IMG/VR virus record: IMGVR_UViG_3300028833_000055
Span: 110,446 to 174,445 of that record
Length of the DNA stretch: 64,000 nucleotides
Strand: one strand, 5' to 3'
DNA from: a virus
Taxonomy: Duplodnaviria > Heunggongvirae > Uroviricota > Caudoviricetes
Each line of letters begins with the position of its first letter. Positions within the stretch are counted from its first letter, which is position 1. The translations under genes were made by a program, and so were the position numbers. Below the pieces are notes generated by a model. That model was not told the origin of the DNA and searched no databases. It saw nothing but the letters and a program-made list of their open reading frames with translations. Shown here piece after piece: positions 1-64,000 of this stretch.

Positions 1-37
1 GGAACCCGAGCGTTCTACCACTAATACTCTTTTGTCC
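1..37 (-). tRNA. possible 5' half of a tRNA, truncated by the window edge
   Basis: The reverse complement reads GGACAAAAGAGTATTAGTGGTAGAACGCTCGGGTTCC and contains a D-loop-like AGTGGTAGAACGC. Position 8 is atypical and the 3' half lies outside the window. Confidence 0.3.
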
Positions 38-95
38 TTCATTTTAAAAAAATTGTTTTTATCTATCTTTATTTATGTAAATATATTTTCAATCA

Positions 96-1805
96 TTATA
101 GACCTCCGAAGCCACCACCGCCTCCTTCATCCTCATCTTCATCCTCGTCTTTCTTCTTTTTCTTCTTCGGCTTGAAATTCTCCTTCGGCTCACCTTCTAT
201 TATTTTTGCAATATCCTCTTCCTTATAGCCTTCTTCACGAAGTTCTTTCTCCTCCTTGTACCTCTTGTTCTCCTTGAGTTCCTCATCGGTAAGACCGAAC
301 CATTTGCGTACAGCCCACTCGAAGTCGAAGTAAGGTATCTGGTTGCCTTCCTTGTCGGTTTCAACCATCGAACCCATAATGGACGCTATGAAGTCGGACT
401 GCTTCTGCAAGTACTCCATCTCCTTGTTCTTCTCGAAGAGCGAATCCGAATACCAGTCCAGACCCATATTTACACGGAAATTTATATCTGTAGTAATTTC
501 CGGATGTTTCAGACACATCTGAATATATAACGGCTTTATAAGGATTTCAGAGAAAATTGCACGAAGTCTCTTTACAAACTTCGAGAACCTTATCTCCTCA
601 CGGTTTATACCTTCGGCGGAAAGTGTGAATGTTCCCTCACCCTGTTCTTTTTCGAAACGGGTGAAAGGTATCTTTGATGCCTGTCTTAACTTGTCACGGA
701 AATATCTCAATGTCTCCGTATCGGAAATTTCGGGTCCGTCACCTCCGATATTCTGTATCTGCGGGGTCTCACCACCTTCGGATGCCATAAAGATGTCCTT
801 GTAGAACTGCAACATAGGACGACCGTTGGTTCTTATTTCACCGGAATCCCAGTCGAAGTCCACAAGTTCCTTGTAGTTCGACATCGCCTGTGCAAGTGTC
901 TGACGACCTCTCGGTGACTGTACCGAACCGACCGGTATTATATATTGTGTCTTGTAGCTTGCGTTTGTAACCGCCCATATTATACGGGTGGCCTCCATAG
1001 TCCTCAATATGTTGAATGAACGGATAAGTCTTTCCACATAGGATATTCTTGAAACGGCATCCGCCTTTGCATAGGCGAGGTATATAATCTGTGAGTCGTA
1101 AAGTATCCTGTCCTGTGTAACCGTTCCGTTTGGAGAGAATTGCTGGTTGACGAACCATATCTTTTCATTGGTGTTCGGGTCTATGCCAGGTGTAAGCATC
1201 GCAGGTTCAAGTTCAACGAAACCAATAATCTCCGTCTGCTGTGGATTATAGACAATTTCAAAAGCGAGGAAACCGTCAATCAACCATTTACGGAAATAGT
1301 CTGTCGCTTGGACTGTATCGTAGAATCCGAAATAGTTATAGAGTTTGTTATACTCCTCGTTCATTTCATCGACTATACTCTGTTCAATCTTATAGTTCAA
1401 TTTTGCAGAAGCGAACTTGTTTGCACCGTCGAAACACACACATTCCTCACATATGATATCAAGTATCTCCTCTATTTCATCCTGCAGGGCGTAACGTCTC
1501 AACTGCTCTTTCTTCTTGGCGTAGTTTTCCTCCGACAAGTTGAAATATCCCTTCGACAATGAAGGGTCGGTGGATGACATTCTGGCGAACAGAACTTGAA
1601 CCGCCTCATCGTTCAGAGAACCCACTTGTGAGGAAGTTGGGTTCGAGGTTATAACTTGTCTCTGTAAATCCAAATCCTGTGAACGGACATTCTTTATGAT
1701 GTCGTCCTTGTAGTTCATACCGAAAGACGAGAGTTTCCTCAACAGTCTTTTCACCGGATTCGGATTTAGGGTATTGTTTCTATTATTTCCAGTAAAACCT
1801 GACAT
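96..1805 (-). CDS. gp20: portal protein (T4 gp20-like)
   Basis: 569 aa with T4-portal-like segments (YALQDEIEEILDIICEECV, ISYVERLIRSFNILRTMEA, YFRDKLRQASKIPFTRF, INREEIRFSKFVKRLR) and an upstream late promoter at 1834-1842. Confidence 0.9.
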   Translation of the reverse strand: MSGFTGNNRNNTLNPNPVKRLLRKLSSFGMNYKDDIIKNVRSQDLDLQRQVITSNPTSSQVGSLNDEAVQVLFARMSSTDPSLSKGYFNLSEENYAKKKEQLRRYALQDEIEEILDIICEECVCFDGANKFASAKLNYKIEQSIVDEMNEEYNKLYNYFGFYDTVQATDYFRKWLIDGFLAFEIVYNPQQTEIIGFVELEPAMLTPGIDPNTNEKIWFVNQQFSPNGTVTQDRILYDSQIIYLAYAKADAVSRISYVERLIRSFNILRTMEATRIIWAVTNASYKTQYIIPVGSVQSPRGRQTLAQAMSNYKELVDFDWDSGEIRTNGRPMLQFYKDIFMASEGGETPQIQNIGGDGPEISDTETLRYFRDKLRQASKIPFTRFEKEQGEGTFTLSAEGINREEIRFSKFVKRLRAIFSEILIKPLYIQMCLKHPEITTDINFRVNMGLDWYSDSLFEKNKEMEYLQKQSDFIASIMGSMVETDKEGNQIPYFDFEWAVRKWFGLTDEELKENKRYKEEKELREEGYKEEDIAKIIEGEPKENFKPKKKKKKDEDEDEDEGGGGGFGGL

Positions 1806-1851
1806 AAAGTATGTAATTTAAAAACTAATAAGATATTTATGATTAAAATTA

Positions 1852-2130
1852 TTATTCATCCACATATTTTGAATCACTTGGGTCTACTCCGGTTTCAAAC
1901 TGACCGGTTATCTCGGGACTTGACTGTCTTACCATCCTCTCCGGTTTCAGAAGTTCGGAAATAGGTTTAAACTCGTCCTTTGATATTTCATATTTTCTTT
2001 TCATATGGTTTCCTTCTTCAAACTTCTTCGCTTCCTTTTTATCTTTCAGAAAATCGAGTTCGTGTCCCCTTGTGACATAATCCCTTTTATCGTACTCGTA
2101 GTTTTCGAGTTCTTTCTTGTAGTCTTTCAT
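1852..2130 (-). CDS. hypothetical protein
   Basis: 92 aa charged ORF, co-oriented between two late genes. Confidence 0.6.
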   Translation of the reverse strand: MKDYKKELENYEYDKRDYVTRGHELDFLKDKKEAKKFEEGNHMKRKYEISKDEFKPISELLKPERMVRQSSPEITGQFETGVDPSDSKYVDE

Positions 2131-2151
2131 ATCGTTGTTTTTTATTTTATC

Positions 2152-4071
2152 TTACCATTGTGTAGCGGCCGTACCGCCGAAATTCAACTTGAACTCCACC
2201 GTAGTTTCACCGGTGGTAAGGTTCATATTCATTCTGGTGTTTCCGTCGTTTATAATAACCCACATCTCACCAGCACCGTCCGCTTCGTCCTTCAGATAGT
2301 AGAAACCTTGCTTTGCATCCGGTGTACTTGCATAGTAGTTGTTTAATTGGGTCCTGTTTGAAAATTCAGTACTTATTATAACTGTGTTTCCGTGTCTTTC
2401 ATAGTCGGATTTCCTCAAATAGTACTGGTCAACCCACATCTTCTTGGCCATCGACTGACCGTCTGACTTCAACATATATTTGTCTCCGTCAAAATCCGGA
2501 ATCTCCGTCTTCTTGGCATATGTCTCTTCGGCTTCCGTTTTTGTCAGGAACTTATCGACTTCGGTCTTCCTTACGAATGTGTCGTTTATCTCGGATTTCG
2601 TGAAGTAGTCCGACAACTGTGATTTCTTGACATAATACTGGTCAACCCATATCTTCTTGGCGAAGGCTGACAACGCACCGTTGAGTTCGTCCGAAGTGAG
2701 CAGACCGTCGGTTGCACCTTTTTTAAGAAACCTACTTGACGCTTCATCCTCCGTCAGATAACCTTCGAGTTTGGTGTCCACAGACGAAATGGTTGCATAG
2801 TCTTTGAGTTTCTCGTTTAATGATGAAGTCTTTTCATAAACACCCATCTCGCTTTTTTTCATATAGTACTGGTCAACCCACATCTTCTTGGCGAAGGCCG
2901 ACAACACCTCGTTGAGTTCGTCGGGTGTGATTGTGTCGTATGCGACACTACCCCTTTTATTCACAAAATTATTGATTTCCTCCTTTGTCACATAATCCTT
3001 GAGTTTGGAGTTTGTCACATACTCTTTGAGTTTCTCGTTCAAGGATGATGTCTTTTCATAGGCGGACATATCCTTTTTTTTCATATAGTACTGGTCAACC
3101 CAGATTTTCTTCGCAAAGGCGGAAAGTATTTCGTTGACTTCATTCGGTGTAAGCACATCACCCATCTCACCCTTTTTGAGATATTTCCTCGAAATCTCAT
3201 CTGCTGTCAGATAGTCCTTGAATTTCGCCTCCACCGATGTACCGGTCACATATTTTTTAAGTTTCTCGTCTATGGATGAAGTCTTTTCATAAGCATTCAT
3301 ATCGCTTTTCTTCATAAAGTACTGGTCAACCCAGATTTTCTTCGAGAGTGCCGAAAGTTTGGTTGACAAGTCACTTTTCTTCTCGTAGTCGGAGAGGTCT
3401 CCCTTCTTTAAATACAAAGTGTCCGCTTCCGATTTTTTCAGATAGCCCTTGACTCTTTCCCTGAATCCTTCCTCGTCTATGTAAATACTTGCGTCCTCCT
3501 TTGAAAGATATACCGATTCAGCGAAGGCCTTGTCAACATATTGCACGAGTCTGCTGTTTAGTTTTTCCGGTGTAATCATCTTTTCACCGTTGTTTCTCAC
3601 TTCGTTTATTAGTGATGAGAGTGAATTGTAGAAATTGGTGTTGGTACTTTTCAACGCCTTGATGTCTTCTGCGAATTGGAGAGGGTTGTCGAGAAGGTTC
3701 AGTTCACTCTTCGTCAACAAGTGTTTGTTGGCGTAGTCTTCGAGTGCTTTAAGTGTTATTATATTCTTTATAGGTGAACCTATGACCTTCACGATTTCGT
3801 CCGCCAGCGAAAGGTTGGTGATATAATCGTTCTCCTTCAACCAGTTTTTCAGTTCGGTCTTGGTCAATACGTTTCCGTTTGAAGTACCACCGGTTGAAAA
3901 TACGGAGAGTTTCTGTCTCTTGTTCGCCCAGTCAAAATAAAACTCGTTGGTGTCACTAGTGTGGTAAAGTCTCCCGTTGACGGGTTTCTTTATGCTGCAC
4001 AATTCCTTATATGTGCAAGTAACAACTTCCAGATATTCCTTTTTGAGATTTATGTTGTCTTGAGTGTTCAT
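2152..4071 (-). CDS. late repeat protein, probably virion fibre or structural
   Basis: 639 aa with five copies of [A/S]KK[I/M]WVDQY[Y/F] at a period of about 71-77 aa; late promoter at 4095-4103. Confidence 0.6.
   Translation of the reverse strand: MNTQDNINLKKEYLEVVTCTYKELCSIKKPVNGRLYHTSDTNEFYFDWANKRQKLSVFSTGGTSNGNVLTKTELKNWLKENDYITNLSLADEIVKVIGSPIKNIITLKALEDYANKHLLTKSELNLLDNPLQFAEDIKALKSTNTNFYNSLSSLINEVRNNGEKMITPEKLNSRLVQYVDKAFAESVYLSKEDASIYIDEEGFRERVKGYLKKSEADTLYLKKGDLSDYEKKSDLSTKLSALSKKIWVDQYFMKKSDMNAYEKTSSIDEKLKKYVTGTSVEAKFKDYLTADEISRKYLKKGEMGDVLTPNEVNEILSAFAKKIWVDQYYMKKKDMSAYEKTSSLNEKLKEYVTNSKLKDYVTKEEINNFVNKRGSVAYDTITPDELNEVLSAFAKKMWVDQYYMKKSEMGVYEKTSSLNEKLKDYATISSVDTKLEGYLTEDEASSRFLKKGATDGLLTSDELNGALSAFAKKIWVDQYYVKKSQLSDYFTKSEINDTFVRKTEVDKFLTKTEAEETYAKKTEIPDFDGDKYMLKSDGQSMAKKMWVDQYYLRKSDYERHGNTVIISTEFSNRTQLNNYYASTPDAKQGFYYLKDEADGAGEMWVIINDGNTRMNMNLTTGETTVEFKLNFGGTAATQW
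2421..3333 (-). repeat. intragenic repeat, core TACTGGTCAACCCA on the + strand, five copies
   Basis: Copies near 2421, 2634, 2865, 3087 and 3319, all in frame in ORF 2152..4071. Confidence 0.85.
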
Positions 4072-4151
4072 AAAAAAATCTTTTACTTATTACATATTTA
4101 TGATTTTTGTTATATTTAATAAGAGGTAAATATAATATAAATTTTATCAAA

Positions 4152-4502
4152 ATGAATGTAAACGAAAGATTTAATGTTCTAGCACAAGGTGTTATGCTTG
4201 CACAGAAGAACGGTGTACTTTCATTGGACGAAGCTGTTGAAGCAAAATCACACATCGACTCACTTCAAAAGGGTGAAAACATCAAGGAATCTCTCACCTA
4301 TCTTGTCAAGGTTTGTGAACTCGCACAGAGAAAGGGTATCTTCTCGATTCAGGATTCACATTTCCTCTATCTTGCAATAGACGGAATGGAAGAGGAAGTT
4401 GACAATTTCCTCAAAGAAAGAGAAAAGACCATCGAGACACCGGCAGACAACGGAGATAGTGAAAACACCGATGACAAACAGAACAAGAAGAAGGGAAAGT
4501 AA
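4152..4502 (+). CDS. hypothetical protein (start revised from 4107)
   Basis: The promoter motif at 4105-4118 overlaps the track start; the in-frame ATG at 4152 gives MNVNERF. Confidence 0.7.
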   Translation: MNVNERFNVLAQGVMLAQKNGVLSLDEAVEAKSHIDSLQKGENIKESLTYLVKVCELAQRKGIFSIQDSHFLYLAIDGMEEEVDNFLKEREKTIETPADNGDSENTDDKQNKKKGK

Positions 4503-4519
4503 TAAACCCTATCAGAGAC

Positions 4520-4607
4520 AAAAAAGGAGGTCGAAAAGACCTCCTTTTTTGTTTTATGGTAATTCTATCACAAAAAGAAAAAGAGGTCAATTTTGACCTC
4601 TTTTCTT
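4520..4607. terminator. two convergent intrinsic terminators
   Basis: GGAGGTC-gaaaa-GACCTCC flanked by A/T runs (4526-4544) and AAGAGGTCAA-tt-TTGACCTCTT (4581-4602), between convergent genes. Confidence 0.8.
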
Positions 4608-4610
4608 GTT

Positions 4611-5141
4611 TTAAGCGATTGTGGCTATTGCCCCGAGAATGTTTCTCGTGTGTGTCATCATTTCAATGTCGTTATCAACAAGACTGACTTCCACTTCGTA
4701 GTCGGTTGCGAGTGATGTCTGTACATCCACATCTTTCCATCTACGGAAATTCTTTTCACAAGTGACGACTATCCTCTCGTTCCAGTCTTTGGGGAATTTC
4801 GCTTTCATCCTCTCTATGTTCCTTCCGAGTTCGTAGAAACATATAGGTTGGTCGGATTCAAGTGTGTTGGCGAAATACATTGAAAAGATGTCACACTTTT
4901 CAAGCATTTCAAATTCCCATTCAATCTGTTCATTGGTGGCATTTGGGTCGTTTATGGGGAAATTGTCCCTTCTTGGATTGATGAGATATATGTCAACATC
5001 CGACTCCATCGGCGACTTCTTGAAATTCTCTATGACCCTTTTCTGCCACAACGGACATTTCTGAATACCTCCTGCGAGAAACACCTTGATGGAGTTCGGT
5101 GTAAAATCCACTTTCTCCACCGCTGTTACAATTTTAAGCAT
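4611..5141 (-). CDS. nucleoside 2-deoxyribosyltransferase-like protein
   Basis: Family motifs VFLAGGI...WQ, NPRR, QIEWE...CD, PICFYELG. Confidence 0.8.
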   Translation of the reverse strand: MLKIVTAVEKVDFTPNSIKVFLAGGIQKCPLWQKRVIENFKKSPMESDVDIYLINPRRDNFPINDPNATNEQIEWEFEMLEKCDIFSMYFANTLESDQPICFYELGRNIERMKAKFPKDWNERIVVTCEKNFRRWKDVDVQTSLATDYEVEVSLVDNDIEMMTHTRNILGAIATIA

Positions 5142-5142
5142 A

Positions 5143-5568
5143 TTACTTGAAATTTAATATAAGTCTGTTCCCATTCTTTCTTTTCGTGAATTTTCTAATA
5201 TTCTGTTCCTTGAAGATTACCGGAATGTTCTCACACATCTCTGTGAAATACGGTTCTTCATAAGTCTCACTAACCTGATATTCTTCGATTTTGTTTCTGT
5301 ATCCGACTATCTCTATAGTCTTCTTTTCGGTATCGAAGATTATTTTCGAAAGTTTGTCCATAGGTCTGTTGATGATGGACTCCTTATCTTTGGCGTAAAT
5401 CGCAAATGTACCGGTTGCCGAGATTGAAACACGAATATCAGCGTCTATCTTATCCCACTCCTCTGGATAAAGACCGTTTAAAACATAGGCCACATTGTTT
5501 TTAATCACATAGGAATTTTCAAGAATATCATCGAAAATATAAAATTCCTTTTTAGCACTCTTACTCAT
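5143..5568 (-). CDS. hypothetical protein
   Basis: 141 aa ORF tightly packed in an operon. Confidence 0.6.
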   Translation of the reverse strand: MSKSAKKEFYIFDDILENSYVIKNNVAYVLNGLYPEEWDKIDADIRVSISATGTFAIYAKDKESIINRPMDKLSKIIFDTEKKTIEIVGYRNKIEEYQVSETYEEPYFTEMCENIPVIFKEQNIRKFTKRKNGNRLILNFK

Positions 5569-5579
5569 CTTTAATATTT

Positions 5580-5792
5580 TTAAACACTTTTCAATCTTGA
5601 ATAATATTCTTCAAAACTTTCGGTCAACAGTAATGCCGGAAGTCCAGCAGGCCATAACATAATTGTTATGAATGCCGGCCAGATGAATGTTCTGTCAACA
5701 AGTTTCAAACTCTTCCAAAAATATCTATATACGATTGGTTTGAAAAGGTAAGCGACAACCGCATATAAAAATCCTATAAAAAAATATTCCAT
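5580..5792 (-). CDS. small membrane protein
   Basis: 70 aa with two hydrophobic segments, directly downstream of a host-type promoter. Confidence 0.6.
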   Translation of the reverse strand: MEYFFIGFLYAVVAYLFKPIVYRYFWKSLKLVDRTFIWPAFITIMLWPAGLPALLLTESFEEYYSRLKSV

Positions 5793-5797
5793 TTTTA

Positions 5798-5812
5798 CAA
5801 AGATACTATTTT
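5798..5812 (-). promoter_or_regulatory. Bacteroidota-type sigma70 -7 element (TAnnTTTG)
   Basis: The minus strand reads AATAGTATCTTTGTAAAAATG. The same AATAGTATCTTTG recurs at about 47279-47291. Confidence 0.65.
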
Positions 5813-5841
5813 ATTTGTTAAAAATTATATTTTTTCAAAGT

Positions 5842-7026
5842 CTAATATTTATAGACGTGATTATCTACACTGTCAAGAATATCCCAAATGTATGTTTCAA
5901 GTGTTTCTTCAACACTATCAACAAGGTCAAACAAATTACTTGTCGAAACAGCACCACTCCTATTGTTGTGCCATTTTACTAAAATAATATTTTCTGCCTT
6001 GTCATAACACAACGATGTGGCAACTTCATATTCTTTACTCCGGAGGAGGGAAGCGTCTCTATCCTCGATAGTACCATCTAGTTGTATTTCACCATCCTTT
6101 GTAAATCCACACCCATCTATCGTAGATATGATTTTCCACACTTCTTGTGGTTCATCTTCCAATTCCAGCAGATTGATTTCTTCATCATTTTCAAAATGAA
6201 CCATCAAATAATTATAACTATTTATTTCTATATAGTCCGCCGAAGACCCATTTTTCGTATATTTTCCATTCAATTCTATAATACTGTCTTCATAGTCTTC
6301 ATTGATTTGTTTGGTGTATCTGAAATTTCTTGACTCCTCAAAATAATATCCTATTGTTCCATCCGGTTGAATCGGATATATTCCAAAAGAAGGGTCTGTG
6401 GGTTTTTTCTGTTTAAGGAGTTCTGCAAAGTAACGTCCGGTAGGTATTTTACTAGTTACATCACCCACTTCAAAGAACTCGTGCCATTCTTTACTCAAAG
6501 GTCTCCTGTCGTTCTCGTCCCTGCAAGTATTGTATCTTACTTTTCCTCTTTCCGTCCTTTTCATCAGACACACACCGTCCTCTGCGTTGTATATATAGTT
6601 TTTAAGAGGTTCGAGTTCCACCTTGTTATATCTATTGTTCGCCCAGTTTATTTTGTCGAGTTCATCCTGGTCAATTTCTTGTGCTATATTATTGAGATTC
6701 GGTCTCTTTATTTCCCATCTATCCCAAGGCGCCTTCTTTATAAAAGTATCGTCACCAGTCTCGAGATATTCCAATAATAACATTTTCTTTGCAAATTCTA
6801 TGTTCTTCGGGTCAATATCCTTTTCGTGAAAATGTGAAGTTATGATGAGAGTCATCGGAGAACCGTCACTTTTTGTAATCATCTTATTGAACTGATGTCC
6901 TTTACCCCTGTCATCTATATAAGTCCATCCGAGTTTCTTCATATCCCTTATAAAGTCTGTCACCGGATAGTTTCTCTTCGCTTCGTTTATTGCAATAAAA
7001 TCTTCAAATTTAAGAATGTTTTCCAT
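5842..7026 (-). CDS. multi-domain late protein with CTS-like N-terminus and possible HicA-like domain (start revised from 7065)
   Basis: The late promoter at 7047-7055 lies inside the track ORF, so the start is ATG 7026 (MENILKFEDFIAINE). The next segment reads MKKLGW...RGKGHQF...ITSH. Confidence 0.6.
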   Translation of the reverse strand: MENILKFEDFIAINEAKRNYPVTDFIRDMKKLGWTYIDDRGKGHQFNKMITKSDGSPMTLIITSHFHEKDIDPKNIEFAKKMLLLEYLETGDDTFIKKAPWDRWEIKRPNLNNIAQEIDQDELDKINWANNRYNKVELEPLKNYIYNAEDGVCLMKRTERGKVRYNTCRDENDRRPLSKEWHEFFEVGDVTSKIPTGRYFAELLKQKKPTDPSFGIYPIQPDGTIGYYFEESRNFRYTKQINEDYEDSIIELNGKYTKNGSSADYIEINSYNYLMVHFENDEEINLLELEDEPQEVWKIISTIDGCGFTKDGEIQLDGTIEDRDASLLRSKEYEVATSLCYDKAENIILVKWHNNRSGAVSTSNLFDLVDSVEETLETYIWDILDSVDNHVYKY

Positions 7027-7055
7027 TTTATCAAGTGTGTTTGTAATATTTATGA

Positions 7056-7895
7056 TTAGTTCCAATACAGACTTTCATACACATCGGTGTTGTTTCTCCC
7101 TTCGAGTGTTCTTCTGAAAGAACCAGGTCTGCTGTCTATGTAAACCTTGTTTTCATAACAGTCCGAAGGTATCAATGTATCACTGTTATCTTTACCATCA
7201 TAACTCAAGACAAACTTTATATTCTTGGAATCAAGTATTCTCAACTGGTTGAAGAAATCCTCGTACCTCACCTTTCCGAAATATTTTCCGCTTCTAGTGT
7301 TGTCATAAGGCGGGTCTAGATAAAGAAGGTCGTCCTCCACCGCCTCATCCATTATCTCATAGTAGTCACAGCATCTGAATGTCACTTCGTTTTCATTGAG
7401 AAGTTCACTCCAGTTCATAATGACCGGTTTGAGTATCTTCGGCTTTATTCCGTCACGAGTAAGATGGAATGAAGCGTTGAAGTCAAGATGCTTGTTGTAT
7501 CTCGGCATTCCGTTGGTACAAGTTCTCGTCAGAAAGAAAAAGAGAACGGGGTCTCTGCTTTCGTTGAACTCCTTTCTCACTTCCTCGAAATAACTTCTCT
7601 TGGACAACCTGTCTTTTATGGAATACATCTCCTTCCACATCCTCACATATTCGTTAAACAGACCATCGGGGTCTTCCTTAATTAACTCCCACAAGTGAAT
7701 AAGGTCTGGATTGGTATCCGAACACACGAAATCCCGAGCGAATTTCTCTTCGGATACCATCAGTTGATACAGGACGGAACATCCCCCACAGAACGGTTCG
7801 TAGTATGTACGGATGTATTCGGGGAAATACGAGACTATCTGTTCACTCTGTATCCTCTTACTTCCTGCCCATTTTACGATTGCTTGGAAATCCAT
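7056..7895 (-). CDS. dam: Dam-family (D12 class) N6-adenine DNA methyltransferase
   Basis: KWAGSK, YYEPFCGGCSV, LYLDPPY, FVLSYD. Confidence 0.9.
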   Translation of the reverse strand: MDFQAIVKWAGSKRIQSEQIVSYFPEYIRTYYEPFCGGCSVLYQLMVSEEKFARDFVCSDTNPDLIHLWELIKEDPDGLFNEYVRMWKEMYSIKDRLSKRSYFEEVRKEFNESRDPVLFFFLTRTCTNGMPRYNKHLDFNASFHLTRDGIKPKILKPVIMNWSELLNENEVTFRCCDYYEIMDEAVEDDLLYLDPPYDNTRSGKYFGKVRYEDFFNQLRILDSKNIKFVLSYDGKDNSDTLIPSDCYENKVYIDSRPGSFRRTLEGRNNTDVYESLYWN

Positions 7896-8100
7896 TCTTC
7901 AAGACACTTTTCAATATACGAGTGTTTATCTCATCCGTTATGGATTCGACTTCCCTTTCAATTAACTGGTTGCACACCTTTTCGGTTTCTTCTATTTCTT
8001 TTTCCGTCAAAGGGCGGTTTCCTATGATATGATAGAAACCTTCTTCACCATCAATTTCTCCGAACACATAGTGATACGGATTCGTACCTTTTACTATCAT
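7858..8100 (-). CDS. hypothetical protein
   Basis: 80 aa ORF in an operon, with an ATGA overlap with the upstream ORF. Confidence 0.55.
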   Translation of the reverse strand: MIVKGTNPYHYVFGEIDGEEGFYHIIGNRPLTEKEIEETEKVCNQLIEREVESITDEINTRILKSVLKNGFPSNRKMGRK

Positions 8101-8270
8101 TTCATTGATTTTAAATATTTAACATAAATGAAAATCCAGAATATTGAAAAGACAGTACTCTGGATTATATTGAACATCCATACCGATGAGTATTCGTTAT
8201 AGATATTTACTATCGACCATACTAGCATCAATAAGTTGAAAACTATCAAGGAAATATTCAACACCTTCAT
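8097..8270 (-). CDS. small membrane protein (not in the ORF track)
   Basis: My translation is MKVLNISLIVFNLLMLVWSIV...FWIFIYVKYLKSMK (57 aa). It has a TAATG overlap with the AAA gene and fills the gap exactly. Confidence 0.6.
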   Translation of the reverse strand: MKVLNISLIVFNLLMLVWSIVNIYNEYSSVWMFNIIQSTVFSIFWIFIYVKYLKSMK

Positions 8271-9385
8271 TAGAAACCCATTTTTCTTTTTTCTTCTACA
8301 AACTTTTTATCACCACCAAAAAGTTCGGCCAGAGTAATATCATTTTCAGGAACCGGAAGATTATATTTCTCGGCAACCTTTACGGCCTTATCTTTCTTCA
8401 GTTTTCCGAAGTCGTATCTCATACGGCATCTTCCGGGACGGAGAAGTGCCTCATCTATATTCTTCTCGTTTGTATTGAAAGTGCAGATGAATTTGATTTT
8501 TAAGGCGTCCGCCAAAATACCATCCGTCATATTCAACATATCGGCGACCGCTGAACTCCTTGTATTGTTCTTTGTGACAACAAGATTTTCACAGTCCTCT
8601 ATGATGAATACACTATTCTTATTACCAAGAAGAAACGTAACAAAACTCGGATTTGTTATGTCGTTGATAAGGTTTGACGGAATGTAAACGAACTTCTTGT
8701 CCTTTCTCATACATTTTATAAGATGTCTTATGTATGTGGTTTTTCCCGTTCCCGCTATTCCGTGAAGAATATACAGTCCGTTATCATCATCCTTTATGCT
8801 TCTCACTATTTCCTTATGGATATCGGAGAACCCGTCGTTATAGAGGTCGAAGTCCATATCGTTCTTGATTTTTATATCGAACTCCTCGAGATAGAAACCG
8901 TTATCACGGGCGATAATACTGCATTTGACCTTATCATCCTTGTCTATGTAATCGGAAAAATACTTGTTGATTACATCCTTTATCAACTCAATACTCTTAT
9001 GTGAATGTAACACAATGGCGTTTTGCCACGAACAACCGTATGATAAGAGAATACCATCTTCACGGTACATTATCCAAGAAGTCATCATTATGTCACCGCC
9101 GGCCTGTTCCATAACATCACCGTTATCATCCTCATCTTCGTTATTGTTGGTATAATGTATCACAAATGTATCGAAACCATTCTTCAGAAGAATTTCATAT
9201 ATTTCCGAAGCCATCTTGCACCTCTCTTTAAACTCACCCTTGCGTATTAAAAAATTACACTGGAATTTAGGATAATAACCGAAAACGGATGAATATACAT
9301 TTTCTTCATCTTCCAATGTTCTCCTCATAACCATAGTGTTTTCTATGGTAGTTTCTGTTCCGGATATTTTTATGTCTTTACTCAT
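8270..9385 (-). CDS. AAA+ ATPase
   Basis: Walker A GIAGTGKT, Walker B FIIEDCE, and DEALLRPGR. Confidence 0.85.
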   Translation of the reverse strand: MSKDIKISGTETTIENTMVMRRTLEDEENVYSSVFGYYPKFQCNFLIRKGEFKERCKMASEIYEILLKNGFDTFVIHYTNNNEDEDDNGDVMEQAGGDIMMTSWIMYREDGILLSYGCSWQNAIVLHSHKSIELIKDVINKYFSDYIDKDDKVKCSIIARDNGFYLEEFDIKIKNDMDFDLYNDGFSDIHKEIVRSIKDDDNGLYILHGIAGTGKTTYIRHLIKCMRKDKKFVYIPSNLINDITNPSFVTFLLGNKNSVFIIEDCENLVVTKNNTRSSAVADMLNMTDGILADALKIKFICTFNTNEKNIDEALLRPGRCRMRYDFGKLKKDKAVKVAEKYNLPVPENDITLAELFGGDKKFVEEKRKMGF

Positions 9386-9397
9386 ATTGTTTATTTT

Positions 9398-10738
9398 TTA
9401 AGATAAATGGTCTTTTGAATTTATAACTTCACTCTTTTCAATAAGTTTCATCTTTTTATAGATTGCATCTATCCTGAATTTGCTGTCTCTTCCCTCACCA
9501 TCACGAATTTTAAGAATTTTCAGATAGTAATACGGTATAAATTCTCCTTCCTCGTTCTGTTCACCCATCCTCATCGTATCGGTCTGGATGATACCGAAGC
9601 AAGTATCTACCGTGTGAAGAAGACCCATAGACTCGGCGACATCCTCCATATTGATATCAGATTTGTCAAGTCCCGAACGTCCACACTGTGTCGCTGTTAT
9701 CATGGCGAGGTTATACTTGACGGCTATACCTCTCAGGTCTTCCGCTATCTGTTTTATTTTCAAGTAAGTGCTTTCGCTGTTCGGAAGACGGTAGTTGCAC
9801 ATAATGTTTATATAGTCTATGATAACCACATCCACCTTGAACTTACGTGCATCCTCTATCTCCTTTATGTACCTCTCGACATCAAGTGCTGTACCTTGCC
9901 CCGTTGGAAACTCCTTGACGAAAAGTTTTCCCAAAGGCATAATGTCTTTCGTTGCCAGATAGTTAAGTTGCTTTCTCACCTTGTTCGAGTCCACAACTAG
10001 TCTATCGTATTCTTCCAAAGTTATGTCAAACAAATTGGCAGCTATTCTTCGGTTCACTTTCGCCTGTGACATCTCGCAAGTTATATATAACACATTCTTA
10101 CCCTTACGGACAAACTCCGCTGCATCGTTACACAGATAAACGGACTTACCCGCATTTGTTGAACCTATGTAACAAGTGAGTGACTTCAAGTCAAGACCAC
10201 CGCCCGAGATTCTGTTGAAATAATCCCAAGTGTACGGTATCTTATATTCTTTGGATGGTCTGTGTGAATCGACATCAAAAAAGTCGCTACCCAAATCATT
10301 ATCAAAGGAAATCAATGATGTATCGGACACCATTTCGGTTGCCCTATGAACCACATCGACAACATTGTCAAGAGATATTTCCGAAGTCTTTATATATGAA
10401 ACCGCCTTGACTATGTTGACATTCAGTGCCCTCCATTGTATCCATCCTTCGGTTGTATTTTTCAACCACTCCACATCCAACGAATTTATCTCCACATCAT
10501 ATATTGAACGGATTATATCGGCGGAAGGGGCGTTTTCATTCCCCTTCAACAAGGAAATCATCTGTTCACAAGAAGGTGATTCCTTGTAGTCCTTGAAGAA
10601 AAGCTTGGCGGTTAAAGCAACCGACTGAAGGTCTTCGTTTGTAAAAAAATCCTTACCGATTTGTAGAAGATAGTTTGGATGTTTGAGCATATACGCAAAG
10701 ATGATTTTCTCTTGTTGTATGCTTGTCTTTAATCCCAT
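9398..10738 (-). CDS. gp41: replicative DNA helicase (T4 gp41/DnaB-like)
   Basis: GSTNAGKS, YITCEM, VIIDYINIM, IAEDLRGIAVKYN, TATQCGRSG, ESMGL. Confidence 0.9.
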   Translation of the reverse strand: MGLKTSIQQEKIIFAYMLKHPNYLLQIGKDFFTNEDLQSVALTAKLFFKDYKESPSCEQMISLLKGNENAPSADIIRSIYDVEINSLDVEWLKNTTEGWIQWRALNVNIVKAVSYIKTSEISLDNVVDVVHRATEMVSDTSLISFDNDLGSDFFDVDSHRPSKEYKIPYTWDYFNRISGGGLDLKSLTCYIGSTNAGKSVYLCNDAAEFVRKGKNVLYITCEMSQAKVNRRIAANLFDITLEEYDRLVVDSNKVRKQLNYLATKDIMPLGKLFVKEFPTGQGTALDVERYIKEIEDARKFKVDVVIIDYINIMCNYRLPNSESTYLKIKQIAEDLRGIAVKYNLAMITATQCGRSGLDKSDINMEDVAESMGLLHTVDTCFGIIQTDTMRMGEQNEEGEFIPYYYLKILKIRDGEGRDSKFRIDAIYKKMKLIEKSEVINSKDHLS

Positions 10739-11019
10739 ATCGTCTTTACTATTTTATAAGAGTCCTTACCTATTTTTTCTATATATCCCTCGTTTAACAG
10801 AGTGTCTATTATCCTTTCAACCTTCTTGTCTATGAGTTCCACATTTGTTTCGTTTGCAAAATATGTATTTTCAATTTTCGCTCTGGAAAAAAGTCTGTCG
10901 TCAACGGAGTTGACACAAGAATCATACAGCACGTCAAGAGGTGTAGGATAATTGAACAGTGTCTTGTTGATACCCGTTATGTATCTTATCTGTATCTTAT
11001 TCTTATCAAGTTGTCTCAT
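10729..11019 (-). CDS. hypothetical protein
   Basis: 96 aa ORF with its own promoter motif 6 nt before the ATG, coupled to the helicase. Confidence 0.65.
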   Translation of the reverse strand: MRQLDKNKIQIRYITGINKTLFNYPTPLDVLYDSCVNSVDDRLFSRAKIENTYFANETNVELIDKKVERIIDTLLNEGYIEKIGKDSYKIVKTIWD

Positions 11020-11070
11020 AAATCAAATATAACAAAAAAGATTGTGAATTTCACAATCTTTTTATATTTT

Positions 11071-12291
11071 TTATTCCTCGATGAGCTGGGTTTTGATTTG
11101 CTCTTCAACATCATTCTCCGTTTCATCTTCCTCGAACAAGTCGTCAACCCTCACTCCTTCTGCATACTTGAACTCCTTTTTTATATACTCGTCGAGTCTT
11201 TCGAGTCTTTCCTTGGTGAACGCCTTTGATGTGAAGAGTTCCTTCGGAGTAATCGTCTCACCATTATCAAGACAGAAGTTTCTCGAAGTCTCACTCGGTA
11301 CGAAATACACAACTTCACCATCTTTCTTCTCCACCCTTACATATTCTTCATTCGGTGACTTGGTGTATTCCTTTTCTGTTATGAACTTTCCTTTCTGGAT
11401 ACCACAACGCTCAAACGAAATATACTCTTCCAGTCCGACATATGGGTTCATACCGTTTACATAACTTATATAGAACTTGACTTTCACCGGTTTGCAGAAA
11501 CGGTTCTTGTCGGGTTCTGCCGTAACGATGATACCAGTCTGTAGATTATCCGAACCCTCTTTCAATTTCGCCTTTGAAAGATTAAGGATGATACTTGCAC
11601 CGTATACGAGACCCTTTCCACCAGATTGAACCCTTTGTGCAAACAAGTCCGTAGTCATATAGATGTGGTTCGAGAAAGCGAAAGTAGCACCTATCACACC
11701 CATCTTATGTGCAATAATCCTGAAAATGGCACGAATCTGCTTTGCCCTTGTCATATCCGCCTTGTCGGAAGCTGTCTTTGCATCGTCTATTTCTTTCTGT
11801 GTCGCCAAGTTACCGACAGAATCGAGAACGAAAAATACACTCGGAATCTGGTTTCCAGCTTCTTTCTGTTCAATAAGAATATCAAGAGTCTGTGTAATTG
11901 AAGTCTTGAAATCCTGTACCGTACCGACCGGTTCATAACGGAATTTCTCCGGGTCTACACCGAACTGCACAAGCTGTGAGCGTTCAATGGCGTTTTCACT
12001 GTCATACCATATAACGAAATGTCCTTTCTTCTGTGCCTCACGAGCCATATTCATAAGAAGATATGTCTTGCCTGTACCGCTTTCCCCCGAAAGACAGAGG
12101 ATTCTGTTATTAGGAGCTCCTCCGAAAACACTTCCCGTCAAGCATGCATTACAAATGTAATTACCGGTAGAAATATAATCTGTAATTTCCGATACACCGG
12201 CACCGTCCGACATCAGACCACCCCATTTGGAGTTTTTCGACATCTCTTTGTTCAAATCATTAAAACTAAATACTCCACTCTGCTTAGCCAT
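11071..12291 (-). CDS. uvsX: UvsX/RecA-like recombinase
   Basis: GESGTGKT, WYDSENA, VLDSVGNL, ADMTRAKQ, SGGKGLVYGAS, KNRF. Confidence 0.9.
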   Translation of the reverse strand: MAKQSGVFSFNDLNKEMSKNSKWGGLMSDGAGVSEITDYISTGNYICNACLTGSVFGGAPNNRILCLSGESGTGKTYLLMNMAREAQKKGHFVIWYDSENAIERSQLVQFGVDPEKFRYEPVGTVQDFKTSITQTLDILIEQKEAGNQIPSVFFVLDSVGNLATQKEIDDAKTASDKADMTRAKQIRAIFRIIAHKMGVIGATFAFSNHIYMTTDLFAQRVQSGGKGLVYGASIILNLSKAKLKEGSDNLQTGIIVTAEPDKNRFCKPVKVKFYISYVNGMNPYVGLEEYISFERCGIQKGKFITEKEYTKSPNEEYVRVEKKDGEVVYFVPSETSRNFCLDNGETITPKELFTSKAFTKERLERLDEYIKKEFKYAEGVRVDDLFEEDETENDVEEQIKTQLIEE

Positions 12292-12369
12292 ATACTAAAA
12301 AATTATTTTATTATACTCTAAATATAACAAAAATTCATAAATAAAATATAATAAAGATATTCAAACTCT

Positions 12370-12684
12370 ATGGAAGATATAGAAAAAAATATCAACGAAT
12401 GTGACGGAGTACCTGGTGGTGCAACACCAATGAATGTAGGTGGAATGGGTGACATAATGTTACCGGGTTCCGGTTCACCGGGTTCCGGTGATATTCCATT
12501 ACCTGGTCCGACGGGAGGAGTTTATCTACAAGTACAACCCTTCGACCAGTTCATCAAGAAATCAAAATGGAAGAAAAGGAAGAAAAGATTCAAGGGAAAA
12601 ACCACACCAAACTCTGACATATATTCCTATGTGGATGATTTCAAGACTTATGCAAAAAGAACAGAAAAAAATCTAAATACTTGA
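12370..12684 (+). CDS. Gly/Pro-rich late protein
   Basis: 104 aa beginning MEDIEKNINEC; late promoter at 12335-12343. Confidence 0.6.
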   Translation: MEDIEKNINECDGVPGGATPMNVGGMGDIMLPGSGSPGSGDIPLPGPTGGVYLQVQPFDQFIKKSKWKKRKKRFKGKTTPNSDIYSYVDDFKTYAKRTEKNLNT

Positions 12685-12686
12685 TT

Positions 12687-13982
12687 ATGGGAGTATTACT
12701 TAATTTGACACAAGAGTATTTCGGAAAGAAACCTAGAACGGAAGATATGGTTATACATATGGATGGTGTTGAAACCATTGAACATGATTTTATAGACAAG
12801 CGTGGAAGACAACAATATGCTTCATACCGTATCAAGGACACACATACATATTCCGACTATTTTGTACCGGAACCATTGGTGAAACTGGTAAAGATTATTA
12901 TACAAAGGGACGGAAACAAATGTGACCTGAATTTTATTGATGTGTCCAATGTAAAATCCTTCAAGGGGTTGTTCAAGAACTCTGATTTCGACGGGGACAT
13001 TTCGGATTGGGATGTGAGAGAAGCGGTAAGTATGGAGGAAATGTTTATGGGTTCAAAATTTAACGGAGATATTTCCAGATGGAAAACACCTAAATTGAAT
13101 AATATGTACCATATGTTTAAAGAATCCCAATTCAACGGAGATATAAGTGAATGGGATGTCTCCAGTGTATATAGTATGATAGGTTTGTTTGATGGTTCCC
13201 AATTTAACCAGGATATTTCAAAATGGAAAACATCCAGTGTGAGGTTTATGGATAGTATGTTTGCAGATTGTCCGTTTAATGGAGACATAAGCGAATGGGA
13301 TGTCAGCGGGGTGACAAATATGACATTTATGTTTTATAAGAACAAGTCTTTCAACAAAGACATTTCAAAATGGAAAACCGGTAATGTAAATGATATGCAA
13401 TCTATGTTTAGTAAATCCATATTCAACGGAGACATAAGCGAATGGGATGTCAGTGAGGTGACAGATATGAATAATATGTTTTATGACTCTCTTTTCAATA
13501 AAGATATATCAAAATGGAAAACCGGTAATGTAAATGATATGAGTGGTATGTTCCATTATTCCAAATTCAACGGAGACATAAGTGAATGGGATGTCGGTAG
13601 AGTAAAGGATATGGTCAGTATGTTCTCACATTCTCAATTCAACGGAGATATAAGTGGATGGAATGTTCAAAATGTGGAAAGTATGCATTATATGTTCTCC
13701 GACTCCAATTTCAATAAAGACATATCCGGATGGAAAACCATAAAAGTAACCAAAATGACAGGTATGTTTTCTAACACTCCTTTCAATAAAGACATAAGCG
13801 GATGGAATGTGGAAAAAGTAAAGGATGTCTCCTTTATGTTTTTCCGTGCAAAGGAATTTAACAAAGACCTCTCAAGATGGGAGTTTGAAAATCTGGAAAA
13901 TGTGGATGCGGCATTTTCCCAATCACCACTTCAAGATAATCCACCCAAATGGTATTTGGATTTTTACGAAAAACAACCATAA
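12687..13982 (+). CDS. BspA/DUF285-like surface repeat protein
   Basis: About 13 tandem ~24-aa repeats of the form FN[G/K]DIS[E/K/G]W[D/K/N][V/T]xxVxxMxxMF. Confidence 0.85.
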   Translation: MGVLLNLTQEYFGKKPRTEDMVIHMDGVETIEHDFIDKRGRQQYASYRIKDTHTYSDYFVPEPLVKLVKIIIQRDGNKCDLNFIDVSNVKSFKGLFKNSDFDGDISDWDVREAVSMEEMFMGSKFNGDISRWKTPKLNNMYHMFKESQFNGDISEWDVSSVYSMIGLFDGSQFNQDISKWKTSSVRFMDSMFADCPFNGDISEWDVSGVTNMTFMFYKNKSFNKDISKWKTGNVNDMQSMFSKSIFNGDISEWDVSEVTDMNNMFYDSLFNKDISKWKTGNVNDMSGMFHYSKFNGDISEWDVGRVKDMVSMFSHSQFNGDISGWNVQNVESMHYMFSDSNFNKDISGWKTIKVTKMTGMFSNTPFNKDISGWNVEKVKDVSFMFFRAKEFNKDLSRWEFENLENVDAAFSQSPLQDNPPKWYLDFYEKQP

Positions 13983-14008
13983 ATAACTTATCAAAAATAT
14001 AATTTATT

Positions 14009-15787
14009 ATGAACTATTACAATAAAGGATATATGCCGTTGAACGAAAGCAAGAAGGCCGTTGATATACAAGTGGTTTTTCTTAGTTCAAGGGCAGAAAA
14101 GACAACAAAGAGTTCAAACTCTATGTTTTTCTTCGAGGATGCCGCAAAGAAAGCTGGTCTCAAAATGGTGACGATAGACCCGAGTTCGTCCGTGATAAAA
14201 AAGAACAGCGAGGATTCATACAGTGTAATCGAGGAGAATGGTGGAAGCAAGAAGACATATGTCTTGAAACCGTCAAATACAATAGTCGTTCCGAGAAGAA
14301 CCGTATTGAAAAACTCTGAATCGAAAGAGTTTATGCAGGACTTACAGACATTCGGTTTCTTCTGTCTGAACACACTTGATTCAATAGAGACTTGTGAAGA
14401 CAAATTCTTGACATACAAGAAACTTAAAAACTCCGGTGTTCCTACTCCGAAGACAACGGTCATCACATCTTCATCTATGAACAAGCTCGATGACAAGGTT
14501 CAGACCATCGGAGGAAAATTCCCGATAGTATGCAAGATACTGAACGGAACACAAGGCGTCGGTGTGTTTATCATCGACTCTATGATGAGTCTCCGTTCAA
14601 CACTTCAGACTATGTTCAAGATTTCACCGAAGTCCGATATTATCCTTCAAGAGAAGATTGATTCCGACTACGACCTGAGAATACACGTTATGTACAATGG
14701 CTTTGAAAGAATGACTTCCGGTCTTGATGGTTTCGAAATAATCGGATGTATGAAGAGAAACCAGCTCGCCGGTGACTTCAGAAGCAACTATTCTCTCGGT
14801 TCAACCGCCGAAAAGGGAACATTGACACCGGAACAGGAGAAAATCGCAAAGATGGCCGCAAAGGCTACGGGTTGTCGTTGGTGTGGTGTAGATTTAATTG
14901 TTTCGGGAACAACAAAGCAGCCTTATGTAATAGAGGTTAACTCATCACCGGGTACAAAAGGTATAACCACCGCCGCCGGTGACGATGTTGTCGGAACTCT
15001 GTTCAATATGTTCAAGGACTTCAAGTACACAAAATATGAATCCGAACAGATTGGAAGCTACGAGACAATCACAATAAAGGACATCACAAAGGAGAATCCG
15101 AACCTTGATGTTGCAATAAGGTTTGATTCCGACAAGATGTTCACCGAACTTGAATGTTCGTCAGTCAACGCAAAGGACGAGGATGTTTCATTTGTTTTCA
15201 ACGGAGTAACATATAACAGGGAACTTGTCGGATTGAAAAAGAACGAACCTATGGTCGAGTTGAACCTCAAATTCAACGGAACAATATACAAGAACGAACT
15301 TGTGATATTGAAACAAATCAATGACAATATCAACAAGAACCATATGGTCGGAGGTTCAAAGCTCATCAACCGTATAGCCAACAACGCCGTCATCATAGAC
15401 CAGCCGTTCTATCTGACCGACAACACAACGGGTTTTGATGTTCCAAAGAAACCGATAGACGAATCACTTCTTTTCGAAAGCAAACTGGATATGGCGTTTA
15501 AGGTCAGTAAGAACGAAGTGAATCTTATGAACCTCAAGACTATGTTAAACACATTCGTAAGCGGTACGAGAAACGAATATGTGAAGGGAAAGTTCGGAAT
15601 AGACGCAACGGATTCAAACAACTGGGAAATCAAGTATAACAACCAGCCTTTCCTTGAGTGTAAAAACACAGACATCAAGTTTATGCACAATTCGTTCCCA
15701 TATGAAATCGCTTGCAAAATCGCCGGTGTAATAGAATCCATACTTCCTACGGAAGTCGATATGTCGGTATATCCGGAAAACGAATAA
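14009..15787 (+). CDS. rimK: RimK-family ATP-grasp ligase with C-terminal degenerate protease-like domain
   Basis: CEDKFLT, PKT, KILNGTQGVGV, LQEKI..YDLRI, FRSNYSLG, GVDLI, VIEVNSSPG; late promoter at 13978-13985. Confidence 0.85.
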   Translation: MNYYNKGYMPLNESKKAVDIQVVFLSSRAEKTTKSSNSMFFFEDAAKKAGLKMVTIDPSSSVIKKNSEDSYSVIEENGGSKKTYVLKPSNTIVVPRRTVLKNSESKEFMQDLQTFGFFCLNTLDSIETCEDKFLTYKKLKNSGVPTPKTTVITSSSMNKLDDKVQTIGGKFPIVCKILNGTQGVGVFIIDSMMSLRSTLQTMFKISPKSDIILQEKIDSDYDLRIHVMYNGFERMTSGLDGFEIIGCMKRNQLAGDFRSNYSLGSTAEKGTLTPEQEKIAKMAAKATGCRWCGVDLIVSGTTKQPYVIEVNSSPGTKGITTAAGDDVVGTLFNMFKDFKYTKYESEQIGSYETITIKDITKENPNLDVAIRFDSDKMFTELECSSVNAKDEDVSFVFNGVTYNRELVGLKKNEPMVELNLKFNGTIYKNELVILKQINDNINKNHMVGGSKLINRIANNAVIIDQPFYLTDNTTGFDVPKKPIDESLLFESKLDMAFKVSKNEVNLMNLKTMLNTFVSGTRNEYVKGKFGIDATDSNNWEIKYNNQPFLECKNTDIKFMHNSFPYEIACKIAGVIESILPTEVDMSVYPENE

Positions 15788-15855
15788 CAACAATACCAAA
15801 TAGAGACTCGAACAAATGAAAATGGACCGGAGACACCGGTCCATTTTCATAAATA

Positions 15856-16031
15856 ATGATATGGGATGTAACTGTAATAAAAACGATTCAATTCCTCTTT
15901 CTGTAAAAAAGGAAAAGAGGAGAGGCCTTAAAGAGAAGATAAATGAAATAAAGAAACTCTGGAAGGAAAGTAAAACTGTTGAAACATCGGGAAGCGTCAC
16001 TGTAAACAAAGATGAACTTGGATTCAAATGA
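15856..16031 (+). CDS. small Cys-containing basic protein (start revised from 15816)
   Basis: A hairpin at 15819-15847 and a late promoter at 15847-15855 overlap the track start. The product begins (M)MGCNCNK. Confidence 0.5.
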
Positions 16032-16969
16032 AGAGAATAAAGACATATGAGGAATTTATAAACGACAATCTAACAGAATCATCAAAGAGGAACGGTAAGG
16101 AAGTTATTGGTTTCAAGGAAGTGGTGGAAATTGTCGGTATCGGAAATATGAAGGCGAAATTCGACACCGGTAATACCGCCTATTCGGCAATCATAGTGCA
16201 GGACTATTATGAAAAGGACGGCAAGGTGAAGTTTGAAATCAACAAAAAGGAATACGAATATCCCGTTGAAAAGCATGTCAGAATATGGCATCACGGAAAA
16301 TCTACGGAGAGACCTGTGATAAAGGTTGATTTGATTTTCAACGGAACGACATACAAGGATGAACTTGTTGACTTGAAAATTTCAGATTTGACCGGAACGA
16401 AAAATTACAGAAGCAGGATGCTCATTTGCAAGAAGTTTATGGAAAAGGCCAATGTTCTCATTGACCCGAGCAAGGACTTCAAGCTCACCGATGAGAAGGA
16501 TATTGACAAACCGAAAAAGAAAAAGAAGAAAATAAACGAAGGTCTTGAGGAAAACCCCGTATCTATGACCACAAAAGGTACGAGTGACGCCATAGACATA
16601 GATTTCAAGATTGGAAGCGATATAATCGGAGGAGCGATTATAACATTCCAGTATATTGACGGTATTATAGATGAATATTTGGAATCCGTAGATGATTTCG
16701 ATGAAAGCGTTTTCAGAAAATTCGATAGTAACCAGAAACTATACAACCTTGAAGACTTCTGGATAAACAAGGATTTCAGGGGAAAAGGTTATTCAAAACT
16801 CTGTCTTGAAAGAATGATGGAGAAATACGGAGACAAACAAATGGTACTCCGTGCCTTTCCGGATGGAGGGGTAGATGAAGACACCCTTGTAAGAATATAT
16901 AGTAGACACGGTTTTGTTGTGTTACAACCCACAATGAACGATGGAACCATTATGGGAAAATTATTATAA
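16028..16969 (+). CDS. RimK-associated aspartic/Zn protease-like domain fused to a GNAT acetyltransferase
   Basis: KAKFDTGN...ERPVI...MLICKKF in the N-terminal half; INKDFRGKGYS...YSRHGF (GNAT motif A) in the C-terminal half. Confidence 0.75.
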   Translation: MKRIKTYEEFINDNLTESSKRNGKEVIGFKEVVEIVGIGNMKAKFDTGNTAYSAIIVQDYYEKDGKVKFEINKKEYEYPVEKHVRIWHHGKSTERPVIKVDLIFNGTTYKDELVDLKISDLTGTKNYRSRMLICKKFMEKANVLIDPSKDFKLTDEKDIDKPKKKKKKINEGLEENPVSMTTKGTSDAIDIDFKIGSDIIGGAIITFQYIDGIIDEYLESVDDFDESVFRKFDSNQKLYNLEDFWINKDFRGKGYSKLCLERMMEKYGDKQMVLRAFPDGGVDEDTLVRIYSRHGFVVLQPTMNDGTIMGKLL

Positions 16970-16999
16970 AAAAGAGTGAGGTTTTCCTCACTCTTTTTT
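16968..16999. terminator. bidirectional intrinsic terminator
   Basis: AAAAAGAGTGAGG-tttt-CCTCACTCTTTTTT between convergent genes. Confidence 0.85.
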
Positions 17000-17393
17000 A
17001 TTCTTCCTCATCACAATCCTCTTCATCATAACAGCAATCAAGTGCTTCACTGATTAAAGAAAATTCTTCAAAACCAAGAACTCTATTTTCAGAAACAGAA
17101 GCTGGTGTGTATATGGCATGTTCCTCGATAACACCCATAAACCTTTCTTCTGCAAAACATCTGAAAGATTCCTTTTCCATATCGAAATATGTAACAAAAC
17201 CTTCTCTTGGTGGTCTCTTTGTACCCGACTTTGCGTCAACCGTACCTATGATAGCGGCGATGATTTTTGGATTTCTCGTTCCGAAAGCGATTCTTGTTGA
17301 ACCGTCCTTTTTTTCGAAAACAAACTTAACTATATCATCACGTAACATTGCTATAAAACTCGATATCGAGACCATTCTTCCCGTTTCTTCCAT
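16998..17393 (-). CDS. SH3 beta-barrel (WYL_2/DUF2693-like) protein
   Basis: IVKFVFEKKDGSTRIAFGTRN...VTYFDMEKESFRCF; late promoter at 17415-17422. Confidence 0.75.
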   Translation of the reverse strand: MEETGRMVSISSFIAMLRDDIVKFVFEKKDGSTRIAFGTRNPKIIAAIIGTVDAKSGTKRPPREGFVTYFDMEKESFRCFAEERFMGVIEEHAIYTPASVSENRVLGFEEFSLISEALDCCYDEEDCDEEE

Positions 17394-17469
17394 ACTTTAA
17401 ATTTTATTATATATTATTTATGTTAGAACAAACCTGATGGTTCAATGTTATCTGAAATTTCTATTATTC

Positions 17470-18294
17470 TTATTTTTTAAGAACATAATCCATAATCTTA
17501 TCATCAAGTTTAGGTATGTACCTCACTTCGTATGAACCATCGTCCTTCAACCAGATAAGTCTTCTGTCGATAATTTTCAGACCGACACTTTCAAACATTT
17601 TCTGGTATAAGTTGAATTGAAGTGTATAATGTGACAAAGCGGTGTCTTTAAAGTCACCCATAGGCGGTTTCATCCTGATGTCGTTCTTCACGGTATATTC
17701 CTTTTCAAGTTCCCTGTTGGTTTTCCAGTCACCTATTACAAAACCGCTGTCTTCGGGAAACATCAGGTTCTCTTCATAGAACAGAATGTCGGCCGTCCCA
17801 CAGATAGGAAGCACATCCTCCATATACTTTGTGGAAAGTTTAAACTCAGCCCCCACTACATACAGTCTCTTGCTCGGGTCGAAGTTCATCTCCGTATAGA
17901 ACTTCACAATCGCCTCCTCCTTCGGATATGTGGGGAGAAGTGTCTTGTATTCCTCAACCCACTGCTTCTTGTTCGCTTCACAAATAAGTTCCGGATGACC
18001 ACACATAACATTCGTATAACTTTCACCGAACTCGTGTGTCCTTGAACCGGAAATCGTTGACTTCAAGTTTATAAGACGCCAGTTTTTCAATACTTCGTCC
18101 TGTGTAAGACCTATCTTCTCTGCATATGCCTTCGACTTTGCATCCTCGTCAAAAGGTTGTTCATACTTCTTTATAATGTGTGACACCGGAGTGTATTCCC
18201 TTTTATCTATAAAATATTGATGACCTTCCTCAATAAAATTGATGTCACCAAACTTTTCACTCAACATCTGTCTCGTTTCTTCTACTATCTTCAT
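17470..18294 (-). CDS. PD-(D/E)XK exonuclease (Cas4-like)
   Basis: ICGTADILF, VIGDWKTN, HYTLQFNLYQ. Confidence 0.8.
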   Translation of the reverse strand: MKIVEETRQMLSEKFGDINFIEEGHQYFIDKREYTPVSHIIKKYEQPFDEDAKSKAYAEKIGLTQDEVLKNWRLINLKSTISGSRTHEFGESYTNVMCGHPELICEANKKQWVEEYKTLLPTYPKEEAIVKFYTEMNFDPSKRLYVVGAEFKLSTKYMEDVLPICGTADILFYEENLMFPEDSGFVIGDWKTNRELEKEYTVKNDIRMKPPMGDFKDTALSHYTLQFNLYQKMFESVGLKIIDRRLIWLKDDGSYEVRYIPKLDDKIMDYVLKK

Positions 18295-18468
18295 CCTATT
18301 TCAATTTTATACCAATACCTTTATCCAAAAAATCCTTTATCTCACATGCCGTCAATGACATCGGCCGATAGTCGTGGGAATAGTCGGCTCTTCTGCTTCT
18401 TTCCTCTTTAATTCCGAACACTTCACAATACTTGACCATATCCACATCTACGGCAATCTTTCTTTCAC

Positions 18469-18747
18469 TCATATCTTTCCTATTATCATTTCTTTGTTTA
18501 TAACTACATATTCAACATCATCCACCTTGATATACAAACCACCGGTATCACAGAAGGCAATCCTCTCCCCGACATTATATTCACCATCGGGAACACCTAT
18601 ACTGTCAATCACCCCCGTGTACGGTGCCGGTATCTCCATTATGTTATCCGACCTTAACGGTTCCGGTAGAATAATACCACCGGTCGATTTATACTCGCCA
18701 TGGTCTTTGATGACCATAATAACATCATTTACAGCGACAAGTCTCAT
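18469..18747 (-). CDS. groES: GroES/gp31-like co-chaperonin
   Basis: NDVIMV...KSTGGIILP...GVIDSIG...VGERI...YVVINKEMIIG. Confidence 0.8.
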   Translation of the reverse strand: MRLVAVNDVIMVIKDHGEYKSTGGIILPEPLRSDNIMEIPAPYTGVIDSIGVPDGEYNVGERIAFCDTGGLYIKVDDVEYVVINKEMIIGKI

Positions 18748-19829
18748 TTCTTTTCCTTATATTTGGTGTATAATTCCATCATTTTCTCAAGTCTCTTGCC
18801 TTCAATGTCATTATCCTTGAACCATTCCTTGACATATTCATCTGCGGATTTTCTTTCTATCGTACCGTTTCCACTTTCAATTTGTTCCATCATTATGTCA
18901 TCATCTATGGAATGTATTGAAAAATCCCTGAAAATACCGTTAAGTTCTTCGGTGAGGACATTGAATTTACATTGTATGACATCACTTCTCTTTACGGTGA
19001 GATTTATATGACAGTTATTCCATTCATCCTTCAAGTCACCGACCGTCTTATCAAGGATTTCGTATATTGAATAGTCCTTGAACTTCGGTGAATATGCGTT
19101 TTCATAGAAGGAAGTCTTACCCGTTTCAATGTCAAGGACTGTAATACCACAAGCGTCTCCTATCTCACCACGTTTCAGTTGATACGGTGAACCTACATAA
19201 TGGACATTCTTATAGTCCTGTTTCTTATGTATGTGTCCAGCGAATACTATGGAATCCTTGAAACTCTTGCTGTCTATCGAATTAGACGACATAGACCTTG
19301 AACCCTTCGTATTTAAAAGACATCCGTTTACATCGAGATGACCGAAAATGTAATCCACATTTACAGAGGCGAGAAGTCTGTTCTCCTCTTCGAGTGTGTT
19401 CACCCAAGGGTTGAAAAGGATTTTCTTTCCGTCTATCGTATCGACTTTCGGTTTACCATACACTTTTATATGGGGTATCCTTTCTATTATCCTTATTGAT
19501 GTTATGTCATTTGAGGACTTGTTGTATATGTCGTGGTTTCCGACAACTATACGGATGTCATCAAAGATTTCCGACATCTTTTCAAATATGTCGATAGTCC
19601 GACATAAAGTGTTCAGTCCAACCGTACTTCTGTTGTCGAATACATCTCCGAGATGAACAAGTATGTCACCCTTTCTGTATTCTTTTCTCATCAAAGGTAT
19701 TACGACATTTTCGAAATATCCTCCCAAATCATCGAGCCACACTTCGTTGTCATTGTTAAAACCGAAATGTGTATCCGCTAAAAACCAAATTCTACTCATA
19801 CGAATAATATATCCGAATCCACGACACAA
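18744..19829 (-). CDS. gp47: Mre11/SbcD-like recombination nuclease (T4 gp47-like)
   Basis: ADTHFG, HLGDVFDNR, VGNHD, FGHL, FAGHIH, YVGSPYQ. The true start is probably the downstream M of MSRIWFL. Confidence 0.85.
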   Translation of the reverse strand: MCRGFGYIIRMSRIWFLADTHFGFNNDNEVWLDDLGGYFENVVIPLMRKEYRKGDILVHLGDVFDNRSTVGLNTLCRTIDIFEKMSEIFDDIRIVVGNHDIYNKSSNDITSIRIIERIPHIKVYGKPKVDTIDGKKILFNPWVNTLEEENRLLASVNVDYIFGHLDVNGCLLNTKGSRSMSSNSIDSKSFKDSIVFAGHIHKKQDYKNVHYVGSPYQLKRGEIGDACGITVLDIETGKTSFYENAYSPKFKDYSIYEILDKTVGDLKDEWNNCHINLTVKRSDVIQCKFNVLTEELNGIFRDFSIHSIDDDIMMEQIESGNGTIERKSADEYVKEWFKDNDIEGKRLEKMMELYTKYKEKK

Positions 19830-20452
19830 TCACCAATATCAAGATGATACGGTCTGTGTTCACCGGATTCTATCCTTTTAAAATAATTATCTATCACTTC
19901 TTGTTTTCTGTCAAAATCAACCCTGAGCATATTCTCCTCACACTGATTGTCGGCGATATGAACCAGATAAAGTTTATTCTGCAAACCATATCTCGACTGG
20001 GTGGATTGCTCTTCATAATACCATTTTATCAGTTCTTCCGGATTGTTTATGTAATAATCCCTCTCCTTGTCAGTGAACTTGTTAGGTATTCTTGTGCTTT
20101 TCAAGTCAAATTCGGTATTCAGTCCACCGACATTATTGAACTTGAAATCCCACATCTTGTCTTTCTTGTTCGGATTCGGTACAGCCTTCCCCTTGGAACA
20201 GAAACAGTATTCGTCACACATAGCACCCCAGCATCTCCACCATCTACAAAAACAATAATCCCTCTCATAGTTATCCGTCAGTTTATTCATTATATAGTCA
20301 ATCAACTGGTTAAAACGGTATATGGAAAACGGATTTGTCCTCTTGTCATATTCCTTGTTCTGGATTGCACCCCATTTTATTTTCATATTCGGTTTCTTTC
20401 TTATGGGGATTATCATCTCATATTTGAATTCTTCAAAAAACGCCTTGTCCAT
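19796..20452 (-). CDS. putative type II restriction endonuclease-like protein
   Basis: RWWRCWGAMCDEY...WDFKF...FDLKST...LIKWYYEEQS.QSRY...N.LYLV resembles PD-(D/E)XK REases found next to MTases. It lies 2 nt downstream of an MTase stop codon. Confidence 0.5.
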   Translation of the reverse strand: MDKAFFEEFKYEMIIPIRKKPNMKIKWGAIQNKEYDKRTNPFSIYRFNQLIDYIMNKLTDNYERDYCFCRWWRCWGAMCDEYCFCSKGKAVPNPNKKDKMWDFKFNNVGGLNTEFDLKSTRIPNKFTDKERDYYINNPEELIKWYYEEQSTQSRYGLQNKLYLVHIADNQCEENMLRVDFDRKQEVIDNYFKRIESGEHRPYHLDIGDCVVDSDILFV

Positions 20453-20454
20453 AA

Positions 20455-21177
20455 CTAAAACAATTCAAACTGTTTCTTCGATAGGATACTTTCAATTCTT
20501 TTTACCGCCATATCGAAATACTCCTTATTCTTCTCTATCCCTATGAATTTTCGACCGGTTCTCATACACGCCTCACCTGTCGTACCACTACCCATAAACA
20601 TATCGAGAACGACATCACCTCCATCAGAACCGACCTTCAGCATATGTATTATCGGTTCAACTGGTTTCAGTGCCGGATGACACCATTCCTTCTTGCCGCC
20701 TATGTTCCAATGGTAGTCCGTAACCTTGTCCTTATAGTCACCTGTTATTTTCCTGCCTTTCCACATATGGATACAATAATCCTTATCCTGATATTTTCCA
20801 TTGAGGTTCGGAAGAGCGTTATTACGATAGAGCATTATGTCCTGCCACGAATAACCGTTGTTGATGGCGTAGTTCAACAGTTCGGGGAACTGTTTTTTTG
20901 AACACCATAATTGATAGTTCGGTGTCTTGCATATTCTATCAAGTTCATTAAAGATGACATCCTTGTCAAATCCGTCCGAAATATCCGCCTTGTCAAGTAT
21001 TTCTTGTTGTCTATTGACTCCTATTCTCTCATACCAGTCGGACTTCTGTACACCACTGTGGACTATGTACGGAGGGTCTGAATGGACAAGTGTCACCGAA
21101 TCATCTTCAATACTTTTCAGAACATCACGGCAATCTCCGTTATATAATATACAATCACCTATTACTATTCCTTTCAT
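20455..21177 (-). CDS. beta-class N6A/N4C DNA methyltransferase
   Basis: SDPPY, HPALKP, VLDMFMGSGTTG, FIGIE; ends QFELF. Confidence 0.9.
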   Translation of the reverse strand: MKGIVIGDCILYNGDCRDVLKSIEDDSVTLVHSDPPYIVHSGVQKSDWYERIGVNRQQEILDKADISDGFDKDVIFNELDRICKTPNYQLWCSKKQFPELLNYAINNGYSWQDIMLYRNNALPNLNGKYQDKDYCIHMWKGRKITGDYKDKVTDYHWNIGGKKEWCHPALKPVEPIIHMLKVGSDGGDVVLDMFMGSGTTGEACMRTGRKFIGIEKNKEYFDMAVKRIESILSKKQFELF

Positions 21178-21246
21178 ATTTTAAATATAACAAAAAATAA
21201 AAGGGTGAGAAGTTTTTCCCACCCTTTTATTTTTTTTTCAGTTCTA

Positions 21247-22128
21247 TTAACCGAAAGATACTGGTGACAATGCCAATGTTGTCTTTGTGCAAGTCTCTTC
21301 ATCAAAAGATGAGATTACTATTCTGTTCGGATAGAACTCAATCGTATAAGACTTGTCGATGTCAGCCCACTCGAAGAACTTCTTGTTGAAGCAAGAAAGA
21401 TAGTCGTCCTTTCCATCGAAGTTTTCGTAATCGGTGAAATTAAGTTTCTTGCAGTACATCTTTTCACAATTTGCAAATGCTTCAAAGGCGTCTTTTTCAT
21501 CACTGCGAGCACGCTTGATTATGTCGTTAAGTTCAATACGAACATTTTCATCCCTTGACTCGACTTCCGACATATACACTTCATCACCTCTCTTCTGGAA
21601 GAAAACACGAGCAGATTCACCGTTCAAACCAAAGAGACTCTTCATATATCTGAACTCATTCTCGTTGATATTGAAAGAGAACTGAATATTGGTCGTGTTG
21701 TTGAAGATGGCATTCTTCTTATCCTCATCGAGAGTAAGGAAATCAACGGCTTCCGGGTCTGCACAAGGTACATTTACATAACCTTCTCCGGTATGGATGC
21801 AAATCTTTCTTGCAAAGTTGTTATCCTCTATGTCGAATGTTATGTTGACACTTTCGCCACCGACAAACTGAAGTACCGACAATAACTTGCTGGCGTCACT
21901 GAACTGAATCTTAACCGATTCATCACCACATTCGTTGACATACTCTTCACAGATTTTCTCCAAATCGGATTCAACCGCCTTCAAACCGCTTCTCTGTTTG
22001 TTGTAAGCGATTGATTCAAATTCACTACCTTTCACTGTTGTGAAAATCATCTTGTCCATACTTGAACTTCTCTTGATGAGATTTGTGAAACTCTTGGTTT
22101 CTACATTCTTCAAACTTATTTTTCTCAT
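21247..22128 (-). CDS. probable sliding clamp (gp45-like)
   Basis: 293 aa acidic protein with a clamp-like alternation of helices and beta strands, in the replication region under the replication-type promoter. Not confirmed by search. Confidence 0.5.
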   Translation of the reverse strand: MRKISLKNVETKSFTNLIKRSSSMDKMIFTTVKGSEFESIAYNKQRSGLKAVESDLEKICEEYVNECGDESVKIQFSDASKLLSVLQFVGGESVNITFDIEDNNFARKICIHTGEGYVNVPCADPEAVDFLTLDEDKKNAIFNNTTNIQFSFNINENEFRYMKSLFGLNGESARVFFQKRGDEVYMSEVESRDENVRIELNDIIKRARSDEKDAFEAFANCEKMYCKKLNFTDYENFDGKDDYLSCFNKKFFEWADIDKSYTIEFYPNRIVISSFDEETCTKTTLALSPVSFG

Positions 22129-22175
22129 ATAACTAAAATTAAAAATTATTTCTTCTGAATTAAATATAACAAAAA

Positions 22176-22385
22176 TTAAACAAGTTTTTCACCCGTATAC
22201 GGGTCATATTTAATATTTGTATCGTTTATCTCATTTTCATACACTTCATTCGTGTCGGTATCGGTAATTTTATGTTTTAAACAAACTTTCCCGTTTTTAA
22301 CAAATAAACGACTATCAAGTATTAAAAAAGAATTATCCGTACCACTTTTCTTTTTGAAACAATTTCTAGAACAATATTCTTTCAT
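22176..22385 (-). CDS. small hypothetical protein
   Basis: 69 aa with CSRNC and YDPYTGEKL; has its own promoter motif. Confidence 0.6.
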   Translation of the reverse strand: MKEYCSRNCFKKKSGTDNSFLILDSRLFVKNGKVCLKHKITDTDTNEVYENEINDTNIKYDPYTGEKLV

Positions 22386-22419
22386 ATCAAATTTATTTTT
22401 TAATTAAATATAACAAAAA

Positions 22420-23187
22420 TTACCATAATTGAAACATTTTTTCACCCTTTAATTTATCCAGCCTCCTGTTCGCTATCTTGCAGTACTCCTTACTTATTTC
22501 AGTACCGATATATTTCCTGTCAAAATTTTCACAGACATAACAAGTTGTACCGGCACCCGAAAAGGGGTCGAAGACAATATCGTTCTTGTATGTGAAAAGT
22601 TTCAATATCCTTTCGACAAGTTCCTCGGGAAACATAGCCGGATGACCGAAATCACTCATCCTGTTTTCCGGAGCGATACTCCATTTGGCGGTGGTCCATT
22701 TCTTGAACTCGTCACCGGTTATGTCTATATTCTCCTTTTCACCTTCGTGTTTCGGATTGCTCTTATAGAAATACTCCACATATTCCCAAGTGTATTTCAG
22801 ATATGGTTTCGATGGACTTTTCCAACTTCCCCAAGCGGTGTATGCACAGTTGTAATTGTTCTTCTCCCACAATATTTCACCACCCCAGATAAGACCGAGT
22901 TCGGACAATATACTTGAAACAATATGGTGTGTCGGATAATTTTCGGAGAAAACCGGCTGGACATTCACGAATATCCTTCCACCATCTTTCAACACTCTTG
23001 CACATTCACTAAAAACTTTCGTCAGAAATTCACGGTATTTCACGGGGTCGAATTTGTCGTCATACGAGTCATACCCTTTATCAAACATATATGGAGGCGA
23101 TGTTATGATACAATCGACAGAAGAATCGTCAATTCTCTTCATCACTTCTATACAGTCTTCATTATATATTTTGTTTAATTCAATCAT
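22420..23187 (-). CDS. beta-class (probably N4C) DNA methyltransferase
   Basis: TSPPY, HPAMFP, DPFSGAGTT; ends MFQLW. Confidence 0.9.
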   Translation of the reverse strand: MIELNKIYNEDCIEVMKRIDDSSVDCIITSPPYMFDKGYDSYDDKFDPVKYREFLTKVFSECARVLKDGGRIFVNVQPVFSENYPTHHIVSSILSELGLIWGGEILWEKNNYNCAYTAWGSWKSPSKPYLKYTWEYVEYFYKSNPKHEGEKENIDITGDEFKKWTTAKWSIAPENRMSDFGHPAMFPEELVERILKLFTYKNDIVFDPFSGAGTTCYVCENFDRKYIGTEISKEYCKIANRRLDKLKGEKMFQLW

Positions 23188-23239
23188 ATATCTAAATATA
23201 ACAAAAAAAAGGCAACCTTTTAAGTTGCCTTATGTCATA

Positions 23240-24016
23240 TTAGAAACCTTCATCATCAAGTTTATCTTTCAAATCGCTTTCAAGGTCCCAAATTTTAATA
23301 TCTTTATAAATTTCAAGTTCAACCTCATCGTCTTTTTGATAACGTCTGTCTTCGGATTCTGTACAAATCGCTTTTACATCCCAACAATCTTCAAGGTCTT
23401 TAAGAGCATAAAGTTTCCAATAAGAATCTGCTGTTTCACCGTGGTTACCCAAATACCTGTTAATTGTAACAGGAATACCTAAATCTTCTTCCGCTTCATC
23501 ATCAAAATCTTCAACACCCCAAGGAATAGGTTCAAAATCCAATTGATTCAAAGATTCTTTTATTTCTTTATGTAATAATGCTTGTGCTTCTTCCAATACA
23601 ACATCCGGATAAACACAATCATCATCAAGTGTAGGGATTGAAGCATTGTCGGCTATCCAGTTATCAAAATCATCAATCACAACCTTCTTCACGGTATTTG
23701 GATTTTTGAAACCATTTTCAAAGAAATCAATTTCACCTACACCGGTGAGTGCCCATTCTATATGACCTTCCCAAACATAACAATACACCATCCATTCATT
23801 AGAAGGAGAATAGAATAAAATTATGTCGTCACCTATTTTTTTACTGGTAAACCTGAACATACCCCAGTCATTACCGGTAAGATTTTCATTAAATTCATAT
23901 TCTTTTGAATGTAGTTCCCAATCAAGAGTTCCTTCAATCTGTTTATAATTTTCAGATGATGTAACACTTTCATTTACTTTATTAAATTCATCGAATGACA
24001 ATATGATTTTTTTCAT
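23240..24016 (-). CDS. AT-rich late protein with CTS-like N-terminus
   Basis: Begins MKKIILSFDEFNKVNES; late promoter at 24043-24051. Confidence 0.7.
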   Translation of the reverse strand: MKKIILSFDEFNKVNESVTSSENYKQIEGTLDWELHSKEYEFNENLTGNDWGMFRFTSKKIGDDIILFYSPSNEWMVYCYVWEGHIEWALTGVGEIDFFENGFKNPNTVKKVVIDDFDNWIADNASIPTLDDDCVYPDVVLEEAQALLHKEIKESLNQLDFEPIPWGVEDFDDEAEEDLGIPVTINRYLGNHGETADSYWKLYALKDLEDCWDVKAICTESEDRRYQKDDEVELEIYKDIKIWDLESDLKDKLDDEGF

Positions 24017-24053
24017 TTCAATTTATTTGTTTATTTATATATTATTTATGAAA

Positions 24054-24824
24054 TTAAAATAATTTTATCACCGATTTTTCATCATCTATCCTTCTTGTCG
24101 CTTTCTCGAAGTATTCCCTTTCAAGTTCAAACCCGATGAAATTCCTTTTCTCCCTTATGCAAGCGACTGCGGTGGTACCGCTACCCATACAGTTGTCGAG
24201 AACCAAATCACCTTCGTTTGTATATGTCCTTACTAGATATGATATAAGTTCGACGGGTTTCTGTGTGGGGTGGAATGTCTTGCAATGCTCCTTTTCAACA
24301 TCTATTATGCTTGTCGGATATTTCATTCCGGACAAATCGTCTTCTGCAAGCGAAGCGTCAAATTTACCGTAGCACTGGTTTTTCTGTTCACTCTTGACAT
24401 TTCCACGAGAATGGTTCTTTGCACCCTTCATCTTCTGTGGATTGTATGTGGGAAGTTTCTTGTAGAAAACAGCGATGTCCTCGTGGTTACGAAGAGGCAT
24501 CCTGTTTGAATTTAAGAAACCGGTTGCACGGTTTCCTTTTTTCCAGATAAGGTTATACCTCCACATCGAAGGGTTGCTCATCATAAGCTGTGCGGTGAAC
24601 ATACCTTGGCAAAACAATACTATTGCACCGTTGTCCTTTATAATCCTGTTATATTGTTCCCACAACTTGTCAAACGGTATTATCGTGTCCCATCTTGCAC
24701 TTTCGTTTGTTTTGTTTAAAACATTATAGGGCAAATCACAGATGATACAGTCTATCGAACCGTCATCTATCTTTTTCATACCTTCAAGGCAGTCTTCGTT
24801 ATATATTCTATTTAATTCCAACAT
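24054..24824 (-). CDS. beta-class DNA methyltransferase
   Basis: CDLPY, HPTQKP, LDNCMGSGTT; ends VIKLF. Confidence 0.9.
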   Translation of the reverse strand: MLELNRIYNEDCLEGMKKIDDGSIDCIICDLPYNVLNKTNESARWDTIIPFDKLWEQYNRIIKDNGAIVLFCQGMFTAQLMMSNPSMWRYNLIWKKGNRATGFLNSNRMPLRNHEDIAVFYKKLPTYNPQKMKGAKNHSRGNVKSEQKNQCYGKFDASLAEDDLSGMKYPTSIIDVEKEHCKTFHPTQKPVELISYLVRTYTNEGDLVLDNCMGSGTTAVACIREKRNFIGFELEREYFEKATRRIDDEKSVIKLF

Positions 24825-24909
24825 ACTTTAAATATAACAAAAATGACATAAACTACCGACTATTATAACGAAAAGGAAAAATAAAAAAGGAGGGTTACAA
24901 CCCTCCTCG

Positions 24910-25785
24910 TTACCACAATGAATTATCATTTTCCGGCATATAATTCAGATACAAACTTTCATATACTATGGCATTTCTATCCTTTCCTATCGTTCTTTTG
25001 AACGATGAGTTACCGCTTTTTATATAAAGATGTTTTCTATAACATTCATCGGGAACAGAATATGTGTTATCGACACCACCCGATTTTCCGTCAAACGACA
25101 ATGTAAACTTCACATTTCTTTTTGAAACCTCATTGAGAAAATTGAAGAAAGATTCAAAGTCTATTCCTCCGAAATACATTCCCTTGGTATTGAAGTAAGG
25201 CGGGTCCATATAGATGAAATCACCTTCCTTGACCTCACCGATTATCTCTTCGTATGAACGATGTATGAACTCGACATTGTGCTTTCTCAACTTTTCACTC
25301 CATTCATACAATACCGGTTTCAACATTTCGGGTTTTATTCCGTCCCTCGTTATATGGAAACCATTGTTAAACTCGCCCTTTCTGTTATATCTGGGCATAC
25401 CGTTTGTGGTCGTCCTCATTATAAAGAAGAAAACGAGAGGGTCGTGTGTCCTGTTGTATATTTCCCGTTGCTCCTCGAAGAACCTCCTCTTCCTGTCTAT
25501 GTCGTCATCTCTGTTCAGTTCCTTCCACAGAGTCTCGTATGTCTCGTATATCTCGTCCGGAAAATCCTTCACTTTGTTCCACAGTGATATGAGGTCTCCG
25601 TTTATATCCGAACAGACATACCTTTTAACCGGAATGTTTGAGTTTATAAGTCCCATAAGCATAGAACAACCTCCACAAAAAGGTTCATAATATGTGTCTA
25701 TGTGCTGTGGGAAATATTCAAGTATCTCATCACACTGACTTCTTTTGGAACCACTCCATTTTATTACGGGTTGAAACTTTACCAT
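24910..25785 (-). CDS. dam: Dam-family N6-adenine DNA methyltransferase (paralogue of 7056..7895)
   Basis: KWSGSK, YYEPFCGGCSM, YMDPPY; ends DNSLW. Confidence 0.9.
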   Translation of the reverse strand: MVKFQPVIKWSGSKRSQCDEILEYFPQHIDTYYEPFCGGCSMLMGLINSNIPVKRYVCSDINGDLISLWNKVKDFPDEIYETYETLWKELNRDDDIDRKRRFFEEQREIYNRTHDPLVFFFIMRTTTNGMPRYNRKGEFNNGFHITRDGIKPEMLKPVLYEWSEKLRKHNVEFIHRSYEEIIGEVKEGDFIYMDPPYFNTKGMYFGGIDFESFFNFLNEVSKRNVKFTLSFDGKSGGVDNTYSVPDECYRKHLYIKSGNSSFKRTIGKDRNAIVYESLYLNYMPENDNSLW

Positions 25786-26516
25786 AACTTATTTTCGTTT
25801 TCCTTAACTGCTTCATTTATTCTCATACTTGCAATCCCAAAATATTTTTCATCAAGTTCAATACCTATGAAATTCCTGTCTGTATTTACACAAGCAATAC
25901 CCGTTGAACCAGAACCCATTGTATTATCCAATACAATATCACCTTCATCGGTATATGTCTTTATGAGATATTCAAGAAGGTCAACCGGTTTCTCGTTGGG
26001 ATGTTTCTTATGATAGTTGTCAACACAGTCAAATTCAAGGAGATTGTTCGGAAATCTCGTTGTGTCACCACCTTCATAATTCCTTTTGTTCCCACCATAA
26101 TATATCTTTCCGTTTGAACATCCTTTCGCCGAACAAGTCGGAATATGACCGTCGGTTTTCTGCGGGTTATACTCGTTTTTATAAAACACACATATCTCCT
26201 CTATTTTCCTCAACGGCATCCGTTTGGCATGAAAGAAATTGGTTGTCTGATTTTTAGACCAGTACCAGCAGTACTTGAAATTTGACATATTGGATGAAAT
26301 CAACAAAGTTGTAAACGGTTGTGACGAAAACAGTACAACAGGACAGTTTTCCTTCCTTATCCTTTCATACTGTTTCCATAATTCATCGAATTTTATAATT
26401 TTGTCCCATTCTTGTGCCGTACATCCATAAGGAAGGTCACAAAGAACCATATCAACACTTTCATCGGGCATTGACATCATTATGTCAAGACAGTCACCGT
26501 TATACAGTTCTACCAT
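25779..26516 (-). CDS. beta-class DNA methyltransferase
   Basis: CDLPY, HPNEKP, LDNTMGSGST; ends ENKLW. Confidence 0.9.
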   Translation of the reverse strand: MVELYNGDCLDIMMSMPDESVDMVLCDLPYGCTAQEWDKIIKFDELWKQYERIRKENCPVVLFSSQPFTTLLISSNMSNFKYCWYWSKNQTTNFFHAKRMPLRKIEEICVFYKNEYNPQKTDGHIPTCSAKGCSNGKIYYGGNKRNYEGGDTTRFPNNLLEFDCVDNYHKKHPNEKPVDLLEYLIKTYTDEGDIVLDNTMGSGSTGIACVNTDRNFIGIELDEKYFGIASMRINEAVKENENKLW

Positions 26517-27256
26517 AATGAAACGTTGTTTTGGAGTTTCAAAATCCTGTCATTGGCCACCTTGAAATATTCTTCTTCTATCTCGAACCCGATAAAGTCC
26601 CTCTTTGTGTTGATACACGCTACGGCGGTGGTTCCGCTTCCGATACAATTATCAAGAACGAGACCTCCCTCCGGACAATACGACTTTACAAGAAACTCCA
26701 TCAGTTCGACTGGTTTCTGTGTCGGATGTATCTGGTCCTGTCTTCTCCACTTCTGCGGGAAGTCGAGAACCGTCGATGGATGACGGGTTCCGTTGTTGAT
26801 ATGTTCAGTTCCCTTTATCCCGAAACCGAGATTGTTTCTCTTGTTCAGAGTATATTTCCTTTTGTAAGGGGTACCCTTCAGCATCTGCGGTTCATAATAC
26901 GCCGCCGGATGGCCGAACACAAGTATCATCTCGTGTTTCTTCATCGGCATAAACTTGGCGGTGAAAGGTGAACCGCACTTCGATTTCTTCCACACCATAT
27001 CGTATCTGAATAATTTCTCATTCGACAAGGCGAGACGAAAGGCGAACATACCGGTGCCGAAGAGGATTATGTTACCCTTCGGCTTTATTATCCTCTCATA
27101 CTGTTCCCACAGTTTATCCACCGGAAGATTCTTATCCCATTCGAGCGATGTCGTTTGATATGGGAGGTCACAGATGATGCAGTCCACCGAACTGTCATCA
27201 ATCCGTTTCATACCATCCATACAATCCTCGTTGTAAATTTTGTTTATATTCAGCAT
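26510..27256 (-). CDS. beta-class DNA methyltransferase
   Basis: CDLPY, HPTQKP, LDNCIGSGTT; ends NVSLW. Confidence 0.9.
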   Translation of the reverse strand: MLNINKIYNEDCMDGMKRIDDSSVDCIICDLPYQTTSLEWDKNLPVDKLWEQYERIIKPKGNIILFGTGMFAFRLALSNEKLFRYDMVWKKSKCGSPFTAKFMPMKKHEMILVFGHPAAYYEPQMLKGTPYKRKYTLNKRNNLGFGIKGTEHINNGTRHPSTVLDFPQKWRRQDQIHPTQKPVELMEFLVKSYCPEGGLVLDNCIGSGTTAVACINTKRDFIGFEIEEEYFKVANDRILKLQNNVSLW

Positions 27257-27915
27257 TACCAGACAAAAATAAAAAGGTTAGTAAAACATATTATCTCCAT
27301 AAAGAAAATCCAAGCCTTGTTGTCCACATCGGCGGAGTAGTCTTTATTGTAAACACCGTCAACCTTCATTCCTATGAGTATGAAGATGATATAAGGTATT
27401 ATGATACCCGTCACCCCGTGAATACCGGCAGTGGAACAGATATAAATGGTCGTGAGTATAATTGCTATAAGTGAATTTGCATAGTGTATCAACCTCGCCG
27501 GTCCGTATTTGAAGAACTCCTTTCTTGAAAATTTTTCCTTCAGTTCACTCAAAAATTCCATAAAACTTTTACGTTCAACGAACTTACCACTTTCACCCTT
27601 GCATATATCCGCCCTATAACCGGAAATCTGCTTCGGTCCCGATTTATAACAGCAGGCTGCACCGACCATAAGCAACGAGATGACCACGACAATAGGTATC
27701 CATTTCAGGCCGTCCGGAGCCTTCTCGAACCACCATATTCCGAAAGGAACACTCGTCATTATAGACCATGCCGCAAACAACCAGTCCCACTTGGAAGGAA
27801 GTATATAATAGGTTTCACTTACTGAAACCGGCACACCATACTTGAACAGTATGAAAATAACGTATGCAAAGCAGCATACGATTGAAATAATCGGTAATGA
27901 AATCATAATATTCAC
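27256..27915 (-). CDS. multi-pass membrane protein
   Basis: 219 aa with several hydrophobic segments (GVPVSVSETYY, WLFAAW, WIFFMEI). Confidence 0.75.
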   Translation of the reverse strand: MNIMISLPIISIVCCFAYVIFILFKYGVPVSVSETYYILPSKWDWLFAAWSIMTSVPFGIWWFEKAPDGLKWIPIVVVISLLMVGAACCYKSGPKQISGYRADICKGESGKFVERKSFMEFLSELKEKFSRKEFFKYGPARLIHYANSLIAIILTTIYICSTAGIHGVTGIIIPYIIFILIGMKVDGVYNKDYSADVDNKAWIFFMEIICFTNLFIFVW

Positions 27916-28079
27916 TTTTTATTTTTTCTTATCAACTTGTTTGTAAATATGGTTACACAGACAGCAATCACACAGGCGAGAAAACATACTAGTCCTGCAA
28001 TCCAAGTTCCCATTAAAAGATATACTATCAGTCCGAATATGACCGAAAGAAACAGCAATACTATAATTAAAGCTATCAT
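27912..28079 (-). CDS. small membrane protein (not in the ORF track)
   Basis: My translation is MIALIIVLLFLSVIFGLIVYLLMGTWIAGLVCFLACVIAVCVTIFTNKLIRKNKK; TGATG overlap with the upstream MTase. Confidence 0.6.
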   Translation of the reverse strand: MIALIIVLLFLSVIFGLIVYLLMGTWIAGLVCFLACVIAVCVTIFTNKLIRKNKK

Positions 28080-28819
28080 CAGAAAAGTTTTATTTCATTA
28101 TTTATATGATGTATTCTGTCCTCCGCTATCCGGAAATATTTCCCATCGACTTCAAAACCGATAAAATTACGGTTCAAGTTAAGGCAAGCGACACCGGTAC
28201 TTCCACTACCCATACAACCGTCAAGAACGGTATCACCTTCATTGGAAGACATTTCTATTATCCGTTCCATCAGCTTAACGGGTTTCTGTGTCGGATGTTC
28301 GGTCTTTTCCTTCGAGTTGTGGGGAAGGGCGGATATGTCGGTCCACACGTCGGACAGACTGACACCTTCCTTCAACATACCTTCCGTATACTCCTTCCGT
28401 TTCGTGTCGAGTTTTATCTTGATGTTGTTGAAGACCGGTTCATTACCACCTTTGACATAATATGCTATCGGTTCATAACCGGAAGCCAAGGCGTGACCCC
28501 TCGTATTGTTGAAACCCCTTTTTCTCGCCCAGATGATTATTCTTTTTTCCATAAGATACCTGTCGAGTATATTGCAGATTTTCCTGTTCAGTTGTCTTGA
28601 TGTAAACAGAAAAACACTTCCACCGGGTTTCAAAACCCTTACATATTGGATGACAAGGGATTCTACCCATTTAAGATAGTCATCCTCGTTCTCCCACTTG
28701 TTGTCGAAGTCGGCATCCACCACACCGAAGTAAGGTAAATCACAGACAATACAATCTATTGAATTGTCTTTCAATCTGTTTCTTATTCCAGTTATACAGT
28801 CTTCGTTATACAGTTCCAT
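28079..28819 (-). CDS. beta-class DNA methyltransferase
   Basis: CDLPY, HPTQKP, LDGCMGSGST; ends EIKLF. Confidence 0.9.
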   Translation of the reverse strand: MELYNEDCITGIRNRLKDNSIDCIVCDLPYFGVVDADFDNKWENEDDYLKWVESLVIQYVRVLKPGGSVFLFTSRQLNRKICNILDRYLMEKRIIIWARKRGFNNTRGHALASGYEPIAYYVKGGNEPVFNNIKIKLDTKRKEYTEGMLKEGVSLSDVWTDISALPHNSKEKTEHPTQKPVKLMERIIEMSSNEGDTVLDGCMGSGSTGVACLNLNRNFIGFEVDGKYFRIAEDRIHHINNEIKLF

Positions 28820-28881
28820 ACAATTAAATATAACAAAAATGACTTATACATAAATAACATATACACACAAAAAAAAAGACT

Positions 28882-29421
28882 ATGATTAAGAAATTTGAAG
28901 AATACGTTACAGAAAATATCAACTTCGGAAAAATCAAGTTCAAAAACAAAGAAGATGAATTACGATATAAAAAAATTAAAAAAGAAAAAGAAGAAAAAGA
29001 ACTTGAGAAGTTAAAGAAATATGAAAAATATTTCGGAGAACTTGACGATGATGATATCAAAAAAATAGACAAAGAAGACCTAAAAGATTTTTTGAATAAT
29101 ATTTCAGAATATTTGAAAACATTCAAAACCCCATTTGAACATTTTATCAAAAAAGACGATAATATAGGTGATGAATTTATGAATATGGCGTTTAATATTC
29201 ATAAATTGTATATTCCAGACACTATAAAAGCAAACGAAAAAATCATTCCTAGTGAAATAAAAAAGACAGATATTTTTGATGACATAAAGACATTTCACAA
29301 ATATATTGTAAAAGATTTTATTGGAATAGAAGACGTGTTCGAAACATCGGATGAGGACGTTGTGAAAACATTTTACAAATATTTGATGTTCGTCGACAGA
29401 GTGTATAATATATGGGATTAA
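28882..29421 (+). CDS. very AT-rich late protein with CTS-like N-terminus
   Basis: Begins MIKKFEEYVTEN; late promoter at 28849-28856; opposite strand to the flanking MTases. Confidence 0.7.
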   Translation: MIKKFEEYVTENINFGKIKFKNKEDELRYKKIKKEKEEKELEKLKKYEKYFGELDDDDIKKIDKEDLKDFLNNISEYLKTFKTPFEHFIKKDDNIGDEFMNMAFNIHKLYIPDTIKANEKIIPSEIKKTDIFDDIKTFHKYIVKDFIGIEDVFETSDEDVVKTFYKYLMFVDRVYNIWD

Positions 29422-29454
29422 GTCATATAATGACTGAATGATATGTTATATAAA

Positions 29455-29487
29455 TAAAAAAAGGAGGTCAAACGACCTCCTTTTTTT
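29455..29487. terminator. bidirectional terminator (GGAGGTC family)
   Basis: AAAAAAGGAGGTC-aaac-GACCTCCTTTTTTT. Confidence 0.85.
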
Positions 29488-29491
29488 ATTT

Positions 29492-30175
29492 CTACCATAA
29501 CGGAATATCATCTACCTTTCCGTCGAACCTTTCCGTCTCACCTTTATCCCAATTCATAACTTTTACCGGAATTTCCGTTTCCGGCAGACACATCGACACA
29601 CCGTCCATCCTGAAAATGTTCCAGGATACGATTTCCGCCCATTTTTCCATCTCTGTGGGTTCTTTACCGAATTTGGTGATAAAACTCTCTATAACGGCGG
29701 ACAATACATTTCTACGGGCGAGGAACAAGGAATCTTCCTGCCATTCATATCCGTATGTTGACTTCAATGAAAGTTCGGCCATCTTGCACCATTCCTTCTC
29801 GTCATCGGTGTGTATCCTCTGCAATTTCCTGTCGAGGAGACCTGTTCTCCTTTCCATCGGTATCTGTTCCCCCGTAGAAGCGTCATATAACGATGTGATA
29901 AACGGAGCCTCACCACAAGTCACCTCAAGGACTTTTCTTTTTATGTAATCGAGGTCTGAACCGGTATAACCTTCATCAAATGAATCGTTCATTTTCTTCA
30001 CCAGTTCATATGGAGTGAAAACCTCCGCCTTCTCTTTCGTCCTGTTCTGCTGAACATCCATACCCTTCTTGTATCTCGGAACGACACCATCCGGATTTAT
30101 GTTCAGTTTTCCTCCCGTTGTCCTTTCGTTAAGAAGAATCCCAACTATTTTTATATCTTTAATTCTTGTAATCAT
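29492..30175 (-). CDS. SAM-binding half of a gamma-class N6A methyltransferase (start revised from 30238)
   Basis: KAEVFTP, VLEVTCGEAPF, YGYEWQEDSL, with no NPPY. A terminator (30230-30247) and promoter (30182-30194) lie within the track N-terminus. Ends DIPLW. Confidence 0.7.
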   Translation of the reverse strand: MITRIKDIKIVGILLNERTTGGKLNINPDGVVPRYKKGMDVQQNRTKEKAEVFTPYELVKKMNDSFDEGYTGSDLDYIKRKVLEVTCGEAPFITSLYDASTGEQIPMERRTGLLDRKLQRIHTDDEKEWCKMAELSLKSTYGYEWQEDSLFLARRNVLSAVIESFITKFGKEPTEMEKWAEIVSWNIFRMDGVSMCLPETEIPVKVMNWDKGETERFDGKVDDIPLW

Positions 30176-30224
30176 ATTATAAAAATAACAAATTACATAA
30201 ATAGGGTGGTAATTTTTAACAAAC

Positions 30225-30256
30225 AAAAAGGAGGTCAATTGACCTCCTTTCTTTTT
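30225..30256 (-). terminator. intrinsic terminator (GGAGGTC family)
   Basis: AAAAAGGAGGTC-aatt-GACCTCCTTTC. Confidence 0.8.
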
Positions 30257-31009
30257 TTACCACAAGTGGTCAACGGGTTCATCCACTTCTTTCGTGAGTC
30301 TATCTTCTGCAAACTTGACATATTCCTCTGATATTTCGAAACCCATAAAGTTTCTTCCCGTCTGTCTGGCGGCCACCGCCGTTGTCCCGCTTCCCATAAA
30401 CGGGTCGAGTATCAAATCACCCTCTTTCGAAAAAAGTCCAATCAGTTTCTTTGCAAAGTCAATCGGGAAACACGCCCCGTGACCCGATATGTTGTTCTGT
30501 TTATGAAAACCAGAAATCACATTGTTTTGCATCCCACGACCGAAATACGAGTTGTTTATCACACGACCCTTCTTGTCGTCACCCTCGAATATGACCACAA
30601 ATTCATAACAGGAGTTGAGAACCTTGTCATGCATAGCGGGTTGTCCGCCTTTGTTCCAAATCATAATGTCCTTTATGTTCGATGAGAAATCACCGAGCAG
30701 CTTGAAGAACGCCTCCTTTGAACCGGTTACAATCTGATAGTTGTACACCACTATTTTTGAAACACGGAGAAGTTCTGTCAGAACATTCTTGTGAAACTCA
30801 TAGTATTCCTCTATGGGCAAGTCGTCTCCGAAGTATTTGTACTTCTTACTGAAATGCTCCGACTTCTCACGAGTGGTATACTGACCGTCACGGATACGTG
30901 TCCTCATATTATATGGAGGTGACGTGAGAACCATATCAACAGACTTGTCTTGAAGTTTCCTCAATCCTTCGAGGCAGTCTTCGTTATATATTTTGTTTAT
31001 GTCTAACAT
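30257..31009 (-). CDS. beta-class (probably N4C) DNA methyltransferase
   Basis: TSPPY, HGACFP, LDPFMGSGTT; ends VDHLW. Confidence 0.9.
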   Translation of the reverse strand: MLDINKIYNEDCLEGLRKLQDKSVDMVLTSPPYNMRTRIRDGQYTTREKSEHFSKKYKYFGDDLPIEEYYEFHKNVLTELLRVSKIVVYNYQIVTGSKEAFFKLLGDFSSNIKDIMIWNKGGQPAMHDKVLNSCYEFVVIFEGDDKKGRVINNSYFGRGMQNNVISGFHKQNNISGHGACFPIDFAKKLIGLFSKEGDLILDPFMGSGTTAVAARQTGRNFMGFEISEEYVKFAEDRLTKEVDEPVDHLW

Positions 31010-31032
31010 ACTATAAAAATAACAAAAATAGT

Positions 31033-31902
31033 TTATTTACTTTTCCATCCGAATTTACTCATCTTCTTGTGTATCCATTCAATATCACTCTCTCCAAGTC
31101 CGAACTCTTTCATAATATTCCCATCGGAGAAATCACCGTCATCAGGTGGTTCCGGTATTCTTTTCAGCAATATCTTCGGATTCTTTGATGATGTCTTGTA
31201 GAACCAGATGACGAACATAACAAAGTCGGTGTTCAACCATTCTATGAACTTGTCACAATCTTCACGTCTGTTGAAACGGAACACATTCCATTGACCTTCC
31301 GGAATACTGCTTCTACTAACAAGATTATCCTTTGTCAACAAAGTAGGCCAGTCCCACTCATATTCACCGTCTTCACCTACATGACCACGATGCACGGAAC
31401 AAACACAATACCACCCTTTCGGTATCATACCGATTTTTCTCTCCCTCTTTTCACCGAGAATGTCGGCGAGTGAATAAAAGAAACCGTTCTTTTTCAAATC
31501 AACCGTGTCGTGCCTTCCGATTTTCTCCACAATACCCACCGCTTTCAGATGGTCGTCACCGAACTTTTTCTTTCTAATCCAGTCGTCAAACAAAGTATGT
31601 TCCCCGCATTTACTATATGTGAATATCCCCACACCCCTTATGATGTCAACGGAGTCGAAGAGATTTCTCATATTCTCGTCATATTCAAAACCCGAAAGTC
31701 TTATATGTGAATATTTTTCACGGAATCTTCTGTAATGGGAATCGTTATCATTCATATTGTCGATGACGGTAGTGGGGTTTATAAGACACATAACGGAACA
31801 AGCGTCCATATTGTTGTCGAATATGGACTTCGCTATCTGTATGTATAACGGGTCCCAAATGCCTTGATACGGTGGATTGCCTACTATAATATCAAATGTC
31901 AT
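31033..31902 (-). CDS. catalytic/TRD half of an Eco57I-like gamma-class methyltransferase
   Basis: Begins directly with MTFDIIVGNPPY, has no motif I, and has a TRD-like C-terminus (FIEWLNTDFVMF). Confidence 0.7.
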   Translation of the reverse strand: MTFDIIVGNPPYQGIWDPLYIQIAKSIFDNNMDACSVMCLINPTTVIDNMNDNDSHYRRFREKYSHIRLSGFEYDENMRNLFDSVDIIRGVGIFTYSKCGEHTLFDDWIRKKKFGDDHLKAVGIVEKIGRHDTVDLKKNGFFYSLADILGEKRERKIGMIPKGWYCVCSVHRGHVGEDGEYEWDWPTLLTKDNLVSRSSIPEGQWNVFRFNRREDCDKFIEWLNTDFVMFVIWFYKTSSKNPKILLKRIPEPPDDGDFSDGNIMKEFGLGESDIEWIHKKMSKFGWKSK

Positions 31903-31916
31903 ATCTTAAAAATAAC

Positions 31917-31944
31917 AAAAGGAGACCAAACGGTCTCCTTTTTT
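31917..31944 (-). terminator. intrinsic terminator after the DNA polymerase gene
   Basis: AAAAGGAGACC-aaac-GGTCTCCTTTTT. Confidence 0.8.
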
Positions 31945-34889
31945 TACCATAATCCCTCGACATAGTTCATACCGATGTCAACCGGATTATATCCCATAGC
32001 CTCCACAATCCTGTTCATAGGACCGAGAATCAAAAGGTCGAACATCTTGTCGTAGTCTATTTCAAAACCGCTTGCCATATCCACGGGATACTGTCCCGAC
32101 GGATAACTGAACGCCTGAACCTTTTCCTTTATCTGACAGTCGGTGTAATATTCAACCCCATCATCCCGTCTTTCCAGCAAACCGCCCTTGGTGAACCTGA
32201 GTTCACACTGTTTTCTTACGGACGCTATTTCACTCTTCCTTATTTCACATCCTTTCCAGTATGTGTATCTTGGTGTCGGCTTGATGTATATGACACAGAG
32301 TTTGTCACTGTCGGCGAGAGCCGTGTATTTCTTCTTGTACTTCTCGTTGTTGTTCAAGAGCCAGTTGTAGAAAGCCGCACCTTGAACCGTAACCATACTC
32401 TTCTGGAGAAGTTCTATCTCCTTTGTGTCATCCATAACATACTCGCCGTATTTATTCATACCCTTGTTGACGGATATTGTCTCATAGTTCTGCATCATAA
32501 AACTTTCCTTCACAGCTCTCAACTGCTTTACGAAACCTTCGATGGTGAACTTCTCCTGACGGAATATCCACTTAATCAGATTTGTCATCTGCTCTTTCAC
32601 CCAAGTTGAACTTGAAGTCTGTGCGATTTCAATGCCTGTGGGTTTGATTTTGGTACACGAGTCATAATATACATTCGGTTCAGCCCAAGTCATATTCTTT
32701 ACATATTTCTTCTTGGCGAGCCATATTCCAGCCTCGTTGTACGCCTCAAGCTCAAAGTCGAGAATGTTCGGTGTCCCTTGCTTGGCAGCATAGTCCTCGT
32801 GTATCTTCTTCAGGAAGTCCTTCATGAATACACGGTCGAGGGTGAGGCAGAACTCACGTCCGGCTGGTTCTATTGTGTCGAGAGTCCATTCGTACTTGCC
32901 CGTGTCAATCTTATCGGTTTCGAAGTATCTGTGTGCGTCATCCTCCGTCGGATAACCGCCTTTCGATACATATATGAACTCCTTCTGGTCATTCGACTTG
33001 TTGATTTTAGTAAGTCTCCACACATCGTTCCTCATCCAGTCAGTTGTCATAACTATTTGATAATAAGACGAGTACACACTGTCAGTATCAATGTATACTG
33101 AAACTGGGTTCATTTTTTCATTAGGTTTTATTATTTTCAAACCCATCTTCTCATGTGTCTTACTATCATTCAACCATCCTTTCTGTGCCCAGAGATTCAT
33201 CAGTCTTTCTGCATTCAGAATGGCGTGCTTTCCCTGTTTTGTAACGGATTCGGCAATGTGTTTGTTGTAGAAGTAGAAACCGGCGAAACCGAAAGCACCG
33301 TAGATACCGTTGATGACGACCTTTGTTCCCAACTGGTAGTTGTTATAGATGTCGGCCTGTGTGGTACAGTATGCGAGAACGATATCCATATCCTTTCCGA
33401 TGAAGTCCGAAAGGTCGTTCTTCTTCATATAGTCCTCGATTTCTTCGGCAGAAGAACCGTTGTGCATCATATCCTTCAAGTCGTAGTAGCACTGTGTATA
33501 CTTAAAGGATGTCTTCTTGTACGCCTTTCTCTTGAAGTAGAGGTCGGTGATAATCTTCTTCAAGTTACCGTCCTCCTTTTCATACACGGCACCGGACGCA
33601 CATACTATATAACCCTTGTCCCTCCACTGCTGCTTCAACGCCTCGTCGTTTTCGGGAAGTATGGTGACAAGAGTTTCCGGTCCTATGTTGAACTGTCTCA
33701 TCAAGGACGGATAAAGTGAAGCGTAGTCGTTACAGGTGCAGTACTTATGGAGACCTGGTATCGGCTGCTTCACGAAAGCGCCTTCGTACTTTTCACCGTC
33801 ACCTTTCTTTTTCGACTTCGGTGAAACTGCAAGTACACGACCTTGCTCTGCAAATTTTATCCTCAAAAGGTTTTCGGGGATATAAGTCGTAGAGAAACAG
33901 TCCATAGCACGGATACGACCCAACCAGGCGGTAGTTATACCACAGGTCAATGCGTTACATTTCTCGTGGATGAGTTTTACAAGACCACAGTCGATGGCGT
34001 TGTAGTACACATATTTCTGAAAATTATTATTGAACATATCGTCAAGGGACTCACTGTGTTGCACTTTCTTGATACCACACAGTTTCTCACCGATATAGTC
34101 GAGCTTATAATTTTCATTGGAGTTCCAAGTCCATTTCTTATACGCCTTCAAGTAGTCTATAAGTCCGACATGTGTCGGTCTTTCGAATTGACCGGTCATC
34201 TTATGTGTAGGGGATGACATTTCAATGTTTATCTCAAGGTGCTTCGCCCTGTTCACTATGTACCTCCAGTCATATTCCTCGAAGTTCCATCCGGTCATCA
34301 TAGCCATATTCGGAACAAGACTCTTCAGGAAGAAATACAAAAGGTCATACTCGGTATTAAATGCCCTGAACTTGAACTTGAACTTACGGTTGACCTGCTT
34401 GAAATGTTCGTCAATCTGCCTTTGTATGTCATCAACTTCCTTCAAGGTCAAGTTCTTTCCGGCGGATAATACCATAATCGTGTCATTCGGACAACATACT
34501 CCGATAACGGTTATCGGCTTGTCGGCCTTTTCGGGGTCAGGTTTTCCCTCTTGCATCATATTCTCAATATCGATAAAGAACATTTCGGGAAGATTGTATG
34601 AAAAAATCTTCTCCTTCTTCTCTTCCGGAAGATTGTCGAGAATTTCATACATACGATACCTGTTTAAAGTTGATTTTGGGTTTGAGAAATCAAGACGGTG
34701 CTTCCACACCTTGTCCTTGTTCCAATTTCTGACCGTACCACCAGGTTCATCACTCTTATGTATCGGTTCGGTCATCCACACATATCTGTCCTTTTCATCT
34801 ATCGGCAGAATTTCAATGTGTGTCTTGTGGTCGTCTCCCCAGTAGGAGATTTCCAAGTTCTCTTTGTTTTGAACTAAATCTAATAGCAT
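31944..34889 (-). CDS. gp43: family B DNA polymerase (T4 gp43-like)
   Basis: Exonuclease motifs FIDIE, GWNF..YD, YNAID; polymerase motifs DYASLYPS, KVVINGIYG, YIDTDS, KKKY; ends VEGLW. Confidence 0.95.
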   Translation of the reverse strand: MLLDLVQNKENLEISYWGDDHKTHIEILPIDEKDRYVWMTEPIHKSDEPGGTVRNWNKDKVWKHRLDFSNPKSTLNRYRMYEILDNLPEEKKEKIFSYNLPEMFFIDIENMMQEGKPDPEKADKPITVIGVCCPNDTIMVLSAGKNLTLKEVDDIQRQIDEHFKQVNRKFKFKFRAFNTEYDLLYFFLKSLVPNMAMMTGWNFEEYDWRYIVNRAKHLEINIEMSSPTHKMTGQFERPTHVGLIDYLKAYKKWTWNSNENYKLDYIGEKLCGIKKVQHSESLDDMFNNNFQKYVYYNAIDCGLVKLIHEKCNALTCGITTAWLGRIRAMDCFSTTYIPENLLRIKFAEQGRVLAVSPKSKKKGDGEKYEGAFVKQPIPGLHKYCTCNDYASLYPSLMRQFNIGPETLVTILPENDEALKQQWRDKGYIVCASGAVYEKEDGNLKKIITDLYFKRKAYKKTSFKYTQCYYDLKDMMHNGSSAEEIEDYMKKNDLSDFIGKDMDIVLAYCTTQADIYNNYQLGTKVVINGIYGAFGFAGFYFYNKHIAESVTKQGKHAILNAERLMNLWAQKGWLNDSKTHEKMGLKIIKPNEKMNPVSVYIDTDSVYSSYYQIVMTTDWMRNDVWRLTKINKSNDQKEFIYVSKGGYPTEDDAHRYFETDKIDTGKYEWTLDTIEPAGREFCLTLDRVFMKDFLKKIHEDYAAKQGTPNILDFELEAYNEAGIWLAKKKYVKNMTWAEPNVYYDSCTKIKPTGIEIAQTSSSTWVKEQMTNLIKWIFRQEKFTIEGFVKQLRAVKESFMMQNYETISVNKGMNKYGEYVMDDTKEIELLQKSMVTVQGAAFYNWLLNNNEKYKKKYTALADSDKLCVIYIKPTPRYTYWKGCEIRKSEIASVRKQCELRFTKGGLLERRDDGVEYYTDCQIKEKVQAFSYPSGQYPVDMASGFEIDYDKMFDLLILGPMNRIVEAMGYNPVDIGMNYVEGLW

Positions 34890-35030
34890 ATTGAAAAAAT
34901 TTAATTATTATTCGTCCCTTTAGAAGGGGACACCTCTTCACTTTAAAAAATAACAAATAAATAATAAAAGGAAACAGATTTATTTTTTGTTATATTTACC
35001 TTATAAGACTATAAAGAAAACACACGATAT

Positions 35031-35630
35031 ATGAGTGATATACTTGAAGACTGGTTTGACAATGAGAACGAAAATACGGATTCCGTTGAAACCGATGAAA
35101 TAATCGTTGACAGAAGTAAATTCTTCGATGAGAACGGAGTTGACATATACAAGAAGAAAAGTTCCGAAAAAACCGTCGAGGAAAGAATAAAGACATCTCG
35201 TTCCTTAAAAATAAAATACAACAAATGGAACCAAGTGGACTTCACGGAAGACGCCCCGCAGGAAAAGATAGTCATTGACTCCAATTTCACGGGCGGTGTT
35301 TCATCCTACGAAGACCTGGAATTTGAAAGGAAGTTCCACGAACTGATAAAAAATTCCAAGTACAAGTCCCTGCTCTTCAATCTGGATACGGAGAAAGTAG
35401 CCATAAACTACCAGATAATAAACGACATTCTCCTATATACATATGCAAGGATGAAAAAGGAGTACAGTCTTTCAAAGGTATTCGTCCTCGTGTGTGAATA
35501 CTGCAAGATAAACATACAGACTATGTGGAAGAAACTGAGTTCATATATCCAGAAAAGGATACTCGAGGAACTCACCGAATACAGTCCGCTCGCCAAGTCG
35601 GAACTTTATGCAGATAATCAATTATTCTAA
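35031..35630 (+). CDS. probable late transcription co-activator (T4 gp33-like)
   Basis: The C-terminal FVLVCEYCKINIQTMWKKLSSYIQKRILEE resembles gp33; acidic N-terminus; ends DNQLF. Confidence 0.5.
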   Translation: MSDILEDWFDNENENTDSVETDEIIVDRSKFFDENGVDIYKKKSSEKTVEERIKTSRSLKIKYNKWNQVDFTEDAPQEKIVIDSNFTGGVSSYEDLEFERKFHELIKNSKYKSLLFNLDTEKVAINYQIINDILLYTYARMKKEYSLSKVFVLVCEYCKINIQTMWKKLSSYIQKRILEELTEYSPLAKSELYADNQLF

Positions 35631-35641
35631 ATATTTTAACT

Positions 35642-35896
35642 ATGGATGAAATTAGATTTTTTTCAGTAACAGTAAAGTTAGAGGAAGAGACCGATATGGT
35701 CGATAAGGTTGGAAATCCTAAAATTAAGAAATGGTCGGAAGACTATCTTGTAAGAGCGACTACATCTCAGGAAGCGAATGAAATCGTGAAAAAGGAGATG
35801 GACGGTGTGACAGCAGATTGGAGAATCTCCAAGATAACGGAGACAAAATATCTCGCAGTCCTCGATGTCAACGGGGAAGTCAACTGTCAGATTTAA
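35642..35896 (+). CDS. DUF4494-like protein (Bacteroidota-associated family)
   Basis: FFSVTVKLE...G.PKIKK.SEDYLVRATTSQEA. Confidence 0.65.
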   Translation: MDEIRFFSVTVKLEEETDMVDKVGNPKIKKWSEDYLVRATTSQEANEIVKKEMDGVTADWRISKITETKYLAVLDVNGEVNCQI

Positions 35897-35897
35897 C

Positions 35898-35930
35898 AAA
35901 AAGGGATGTGAAAAATCACATCCCTTTTTT
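35898..35930. terminator. bidirectional terminator
   Basis: AAAAAGGGATGTGA-aaaa-TCACATCCCTTTTTT. Confidence 0.85.
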
Positions 35931-37103
35931 CTTTCTTCGTTTCTTGGTTATCAAGGACGGGTTATCCCTGTGTGCTATATGTATCCTTTCATCCTTCACA
36001 TAGAAAGTAAAGTTATTCGAACTCTTGGACTTGTTTTCCTTGTATATTGACGACTTGTCGTCAATGAGACTTATAATCCTCTTCATAGTCTCGTTTATTG
36101 TCTTGCATCTCTTTATGTAAAGGAAACCGTCTATGTTCTTGACCTTTATCTCATCGTTTCCGTTTGTCGATTCGGTCGGTGCGTCAAGAAGAACATCCTC
36201 CTCCGGTTTCGTGAATTGTTCATTATTCCCTTTCAGAAAAACATCATTCGGGTCTGAATATGGTTCGTCTAAAAAATCGGTAAGTGGATTTCTTTCAACT
36301 TCAACCTCAAAGTCGTTATCGGTATTATCCTTCACCGGTATGACTTTACCGTCATCGTTTATAATCCGTTTTATCTTGATACTCTCACTGTCGTGAATGT
36401 TTCCACGGGTGTTTATGTGAGGCTGGTTGTCGAATATGACGAGCCAGTAGTTCTCCTCCTTCGGAAACTGTCCGTGCATATACCTCGCTATGCAGTATGC
36501 ACAGAGTCTTATGAACACATCCTTGTCAACGGCGGAATTTCCGAGAGGACACTCCACGAATTTCCTATACACCCTTGCGAGATTTTCACCGTCATCGACC
36601 TTGCTTATGGAGTTCAATTTTATAAGGTCTATGAATTTCAGTCCTCCAGGCAGAGCCGACTTGACCTCTATCCTTCCGGAAACGGTCTTTCCTCCATCCT
36701 CGGATATAAACAAGTCTCCCGTTTCCTTTGAATTTTCACCGAGAGGTGTCTTGAAGACATTGCTGAACAATATTGAAAGCAGGACTTCACCCTTCCCGAC
36801 AGTTCTGGAATTGTCGAATATGAAGTTTGAAAACCATATTAGCATATCGTTCTTGTCTATATTGTCAAGTTTGTTCAAATCAAAGTATCCATATTCGTCA
36901 AGTTCAAGTCTTTTCGAAAAATTCTCCACATATTCCTTCACCTTTTCAGCACACTCGTTGTCGTTGCTAAATTCCTTGATGAGCTTTATACCCAATGATG
37001 AATGGACATCACCGCTTATCTTTTTCAAAAAACCGTTGTTCTTACCGATATAATCTATGAATTGCTCAAACAGTTTAAAACATTCTGTCAATTTGGAAAT
37101 CAT
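35916..37103 (-). CDS. late PD-(D/E)XK nuclease-like protein
   Basis: VGKGEVLLS...ETGDLF...RIEVKS; late promoter at 37125-37133. Confidence 0.5.
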   Translation of the reverse strand: MISKLTECFKLFEQFIDYIGKNNGFLKKISGDVHSSLGIKLIKEFSNDNECAEKVKEYVENFSKRLELDEYGYFDLNKLDNIDKNDMLIWFSNFIFDNSRTVGKGEVLLSILFSNVFKTPLGENSKETGDLFISEDGGKTVSGRIEVKSALPGGLKFIDLIKLNSISKVDDGENLARVYRKFVECPLGNSAVDKDVFIRLCAYCIARYMHGQFPKEENYWLVIFDNQPHINTRGNIHDSESIKIKRIINDDGKVIPVKDNTDNDFEVEVERNPLTDFLDEPYSDPNDVFLKGNNEQFTKPEEDVLLDAPTESTNGNDEIKVKNIDGFLYIKRCKTINETMKRIISLIDDKSSIYKENKSKSSNNFTFYVKDERIHIAHRDNPSLITKKRRKKKGM

Positions 37104-37167
37104 AACGATTCATATTTGATATTTTATTTATGACAACATAAATATATATAAAAGATAACAATAAAAT

Positions 37168-37644
37168 ATGTATACCGTTAAGAACTACGCACAATTCATC
37201 ACTGAAATGAAATCTGAAAGGGAGATTGTGAGGGATATAGCGAGACGCCTTTCACACGACAAGGATATAATAAAGTACCTTAACACATCTCGTGCAAAGA
37301 GAAAAATCGGTTGGAGAGAGCTTCTCGCAGACAAACTACACGGAGGAAACCTCGACTACATCAACTATATCACCAAAAATATGGTAGCCGACTACAACCC
37401 TCAGATTACCGGTTACATCAATATTGGAAGGGGTGAAGAAAGCGGTGAAGGTGAAGGTGAAGAATTTAATTTCGATGGTGGTGTTACAAGAATAAACCTC
37501 GCTTTCAAGGAACTGCAAGACAGACTTGACAACATAGAGGATGTTCTTCAGATAGACCCCGAAGAAGAGGAAACTGTGGAAATAACAAAGGACAAGCTGT
37601 CCGTAATACTTGGAGAAGACAGTGACATCGATGAGGAAGAATAA
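37168..37644 (+). CDS. late protein with CTS-like N-terminus
   Basis: Begins MYTVKNYAQFITE; acidic C-terminus DIDEEE; promoter at 37137-37144. Confidence 0.7.
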   Translation: MYTVKNYAQFITEMKSEREIVRDIARRLSHDKDIIKYLNTSRAKRKIGWRELLADKLHGGNLDYINYITKNMVADYNPQITGYINIGRGEESGEGEGEEFNFDGGVTRINLAFKELQDRLDNIEDVLQIDPEEEETVEITKDKLSVILGEDSDIDEEE

Positions 37645-38573
37645 TGAACGAGTATAATAACAAATATAATAAGGATGACGTATTCATCAGGAATATGATT
37701 GTGTGTTTTCTTGCTGAACTAAACAAGAAAATTTTCTACTACAACAGACTTGATAACAACACATTGCAGAAAGTGACGGTTCCCTGTATGTATGCAATCA
37801 CCGGACAGGAGAGGTTTTTAAAGGATGAGTTCTTTTACGACCCAATCAATATGGGTATGGCGATAGGCGACTACGAAAGACTTCCCCGTGTCATCGTCAG
37901 ACTTTCAGGACTGAACATAAACACGGCCGAACAGACGAACAAATACAACCACACCAAGATAGTAAGGGAGTCAAACGGAAAGATGAGAACCTGCTATCTG
38001 AATGTGGAATGGGTTCCCGTACAGTTGTCATTCGACTGTAATCTGATATGCTCGAACAACATAGAACTCTTCAAACTGACGGAATGTATAATCAGCAAGA
38101 TATACAAGAACCCTAACTACTTTAAGGTTGATTTCGGAATGTGCAATGTTGACGCCGCCTTCGAGGGCCCTGAAAACTATTCGGGTCAAGTACCTACGGA
38201 ATTTGGACTGAATGATAAAAAGGAGTTCAGAATGGACTTCTCCATAGAGATGAAATCGTTCATACCGGCGTTTGAACACGGTCTTCTGCTGGGTGAGATA
38301 GACGAAATGCTGGCGAAGATACCGGTTGAAAACGACGGTATAGTTATGTTCAGACCCGACGATTATGGAAATATGGGTATGAGAACCGGCGGTGTACTTG
38401 AAAAATTCCGTGTTTCCGGATATAATTTCTACATACAACCGGCAACACTTCTCTCCAATACACACCAGGTCCCGAGCATTGCACACAACGAGGAGGAACT
38501 GAAGAAAAAGGATTTGAATGAAGACCTCGTTATAAGGTTCTATTACTCTCCCGATGACGATGAGACTGCATAA
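37644..38573 (+). CDS. gp15: tail terminator/sheath stabiliser (T4 gp15-like)
   Basis: DVFIRNMIVCF...VTVPCMYA...ERF...LPR...VPVQLSF. Confidence 0.65.
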   Translation: MNEYNNKYNKDDVFIRNMIVCFLAELNKKIFYYNRLDNNTLQKVTVPCMYAITGQERFLKDEFFYDPINMGMAIGDYERLPRVIVRLSGLNINTAEQTNKYNHTKIVRESNGKMRTCYLNVEWVPVQLSFDCNLICSNNIELFKLTECIISKIYKNPNYFKVDFGMCNVDAAFEGPENYSGQVPTEFGLNDKKEFRMDFSIEMKSFIPAFEHGLLLGEIDEMLAKIPVENDGIVMFRPDDYGNMGMRTGGVLEKFRVSGYNFYIQPATLLSNTHQVPSIAHNEEELKKKDLNEDLVIRFYYSPDDDETA

Positions 38574-38606
38574 ATATATGGTAGTAAAAACAAAAAGAGA
38601 ATATAA

Positions 38607-40403
38607 ATGTTAAGTTTACAGAACATTCTGAATACGGAAGGACAAGAATTTATTGACAATCTGTTCAACAAGGAAGTCATAGTGACCGAAAAGTTGAATG
38701 CCGCAACATTATCCTTCAAAAAAATACAGTCATCCGAAATGGACCTGAGTAGAAAACTCACCTTCTACAAAGGTTCTGGTGTGAATAAAAAGGAGATAAC
38801 CATAGCCGACAAGGTTATGACGACCTTCTATGCAAGCGGTATGACATATCTGAGCAATATGAGCAAACTCATCATAGACAGGATTCCCGCCAACTGGACA
38901 TTCATTTGCAGATATTTCCCGAACCATCAGCCGAGTTTTATAAACTATTCGGTTCTACCGAAGAACAATCTCGTATTGTCTTGTATCATAACAAACGGTG
39001 GAACGAAGATAGATGATGTCGATGATTTGAGAAGCTGGGCAGAAATGTTCGACATAGCATATCAGGAACCTGTCTTCAAGGGTTATCTCACACAATACCA
39101 GAAGGAAAGACTTACAGACTATATAAAGGACGGTTCAACCAGCAAGGACTCGTTTGCAAGGTTCGTGATAACGATGCTCAACCCGAGTCTGACACATTCG
39201 ATATATCAGGAAGACGGATTCGAATCACCGATAGACGGTTTCATATTCAAGTTCATATCGGACGACGGAGTTACCAAACCGGTATCTGCAAAACTTATAG
39301 ACCCGTATATGTCAAGTCTTATTGCAAAGAACAAGATAAAGAAAGGATTTGAAGACAACAAGGACGTACTGTTGTCAGACTTTACAATCTTTATGATGAG
39401 TCAAGACCTCAATTCGATTATCCTTACAGGTGAAACGGACGAAGACAGATATCTCGAACTGTTCTATGTCCTTTTCAACAGATACATAAAATACAAGAAA
39501 GCCCAGCTCGAGGATTTCGACGTGGATACAAACGATGTCGTAAAGGAAAGCATAGATGTGGATTTCAGCGTAGATGTGGATAAAATATCCAACGAGACCA
39601 CAAAGAAACTTCTGCACGAGAATCCGGAATACTGCAATATATTCAAGACTTTGCTCGGTAGTTTCAGGGTGAAGAAACCGGAAAACTACAAGTCTCTGGT
39701 TATGGCACCGAACATAGTAAGGATGTTCAACGGTATGGTTGACAACATAGCGGAAAAGTCAAAGTCCGGATGTGCAAGGAAGAATATGTCATTCTCCGAA
39801 TATATATCGACAATCAAGAACAAGGACATAACCGATATGGATATCCACAATGCACCGAAGGAGGTTAAGGACGAGATGGGTATAGTCGAACCAGACTTCA
39901 AGCAGAGGGAACCATTGTCATTCGCAGACTTCAAGAAAAAGGACGAGAAGGATGAAAAGGAAAAGAAGAATGACGAGAGGTTGAAATCCATAGAGGATAT
40001 GATTAAGCAACTCAAGGACACCGTAAAGGACATATCCGACGAAGCGAAGAAAACCAAAAAGGAAGAGGAAAAGCAGACGGATAAGATTGAAAAACTCGAA
40101 AAGGAAAAATCGGAAGACAAGAAAAAGTCCGAAGATGAAGACAAGGAAAAGTCTGAAGACAAGGAAAAGAAATCCGATACCTCCGACAAAGGTGAAGACA
40201 AGAAAAACGACACCGAAAAGAAAGACGATGAAGAGGAAAAGAAGGATGACGAAGAAAACGGTGACGAAGAAAAGTCCGATGAAGGTGGTGATGAAAAAGA
40301 CAATGGTGACGAAGGTGGTGACGAAGGTGGTGACGAAGGCGGCGATGAAGGCGGCGATGAAAAGAAATCCGAAAAGAAAGAAGGTGGATTCGGAGGACTA
40401 TAA
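38607..40403 (+). CDS. ligase/nucleotidyltransferase-fold-like protein with long acidic tail
   Basis: TEKLNAA (KxDG-like) and IDGFIFK (EGxVxK-like); C-terminal D/E/K/G low-complexity region ending GGFGGL. Confidence 0.45.
   Translation: MLSLQNILNTEGQEFIDNLFNKEVIVTEKLNAATLSFKKIQSSEMDLSRKLTFYKGSGVNKKEITIADKVMTTFYASGMTYLSNMSKLIIDRIPANWTFICRYFPNHQPSFINYSVLPKNNLVLSCIITNGGTKIDDVDDLRSWAEMFDIAYQEPVFKGYLTQYQKERLTDYIKDGSTSKDSFARFVITMLNPSLTHSIYQEDGFESPIDGFIFKFISDDGVTKPVSAKLIDPYMSSLIAKNKIKKGFEDNKDVLLSDFTIFMMSQDLNSIILTGETDEDRYLELFYVLFNRYIKYKKAQLEDFDVDTNDVVKESIDVDFSVDVDKISNETTKKLLHENPEYCNIFKTLLGSFRVKKPENYKSLVMAPNIVRMFNGMVDNIAEKSKSGCARKNMSFSEYISTIKNKDITDMDIHNAPKEVKDEMGIVEPDFKQREPLSFADFKKKDEKDEKEKKNDERLKSIEDMIKQLKDTVKDISDEAKKTKKEEEKQTDKIEKLEKEKSEDKKKSEDEDKEKSEDKEKKSDTSDKGEDKKNDTEKKDDEEEKKDDEENGDEEKSDEGGDEKDNGDEGGDEGGDEGGDEGGDEKKSEKKEGGFGGL
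40262..40361 (+). repeat. in-frame GGTGACGAA(GGT) / DEGG microrepeats
   Basis: gacgaaggtggt x2 and gatgaaggcggc variants encode DEGG repeats. Confidence 0.75.
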
Positions 40404-40427
40404 GACACACATAAAATAAATTGATAT

Positions 40428-40697
40428 ATGAAAAAACTATCACAGATAAACGAGGGGATGTTCTCGGCCATAAAGGCGAGTTTCCAGATAACAAAGGCAC
40501 AAGGAAAAGTTATAAAATATTTTCAAGACAATAGCAAAGACTATGAAACACCACAGGACATTGAAAAGGATTTACCAAAAGTCGCCAAAGAAGCATATGA
40601 CGAATGTGTAAAAGAAGAAGATGCAATCAAGTTCAACGAATGGTTTCCCGATTTCAAGAAATCGTTTATGAATGAACTAAAAAAACAAAATTCATAA
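40428..40697 (+). CDS. small late protein with CTS-like N-terminus
   Basis: Begins MKKLSQINEG. Confidence 0.65.
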   Translation: MKKLSQINEGMFSAIKASFQITKAQGKVIKYFQDNSKDYETPQDIEKDLPKVAKEAYDECVKEEDAIKFNEWFPDFKKSFMNELKKQNS

Positions 40698-40723
40698 ATA
40701 TAGTAAAATCAACAACTGGAATT

Positions 40724-42322
40724 ATGAATGATGTTTTAAATACTAATCTAATCAATCTGATTGCTAGTTTCAAGAAAACGGGTCAGTCGGATGAAGTCAT
40801 AAAGCAGAGTTTATGGCAGATGGGTGTAATTCCCGAACTCATAGACAAGCATATCGACTATTACAATTCACACCCGTCACAGACATATAAAAACTATGTC
40901 GGACCAACCGCAGTAAAAGAAAACAACAATAATATGAAATTGACATTAGAAAACTTGTACAAAAGTACAGTGAAAGCGATAGATGCTTTAAAGACTATGA
41001 GAAACGACGACAAACTCGGTTTTTCAGCCGCATCAGCACAGTCCATCATTGAAAACAACCTTTCAAAGTTGAATATCTCAAATGACAATATGATAATTTT
41101 GCAAGAATGTATCAATGAGGGAAAAGAAGTGGAGGATACGCTTGTAAACCCAATACTGAAGTATGCAGTTTCTGAAAATTTATTCTATGACCTTACACAG
41201 TATGACTGGATTATGCCTGTATCAGACCTCCGTAAATCCATTTTTGAAACTTTCAGTGGTGACAAGTGGGGTTATGTTGCAGCCAAGTTTGCACAGAAAA
41301 TCTCCGGACAGACTTCAAACAAGGCATTTGAAAAACTGTATGAAAGCTTGATTGACACCTTGATAGGTGAAACAAACAAGAGACAGGCTCTAAAAGATGT
41401 TCTTCTTGAAAACATCTGGAACGGTGAAGCGAAAGGTCTTCTCTCTTCAATAGTAGCGGAGGAAAAGATGGAACAGGGTGAAATCGACAAGAGAATATAC
41501 GAGAACTCGAACTGCTCTGTAAGAAAGAATATTTCCCCATTGCTCGTTGACGGTGAAAACAGAGTTTTCTTCCTTAACGGAAAGAACTACATATTCAACG
41601 GACAGGAACTCAAAGAGGCGAGTGTTACCGACAGAAGGTACCTCAATGTACTCGAAGGTCTCTCACTTATGAAGTACGAACCCGAAAAGGACCGTCTCGT
41701 ATATTACGGAAAGAACAATATGGTTCTCGAATTCAACTGCAATGACGACAAGTTCAATTTGTCGGGCAATGAAAGTTTCTCGGATATGAGTCTCATAGAT
41801 ATGAACGAGACTTTGAAGAGAAGCGGTATCTTTGACCGTGAAACTATCCAGAACTGTGAGAAACTCGTAAAGTTCTATGAAAGCAAAGACCTTCTTACCG
41901 AACTCGATACAATCACCACAATCAGCAGAAACGATGTTGCCGGTGTTATGGTAAGTATCATAAATGTCGGTGAAAGCATTGCTGTCAACAAGGTGAACAC
42001 TCCTTTCAACTACAATGAAATGGTTATCTGTGAATCTGCAATGGAGGCTTGCAATGTCATCAAGGACTTTATGAAATATGACGCTACAACAATCCTTCAG
42101 GAAAGGCTTAAAAAAGAGGGTGAGGAAAAGGCCATAATCGAGTCAAAGAGAAACGAAATCAAGGACACACTTGCATTCCTGTCGGAAAAGAGAGCTGAAA
42201 TCGTGGAAGCACTCCAATCAACCAACAACAACGAGCAGTTGCAGGAAGCATTGAAACTCGTAGATGGTGAAATCCGTAAGTTTGAAAAGGAGCTTCAGGA
42301 GTCATATGATGAAAGGAAATAA
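40724..42322 (+). CDS. late protein, possibly prohead core/scaffold
   Basis: 532 aa with a C-terminal coiled coil, an internal INEG and a late promoter at 40692-40700. Confidence 0.45.
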   Translation: MNDVLNTNLINLIASFKKTGQSDEVIKQSLWQMGVIPELIDKHIDYYNSHPSQTYKNYVGPTAVKENNNNMKLTLENLYKSTVKAIDALKTMRNDDKLGFSAASAQSIIENNLSKLNISNDNMIILQECINEGKEVEDTLVNPILKYAVSENLFYDLTQYDWIMPVSDLRKSIFETFSGDKWGYVAAKFAQKISGQTSNKAFEKLYESLIDTLIGETNKRQALKDVLLENIWNGEAKGLLSSIVAEEKMEQGEIDKRIYENSNCSVRKNISPLLVDGENRVFFLNGKNYIFNGQELKEASVTDRRYLNVLEGLSLMKYEPEKDRLVYYGKNNMVLEFNCNDDKFNLSGNESFSDMSLIDMNETLKRSGIFDRETIQNCEKLVKFYESKDLLTELDTITTISRNDVAGVMVSIINVGESIAVNKVNTPFNYNEMVICESAMEACNVIKDFMKYDATTILQERLKKEGEEKAIIESKRNEIKDTLAFLSEKRAEIVEALQSTNNNEQLQEALKLVDGEIRKFEKELQESYDERK

Positions 42323-42324
42323 TA

Positions 42325-42603
42325 ATGAAATTTCTGTCATTTGAAGAATTTGTCGGTGAATCGTTTATCGACACAACCACCAAACCGGAGCAAGTTGATT
42401 TTGAAAAAAAGAAAATGCTCAAAAACGGATACATAGAAGTGGTTGTCAAGGAACCGGTCGAAGGGCTTGAAAAGGGTGATGTGGTCTTCGCCCTTTCCAA
42501 CGAGTTCGGTCAGATAGGGAATAACGCCTTGATAAAAGTCCTGAAAGACGAGAAAGACAAAAAGGGAGTTATAATACCGATAGAAAACTTGAAATTAAAA
42601 TAA
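42325..42603 (+). CDS. small late protein with CTS-like N-terminus
   Basis: Begins MKFLSFEEFVGES. Confidence 0.65.
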   Translation: MKFLSFEEFVGESFIDTTTKPEQVDFEKKKMLKNGYIEVVVKEPVEGLEKGDVVFALSNEFGQIGNNALIKVLKDEKDKKGVIIPIENLKLK

Positions 42604-42663
42604 ACGGAAATGTTCATTTCCGTTTTTTGTTATTTTTATAGTATATAAAATAATTTTTTGGTT

Positions 42664-43044
42664 ATGTCAAAGTCAAGTAGTAAGAAACACTACATGAACA
42701 ATGATGAATTGAAGGCCGAAATTTTAAAGTGTAAGGAGAGCAGAGTTGTAAGTGACAAACTCGGTGAGATGTTCTTCAAGATAGTGGAAAACATATCGAG
42801 AAGTTTCTACTGGGAGAACAAGGATGACGGTGACGACTGCAAGGCCAACGCTCTCTATGACTTATGTAAGAATTTCTGGAAATATGAACCTGAGACCGGA
42901 AGCGCCTTCGCCTTCTGCACCCAGATAGCGTATTTCGGAATAGCGGGTGAAAAGCGAATTTTGTATCCCAAGAAATACGAAGGAACTATTTCACTGACTT
43001 GCATTGATGATGACGGCAACAATTTCGAAATGTATAACTTGTAA
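42664..43044 (+). CDS. gp55: late sigma factor (T4 gp55-like)
   Basis: KHYMNNDEL...LGEMFFKIVENI...NFWKYEP...SAFAFCTQIAYF; replication-type promoter at about 42624. Confidence 0.75.
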   Translation: MSKSSSKKHYMNNDELKAEILKCKESRVVSDKLGEMFFKIVENISRSFYWENKDDGDDCKANALYDLCKNFWKYEPETGSAFAFCTQIAYFGIAGEKRILYPKKYEGTISLTCIDDDGNNFEMYNL

Positions 43045-43102
43045 GAGGAGGACAAACAAATGTCCTCCTTTTTTATCATAAATAACATATATATGCTTTT
43101 TA

Positions 43103-44398
43103 ATGATTATGAGTAGTAATTTGTTTCAAAATGACAAAATCGTAGCGAACTCATTAGTGGGTTTTGAAATTTACGGAATATTCAAGTATGACGATGATGA
43201 ACTTCTGGAAGTATTGAGAAATATCCTCAACAGGGACATTACATTCTCCAACGTGGAGTTTAAGCTTCTCGAACCAACCGACAACACCGCCGTACTTATG
43301 AAAGACGGAACATATTCAGTCATAAAGACACCAAAATACAGTTATTTCGAAGCTATGTTCGTTATGCCGAAGATACTTGAACTCACCAAACACTTGAAGG
43401 AAACAAAAAACACATATATCTACTTCAACATAGGTTTCAACGAGGAGTTCTGTAATTTGAGCAACTTGAACATAACAAAATTCATATTTGATTTCAATGA
43501 AGACTCCGTATATAAGAATATCGGTGACTCCACAGTAAACGGCGATATGAAAAGTATAACCGAAATAAAGCCCACGAAATACGAAGATGTACAGGACAAG
43601 GTTCAGAAGCAGATAGAATCCTTGAAGTTTATGGACGATGAGGAATCCATATACGGAATAACATTCGACAAGTTGAATATCGGAACGGTAACATTCAAAT
43701 ATGCTAGAAACATAAAGTACAAGGATAAATGGGAGGGTATTCTTAAATCGTTGAACCACACAATCACAACACTGTATAATTGTACTGTTTCAAATGAACT
43801 CACGGATGAACACATAAAGAAACTTGAAAAACTGAACGACCAGTATTCTGAATATGAAAAGTCTTTCAGGTGCTATGAACTTTTCCACGAAAAATATAAA
43901 TCAATAAAGATAACTTCGGATTTAAACGATGACAAGATGGTCATAGATGTCATATTCCCGTCGATAAAGGAAAAGTTGTTCGACCTTGTAATCTGCAACA
44001 ACATAAAGACCGCTGAAATAAACTATGACTCGGATTTGTCGAGATTCCAAATCAAGGAAATAACATTGAAGGGATGTTATCATATAAACAACATTGATAT
44101 AGTTGAAAGTGAGATACAGAACTGCTACATAAAGGACTGTGATATATACGACACCAAGATAACAAACAGCAATATAGTAAACTGCAACCTTTTCGGTTAT
44201 GGTGACTGCAAGGATTCAAAGTTCAAGAACTGCTTTATCAGCAGAAACATAGAACTGAAAGACTGTGAAGTTTCCGGAAAACTCGGAAAGATGGGTGGCA
44301 GTATGAAAGGCGGTTCGTTGAAAAACACGACTGTCATAACGGATTCGGCCGACATTGCCGATGATGTCGAGAAGATAAATGTAAACAGTATATCGTAA
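43103..44398 (+). CDS. late protein with degenerate amidoligase-like N-terminus and beta-helix-like C-terminus
   Basis: VGFEIY...KTPKY...TKNTYIYFNIGF resembles COOH-NH2 ligase motifs lacking the catalytic residues; C-terminal IxNC/IxDC repeats. Confidence 0.35.
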   Translation: MIMSSNLFQNDKIVANSLVGFEIYGIFKYDDDELLEVLRNILNRDITFSNVEFKLLEPTDNTAVLMKDGTYSVIKTPKYSYFEAMFVMPKILELTKHLKETKNTYIYFNIGFNEEFCNLSNLNITKFIFDFNEDSVYKNIGDSTVNGDMKSITEIKPTKYEDVQDKVQKQIESLKFMDDEESIYGITFDKLNIGTVTFKYARNIKYKDKWEGILKSLNHTITTLYNCTVSNELTDEHIKKLEKLNDQYSEYEKSFRCYELFHEKYKSIKITSDLNDDKMVIDVIFPSIKEKLFDLVICNNIKTAEINYDSDLSRFQIKEITLKGCYHINNIDIVESEIQNCYIKDCDIYDTKITNSNIVNCNLFGYGDCKDSKFKNCFISRNIELKDCEVSGKLGKMGGSMKGGSLKNTTVITDSADIADDVEKINVNSIS

Positions 44399-44399
44399 T

Positions 44400-44759
44400 A
44401 TGTTAAAGGATATATATGCAATCCCCAACGGAGAGAAGAGATACAAGGACAATGTTATGGAATTGTCCAATGAACTCGATGTGATAATACAGCAGGTCGA
44501 TATGCTTCTCTTTACAAACCAAGGAGATGTCCTGTTGCTTCCGGATTTCGGTTGTAACCTTGAAAAATACCTTTTTGAAACATCATACAACGAGACGGTT
44601 ATAAAATCTATGATTCTTAACCAGATACGAAAGTACATATACTTGACCGGAACATATTCGGTGGATGTGGACGTAAGTTTTATAAAATGGGACTACAATG
44701 TGGCGATGGTGGTCGACTTGACAATCGACAACAAAAAGGTGGCGAGTTATCTCGTTTAA
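44400..44759 (+). CDS. gp25: baseplate wedge subunit (gp25-like)
   Basis: QQVDMLLFTNQGDVLLLPDFGCNLEKYLFE. Confidence 0.75.
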   Translation: MLKDIYAIPNGEKRYKDNVMELSNELDVIIQQVDMLLFTNQGDVLLLPDFGCNLEKYLFETSYNETVIKSMILNQIRKYIYLTGTYSVDVDVSFIKWDYNVAMVVDLTIDNKKVASYLV

Positions 44760-44784
44760 AGGAGGAGAAGAACATCCCCTTCTT

Positions 44785-47265
44785 CTATTTCAAGAACCCC
44801 AATTCATAAACCATAGGTCTCATCTTATCGGCAAGGACTTTGTAAAGGTTCTTAAAATCTTCGAAATCATCTTTCAGATATTCCTTCCAGAGGGCTTTCA
44901 ACTGATAGAAACCGGCGTCCCAGTTGAGAATTTGATATTCCTTGTGGTCGTCATCAAACAGTTCACGGTATTTAAAACTCTTTCTGACGAGTTCTTCGGC
45001 CTTCTCCAACACCTTTATGGCTTCAGGTGAGAAATCATCCCTATGGTCACGTACATAAGCATAGACATATCTTTCATCGGCGGTACGGGCATCCTCATAT
45101 GTGAAATCCTGGTTATTTTTATTTGCAAGTTCCATAATCTCGGACTTGCTCATCCAGAAGAACTCGTTCTTGATGTCCCATAACTTATCTTTATACTCGA
45201 CTTGACGGAGTGACGACTGGTTGGACTTGCTTTCAAACAATGAATAAACAATGCTATCGTTCATAAACTCATTCCATTTCGGATGATTTTCATTTGGAAC
45301 AAGGTATTCGTCTGCCCAGTTAATCCAATCCGCCTTGACTAATCTGCGGGCAGCGAACAATGCTGTGCAACGGGTGAAGTTTTCAGCAAAAACAGGTACA
45401 TTGGTTTTACCTATTGAATTAGGTGAACACATTAGAAAAACATCTTGTTTGCTATGATTTACATTATTGTTGCCGTTGGTAAACCAACCAATAGTATTTT
45501 TAGAAGACTTGATTGTTTTATTGGATATATTAACACCACTCTTAAAACAATGCACATCTTCGCTTTTATCATATTTACCAACAGATTTTACCCATTCGCT
45601 TGCTATTTTAACACCATCGTTATTGTACACTATTTTCTTACCCCGTTCAACAATCTCACCCTCTACGCTGTCTGTTAATGTATATTCAAAGTCGTTTTTG
45701 TTTTCAGTAATTCCGTTGTGCCATAGACTGAATGAAATACCCCAAGTATCTGCACAATCAGCAAAATGACTTGCCTTGAACTGGATAGCATTATCAAACA
45801 CAAATTCATTAAGATATATATTTCTAAAACCTTCCCAACTTGTGCCAGTTAAAAATTGTGTCGGAGAAAATAGGGTAATATGGCAGTTGGTAAGATTAAA
45901 TTGCTTTTTGATTTGTAAAATACGATACAAGAACTGGGCATACAAGTTTGCAGAACAAGCACCAATTTTGTTGGTTTTCATTTGAGTGTTTACCATTGTT
46001 TCGGTTGTACCTTTGGTCGTACCCATTAAACCACCATTTTCACTTTTACCTGCTCTTGCATACGGCGGGTTCAAAAAGAACACAATCGGCTTGTTTTCCA
46101 ATAATGCGTCCTTCAGTCCCTTCGGAAGTTTGTCACTATACACTCCGAGCAAGGAGTCCCTGCCAGCAATATCATCGTTCAAAAAGTCGAACTGGAATGA
46201 TACACCTTCCCTGTTATACCTTTCGCTAATATCCAGTTCGCTCTGGAACAAAGTCGAACAATACAATTCCTTGAACTTGTAGTCACGGGTCAGATTCTTG
46301 CTTCCACAGCAGTTATCCCAGACCACATATTCATCCTTCCAGTTCTCACCGAGTTCCTCGCTAATCATCTTGTGTGCATAGTCGACCCACAATGTCGGAG
46401 TCCAGAAATCACCGCTGTTCCTCCTGTCCGTATCCTCAATCAGTCTGTCGGCAATCGCCGTAAGGTTATTCTTCTCCTGCGGTGTATAATTCCTCTGGAA
46501 ATAACCGAAAAACGATTTGAATCCGTCACCGTTGATATCCACGCTACCCATCGGAGTTACCAATATGTTCTTTCTGGTCGGGTGCTGGTAGTAATCGTCT
46601 CCGTTTGTAATCACACCCATAAAAACTCCAACCAAATCGTGTGACTTGATTTTCTTCGTGGATTTAATTACATTACGGCAGAAATAATCATAAATCGCCG
46701 ATATGTTATGTTCATTCACATGTACATATCTCTGTACATTTTCCGCCAAGTCCTCGATTTTACGGGCGACATCATTAAATGAGAAATCCTTGTCGATATT
46801 AAATACAAACGGATTAATGTCATCGTCTCCGGCGATTTTCAAAACAAGGTCCGGATACTTGGAATACGCCGATGAAGGAGCTACACTCCAATCCACATCT
46901 TCATCGAGATATTTCAGAAGACAGTTGATATGTATGACAAAACATTCGTTCTTGTCACCGACCATACACACATTGGGAAGAACCATACCGTTGAGTTCAA
47001 ACTGCTTGAGATAGAACAGAACTTGTATGAGAACTTTCGCCCGTCCCGTCCTGCTTGCAAGAAGTTCATCAAGTTTATATTCGATGATTAACTTCAATAT
47101 TTTACCGTTGCTTGTCTTCGTATCGACATATCCGTCACAAGCGAAAGGGTGTGTAATATCAACATCCGGAAAATACAAGTTAATACCTTGATTGTACACA
47201 TCCTCGACTTCACGCTCAATAACTGACCTGCTTATTCTTTCAAAAAAATTATTCGCCATAATCAA
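44785..47265 (-). CDS. type IIG-like fused restriction-modification enzyme / N6A methyltransferase
   Basis: N-terminal CDGY...IIEYK, then GDFWTP, WDNCCGS and FFLNPPY; upstream host-type promoter. Confidence 0.75.
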   Translation of the reverse strand: MIMANNFFERISRSVIEREVEDVYNQGINLYFPDVDITHPFACDGYVDTKTSNGKILKLIIEYKLDELLASRTGRAKVLIQVLFYLKQFELNGMVLPNVCMVGDKNECFVIHINCLLKYLDEDVDWSVAPSSAYSKYPDLVLKIAGDDDINPFVFNIDKDFSFNDVARKIEDLAENVQRYVHVNEHNISAIYDYFCRNVIKSTKKIKSHDLVGVFMGVITNGDDYYQHPTRKNILVTPMGSVDINGDGFKSFFGYFQRNYTPQEKNNLTAIADRLIEDTDRRNSGDFWTPTLWVDYAHKMISEELGENWKDEYVVWDNCCGSKNLTRDYKFKELYCSTLFQSELDISERYNREGVSFQFDFLNDDIAGRDSLLGVYSDKLPKGLKDALLENKPIVFFLNPPYARAGKSENGGLMGTTKGTTETMVNTQMKTNKIGACSANLYAQFLYRILQIKKQFNLTNCHITLFSPTQFLTGTSWEGFRNIYLNEFVFDNAIQFKASHFADCADTWGISFSLWHNGITENKNDFEYTLTDSVEGEIVERGKKIVYNNDGVKIASEWVKSVGKYDKSEDVHCFKSGVNISNKTIKSSKNTIGWFTNGNNNVNHSKQDVFLMCSPNSIGKTNVPVFAENFTRCTALFAARRLVKADWINWADEYLVPNENHPKWNEFMNDSIVYSLFESKSNQSSLRQVEYKDKLWDIKNEFFWMSKSEIMELANKNNQDFTYEDARTADERYVYAYVRDHRDDFSPEAIKVLEKAEELVRKSFKYRELFDDDHKEYQILNWDAGFYQLKALWKEYLKDDFEDFKNLYKVLADKMRPMVYELGFLK

Positions 47266-47278
47266 TTTCTGTTTTTCA

Positions 47279-47291
47279 CAAAGATACTATT
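47279..47291 (-). promoter_or_regulatory. Bacteroidota-type TAnnTTTG promoter element
   Basis: The minus strand reads AATAGTATCTTTGTG, the same core as at about 5800. Confidence 0.65.
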
Positions 47292-47332
47292 TTTTTCATA
47301 AATATAATATATAAAAACAATTATAAAGTTTT

Positions 47333-49108
47333 ATGTTTTTATCAAAAGCGAGACTGAAGGCATCCGAACTTATAGAACAGGCAGTGGTCTTTCTCACACA
47401 AAGATATGAACAGACAGCACACGTATTCACGCCCGCTTCACCATTCGGACAACTCCTTATAGTCATTTCGAATATATCCGAATTAATATTCACATATATA
47501 TCACACACCGCCGAAGAACTGAATATCGGAACGGCACAGAATGTAGAAAGTATTCACGGTCTGGCGAGACTGACCGGTCACGACCCCTATCGTGGAGCTT
47601 CCGCCTATGGAACACTTCAAATAAAACTGAACAACACATCCCTCGATACCATAAAGGGGGATTATGTCACCATAAACAATCTGACGAGTTTCAACATAGA
47701 GGAGACCGGTGTAAAATATTTCATAAACCTTCCGGGAGACTATATCAGACTTACAAAATCAGATGACAACTTCGTCAATGTGAATTTTATGCAAGGCGAG
47801 ATAGACTCACAGACATTCACATCCGATGGAACAGCGTTGCAGTCATACAATCCGATTGTAAAGAGTATGACCGACAATGACAATGTTTCCGTCACCGTAA
47901 ACGGAAAGGAATGGAAAAGGGTCGAAAGTCTTTACGATATGCCGGCGGATGACGGTACAAACGATGACTGTGAATGCTATATGGTCAAGTCTTCCATAAA
48001 TGTCGGTATCACAGTATTCTTCGGCAACGGACATTTCGGAAGGATACCTTCATCCGGTTCCATAATAGAGGTGACATACATAAAGACTATGGGTCTGGCC
48101 GGAAATTCACAGACAACGAACCTTACATTCACTTTCAATGATACCGGAGTGGATGAAATGGGTAACTCTGTGGACTTGAACGAAGTCTTGGTTATAAACA
48201 CAATAAAGCCACCTACGATGGGTTGTGACTACGAGGAACCGGAATTTACGAAACTGATTGCTCCGAAGGCGAGCAAGTCGTTTGTTCTGGCCACGCCCGA
48301 GAACTATGTAAGTTTTCTTTCCAAGTATAACCAGTTCTCATTCATTGACGCTTACACCACGAAGGATGATGACAACCTTGAAGACGACAACATAGTGTAT
48401 TTGAGAATTTTACCGAACCTCAAAAAGAAACTCACTTCAAACCAAGACTATTTCGAACTGCCCGAAGAGGAATTTTATCTGTCCAATTATGAAAAGGAAT
48501 CGGTTATGCGTGCTTTGGAGGATTCCGGTCAAATGCTCATATCATCGGAGGCATATATAGTTGACCCCGTGGTAAAGAGATTCGCCATCAATGTAATCAT
48601 AAGATATTTCGAATCGTCCGACAAAAATTCGATAAGGACAAACATAAGGAATATATTCAGCAAGTATTTCCTCAACATCAACAGGAAGGACATAATCCCA
48701 CTATCCGACCTCTTCGCCATTGTAGAGAATATAGAGGGTGTGGATACCTGTGATATTTTCTTTGTGACCGAAGAAAATGAGAATGCTGTGAAATACGGAT
48801 ATTACACGGACAACAGACAGAGATGGAACAACCATACCTTGAGATACGAGAATGTGGAAACAAGGGTAAATGTGTCATCTGACAGTGAACCGAACATAGA
48901 CATAGACTCATTCGGAAACATAGTGATACCGAGAAACTGTCTGTACATACCGAAAGGCGGGTGGAGTGATAGAAACGGAAACTACTACACCAAGACACCC
49001 GAAGTTGGAAAACTCGGACCGTTGAACATATTCTTCACGGATGAAGTCGATGAAAGCATATACAACCAGACTATGCAAAGAAGATTCAACAAACTTTTAA
49101 ACAGATAA
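47333..49108 (+). CDS. gp6: baseplate wedge protein (T4 gp6-like)
   Basis: LNIGTAQ...GLARLTGHDP, VFFGNGHFG, YIKTMG..GN, LATPENY; late promoter at 47296-47304. Confidence 0.75.
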   Translation: MFLSKARLKASELIEQAVVFLTQRYEQTAHVFTPASPFGQLLIVISNISELIFTYISHTAEELNIGTAQNVESIHGLARLTGHDPYRGASAYGTLQIKLNNTSLDTIKGDYVTINNLTSFNIEETGVKYFINLPGDYIRLTKSDDNFVNVNFMQGEIDSQTFTSDGTALQSYNPIVKSMTDNDNVSVTVNGKEWKRVESLYDMPADDGTNDDCECYMVKSSINVGITVFFGNGHFGRIPSSGSIIEVTYIKTMGLAGNSQTTNLTFTFNDTGVDEMGNSVDLNEVLVINTIKPPTMGCDYEEPEFTKLIAPKASKSFVLATPENYVSFLSKYNQFSFIDAYTTKDDDNLEDDNIVYLRILPNLKKKLTSNQDYFELPEEEFYLSNYEKESVMRALEDSGQMLISSEAYIVDPVVKRFAINVIIRYFESSDKNSIRTNIRNIFSKYFLNINRKDIIPLSDLFAIVENIEGVDTCDIFFVTEENENAVKYGYYTDNRQRWNNHTLRYENVETRVNVSSDSEPNIDIDSFGNIVIPRNCLYIPKGGWSDRNGNYYTKTPEVGKLGPLNIFFTDEVDESIYNQTMQRRFNKLLNR

Positions 49109-49109
49109 G

Positions 49110-49394
49110 ATGGACACCAGTAAGAACAACGACATAAACATAAAGAAATACAAGGGTTTCAATTCAATCTACGACAAGATAGACACCGACAGATGGGAGT
49201 TGAAAAACCTTGGGTACAAATATGAGGACACTCTTCTTGAAGACAATACGAGTAGATATCTTCAAAGAAACGAGATGGTCGTAAATATGTTCTCCTATCT
49301 GAACAAAATACTTTCACATCTGATAAACAGTGTTAAGTTCTTGAGAAATTTCAACAACTACACAGTACCGAAAGATTACAAGCATATAAACTAA
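49110..49394 (+). CDS. probable baseplate protein
   Basis: 94 aa ORF coupled between baseplate genes. Confidence 0.55.
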   Translation: MDTSKNNDINIKKYKGFNSIYDKIDTDRWELKNLGYKYEDTLLEDNTSRYLQRNEMVVNMFSYLNKILSHLINSVKFLRNFNNYTVPKDYKHIN

Positions 49395-52264
49395 TGGACA
49401 TAAAGAATATATATTTTTTTGACAATTACGGTTATGACCTGAACTTACAGTGGAACAAGACACACAAGGTATGGGAGGGAAACATCTATCTCCCAAAGGT
49501 GAGTGTCGGTCTTTATGCAAACACCAACATCTACATTATGGAGAAGGTCGGTAACGAATATGTGTTCCCACAAGGTGGGGACGGTGATGTAATCACATTC
49601 AAGTGGGATATGTCGAACAAATTCGTCGATGAGTTCTTTATGTTCGACTTCGATGACACATACTACGGACCCAATGTCTATGAAACATCGGCTCTCCAAT
49701 ATACACCGAATAACGGTCCGGAAGTCAACACTTTGATAGTAAAGAGATTTGAAGAATATGAAGTTCCATTGGGAGGAGAAGATTCCGATTCCGAATCCGA
49801 AAGCGTAATTTCAACAAAACCCCTTCCGATACATATAGCATTCTCATCACCCGACAAATACGACTCAACCACCTTCAAGAGAACCTTAATGGTGTACTAC
49901 AACTCCAAGAAGATAGCACACCTCACATTCTTCGCAGAAACGGTGGAGGAGGACGAAAGACTCAAAATACTCAACAGAAACTTGGGTTACAAGATAAAGC
50001 CGAGTGATACCATCATATTCAAGGACAGTAATATAAACGAACCATATCCCGACTACAAGCTCTTGAACGAAAAGAGAAAGGAACTTATGATGGAAGGACA
50101 TAACATATATCCTTACATCGGTTCGTACAAGGCGATAGTAAACGCCATAAAATTCTTCGGATACGAGAACCTCAACATAGTCGAGTATTGGAGAAATGTG
50201 GATTATACGAGCGACAACTTCGGAAAGATTTTTATGACTTCAAAATACTCGCTCACCAACAAGGAAACTATAAATGTGAACGGAAAACAGATACCGATTC
50301 CGAACAACAATTACAGGAAAATGAACAACATATCCCTTGTCTATACGATAAATCACGTAACCGGTAAAAGGGACAGTCTCGAAATACCGATAGTTGAGGA
50401 GGACTTCAAATACACTATGGAGGAGGTTATGATTAAACTCTTCGCCCTCCGTAGAAAACTCAATGAGGAGTTTATGCCGGCTTCATCGAGAATCATTGAA
50501 ATCATCGGGGAAGCGGTATATTTCGGTCTTCTTAGACTGATGAACATCCCATATTCGGCAAGTAAGGATTTTGATAAGAAAGGAAAATATGTTCCAAGTA
50601 TAAAGATATTCCCGAGTACGGATGTATTCGTTCCAAATGAAACTTACATTTCTTCAAACGACAGCGATTCCGATGTCCAGTTCAACGACTTCGAGGACTA
50701 TATGAACGAAAATATGCCAGAGGGATTTGAATACCGTACATGCTATACGAACATAACCGACACAAGACAGTTCATAGAATATATCATAGAGCAAGGCGGG
50801 ACTGTGGATACAATCGAAAATCCGTTCTATGTGAACGAAGATATTCCCATAACCAACATAGAGGAGACTTCGATAAACACCATAATGAACGACCGTGTGG
50901 AAAGAAACTATACACACGACATATCACCAGAATACTATGAGGATTACTATAACTCAATATCGGAGGGTTATACGGATGAAGTCGAATATGAACCGAACAT
51001 AGATTTTGAAAGGTTGCACGAAGCACTTCCTTCCGCCAAAATAATACTTGAAAACACATCGTTCTCGGAAGTCAGACTCGGACAGCTTCTCGACAGGTTT
51101 ATGGACATAGACACCGACTTGACATTCGGAAATCTCAACATAGACTATTACGGATATGATGAAATCAGATGGGAAGTTAAGTTTTCGGATGACCAGATTG
51201 ACGAGGATTTGAGAAACATAGGTGTGGATTATGAATTTGAACACCATACGAACAACCGGATATTCGACACAGACTTCCGTCCAATGGAAGGAAATCAGAA
51301 AATATTCGTTGAAGTCCCATATACCGGATACTATGATGTCATAATGACATTTAGAAATAGTACACAAACCGTTACCCATATTTTCAAGAAAGTGGTGAAG
51401 ATAGAACAGTTCCAGCCGGACATCAAGGGTTTCTACTATGATGCAAGGGAATTGCCGGAAAATCTTCAGTATGATGTATCCGAATATGAAAATTTCATAA
51501 GTGATTCAAGTGAGTCTGACATAACGGCAAGTACCAACAGATATGTCGATTTCATTATGTCGAGGATTTCCACTATGACAACTTTCGCCACACTCGAAAG
51601 AATGAGAGGTCTTTATGAAGATTCGGATTCGGATTCAGACTCCGATGACATAATAGAGGGAGACCAGTCGATGCCTATATACGGAGTAGGTGTGAACGAT
51701 GACAGTGACAGTGACAGTGAAAACGACTACTATGAGTTCATATCGAGACCGGGTCCTTACGGAATGAACTATGAAAATCAGCCTTGGGTGTTGTATGACA
51801 ATCTCAACTACGACATAACCACATTGAAACCAAACTTCAAGGATGCAAGATATATAAAGAATGCAGTGGATGTAAAACCATATACCTGGTTTCTTCTGGG
51901 TTTCAACGAGACAAAAATAACGGGTGTGGTGAATCCGGTATGGAAACTTACAAACCTCACCACGAATGAAACCGTTGAACACAAGGGAAGATACTTCACC
52001 CTTCTGCTCAAAAAGAGTGGTGACTATGAGGTGAGTGTTTCATTCACAGATATTCTCGGAAATAAATACAGTACCAGCAGAGTTATAGTCATAGTGGATG
52101 AAAACGCAAACTATAGACTGTATGAAAGATTCAAGAACGACTACGACACTATGTTGGAACTTGAAGATGAAAGAAATATATTATTATATTCACGTTTCGC
52201 CAATCTGAGTACGGATGCAATAACGAGAATTGATGACGAAGAAAGCGAAAGTGAAGATGAATAA
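49394..52264 (+). CDS. large baseplate/tail structural protein
   Basis: 956 aa with YPYIGSYKAIVNAIKFFGY, PKD-like GYYDV/GDYEV motifs and SDSD tracts. Confidence 0.55.
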   Translation: MDIKNIYFFDNYGYDLNLQWNKTHKVWEGNIYLPKVSVGLYANTNIYIMEKVGNEYVFPQGGDGDVITFKWDMSNKFVDEFFMFDFDDTYYGPNVYETSALQYTPNNGPEVNTLIVKRFEEYEVPLGGEDSDSESESVISTKPLPIHIAFSSPDKYDSTTFKRTLMVYYNSKKIAHLTFFAETVEEDERLKILNRNLGYKIKPSDTIIFKDSNINEPYPDYKLLNEKRKELMMEGHNIYPYIGSYKAIVNAIKFFGYENLNIVEYWRNVDYTSDNFGKIFMTSKYSLTNKETINVNGKQIPIPNNNYRKMNNISLVYTINHVTGKRDSLEIPIVEEDFKYTMEEVMIKLFALRRKLNEEFMPASSRIIEIIGEAVYFGLLRLMNIPYSASKDFDKKGKYVPSIKIFPSTDVFVPNETYISSNDSDSDVQFNDFEDYMNENMPEGFEYRTCYTNITDTRQFIEYIIEQGGTVDTIENPFYVNEDIPITNIEETSINTIMNDRVERNYTHDISPEYYEDYYNSISEGYTDEVEYEPNIDFERLHEALPSAKIILENTSFSEVRLGQLLDRFMDIDTDLTFGNLNIDYYGYDEIRWEVKFSDDQIDEDLRNIGVDYEFEHHTNNRIFDTDFRPMEGNQKIFVEVPYTGYYDVIMTFRNSTQTVTHIFKKVVKIEQFQPDIKGFYYDARELPENLQYDVSEYENFISDSSESDITASTNRYVDFIMSRISTMTTFATLERMRGLYEDSDSDSDSDDIIEGDQSMPIYGVGVNDDSDSDSENDYYEFISRPGPYGMNYENQPWVLYDNLNYDITTLKPNFKDARYIKNAVDVKPYTWFLLGFNETKITGVVNPVWKLTNLTTNETVEHKGRYFTLLLKKSGDYEVSVSFTDILGNKYSTSRVIVIVDENANYRLYERFKNDYDTMLELEDERNILLYSRFANLSTDAITRIDDEESESEDE

Positions 52265-52283
52265 ATAATAAAAAATTATAGAT

Positions 52284-52931
52284 ATGATAAACGACAATGA
52301 AGAAATCAACAATGTTGTTGTACCAAATCTCACCAATGCACTGGAACTAGTTGCTGGTGATACAGAATGTGGAAAGGGAATGGAAATCCCTGTTACAATA
52401 ACGGAACCGGAACCGACCGAAGTTGAACCGCACATAGAACCGGCGGTTACAGCATCCGACACTCCGATAATACCCGAACCGGAACGTACCATATGTTGTG
52501 ACTGTGGTTGTGATATGGACAACTTAACAATAGGAGAGTATTTCGGAACAATTATGGAGAGTGTGCAGACGATATGGAAATATCATCTCCAAGCGACAAA
52601 ACACTCCGTACATGTAATCCTCAATGAATATTATGAGGAAGCACAAGATTTGGTCGATTCAATCATAGAGAACTTTCAGGGAAGATGGGGTATCGTCAAA
52701 GACTACACCAACTGCATATGTGGATGTGAGAAGGCACCGAACCAGTATTTGTGTGAACTCAGGAATTTTGTTGAAAAGGGAAGGGAACAATTTGAAACAA
52801 TCAAAGACTGTTCAGAAATTATGTCGGACATAGACTCACTTTTAAGTCTGATAAATTCCACCCTCTATAAACTGAATAATTTGACCGAGAGCAAATCCTT
52901 TATGAGTTTTGATGAATTTATCAACAGATAA
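52284..52931 (+). CDS. ferritin/Dps-like (DUF5856-like) protein with Pro/Glu-rich N-terminus
   Basis: WKYHLQAT..SVHVILNEYYE...DLVDSIIENFQGRWG...IDSLLSLINSTLYKL. Confidence 0.7.
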   Translation: MINDNEEINNVVVPNLTNALELVAGDTECGKGMEIPVTITEPEPTEVEPHIEPAVTASDTPIIPEPERTICCDCGCDMDNLTIGEYFGTIMESVQTIWKYHLQATKHSVHVILNEYYEEAQDLVDSIIENFQGRWGIVKDYTNCICGCEKAPNQYLCELRNFVEKGREQFETIKDCSEIMSDIDSLLSLINSTLYKLNNLTESKSFMSFDEFINR

Positions 52932-52947
52932 AAAAAAGACATTTTAT

Positions 52948-54681
52948 ATGAGGAACATACTCAATATAGACCAGTTTCTTCTACTTGAATCGAAGGAGGA
53001 CAAGACTAGAAGAATGTTGAAGGCGAGAGGATACGAAAACACTACGGAAATAATAAACGCCGTAAAACACGATTTCTCCGAACTGGAACATAGTGAAAGA
53101 CCGGCCTATAAGTTCCTTTATGCCATATGCAGAATGTATGTTGACGGTGAATTTAGAAATGCCAATGACATATCGACTATGAACTCTATGTTGAAGACTA
53201 TCGCCATAGAACCTCATTTATCCGAGTATAACCACGACTTGAACGGTTTGAGTAAGGACGAAATCTTCCAGAGGTTTACTCCTATACAACAGAGGGAGAA
53301 TGAGGATGAAATGAATTTTGTTAAAAGGATGAAGTTTGAGGGGGGTAGCGACTACGAGATAGTCAAGATAGATTCGTATCGTCAAGCAGCCAAATACGGT
53401 AAATTCACTTCCTGGTGTGTCACGCACGCCAAAGAGCATTTCGATTCATACTCTTGTGATGGAATAAACCAGTTCTATTTCTGTCTTAAAAAGGGGTTTG
53501 AAAAGGTCAAAAAGAATGATTCCAATGCACCTCTCAACGAATATGGTTTATCTATGATTTCCGTTTGTGTTGATTATAACGGAATGCCTCTTTTTGTAAC
53601 TACTAGATACAACCACGATTTTGACGGGGAGAACAACGAAGAACTCAGAACACCAAGACAGGTCAGTGAAGTGATAAATATGAACTTCTTTGAGGTCTTC
53701 AAACCTTCAGAGAAGGGTGTTAGGTTAAACAAATATGCAATCCAGTCAAAACTCGACAAGGGGGTTGAAATGGATTCGCTGTTTGATAAAGTGGATAAGA
53801 TAACGGACGATTTCTATCTAGTTCAGATTGGTGATAAACGACAGTCTTTAGTTTATAAGAAAAAAATGATTTGTGACTGGATGGATATGAGAAGATTCAT
53901 TCTAGAAAAGATAGAATTTGTCGAAGAGAGAGATGGTAAACCGGTTATAAATTATCACGGTGATATAAATTTATTTAATTGTAAATTAACATCGTTGCCA
54001 TTATACTTCAACGAAGTGGATGGTGATTTTAAGTGTTATACTAACCTACTGACATCACTCGAAGGTTGTCCGAAAATAGTGGGTCGTAGTTTTGATTGTC
54101 ATAATAATAAATTGACATCACTTGAAGGGTCTCCAAGAAAAGTGGGTGGCGATTTTAAGTGTTATACTAACCTACTGACATCACTCGAAGGTTGTCCAGA
54201 AAAAGTAGGTGGTAATTTCTTTTGTGGTGATAACCAACTGACATCACTCGAAGGTGGACCGGAAGAGGTGGGTGGTAGATTTGAGTGTTATACTAACCTA
54301 CTGACATCGCTCGAAGGTGGTCCAAGAAAAGTGGGTGGTGATTTTGATTGTAGTCATAACAAAATAGTATCACTTGAAGGTGCTCCAAGAAAAGTGGATG
54401 GTGGTTTTGATTGTAGTTATAACCAACTGACATCACTTGAAGGTAGTCCGGAAGAAGTGGGTGGTGATTTTAAGTGTTATAATAATGAACTGGCATCACT
54501 TGAAGGTACTCCAAGAAAAGTGGGTGGTGATTTTTATTGTAGATATAACCAACTGACATCACTTGAGGGTGGTCCGAAAACGGTGGGTGGTGGTCTTGAT
54601 TGTAGAAATAACCAACTGAAATCACTCAAAGGCGCTCCGGAAGTGGGTCGTACAATTTTTAGTGATTTTGATTATGACTAA
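52948..54681 (+). CDS. late protein with CTS-like N-terminus and 22-aa leucine-rich repeats (start revised from 52909)
   Basis: Begins MRNILNIDQFLLLES; has SWCV and about 10 repeats of LTSLEGxPxxVGGxFxCxxNx. Confidence 0.8.
   Translation: MRNILNIDQFLLLESKEDKTRRMLKARGYENTTEIINAVKHDFSELEHSERPAYKFLYAICRMYVDGEFRNANDISTMNSMLKTIAIEPHLSEYNHDLNGLSKDEIFQRFTPIQQRENEDEMNFVKRMKFEGGSDYEIVKIDSYRQAAKYGKFTSWCVTHAKEHFDSYSCDGINQFYFCLKKGFEKVKKNDSNAPLNEYGLSMISVCVDYNGMPLFVTTRYNHDFDGENNEELRTPRQVSEVINMNFFEVFKPSEKGVRLNKYAIQSKLDKGVEMDSLFDKVDKITDDFYLVQIGDKRQSLVYKKKMICDWMDMRRFILEKIEFVEERDGKPVINYHGDINLFNCKLTSLPLYFNEVDGDFKCYTNLLTSLEGCPKIVGRSFDCHNNKLTSLEGSPRKVGGDFKCYTNLLTSLEGCPEKVGGNFFCGDNQLTSLEGGPEEVGGRFECYTNLLTSLEGGPRKVGGDFDCSHNKIVSLEGAPRKVDGGFDCSYNQLTSLEGSPEEVGGDFKCYNNELASLEGTPRKVGGDFYCRYNQLTSLEGGPKTVGGGLDCRNNQLKSLKGAPEVGRTIFSDFDYD
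54040..54650 (+). repeat. 66-bp in-frame tandem repeat
   Basis: CTGACATCACT[C/T]GAAGG recurs every 66 nt. Confidence 0.9.
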
Positions 54682-54715
54682 ATAACATATAAAGACTTGA
54701 CTATGAAAAATAGTT

Positions 54716-55282
54716 TTACACTCTTGAAGGTTCCAATTCAAAGTTTATCTTATTTGCAACCCAAGTCGTAGTCATTATCTTCTGGTCTATGGAATTTGAA
54801 CTGAAATCAAATTCAAGGTTGGATATACCGGTAAACAACAAATCGGTAAATGTAATCCTGTAAAGTACCTTATGATAACAGTCAAGTATCTCCATACCGG
54901 GCGGCTTAGGTAAATACTTATCCTTTATTTGATAATAATATAAGAACAACTCGTTCATTATGCACCAAATCAGATATCCTTGGTCAAGCTGGAATGTTAT
55001 TGTCATTTCCTTTTTCCACAAGTAGTCCGGATAGGCGTCCGAGCGTGACAACCTTCCATACGGAGTACCCGAGTCCTTCTGTTCTATCGGCTGGTATGTT
55101 TCCGGATTGACTTGCAATTCTACAGACTTGATTTGCATATTTACAAAATCTATCACACTCTCACACATTATACCCGGAACCCTTTTGAGAAGGGGTTCGT
55201 ATTTTTTCTCAATCTCTTCGGTTACGAAGATTTTTGGAAAATGAAAACGAAAGTTATTATTTTTACCCGATAAAAAAGCCAT
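54716..55282 (-). CDS. tail tube-like protein (gp19/gp54-like)
   Basis: EMTITFQLDQGYLIW...YRITFTDL..TGISNLEFD; late promoter at 55303-55311. Confidence 0.55.
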   Translation of the reverse strand: MAFLSGKNNNFRFHFPKIFVTEEIEKKYEPLLKRVPGIMCESVIDFVNMQIKSVELQVNPETYQPIEQKDSGTPYGRLSRSDAYPDYLWKKEMTITFQLDQGYLIWCIMNELFLYYYQIKDKYLPKPPGMEILDCYHKVLYRITFTDLLFTGISNLEFDFSSNSIDQKIMTTTWVANKINFELEPSRV

Positions 55283-55317
55283 ATTATTCCATTTCTATAG
55301 AATATTTATGATTAAAA

Positions 55318-55345
55318 TAAAAAAGGCGTGGTACCCACGCCTTCA
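55318..55345 (-). terminator. intrinsic terminator
   Basis: AAAAAGGCGTGG-tac-CCACGCCTT. Confidence 0.75.
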
Positions 55346-55363
55346 AAAAAACAAGAAAGAGTC

Positions 55364-56551
55364 TTATTCGGTAATTATCCTCACCGTCTTCTTGGCGGTA
55401 TCGACACTCGATACACCGAGTTCGATTTCCTTACCGACTTCAACATTATCCATATCTACCACTTTCCTAGAAAGGAAGAATGTAATATTGTTGAAATTCG
55501 GAGCCGAGACCACTATACCGTTTTCAAAAGTGTTCTTTATCACACCCTTCAAGACATACTTGTTGTCATTGTCAACGGTAGCCTTCAAATTGCTCCATCC
55601 TTCACTCTTACTATTGGTCTGTGTTATCGTAACCCTTCCGTCAACAACACTCTCGACATAGAAGTCGATGGGGTCTCCCACCTTCAACTGTCCATTCTTG
55701 AACTTGTCTTCCGTAATTGAGTTCATCTCACTTACAGACAACAAGGTAGGAACACATTCACCGATGATGATGAATACACCGAAAGACTTGACCGACGAAA
55801 CGATACCCTGTGCAACCGAGTTCTTGTCCAAGTCCATAAGGTCGGAAAGTACAGCGTTTTTCTTTCTATTCAAGAACTCCTTGTGTGATACGACGATACT
55901 GTCCTTCACCTTTGCGATAGGCATTACATACATCGTCTGTCCGACAAGTGTGTTGTAATCTTCGAGAGGAACGACATCTGATTCACTGCCCGGCATAAAG
56001 CACTTTACTCCGTTGATGTCAACTATGAAACCGTTGAACACCTTTGCACCGTTGAATACAATCTCCTTGACAACACCGGAATATGCCGATGTAGGTGAGT
56101 CAATCTGATTGATGAGTTCAATACGCAGACGTTCCATCTGTGCCGTCTTCGATGCCGCATCGGCGAAAAGTTTTCCATGCTGCTTGGTGACAACAACCTC
56201 GATGACATCACCGACACCCATTTCCTTGCCCGTGATGGTGGTGTCCTTTGAATTGAAGTTCACTACCGTTGAATGTTTCTTTGATAATGAAATATCAGCC
56301 AATCCTTTTTCATCGTCAAGACGGTCTATCTGTCCGGAACAGATTCCCTTGTATGAATTTTCATCATAGGATGAAATCACATCCAAGTCCTCCGAATTGA
56401 ACGATGTTTCGTATTTCTTCAAGAGTTCGACCACATAAGGTTCTCTAGAAAGGATTTCCATCTTACGGGTTACGGGAACAACTACCTTTTTTGATTCCAG
56501 AGGGTTTTCTGGATTCACAATCTCAATGGTTTGAGTTGATATTTTATTCAT
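55364..56551 (-). CDS. ribosomal protein S1-like protein (about four S1 domains)
   Basis: GFIVDINGVKCFMPGS, IVVSHKEFL, GIVSSVKSFGVFI...LLSVSEM...LKVGD, GVIKN...GIVV; late promoter at 56598-56606. Confidence 0.8.
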   Translation of the reverse strand: MNKISTQTIEIVNPENPLESKKVVVPVTRKMEILSREPYVVELLKKYETSFNSEDLDVISSYDENSYKGICSGQIDRLDDEKGLADISLSKKHSTVVNFNSKDTTITGKEMGVGDVIEVVVTKQHGKLFADAASKTAQMERLRIELINQIDSPTSAYSGVVKEIVFNGAKVFNGFIVDINGVKCFMPGSESDVVPLEDYNTLVGQTMYVMPIAKVKDSIVVSHKEFLNRKKNAVLSDLMDLDKNSVAQGIVSSVKSFGVFIIIGECVPTLLSVSEMNSITEDKFKNGQLKVGDPIDFYVESVVDGRVTITQTNSKSEGWSNLKATVDNDNKYVLKGVIKNTFENGIVVSAPNFNNITFFLSRKVVDMDNVEVGKEIELGVSSVDTAKKTVRIITE

Positions 56552-56623
56552 TTACTTTTTCTTTATGTGCCTCACGGCACCGGTTAAACATACAAGTTAT
56601 TTATGAAAAATATTTTTTGAAAA

Positions 56624-56650
56624 TGTTCCGGTTCTATTATAACCGGAACA
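56624..56650 (-). terminator. 10-bp perfect hairpin terminator
   Basis: TGTTCCGGTT-ctattat-AACCGGAACA followed by T's on the minus strand. Confidence 0.75.
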
Positions 56651-56660
56651 TAGTCTTTTA

Positions 56661-57476
56661 TTACTTTTCAGAAGTAACTTCCTCCTTCGTGGTCATTTCT
56701 TCCTCCACGATATCGTTTTCACTGTTCTCAAATTCACCGTCTATATTCTGCAAATACTTTGCATATTCACGGGCTGTGTCGTATTCCTTCTGGATATTTC
56801 TTACAGTCTCATTGACACTCTTGCCGCAGTTGCCCCAGCACTGAAGGAAATCCTTGGCCGTGTTCCATCCTCTTCCCTCAATTTTACTAGTCATAAAATC
56901 GTGGAGGGCGAGTACATTGCCGGAACGGAGAATAATAACTCCGTCAAAGTCCTTTGTGCGTGAAAACGCCTTGTTCTCTTCAAGGTTACTTACAAGAGTC
57001 ATAAGTGCGGGAGCGGTCTTCGGTGTCCATACCATAGCGTGATAGCAGAAGTCGAGAAGCTGGTTGAAAGTCTTCAATCCGCCGATTTCGATGTGATATT
57101 CACGGGAAACTTGAGCAGTTCTCTCCTTATCGAAGATGTCGGTAGCGGCTTCAAGATAAGGTTTCAGTTCAGAACGCTTGAAAGACAGACTTTCCACTTC
57201 ATCCTCAAGTTTCTTCAACTCCAAGTCCGACATCTCAACAACACCCTTCTTGGCGGTGAACTGCTTCGACTCTTCACCATACAGGGTCTTGATGTTTTCC
57301 AAATCATTCATATGAGTGTCAAATTCGGCTTTCTTTCTTTCAAGCTCCCTTCTCTTCTCATTGAGTTTCTCGATACGTTCGGAAACTTCCTTCACCTGTT
57401 CAACGGTGATTTTACATTCTACTCCGTTATCCTTGTTCTCTTCAACTTGGATAGTTTCTTTAATTTCTTCACTCAT
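56661..57476 (-). CDS. hypothetical coiled-coil protein
   Basis: 271 aa with an N-terminal heptad-rich region. Confidence 0.7.
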   Translation of the reverse strand: MSEEIKETIQVEENKDNGVECKITVEQVKEVSERIEKLNEKRRELERKKAEFDTHMNDLENIKTLYGEESKQFTAKKGVVEMSDLELKKLEDEVESLSFKRSELKPYLEAATDIFDKERTAQVSREYHIEIGGLKTFNQLLDFCYHAMVWTPKTAPALMTLVSNLEENKAFSRTKDFDGVIILRSGNVLALHDFMTSKIEGRGWNTAKDFLQCWGNCGKSVNETVRNIQKEYDTAREYAKYLQNIDGEFENSENDIVEEEMTTKEEVTSEK

Positions 57477-57497
57477 TTCTTATATATTTTTTAAAAA

Positions 57498-57977
57498 TTA
57501 AAATAATCCTTCGTTTTCGGTCTTCTTTTCATCATCCTTTTCCACAGGATTCTTCTTGATAATAACCTTGTCCTTGTTATCAAAGAAGTTCCTCTTGATA
57601 AGGTCGAGAGCCTTCTCCACACTTTCCTTGTCAAACATATAGGCGGTTTCAAGTTCCCTGACACCAATTTCATTTATCTCCATATATTTGTTAAGAACCT
57701 CATCCTCATACTTGCACAAGATGTTCTCTTTCTTTTTCCTCTGGTCTATCTTGAGTTTCAGGAACGAAGGCATATCGTTATATCTGGTGGCGAGCATAGC
57801 GACCAGGTTGGCGGATGTCTCCGGTTCGGAGTCAAGACTGTTTACAAGATTGCACTGTATCGGATACTGGGCCGAAAACAACCGTTTCAACATAAACGAA
57901 TGTTTCCTCTTGTCTGCACTTGAGACAGCACCCGAGTTACGATGACAAAAATAATTTAAAACTTCGTACAGTTCCAT
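57498..57977 (-). CDS. possible clamp loader small subunit (gp62-like)
   Basis: Size and the segment SFMLKRLFSAQYP..CNLVN resemble gp62; replication-type promoter; ends NEGLF. Confidence 0.4.
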   Translation of the reverse strand: MELYEVLNYFCHRNSGAVSSADKRKHSFMLKRLFSAQYPIQCNLVNSLDSEPETSANLVAMLATRYNDMPSFLKLKIDQRKKKENILCKYEDEVLNKYMEINEIGVRELETAYMFDKESVEKALDLIKRNFFDNKDKVIIKKNPVEKDDEKKTENEGLF

Positions 57978-58005
57978 ATATCAAATATAACAAAATTTCA
58001 AAAAC

Positions 58006-59184
58006 CTAATCCTTTATAAAAGACATATCACCATCGTCCTTTACACCCTTCAAGGCGTTTATCTGAATGGTACCCTTATAGTCCTTGAACCTTGAATTGG
58101 AGAAAAGTCTTTCCTTGGTTATTTTCGAAATCAGAACACTGTCCTTCAAAATCTCGTTGGATATGTCCAGCACCATATCCGACATCACATAGTCGGGGAT
58201 AGTCTCATCACTTAACACCACGAGCTTTGCGTTGGTCTTCAAGTTCTCGACGAGCATCCTCTTGGTGAAGTTCTCGTCCTTGATTTTAACAACTTCGTAT
58301 ATTATGTTGCTCAACATCATCAAGGCGTCATCGTTCATATAAATCATATAGTTGAACGGACAGCCGATTTTATTCCTGAACTCGTTGTAAATCTTCTCTG
58401 CGGTCTTCTTTCCAATCCCCTTCGAGCGGGTGTTATCGTCACCACGTTTGTAGTACACTGGATAGATATTGTCTGAAGCGTCACCCGAAACGACTTTCAT
58501 AAACCTTACCACCTCCGGTTCAACAACTTCTATCTCCATATTGGAAACGAGCTTCCTGAACGGGTCACTCTCGACAAAAACGGTAAACGGTTCACCGAAA
58601 AGATTTTCCGGTGTCAATTCCCTTTTCTCGTCGAGAGACTTTATGAAATCATCGGTTTCCTTCGAGACATACATCTTGTTGGTAAGGGGTGCATACTGGA
58701 TTATATGAACACCATCGACACACTTTACAAGCTGTGTAAGGTCTCTGTCCGTAGACAATATCAACGAAGACTTTCCGTTCTGGAACAATGTCTCGCTCCA
58801 AGCGTAAATCAAATCGTCACCTTCACTTCTCTCGACCTGTGAAACCTTGATGCCGGATTTCTTTAAAGTTTCCGAAAATGAAGACACGACTTCATTGAAA
58901 CCATCCTTGTCGATATTATCCTGGTTCTTCTTCCTGTTACCCTTGTATTCCTGTTCGAGCAGAAGGTCCTTTCTCCAAGAATGTGAATCCTCTATGAATA
59001 CGATGTCGTTCAAGACAGAACCCATCTGCTTGACGATATTACAAAAATCCATCATAAGTTTCCTTTCATACACATCCCTGTCGTTCTTCGTGGAGAGGAC
59101 TTTCTTGCCGCCCTGCTTGAATATTCCCCAGAGACTTCTGAAAAAGAAATTATGTCCGTCTATTATCAATGTAAATCTTTTCAT
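58006..59184 (-). CDS. rnh: 5'-3' exonuclease / T4 RNase H-like
   Basis: IIDGHNFF, EDSHSWRK...YKGNR, EGDDLI, LSTDRDLTQL, GDASDNI...GIGKKTA. Confidence 0.9.
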   Translation of the reverse strand: MKRFTLIIDGHNFFFRSLWGIFKQGGKKVLSTKNDRDVYERKLMMDFCNIVKQMGSVLNDIVFIEDSHSWRKDLLLEQEYKGNRKKNQDNIDKDGFNEVVSSFSETLKKSGIKVSQVERSEGDDLIYAWSETLFQNGKSSLILSTDRDLTQLVKCVDGVHIIQYAPLTNKMYVSKETDDFIKSLDEKRELTPENLFGEPFTVFVESDPFRKLVSNMEIEVVEPEVVRFMKVVSGDASDNIYPVYYKRGDDNTRSKGIGKKTAEKIYNEFRNKIGCPFNYMIYMNDDALMMLSNIIYEVVKIKDENFTKRMLVENLKTNAKLVVLSDETIPDYVMSDMVLDISNEILKDSVLISKITKERLFSNSRFKDYKGTIQINALKGVKDDGDMSFIKD

Positions 59185-59203
59185 ACTCTAAATATAACAA
59201 AAA

Positions 59204-59929
59204 TTACAAATCCTTGTAATTGGTCACTATCCTCAACACAGGCTTGCTTCTCTCGGCCACACTGGGAAAAACAACCAAGTGGTTTACAGTCTCATCACCT
59301 AGTCTCTTCGCAAGGTCTTTGTTGTTCGAGAAAAGCATACTGATGAAGTTCACATATTCATCGAACTCGAAGTTTATACGGAATCTTCTCTTCATATAGT
59401 CGTTTGGAAGATACTCGAAGAATATGAACATCCTGTTTATGAAATCCATAGCATCCTCGTTCAAGGAGTCCGAAAGATATATCTCCATCTCCTTGACATC
59501 ATAGACTTTTTCAAAAAGTTCACTCTTGTTCCCCTTGAAATTCTCATCGAGAATATTCATACAGTCCGACACAAGTGGCGAATTTTCAAGGAAGGTGAAG
59601 TCCACTACGGCCATATTCTTGAAAGTGGTGAACACACTCAAGATAAGTGTCATCACCTTGTCGTCATATTTTTTCTTCCGGCAGATGTCGAGGCAGTTCA
59701 ATATGGCGTTGTATGCGTCACCGATTAAAATGTTACGGACTATGTGCTTTCCATCACTATTCTCCGTGAACCCGCCGAAAAGACAGTCGTGAAACACAAG
59801 GGAGGCCTTGTCCTCGTAAGGCAGATTTATGTTAAGTCTCCTCACCTGCGATATCCTCGTCATATAGACATCGTTTCCACTTTTTACTATTCCATTCTCT
59901 TCCATAAATAATAAAAATACATTCCTCAT
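59204..59929 (-). CDS. hypothetical protein (start 59929 or 59905 rather than 59974)
   Basis: A promoter motif at about 59931-59941 lies inside the track N-terminus. Confidence 0.6.
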   Translation of the reverse strand: MRNVFLLFMEENGIVKSGNDVYMTRISQVRRLNINLPYEDKASLVFHDCLFGGFTENSDGKHIVRNILIGDAYNAILNCLDICRKKKYDDKVMTLILSVFTTFKNMAVVDFTFLENSPLVSDCMNILDENFKGNKSELFEKVYDVKEMEIYLSDSLNEDAMDFINRMFIFFEYLPNDYMKRRFRINFEFDEYVNFISMLFSNNKDLAKRLGDETVNHLVVFPSVAERSKPVLRIVTNYKDL

Positions 59930-59943
59930 TAAATATAACAAAT

Positions 59944-60432
59944 ATGGACATAAAGGAATTGAAACCCGTTGCATACGGAAAATTCAAGCAGGGGTACTAC
60001 AAACCAGTACATCCCGAGAAGTATGTAACAAACAAGAACCAGATTATCTTCCGTTCATCCTGGGAGTTGAAATTTATGAAATGGCTTGACTCGACACCGG
60101 AGGTTCTCGAATGGGCGTCAGAACCTATCTCCATAAAATATTTCTACACTATTGACCAGAAAATGCATACATACTATCCCGACTTCTATTTTTCTTTTAA
60201 GAAACAGGATGGAAGTGTGATAAAATACATTGTTGAATGTAAACCATCCAACCAATTAAAGCAACCAGACCCTCCAAAAAGAAGAACTCCTAATACTATT
60301 AAAAATTACAACTACTTGATGGAATGCTGTATCAAGAATTCTTGTAAGAGAGTTGCGGCTAAGAAATGGTGTGAAGATAATGGTTATCACTATGTTTACT
60401 TAACTGAGAAGTCAAATTTGAATTTTTTGTAA
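59944..60432 (+). CDS. gp4: head completion nuclease (T4 gp4 / TnsA N-terminal-like)
   Basis: GYYKP.HPEKY...IFRSSWELKFMKWLD...WASE...YYPDF...VECKP. Confidence 0.8.
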   Translation: MDIKELKPVAYGKFKQGYYKPVHPEKYVTNKNQIIFRSSWELKFMKWLDSTPEVLEWASEPISIKYFYTIDQKMHTYYPDFYFSFKKQDGSVIKYIVECKPSNQLKQPDPPKRRTPNTIKNYNYLMECCIKNSCKRVAAKKWCEDNGYHYVYLTEKSNLNFL

Positions 60433-60530
60433 TTTTAAACTATATATTTTGATATTACAAATGAGCCATTTTTTGCCTTTGTTAAATACATAAATACAAT
60501 GATATACAAACTAGTTTTACTTTAAGATAG

Positions 60531-63500
60531 ATGGCGGCTGCCGTTGGAATGAACGATATTGCTAAGATGCTTTCCACCAGAGGTGGGGATATTTCCACCA
60601 TTGGCGGAGCCATAGGGTGTATGACCGCCATGATAAGCGCCGATGCAAGGGAGAAGGACAACACCACCTCGAATGATGTCAAGCAGATAAAGGAGTTTGT
60701 CTGTGGTGACGGTGGAACACTCGGTTCACTTTTCCAGTATATAGGCGGTCTCATACAGGAGCAGACCAAGGAGATTCAGAAACTCGCTGTCGGTAACAAG
60801 TCGAAAAAACTTGTCAAGGACGATATAACCAAATCGTTGAAGAAGGTAAGCGATGGTATTGAGAGCAAACTCGACAAAATCATAGATTCCCTTAAAGTGA
60901 TAGCAAGTTCACAGGGTGGAAATGTGAAATGGGGGAATATCAAGAAGTTTAAGGATTCTGTCGAGAAGTTCAAGGATTCCATCAAGCTGGACAAGAAGAG
61001 AATGAAGAATGACAGAATAGCGAAACTTCTTGAAACACTTGAAAAACTGAAAGCCGTCAATCTCAAAGACCTTATATCGTTCAAGCCGAAAATGAAACTG
61101 CTTGAAGGAATCGCCCCACAAATCAGTAAGTTCGGTAAGAATTTGAATGCAAAAAATCTTTCCAAAGCGAATAGTTTCGTCGAAAGTCTTCCGGGTTTCC
61201 TCAAAAACCTCAAGAAGGTGTCGATAATGTCGAGGTTCGTAAAGGAAAAGGATTTGAAGAGAATCTATAAGATTTTAGGTTTTGGCGGTAAAAGGGGTAA
61301 AGATGATTATTCGATACTCGGTCTGATAGACAAGTTCGCCGCCTTGAACCAAAGGAAGGTCGATAAGGCGAAAAAGAATGCCGCCGCCATATTCGGTATG
61401 GTGAAGGATATTTGTTTCGGTATCGGACTGCTCGTATTGTTCTCACCGGCGATAATCATTGGAGGTATTCTTGTAAAACCGTTGCAGTGGGCTTTATTCG
61501 GATTCAAGGGGGATGGTGGACTCATCGGACTGTTAAGCAAACTCGCCGACAATGATAAGAAGATAAAGAAGGCCAACAAGGCGATAATGTGGATGTCACT
61601 TGGTCTTGTCACACTTGGTATAGGTCTCGGTGTTTTATTTGCTTTGACTGATAATATTGACCTCGCACAACTTATACTGGTTGCCGCCACAACGGCCGTT
61701 CTCGCTCTTGTTACCGTCTTATTGGGTAAGAAGAAGGATGAGATAAAGGAAGGTGCTGAAGCGATGATATATCTGGCGGTTGGTGTGGCTGCTCTCGGTC
61801 TTGGTCTCGGTATTTTGTTCTATTGTACACAAGATGTTGATTTGATGCAACTTCTGATGGTTGCCGCCACGACCGTCGTATTTGGTCTTATAACCGGTAT
61901 ATTCGGTGAGTTCAAGGACAATATCAAAGAAGGTGCAGAGGCGATGATGTGGATGTCGTTGGGTATAGTCGTTCTCGGTATCAGTCTCGGTATTTTGTTC
62001 TGGGCGACCAAAGATGTCACTTGGGAGCAGATGGCTATGGTCGGTGCGTCTCTTTTAATCTTTGGTATTTCCACCGTTGTTCTTGGTGTATTGAATAAAG
62101 ACGGAATGATTTACGAAGGTGCTATCGCTATGGCGGTTATGGGTGCGGCTCTTATTCCATTCGGTTTCGCTATGAAACTCATAATGGGTTCTGTCAGGGG
62201 TTTGAAGTGGAGCGAGTTCGCCATAGTTCCTGTGGCTCTGCTTATGTTCGGTGGTGCTGTCGTGGGTCTTGGTGCCTTGATGTGTACCGGTTTTGGTGCA
62301 ATCGCTTGGGTTGCCGGTCTTGGTGCAATCGCCGGTCTCGGTGCGGCTCTGATACCACTTGGTATCGCTATGAAACTGTTGATGAAGAGTGCCAAGGAAG
62401 TGAATTTAAAGGATATTGACAATCTTTCCACCGCTGTAACCAAGATATTCAAGACATTCTCCGATATGGAGGATACCGGTTGGAGAGACAGGAGAAAGAT
62501 GAGAAAGAATGTCGATGTCCTTGAATACATAGGACACAAACTGTCTCCGCTCGCAAAGAGTCTCAAGACTTTCAACGATGTCGCTCCGGATTCGATAGAC
62601 AAGGCGATGAAGGCTATACTTAAAATCGCTAATTTCTTCTTCTCTCCGGATAGTGAGTTGAACAGTATGAATAACAATTTCTTGACTAGAATTAAGGCGA
62701 GAGCCACAGCGAATACGATAGGAAACATAACCAGAAACTTCAAGGGTCTCGCAGACGGCTTGAGGACATTCAACGATGTCGCTCCGGATTCGATAGACAA
62801 GGCGATGAGGGCTATACAGAGGATTGCAGAATATTTCTTCCAGCCGAAGAGTCTGTTGAACAGCTTGTTCAGAAGGTCCGCTAAAAAGGATGCCGATGCA
62901 ATAGGTAAGATTTCGGGTTGTGTCTATAATCTCGCAAAGGGTCTGAAGGATTTCAACGAGGTCGGAAACAGGTCGATAGACAAAGCTATGGAGGCTATAC
63001 AGAGAATAGCCAACTATTTCTTCTCACCGGAGAGTATATTGAACGGTCTGTTCAGGAAATCCGCTACAAAGAACGCCGATGCAATAGGTGTCATCGCAGA
63101 TGATATGTACAAGGTCGGAGAGGCGTTGAAGACCTTCAAGGAAGCGGGTTCAAAGAGTATCGACTATCTGGTGGAGAGTGTTAATAGGATAAGTAAGTTA
63201 TTTTTTGGGTTTAATGTTAGACCCGACTGGACGATGGCATGGTCTATCAGATGGTGTATGGAGGAGATTTCGGAGGCTATTGGAGATTTCGCCGATGAGA
63301 CGGAAGGTATAAATCCGGATGATATTCTGAAATATATGACCGTTGTAACGAGAATTTCAAACGAAGTGCTTGCAAGTTGGAAGGATGAATACACCAAACA
63401 CGCACTCGGTATAAGTACAAGTATAAATTCTCTTGTGAATACGTTTGACAATTCGGGATGGTTCTACATCGAGAAACTTGAAGCCACGAAAGACTTTTTC

Positions 63501-63974
63501 AAACAGATGTCCAATCCGTTTTTTGTAGCCGCCGGTAAAACCCTTTCAAACGGAAGCACCTTCTTGAAGACGGTGGATAAGGTTGATATGGACAAGGTAA
63601 CCGCCTTGACGAATATGTTTGATGCATTTTCTTCAATAGGCAGCTGGCGTATGAACATATTCGGTGGTTTTGACAAGCGTGTAAAACAGTTTACCGAAGC
63701 ATGTATAGAACTTGTAAGGGCAATCAACGGAAATACGGAGGCTATAAATAATAGCGACGAGGAAGTTACAATCAAGAATGAAAACGGTGAAGAACAGAAA
63801 GTCAAGAGGAAGGACGCCGAACTTCTGCCAAAGCAGATGAAACTCTTGAATGTGGATGAACTCGCTATGGCTATCGCAGACCAGATGAACAGTCTTAATG
63901 TTGATTGTGACGCTAATGTCAATCTCCAGATTAACAATGAGAACGGTAACGAGTGGAGAATTTCAAGAATGTAA
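60531..63974 (+). CDS. tape measure protein
   Basis: 1147 aa, helical, with a central hydrophobic Gly/Ala-rich block, ~61-66 aa repeats (FNDVAPDSIDKAM at 62571 and 62769) and a late promoter at 60489-60496. Confidence 0.7.
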   Translation: MAAAVGMNDIAKMLSTRGGDISTIGGAIGCMTAMISADAREKDNTTSNDVKQIKEFVCGDGGTLGSLFQYIGGLIQEQTKEIQKLAVGNKSKKLVKDDITKSLKKVSDGIESKLDKIIDSLKVIASSQGGNVKWGNIKKFKDSVEKFKDSIKLDKKRMKNDRIAKLLETLEKLKAVNLKDLISFKPKMKLLEGIAPQISKFGKNLNAKNLSKANSFVESLPGFLKNLKKVSIMSRFVKEKDLKRIYKILGFGGKRGKDDYSILGLIDKFAALNQRKVDKAKKNAAAIFGMVKDICFGIGLLVLFSPAIIIGGILVKPLQWALFGFKGDGGLIGLLSKLADNDKKIKKANKAIMWMSLGLVTLGIGLGVLFALTDNIDLAQLILVAATTAVLALVTVLLGKKKDEIKEGAEAMIYLAVGVAALGLGLGILFYCTQDVDLMQLLMVAATTVVFGLITGIFGEFKDNIKEGAEAMMWMSLGIVVLGISLGILFWATKDVTWEQMAMVGASLLIFGISTVVLGVLNKDGMIYEGAIAMAVMGAALIPFGFAMKLIMGSVRGLKWSEFAIVPVALLMFGGAVVGLGALMCTGFGAIAWVAGLGAIAGLGAALIPLGIAMKLLMKSAKEVNLKDIDNLSTAVTKIFKTFSDMEDTGWRDRRKMRKNVDVLEYIGHKLSPLAKSLKTFNDVAPDSIDKAMKAILKIANFFFSPDSELNSMNNNFLTRIKARATANTIGNITRNFKGLADGLRTFNDVAPDSIDKAMRAIQRIAEYFFQPKSLLNSLFRRSAKKDADAIGKISGCVYNLAKGLKDFNEVGNRSIDKAMEAIQRIANYFFSPESILNGLFRKSATKNADAIGVIADDMYKVGEALKTFKEAGSKSIDYLVESVNRISKLFFGFNVRPDWTMAWSIRWCMEEISEAIGDFADETEGINPDDILKYMTVVTRISNEVLASWKDEYTKHALGISTSINSLVNTFDNSGWFYIEKLEATKDFFKQMSNPFFVAAGKTLSNGSTFLKTVDKVDMDKVTALTNMFDAFSSIGSWRMNIFGGFDKRVKQFTEACIELVRAINGNTEAINNSDEEVTIKNENGEEQKVKRKDAELLPKQMKLLNVDELAMAIADQMNSLNVDCDANVNLQINNENGNEWRISRM

Positions 63975-64000
63975 TTTTTTGTTATATTTAAGTTATAATA

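Follow-up and report, generated by a model that had tools for sequence, protein, structure and literature searches.

A 363-kb rumen phage of the T4-like jumbo type carries, in the window analyzed here (the whole stretch of 64,000 nucleotides), a RimK/RimB module in a split and degenerate arrangement. A RimK-type ligase, predicted to be active, is tethered to a decayed RimB-like domain in ORF1, and a second, active-looking RimB copy is encoded by the separate ORF2, joined to a small GNAT-fold domain. We consider it moderately probable that the two proteins form a kit for writing and erasing acidic C-terminal tails that is packaged, proteolytically processed and probably injected. What is new is the splitting and degeneration of the module, together with an accompanying Glu-tailed protein; phage fusions of RimK with PF05618 domains have themselves been known since 2008 (Monier, Claverie and Ogata, PMC2530865).

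Few bacterial systems are known that rewrite a ribosomal protein post-translationally; RimK/RimB is one of them, and outside Pseudomonas its role is obscure. RimK drives, with ATP, the addition of glutamates to the C-terminus of Glu-ended proteins. RimB cuts runs of about 5–6 or more Glu and leaves about four (PMC11957791), and in Pseudomonas it binds and stimulates RimK (PMC11957791, PMC10092738). Phage RimK copies are abundant, with more than 1100 metagenomic homologues in the ORF1 family (64–97% identity) and further copies in marine T4-like phages; no experimental tests of phage RimK were found in the literature searched.

Organization of the Locus and Late Expression Signals

The locus contains the following elements (↓, putative cleavage site).

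12370..13982, + strand: two late genes 5′ of ORF1, one coding for a protein of 104 aa that bears an I-N-E↓ site, the other for a DUF285 repeat protein
13978..13985, + strand: late-promoter-like motif CATAAATA, read from the sequence, 30 nt 5′ of the ORF1 start codon
14009–15787, + strand: ORF1, 592 aa
15822..15847, + strand: intrinsic-terminator-like hairpin 3′ of ORF1 (9-bp stem, 5-nt loop, T run)
15848..15855, + strand: second CATAAATA motif, 5 nt 5′ of the small-gene start codon
15861..16031, + strand: conserved small gene between ORF1 and ORF2, 56 aa, product starting M-G-C-N-C
16028–16969, + strand: ORF2, 313 aa
16970..16999, unstranded: bidirectional terminator-like hairpin separating ORF2 from the convergent WYL_2 gene

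Both transcription units of the module are preceded by the phage late motif CATAAATA. In the genome, the genes for the portal, protease-scaffold and baseplate proteins, and almost every head-tagged gene, have this motif 25–35 nt 5′ of their start, which supports the late expression that had been assigned to ORF1 and ORF2 in the initial annotation. Judging by the position of the second motif, the small-gene mRNA would be leaderless or nearly so. The locus is covered by RNA-library contigs, which in two studies end at 15804 and 15853 and start at 15871 and 15881; the coincidence of these breaks with the predicted terminator and promoter is a weak hint, since these are contigs and may include DNA.

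The small gene ends in a stop codon that overlaps the start of ORF2 (ATGA). A read-through form, P0110, and the products of 54–56-aa genes at the same place in two related genomes (L002 and L003) aligned with its 56-aa product, with 26 positions invariant. Neither this gene nor the interdomain cleavage sites described below appeared in the initial annotation, which likewise made no mention of the phage RimK–PF05618 fusions published in 2008. The 104-aa gene and the DUF285 repeat gene share a strand island with ORF1 and ORF2. In relatives, variable and mutually unrelated genes of 170–181 aa are inserted between RimK and RimB; the present locus has none.

ORF1 Combines a RimK Ligase with a Decayed RimB-Like Domain

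The domain calls given earlier were confirmed, and the coordinates of both large genes are exact. ORF1 is divided as follows.

14009..14047, + strand: leader, residues 1–13, ending in an L-N-E↓S putative prohead-protease site
14048..15028, + strand: RimK-type ATP-grasp alpha-L-glutamate ligase domain, residues ~14–340, catalytic set intact
15041..15463, + strand: degenerate RimB-like (PF05618) domain, residues ~345–485, ending at a conserved I-D-E↓S site
15464..15784, + strand: C-terminal alpha/beta domain, residues 486–592, pLDDT ~87

The ligase domain matched PF08443 in Pfam (E 1.8e-30, residues 130–331). The nearest solved structures in a PDB profile search were RimK proteins (7qyr, 7qys, 5zct and 4iwx; E 4e-27 for 7qyr), and the AlphaFold model of ORF1 was matched by Foldseek to 7qys with a TM of 0.85–0.87 over ~320 columns, with LysX/ArgX ranking behind. 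Functional residues were mapped onto ORF1 using the 7qyr alignment and the Pseudomonas RimK residue list of PMC10092738. By this mapping, K100, K141, E178 and R189 of the Pseudomonas enzyme correspond to K132, K176, E215 and R224 of ORF1, and F210–N213, D248, E260 and N262 correspond to F257–N260, D295, E309 and N311. Every residue mapped in this way as a contact for ATP, Mg or Glu is invariant across 20 homologues, in agreement with the earlier statement that the RimK ATP-grasp motifs are all intact. The closest sequence and fold matches of the domain are to RimK and not to small-molecule ligases, and it is predicted to be active. The N-terminal domain gave no sequence alignment with solved RimK and is covered by the fold match only. 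Invariant S-R and P-R-R strings are located at plausible places for the poly-Glu-binding S7, R8, S14, R64 and S68 of the RimK N-domain, a motif-level guess because this domain lacks a sequence match to RimK. A pseudogene or a chance reading was rejected in view of the conservation.

Profile–profile comparison by hhalign aligned residues 368–487 of ORF1 with residues 43–173 of ORF2 (94% probability, E 1e-7), and IRFDSD of ORF1 fell on AKFDTG of ORF2; pairwise BLASTP of the two proteins gave an E of 1e-5. The view of the ORF1 extension as a protease relative with IRFDSD in place of AKxDTG was thus borne out by the alignment. Among the 20 homologues, D373 is at least 90% conserved (it is N in one and E in another) and the next two positions vary, so that the family reads D-x-x and the present protein D-S-D. 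The Thr/Ser-Gly of the D-T/S-G motif is lost, and, judged by its sequence, this domain is a decayed relative and not a protease. It was modelled poorly (pLDDT 30–40).

The C-terminal domain had no Pfam match and no usable Atlas match; its sole match was to PHROG 36749, a family without assigned function, and only 14 representative clusters in 1.8 billion proteins contain it. Members of the ORF1 family usually end in Glu (76 of the 120 homologues examined).

ORF2 Is a RimB-Like Retropepsin Linked to a GNAT-Fold Domain

ORF2 is organized as follows.

16028..16078, + strand: capsid-targeting-like leader, residues 1–17, ending L-T-E↓S
16079..16540, + strand: RimB-like retropepsin domain with intact D-T-G-N, then a Lys-rich linker to I-N-E↓G
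16541..16966, + strand: small GNAT-fold domain, residues ~172–313, with R-G-K-G-Y-S at the acetyl-CoA position

PF05618 was matched in Pfam with an E of 4.8e-7 (30.2 bits against a cut-off of 27), and the family shows no variation at D46, G48 and N49. The fold resembles that of the RloA retropepsins 9g59/9g58 and of 2pma (Foldseek; TM 0.65, E 4e-6). With this fold and an intact D-T/S-G motif, the retropepsin is active-looking. The Lys-rich linker has a pLDDT below 50.

The GNAT domain, modelled at a pLDDT of ~80, resembles Naa60, SSAT, AAC(6′) and RimL in fold (Foldseek; E 7e-5 to 1e-3, TM 0.4–0.53), and its Pfam matches are under the curated cut-off (E 5e-4). At the acetyl-CoA motif R/Q-x-x-G-x-G/A, ORF2 reads R-G-K-G-Y-S, with Ser in the last place. 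The earlier call of an intact AKFDTG protease domain fused to GNAT is upheld for the protease domain by Pfam and for GNAT at the level of the fold. The GNAT fusion is present in only ~16 close clusters, and GNAT is not a core partner, since other relatives carry unrelated C-terminal domains or none. The initial annotation had proposed a writer/eraser/acetylase set; its writer/eraser logic agrees with the cutting of poly-Glu tails that experiments have shown for RimB (PMC11957791), and an acetylase of the same pathway is a guess. The host ribosomes that it named as a possible target gained no support from the present analysis.

Putative Signals for Head Targeting and Proteolytic Processing

The ORF2 leader reads KTYEEFI, a near copy of KTYQEFI of T4 IPII/IPIII (T4 record NC_000866), and is conserved across the family. 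In T4, the role of the first 10 residues in targeting of internal proteins is documented (PMC9026906). Of the two proteins, only ORF2 has aromatic residues at T4 positions 4 and 7 with a Glu cleavage site after them, and the K-x-[FY]-x-E-[FY]-[IV] leader is absent from ORF1. Of the capsid-targeting tags that had been ascribed to both genes, that of ORF2 is thus T4-like, and ORF1 has only a short, conserved and putatively cleavable leader (pLDDT <50), in which L11, E13, S14 and K15–A17 are invariant in 20 homologues and the site is kept in 20/20. The LNE↓S string of this leader is also present in residues 50–53 of the capsid protein, at a predicted maturation site. Genome-wide, a capsid-targeting-like motif was found at the N-terminus of 9 genes (1.4 expected), and [LIVM]NE[SGA] occurs in the first 28 residues of 13 genes (3.3 expected, P ~5e-5).

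Conserved hydrophobic-x-Glu↓Ser/Gly sites are located in disordered interdomain linkers of both proteins. ORF1 contains just three conserved sites, two of them in linkers with pLDDT <50; the I-D-E↓S site at 483–486 is kept in 19/20 homologues. The one conserved site of ORF2, I-N-E↓G, is also in a linker and is kept in 14 of the 17 sequences that have a C-terminal fusion. The same genome encodes a gp23-type capsid protein (PF07068, E 8e-30) and a gp21-family prohead protease (PF03420, E 1.6e-11) fused to a scaffold in which xNE[SG] strings abound. By analogy with T4, phiKZ and SPN3US, this protease would use hydrophobic-x-Glu, a short motif.

A Glu-Tailed, Head-Tagged Protein Is a Candidate Acceptor

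37168..37644, + strand: head-tagged protein of 158 aa whose acidic tail ends in D-E-E-E, a candidate built-in ligase acceptor

ORF 37168 has the late motif at −30 and a capsid-targeting-like N-terminus. All 120 of its listed homologues end in a run of 3–6 Glu, and the region before the run varies in length and sequence. Wherever a record is long enough, the protein is found together with ORF1; this co-occurrence is confined to one clade, so both may simply be core genes. It has no Pfam or PHROG family, and its Atlas matches are viral hypothetical clusters only, below useful score. The invariant Glu tail makes it a concrete candidate acceptor for the phage RimK, and it is plausible that this protein is the built-in target of the ligase. 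Of the three EE-ended substrates suggested initially, ORF 37168 gained from the analysis through its head tag and its Glu-run-ended homologues, and the other two did not.

No proteins ending in EEE were found in YerA41, Mosig and S-CAM8, all of which bear RimK; it follows that the Glu-tailed protein is not the general phage RimK target. The pattern search in these three genomes gave four matches, all in YerA41, and all were rejected: the three with a true stop codon are not reading-frame ends, and in the fourth the next codon is TGG. In the present genome, EE is the C-terminus of 15 proteins, where composition predicts 2.9; since K and E are in general common at C-termini, we counted this excess as about two-fold only and did not rely on it.

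Conservation and Comparison with Known Systems

In five related genomes, ORF1 is 64–85%, RimB 66–74% and the portal protein 79–91% identical to the present sequences; UvsX is 72–76% identical in the four with an intact gene, and in G002 it is in two pieces (67% and 85%). The number of homologues and their conservation indicate that the module is real and under selection. Searches of deposited phages with the locus (megablast) and with ORF2 (tblastn) gave no matches.

The module is similar to RimABK of Pseudomonas (PMC7343187, PMC11957791, PMC10092738) in that it pairs an ATP-grasp alpha-L-glutamate ligase with a retropepsin-like endopeptidase of PF05618, both of which retain their catalytic residues, and in that the two would act as writer and eraser of C-terminal Glu tails. 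Unlike RimABK, it is phage-encoded, lacks RimA, stands behind late promoters and has a small conserved gene between ligase and protease, and a phage protein may be its likely acceptor. The ligase has in addition a decayed RimB-like domain and a C-terminal domain of no known family, and the protease has a head-targeting leader and GNAT.

A ligase followed by a RimB-like domain is also found in T4-like phages, namely in GOS contigs (PMC2530865), YerA41 gp066 and Pelagibacter phage Mosig_00005. In these, however, F-D-T-G-N is intact in the fused domain and a separate protease gene is absent, whereas in the present phage the fused copy is decayed and a second, active-looking copy stands alone. YerA41 gp066, RimK with an active-type C-terminal RimB, was among the particle-associated proteins detected by LC-MS/MS (PMC7354516), a list that is weak evidence for true packaging because its 63 proteins include polymerases and ribonucleotide reductase. 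YerA41 gp065, annotated as a “structural protein” beside RimK, was considered as a RimB-like candidate and rejected, as it is not RimB-like. RimB and RimK are likewise joined in one polypeptide, with a proteolytically active RimB part, in a RimBK hybrid of bacteria (Desulfotalea DP2392; frequent in Flavobacteriales; PMC11957791), but this hybrid is cellular, not viral.

With T4 IPI–III and Alt (PMC9026906), the present proteins share the Tyr/Phe spacing of the N-terminal leader, a Glu-specific cleavage site, late expression and a gp21-family protease in the genome; T4 cargo also includes an enzyme, Alt. The cargo here would differ in being a ligase, a protease and an acetyltransferase, and cleavage would also split multi-domain pro-proteins.

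Proposed Mechanism and Alternatives

In the mechanism that we propose, the poly-alpha-glutamylation enzymes would be expressed late and made as head-addressed pro-proteins. ORF1 would contribute the RimK ligase, tethered to its C-terminal domain and to the decayed RimB-like domain, which is probably retained as a docking or regulatory module. ORF2 would contribute the RimB-type endopeptidase, a cutter of poly-Glu tails that in Pseudomonas stimulates RimK, linked to the small GNAT. ORF2 would enter the prohead by means of its T4-type capsid-targeting leader, and ORF1 by means of its own short leader or by binding to ORF2. Both proteins would next be processed at their conserved hydrophobic-x-Glu↓Ser/Gly sites by the gp21-type prohead protease, which would release the single domains, and the enzymes would be carried in the virion and pass into the next host together with DNA, like T4 Alt and the internal proteins. 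The likeliest acceptors would be acidic Glu-ended tails, either that of the phage head-tagged 37168 protein (EEE or longer) or that of host bS6. We infer the substrates and all enzyme activities of the kit, as well as packaging, cleavage and injection of ORF1 and ORF2, from the features described above. If capsid-delivered, the kit would stand beside T4 Alt as a new type of injected enzyme for host takeover or self-modification.

It appears somewhat unlikely that the same enzymes stay unpackaged and act late in the cytoplasm, retuning host ribosomes through bS6 or tagging phage proteins during assembly, with the N-terminal motifs serving another purpose or only ORF2 entering the head. Control of host translation was proposed for the phage fusions in 2008 (PMC2530865), RimK genes of Mosig and of cyanophages are located among replication or metabolic genes and not head genes, and ORF1 lacks the canonical leader. 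A cytoplasmic role is, however, at odds with the conserved ORF2 leader, so close to that of T4, and with interdomain sites conserved precisely in linkers; a late promoter would also be odd for a host-takeover enzyme unless it is carried to the next cell. There is little chance, in our estimate, that the ligase yields a free product, either poly-alpha-glutamate or, together with GNAT, a small N-acetylated peptide. Pairs of a RimK-like ligase and an acetyltransferase that make N-acetyl-dipeptides provide the analogy, and in the present phage GNAT is fused next door, in ORF2. RimK also makes free poly-alpha-L-glutamate, the formation of which is stimulated by RimB (PMC11957791). Yet the GNAT fusion is limited to a small subclade of relatives, the nearest sequence and fold matches are RimK proper and not small-molecule ligases, and a dedicated Glu-tailed protein co-occurs.

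Two extensions of the packaged-kit reading may be considered. It is possible, if doubtful, that the decayed domain of ORF1 and the ORF2 protease form a pseudo-heterodimer that carries ORF1 into the head and controls the protease. Retropepsins are dimeric, RimB binds RimK, the two RimB-like domains are homologous, and YerA41 and Mosig have one fused active domain for both jobs; the incomplete conservation of D373 in ORF1 argues against such a role. It seems unlikely that the enzymes write a “tail code” on virion proteins, with RimK lengthening the EEE tail of the 37168 protein, RimB trimming it, and polyanionic tails as the result. RimK would perhaps also extend the Glu-ended fragments left by the prohead protease, and the site of action of the tails would be the capsid interior or the newly infected cell, where they would serve, e.g., as nucleic-acid mimics or ejection aids. 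If true, the phage would have the first system of protein polyglutamylation to draw its writer, its eraser and its substrate from a virus and to package all three.

A head-tagged MATCAP-family (PF08014) peptidase is encoded elsewhere in the genome and might, in such a tail code, trim tails alongside RimB. The eukaryotic tubulin tail code, with its TTLL glutamylases, deglutamylases and MATCAP, is comparable by analogy only, sharing folds and otherwise no system homology; the corresponding set in the present genome consists of an ATP-grasp glutamylase, a tail-trimming peptidase, the MATCAP-family peptidase and an acidic Glu-ended tail.

Genome Setting and Enzyme Identities

The source virus is a distant T4-like myovirus. 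Its genome has genes for portal, a gp23-type capsid protein, gp6 baseplate and, as a fusion with scaffold, a gp21-family prohead protease, together with UvsX, a gp41-like helicase, gp47 and gp43 polymerase. The IMG/VR record is 363,334 bp long (completeness judged 96%), the window being its bases 110446-174445. The nearest portals are those of the huge uncultured phages LR756500-4 and of Lak phages, and near-identical DNA occurs in gut metagenomes of sheep and cattle (16 studies). ORF1 and ORF2 are located within a plus-strand island (12370-16969); the surrounding replication cluster is on the minus strand. The features of the locus are as follows.

14009-15787, plus strand: ORF1, RimK ATP-grasp ligase, 592 aa (PF08443, E 1.8e-30)
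15822-15847: hairpin with a T run, 3' of ORF1
15848-15855: second CATAAATA motif, directly after the ORF1 hairpin
15861-16031: small reading frame, 56 aa, beginning M-G-C-N-C; stop codon and ORF2 start codon overlap
16028-16969, plus strand: ORF2, RimB-like PF05618 and GNAT, 313 aa, above the PF05618 cut-off

The solved structures nearest to ORF1 are those of RimK (7qyr/7qys/5zct/4iwx), with which the ORF1 model superposes at TM 0.85-0.87. Residues contacting ATP, Mg and Glu, mapped by alignment with 7qyr and the contact list of PMC10092738, are all present in ORF1 and invariant in 20 homologues. ORF1 residues 368-487 match the ORF2 protease domain (alignment probability 94%, E 1e-7), with IRFDSD of ORF1 opposite AKFDTG of ORF2. 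In the ORF1 family the Asp of the decayed motif is mostly retained and the two positions after it are variable. D46, G48 and N49 of ORF2 are unchanged in 26 of 26 aligned sequences, and structure comparison places the ORF2 protease fold close to RloA retropepsins and 2pma. The C-terminal 135 residues of ORF2 adopt a GNAT fold, though Pfam GNAT scores are below cut-off. The initial annotation of a RimK ligase carrying an inactivated protease domain, followed by an active protease fused to GNAT, is thus borne out, and the enzyme identities are secure.

Relatives of the Ligase-Protease Pair

Both ORF1 and the protease belong to the core gene set of the clade; in related genomes their conservation is slightly below that of portal and UvsX. 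Most relatives have the protease as a free-standing protein of about 180 aa. Fusion to GNAT is confined to about 16 close clusters, other relatives having different C-terminal domains, and some have an added, unrelated gene of 170-181 aa between ligase and protease. In YerA41 gp066 and Mosig_00005, RimK carries an active C-terminal RimB domain, whereas in the present family the fused copy is decayed and a second, active copy is a separate gene with a T4-like capsid-targeting leader (head-tagged). The arrangement in the present family looks derived, with the separate active copy also carrying variable C-terminal cargo.

Phage RimK-DUF785 genes were found in marine metagenomes in 2008 by Monier, Claverie and Ogata, who suggested a role in host translation (PMC2530865). 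No experimental test of any phage RimK was found in the literature searched.

Predicted Late Expression

The genome contains 166 copies of ATAAATA. Of the 445 predicted genes, 93 have a copy at most 70 nt upstream, in most cases as CATAAATA between -25 and -35. Almost every head-tagged gene is in this set, as are portal, protease-scaffold and baseplate wedge; for ORF1 the motif is at -30. Since the start codon of the 56-aa gene is only 5 nt past the second motif, its transcript would have little or no leader. Relatives have the 56-aa protein at the same place, always starting M-G-C-N-C, and 26 of its residues are invariant. A bidirectional hairpin ends the ORF2 unit. RNA-library contigs from two studies stop at the ORF1 hairpin and restart shortly past the second motif, which hints weakly that the breaks reflect this layout.

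Predicted Head Targeting and Cleavage Sites

The first ten residues of the T4 leader are sufficient for packaging, positions 4 and 7 serving targeting and 8 and 10 cleavage (PMC9026906). Compared with the leaders of IPII and IPIII, read from the T4 record, the ORF2 N-terminus matches the core at six of seven positions, and this leader is conserved across the ORF2 family. The leader motif is found at the N-terminus in 9 genes of the genome (1.4 expected from how often it occurs elsewhere in proteins). [LIVM]-N-E-[SGA] falls within the first 28 residues in 13 genes, where 3.3 would be expected (P about 5e-5); the protease-scaffold protein contains it six times, and the capsid protein has it at residues 50-53. 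We take it to be the maturation site by analogy with T4, phiKZ and SPN3US, whose prohead proteases cleave after Glu (PMC9026906). ORF1 has no aromatic leader; residues 1-17 hardly vary and end in L-N-E/S (slash, predicted cleavage), and ORF1 has only three conserved sites of this type.

ORF1, predicted site 1: after residue 13; segment pLDDT below 50
ORF1, predicted site 2: after residue 485, at the border of the decayed protease domain and the last domain; segment pLDDT below 50
ORF1, site 3: buried within a helix of the last domain
ORF2, predicted sites: L-T-E/S after the leader; I-N-E/G in the Lys-rich linker ahead of GNAT

The linker site is present in 14 of the 17 ORF2-family sequences that have any C-terminal fusion. 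We infer with good support that the ORF2 product is packaged and, less firmly, that the ORF1 product is as well. The annotation of YerA41 gp066 as structural comes from LC-MS/MS of particles (PMC7354516); this lends packaging little weight, because the list of 63 proteins includes many enzymes. Another YerA41 "structural protein" near its RimK (YerA41_059, L001:560-904 of the YerA41 locus) matches the Thoeris inhibitor Tad6 (PF25188, E 4e-22).

A late 104-aa protein (12370-12684) has an I-N-E/ site at residue 10 followed by M-N-V-G-G-M-G-D, a string that in the major capsid protein (104652-106385 of the whole genome, G000) also comes after the predicted maturation site. Many late proteins, including several with DUF285 repeats, share another conserved N-terminal tag, M-G-[IV]-L-[LK]-N-L-T-x-E-Y-F. 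The carriers of this tag include gene 12687-13982, just upstream of ORF1, the 181-aa extra gene of a related phage (locus L003) and genes elsewhere in G000 (e.g., 23894, 44155, 46103, 47745, 67914, 69363 and 200834).

Candidate Acceptors

Among the three EE-ending substrates initially proposed, the 158-aa product of ORF 37168-37644 gains support: the gene has the late motif and a head leader, and a run of 3-6 Glu ends 120 of 120 homologues among the matches listed (55-97% identical), none of which ends in Asp or another residue. The acidic stretch ahead of the run varies in length and sequence. The gene is present in 14 IMG/VR records, and in every one of at least 85 kb, including both 94%-complete ones, the ORF1 gene lies about 25 kb away; shorter fragments are uninformative on co-occurrence. 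The proposed product of 16998-17393 (minus strand), the convergent neighbour of ORF2, is a WYL_2 (PF10902) protein whose acidic tail does end D-E-E-E, but its L003 homologue is longer and ends E-E-D-D-E, i.e., the tail is acidic with no fixed Glu run.

For cleavage, Pseudomonas RimB needs roughly five to six Glu in a row, of which roughly four remain (PMC11957791, PMC10092738), a number close to the encoded tail length of the 37168 protein. By analogy, the ligase would extend this tail and the protease would reset it, a cycle that fits the encoded length. Since RimK-carrying YerA41, Mosig and S-CAM8 encode no protein ending EEE, such an acceptor is clade-specific at best, and host ribosomal protein bS6 remains a candidate.

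The gene immediately after the Glu-tailed one, 37644-38573, has a match to T4 gp15, the tail-sheath stabiliser (PF16724, E 9e-7), which puts the Glu-tailed gene at the place of T4 neck genes 13 and 14. Elsewhere in the genome (G000:C1:240354-242273, minus strand; L037:355-2274), a 639-aa late protein combines a head-targeting-like leader with DUF285 repeats and a metallopeptidase domain of the MATCAP family (PF08014, E 4.7e-14, above cut-off). MATCAP acts on tubulin, trimming its acidic C-terminal tail, so the 639-aa protein may be one more enzyme with which this phage processes tails.
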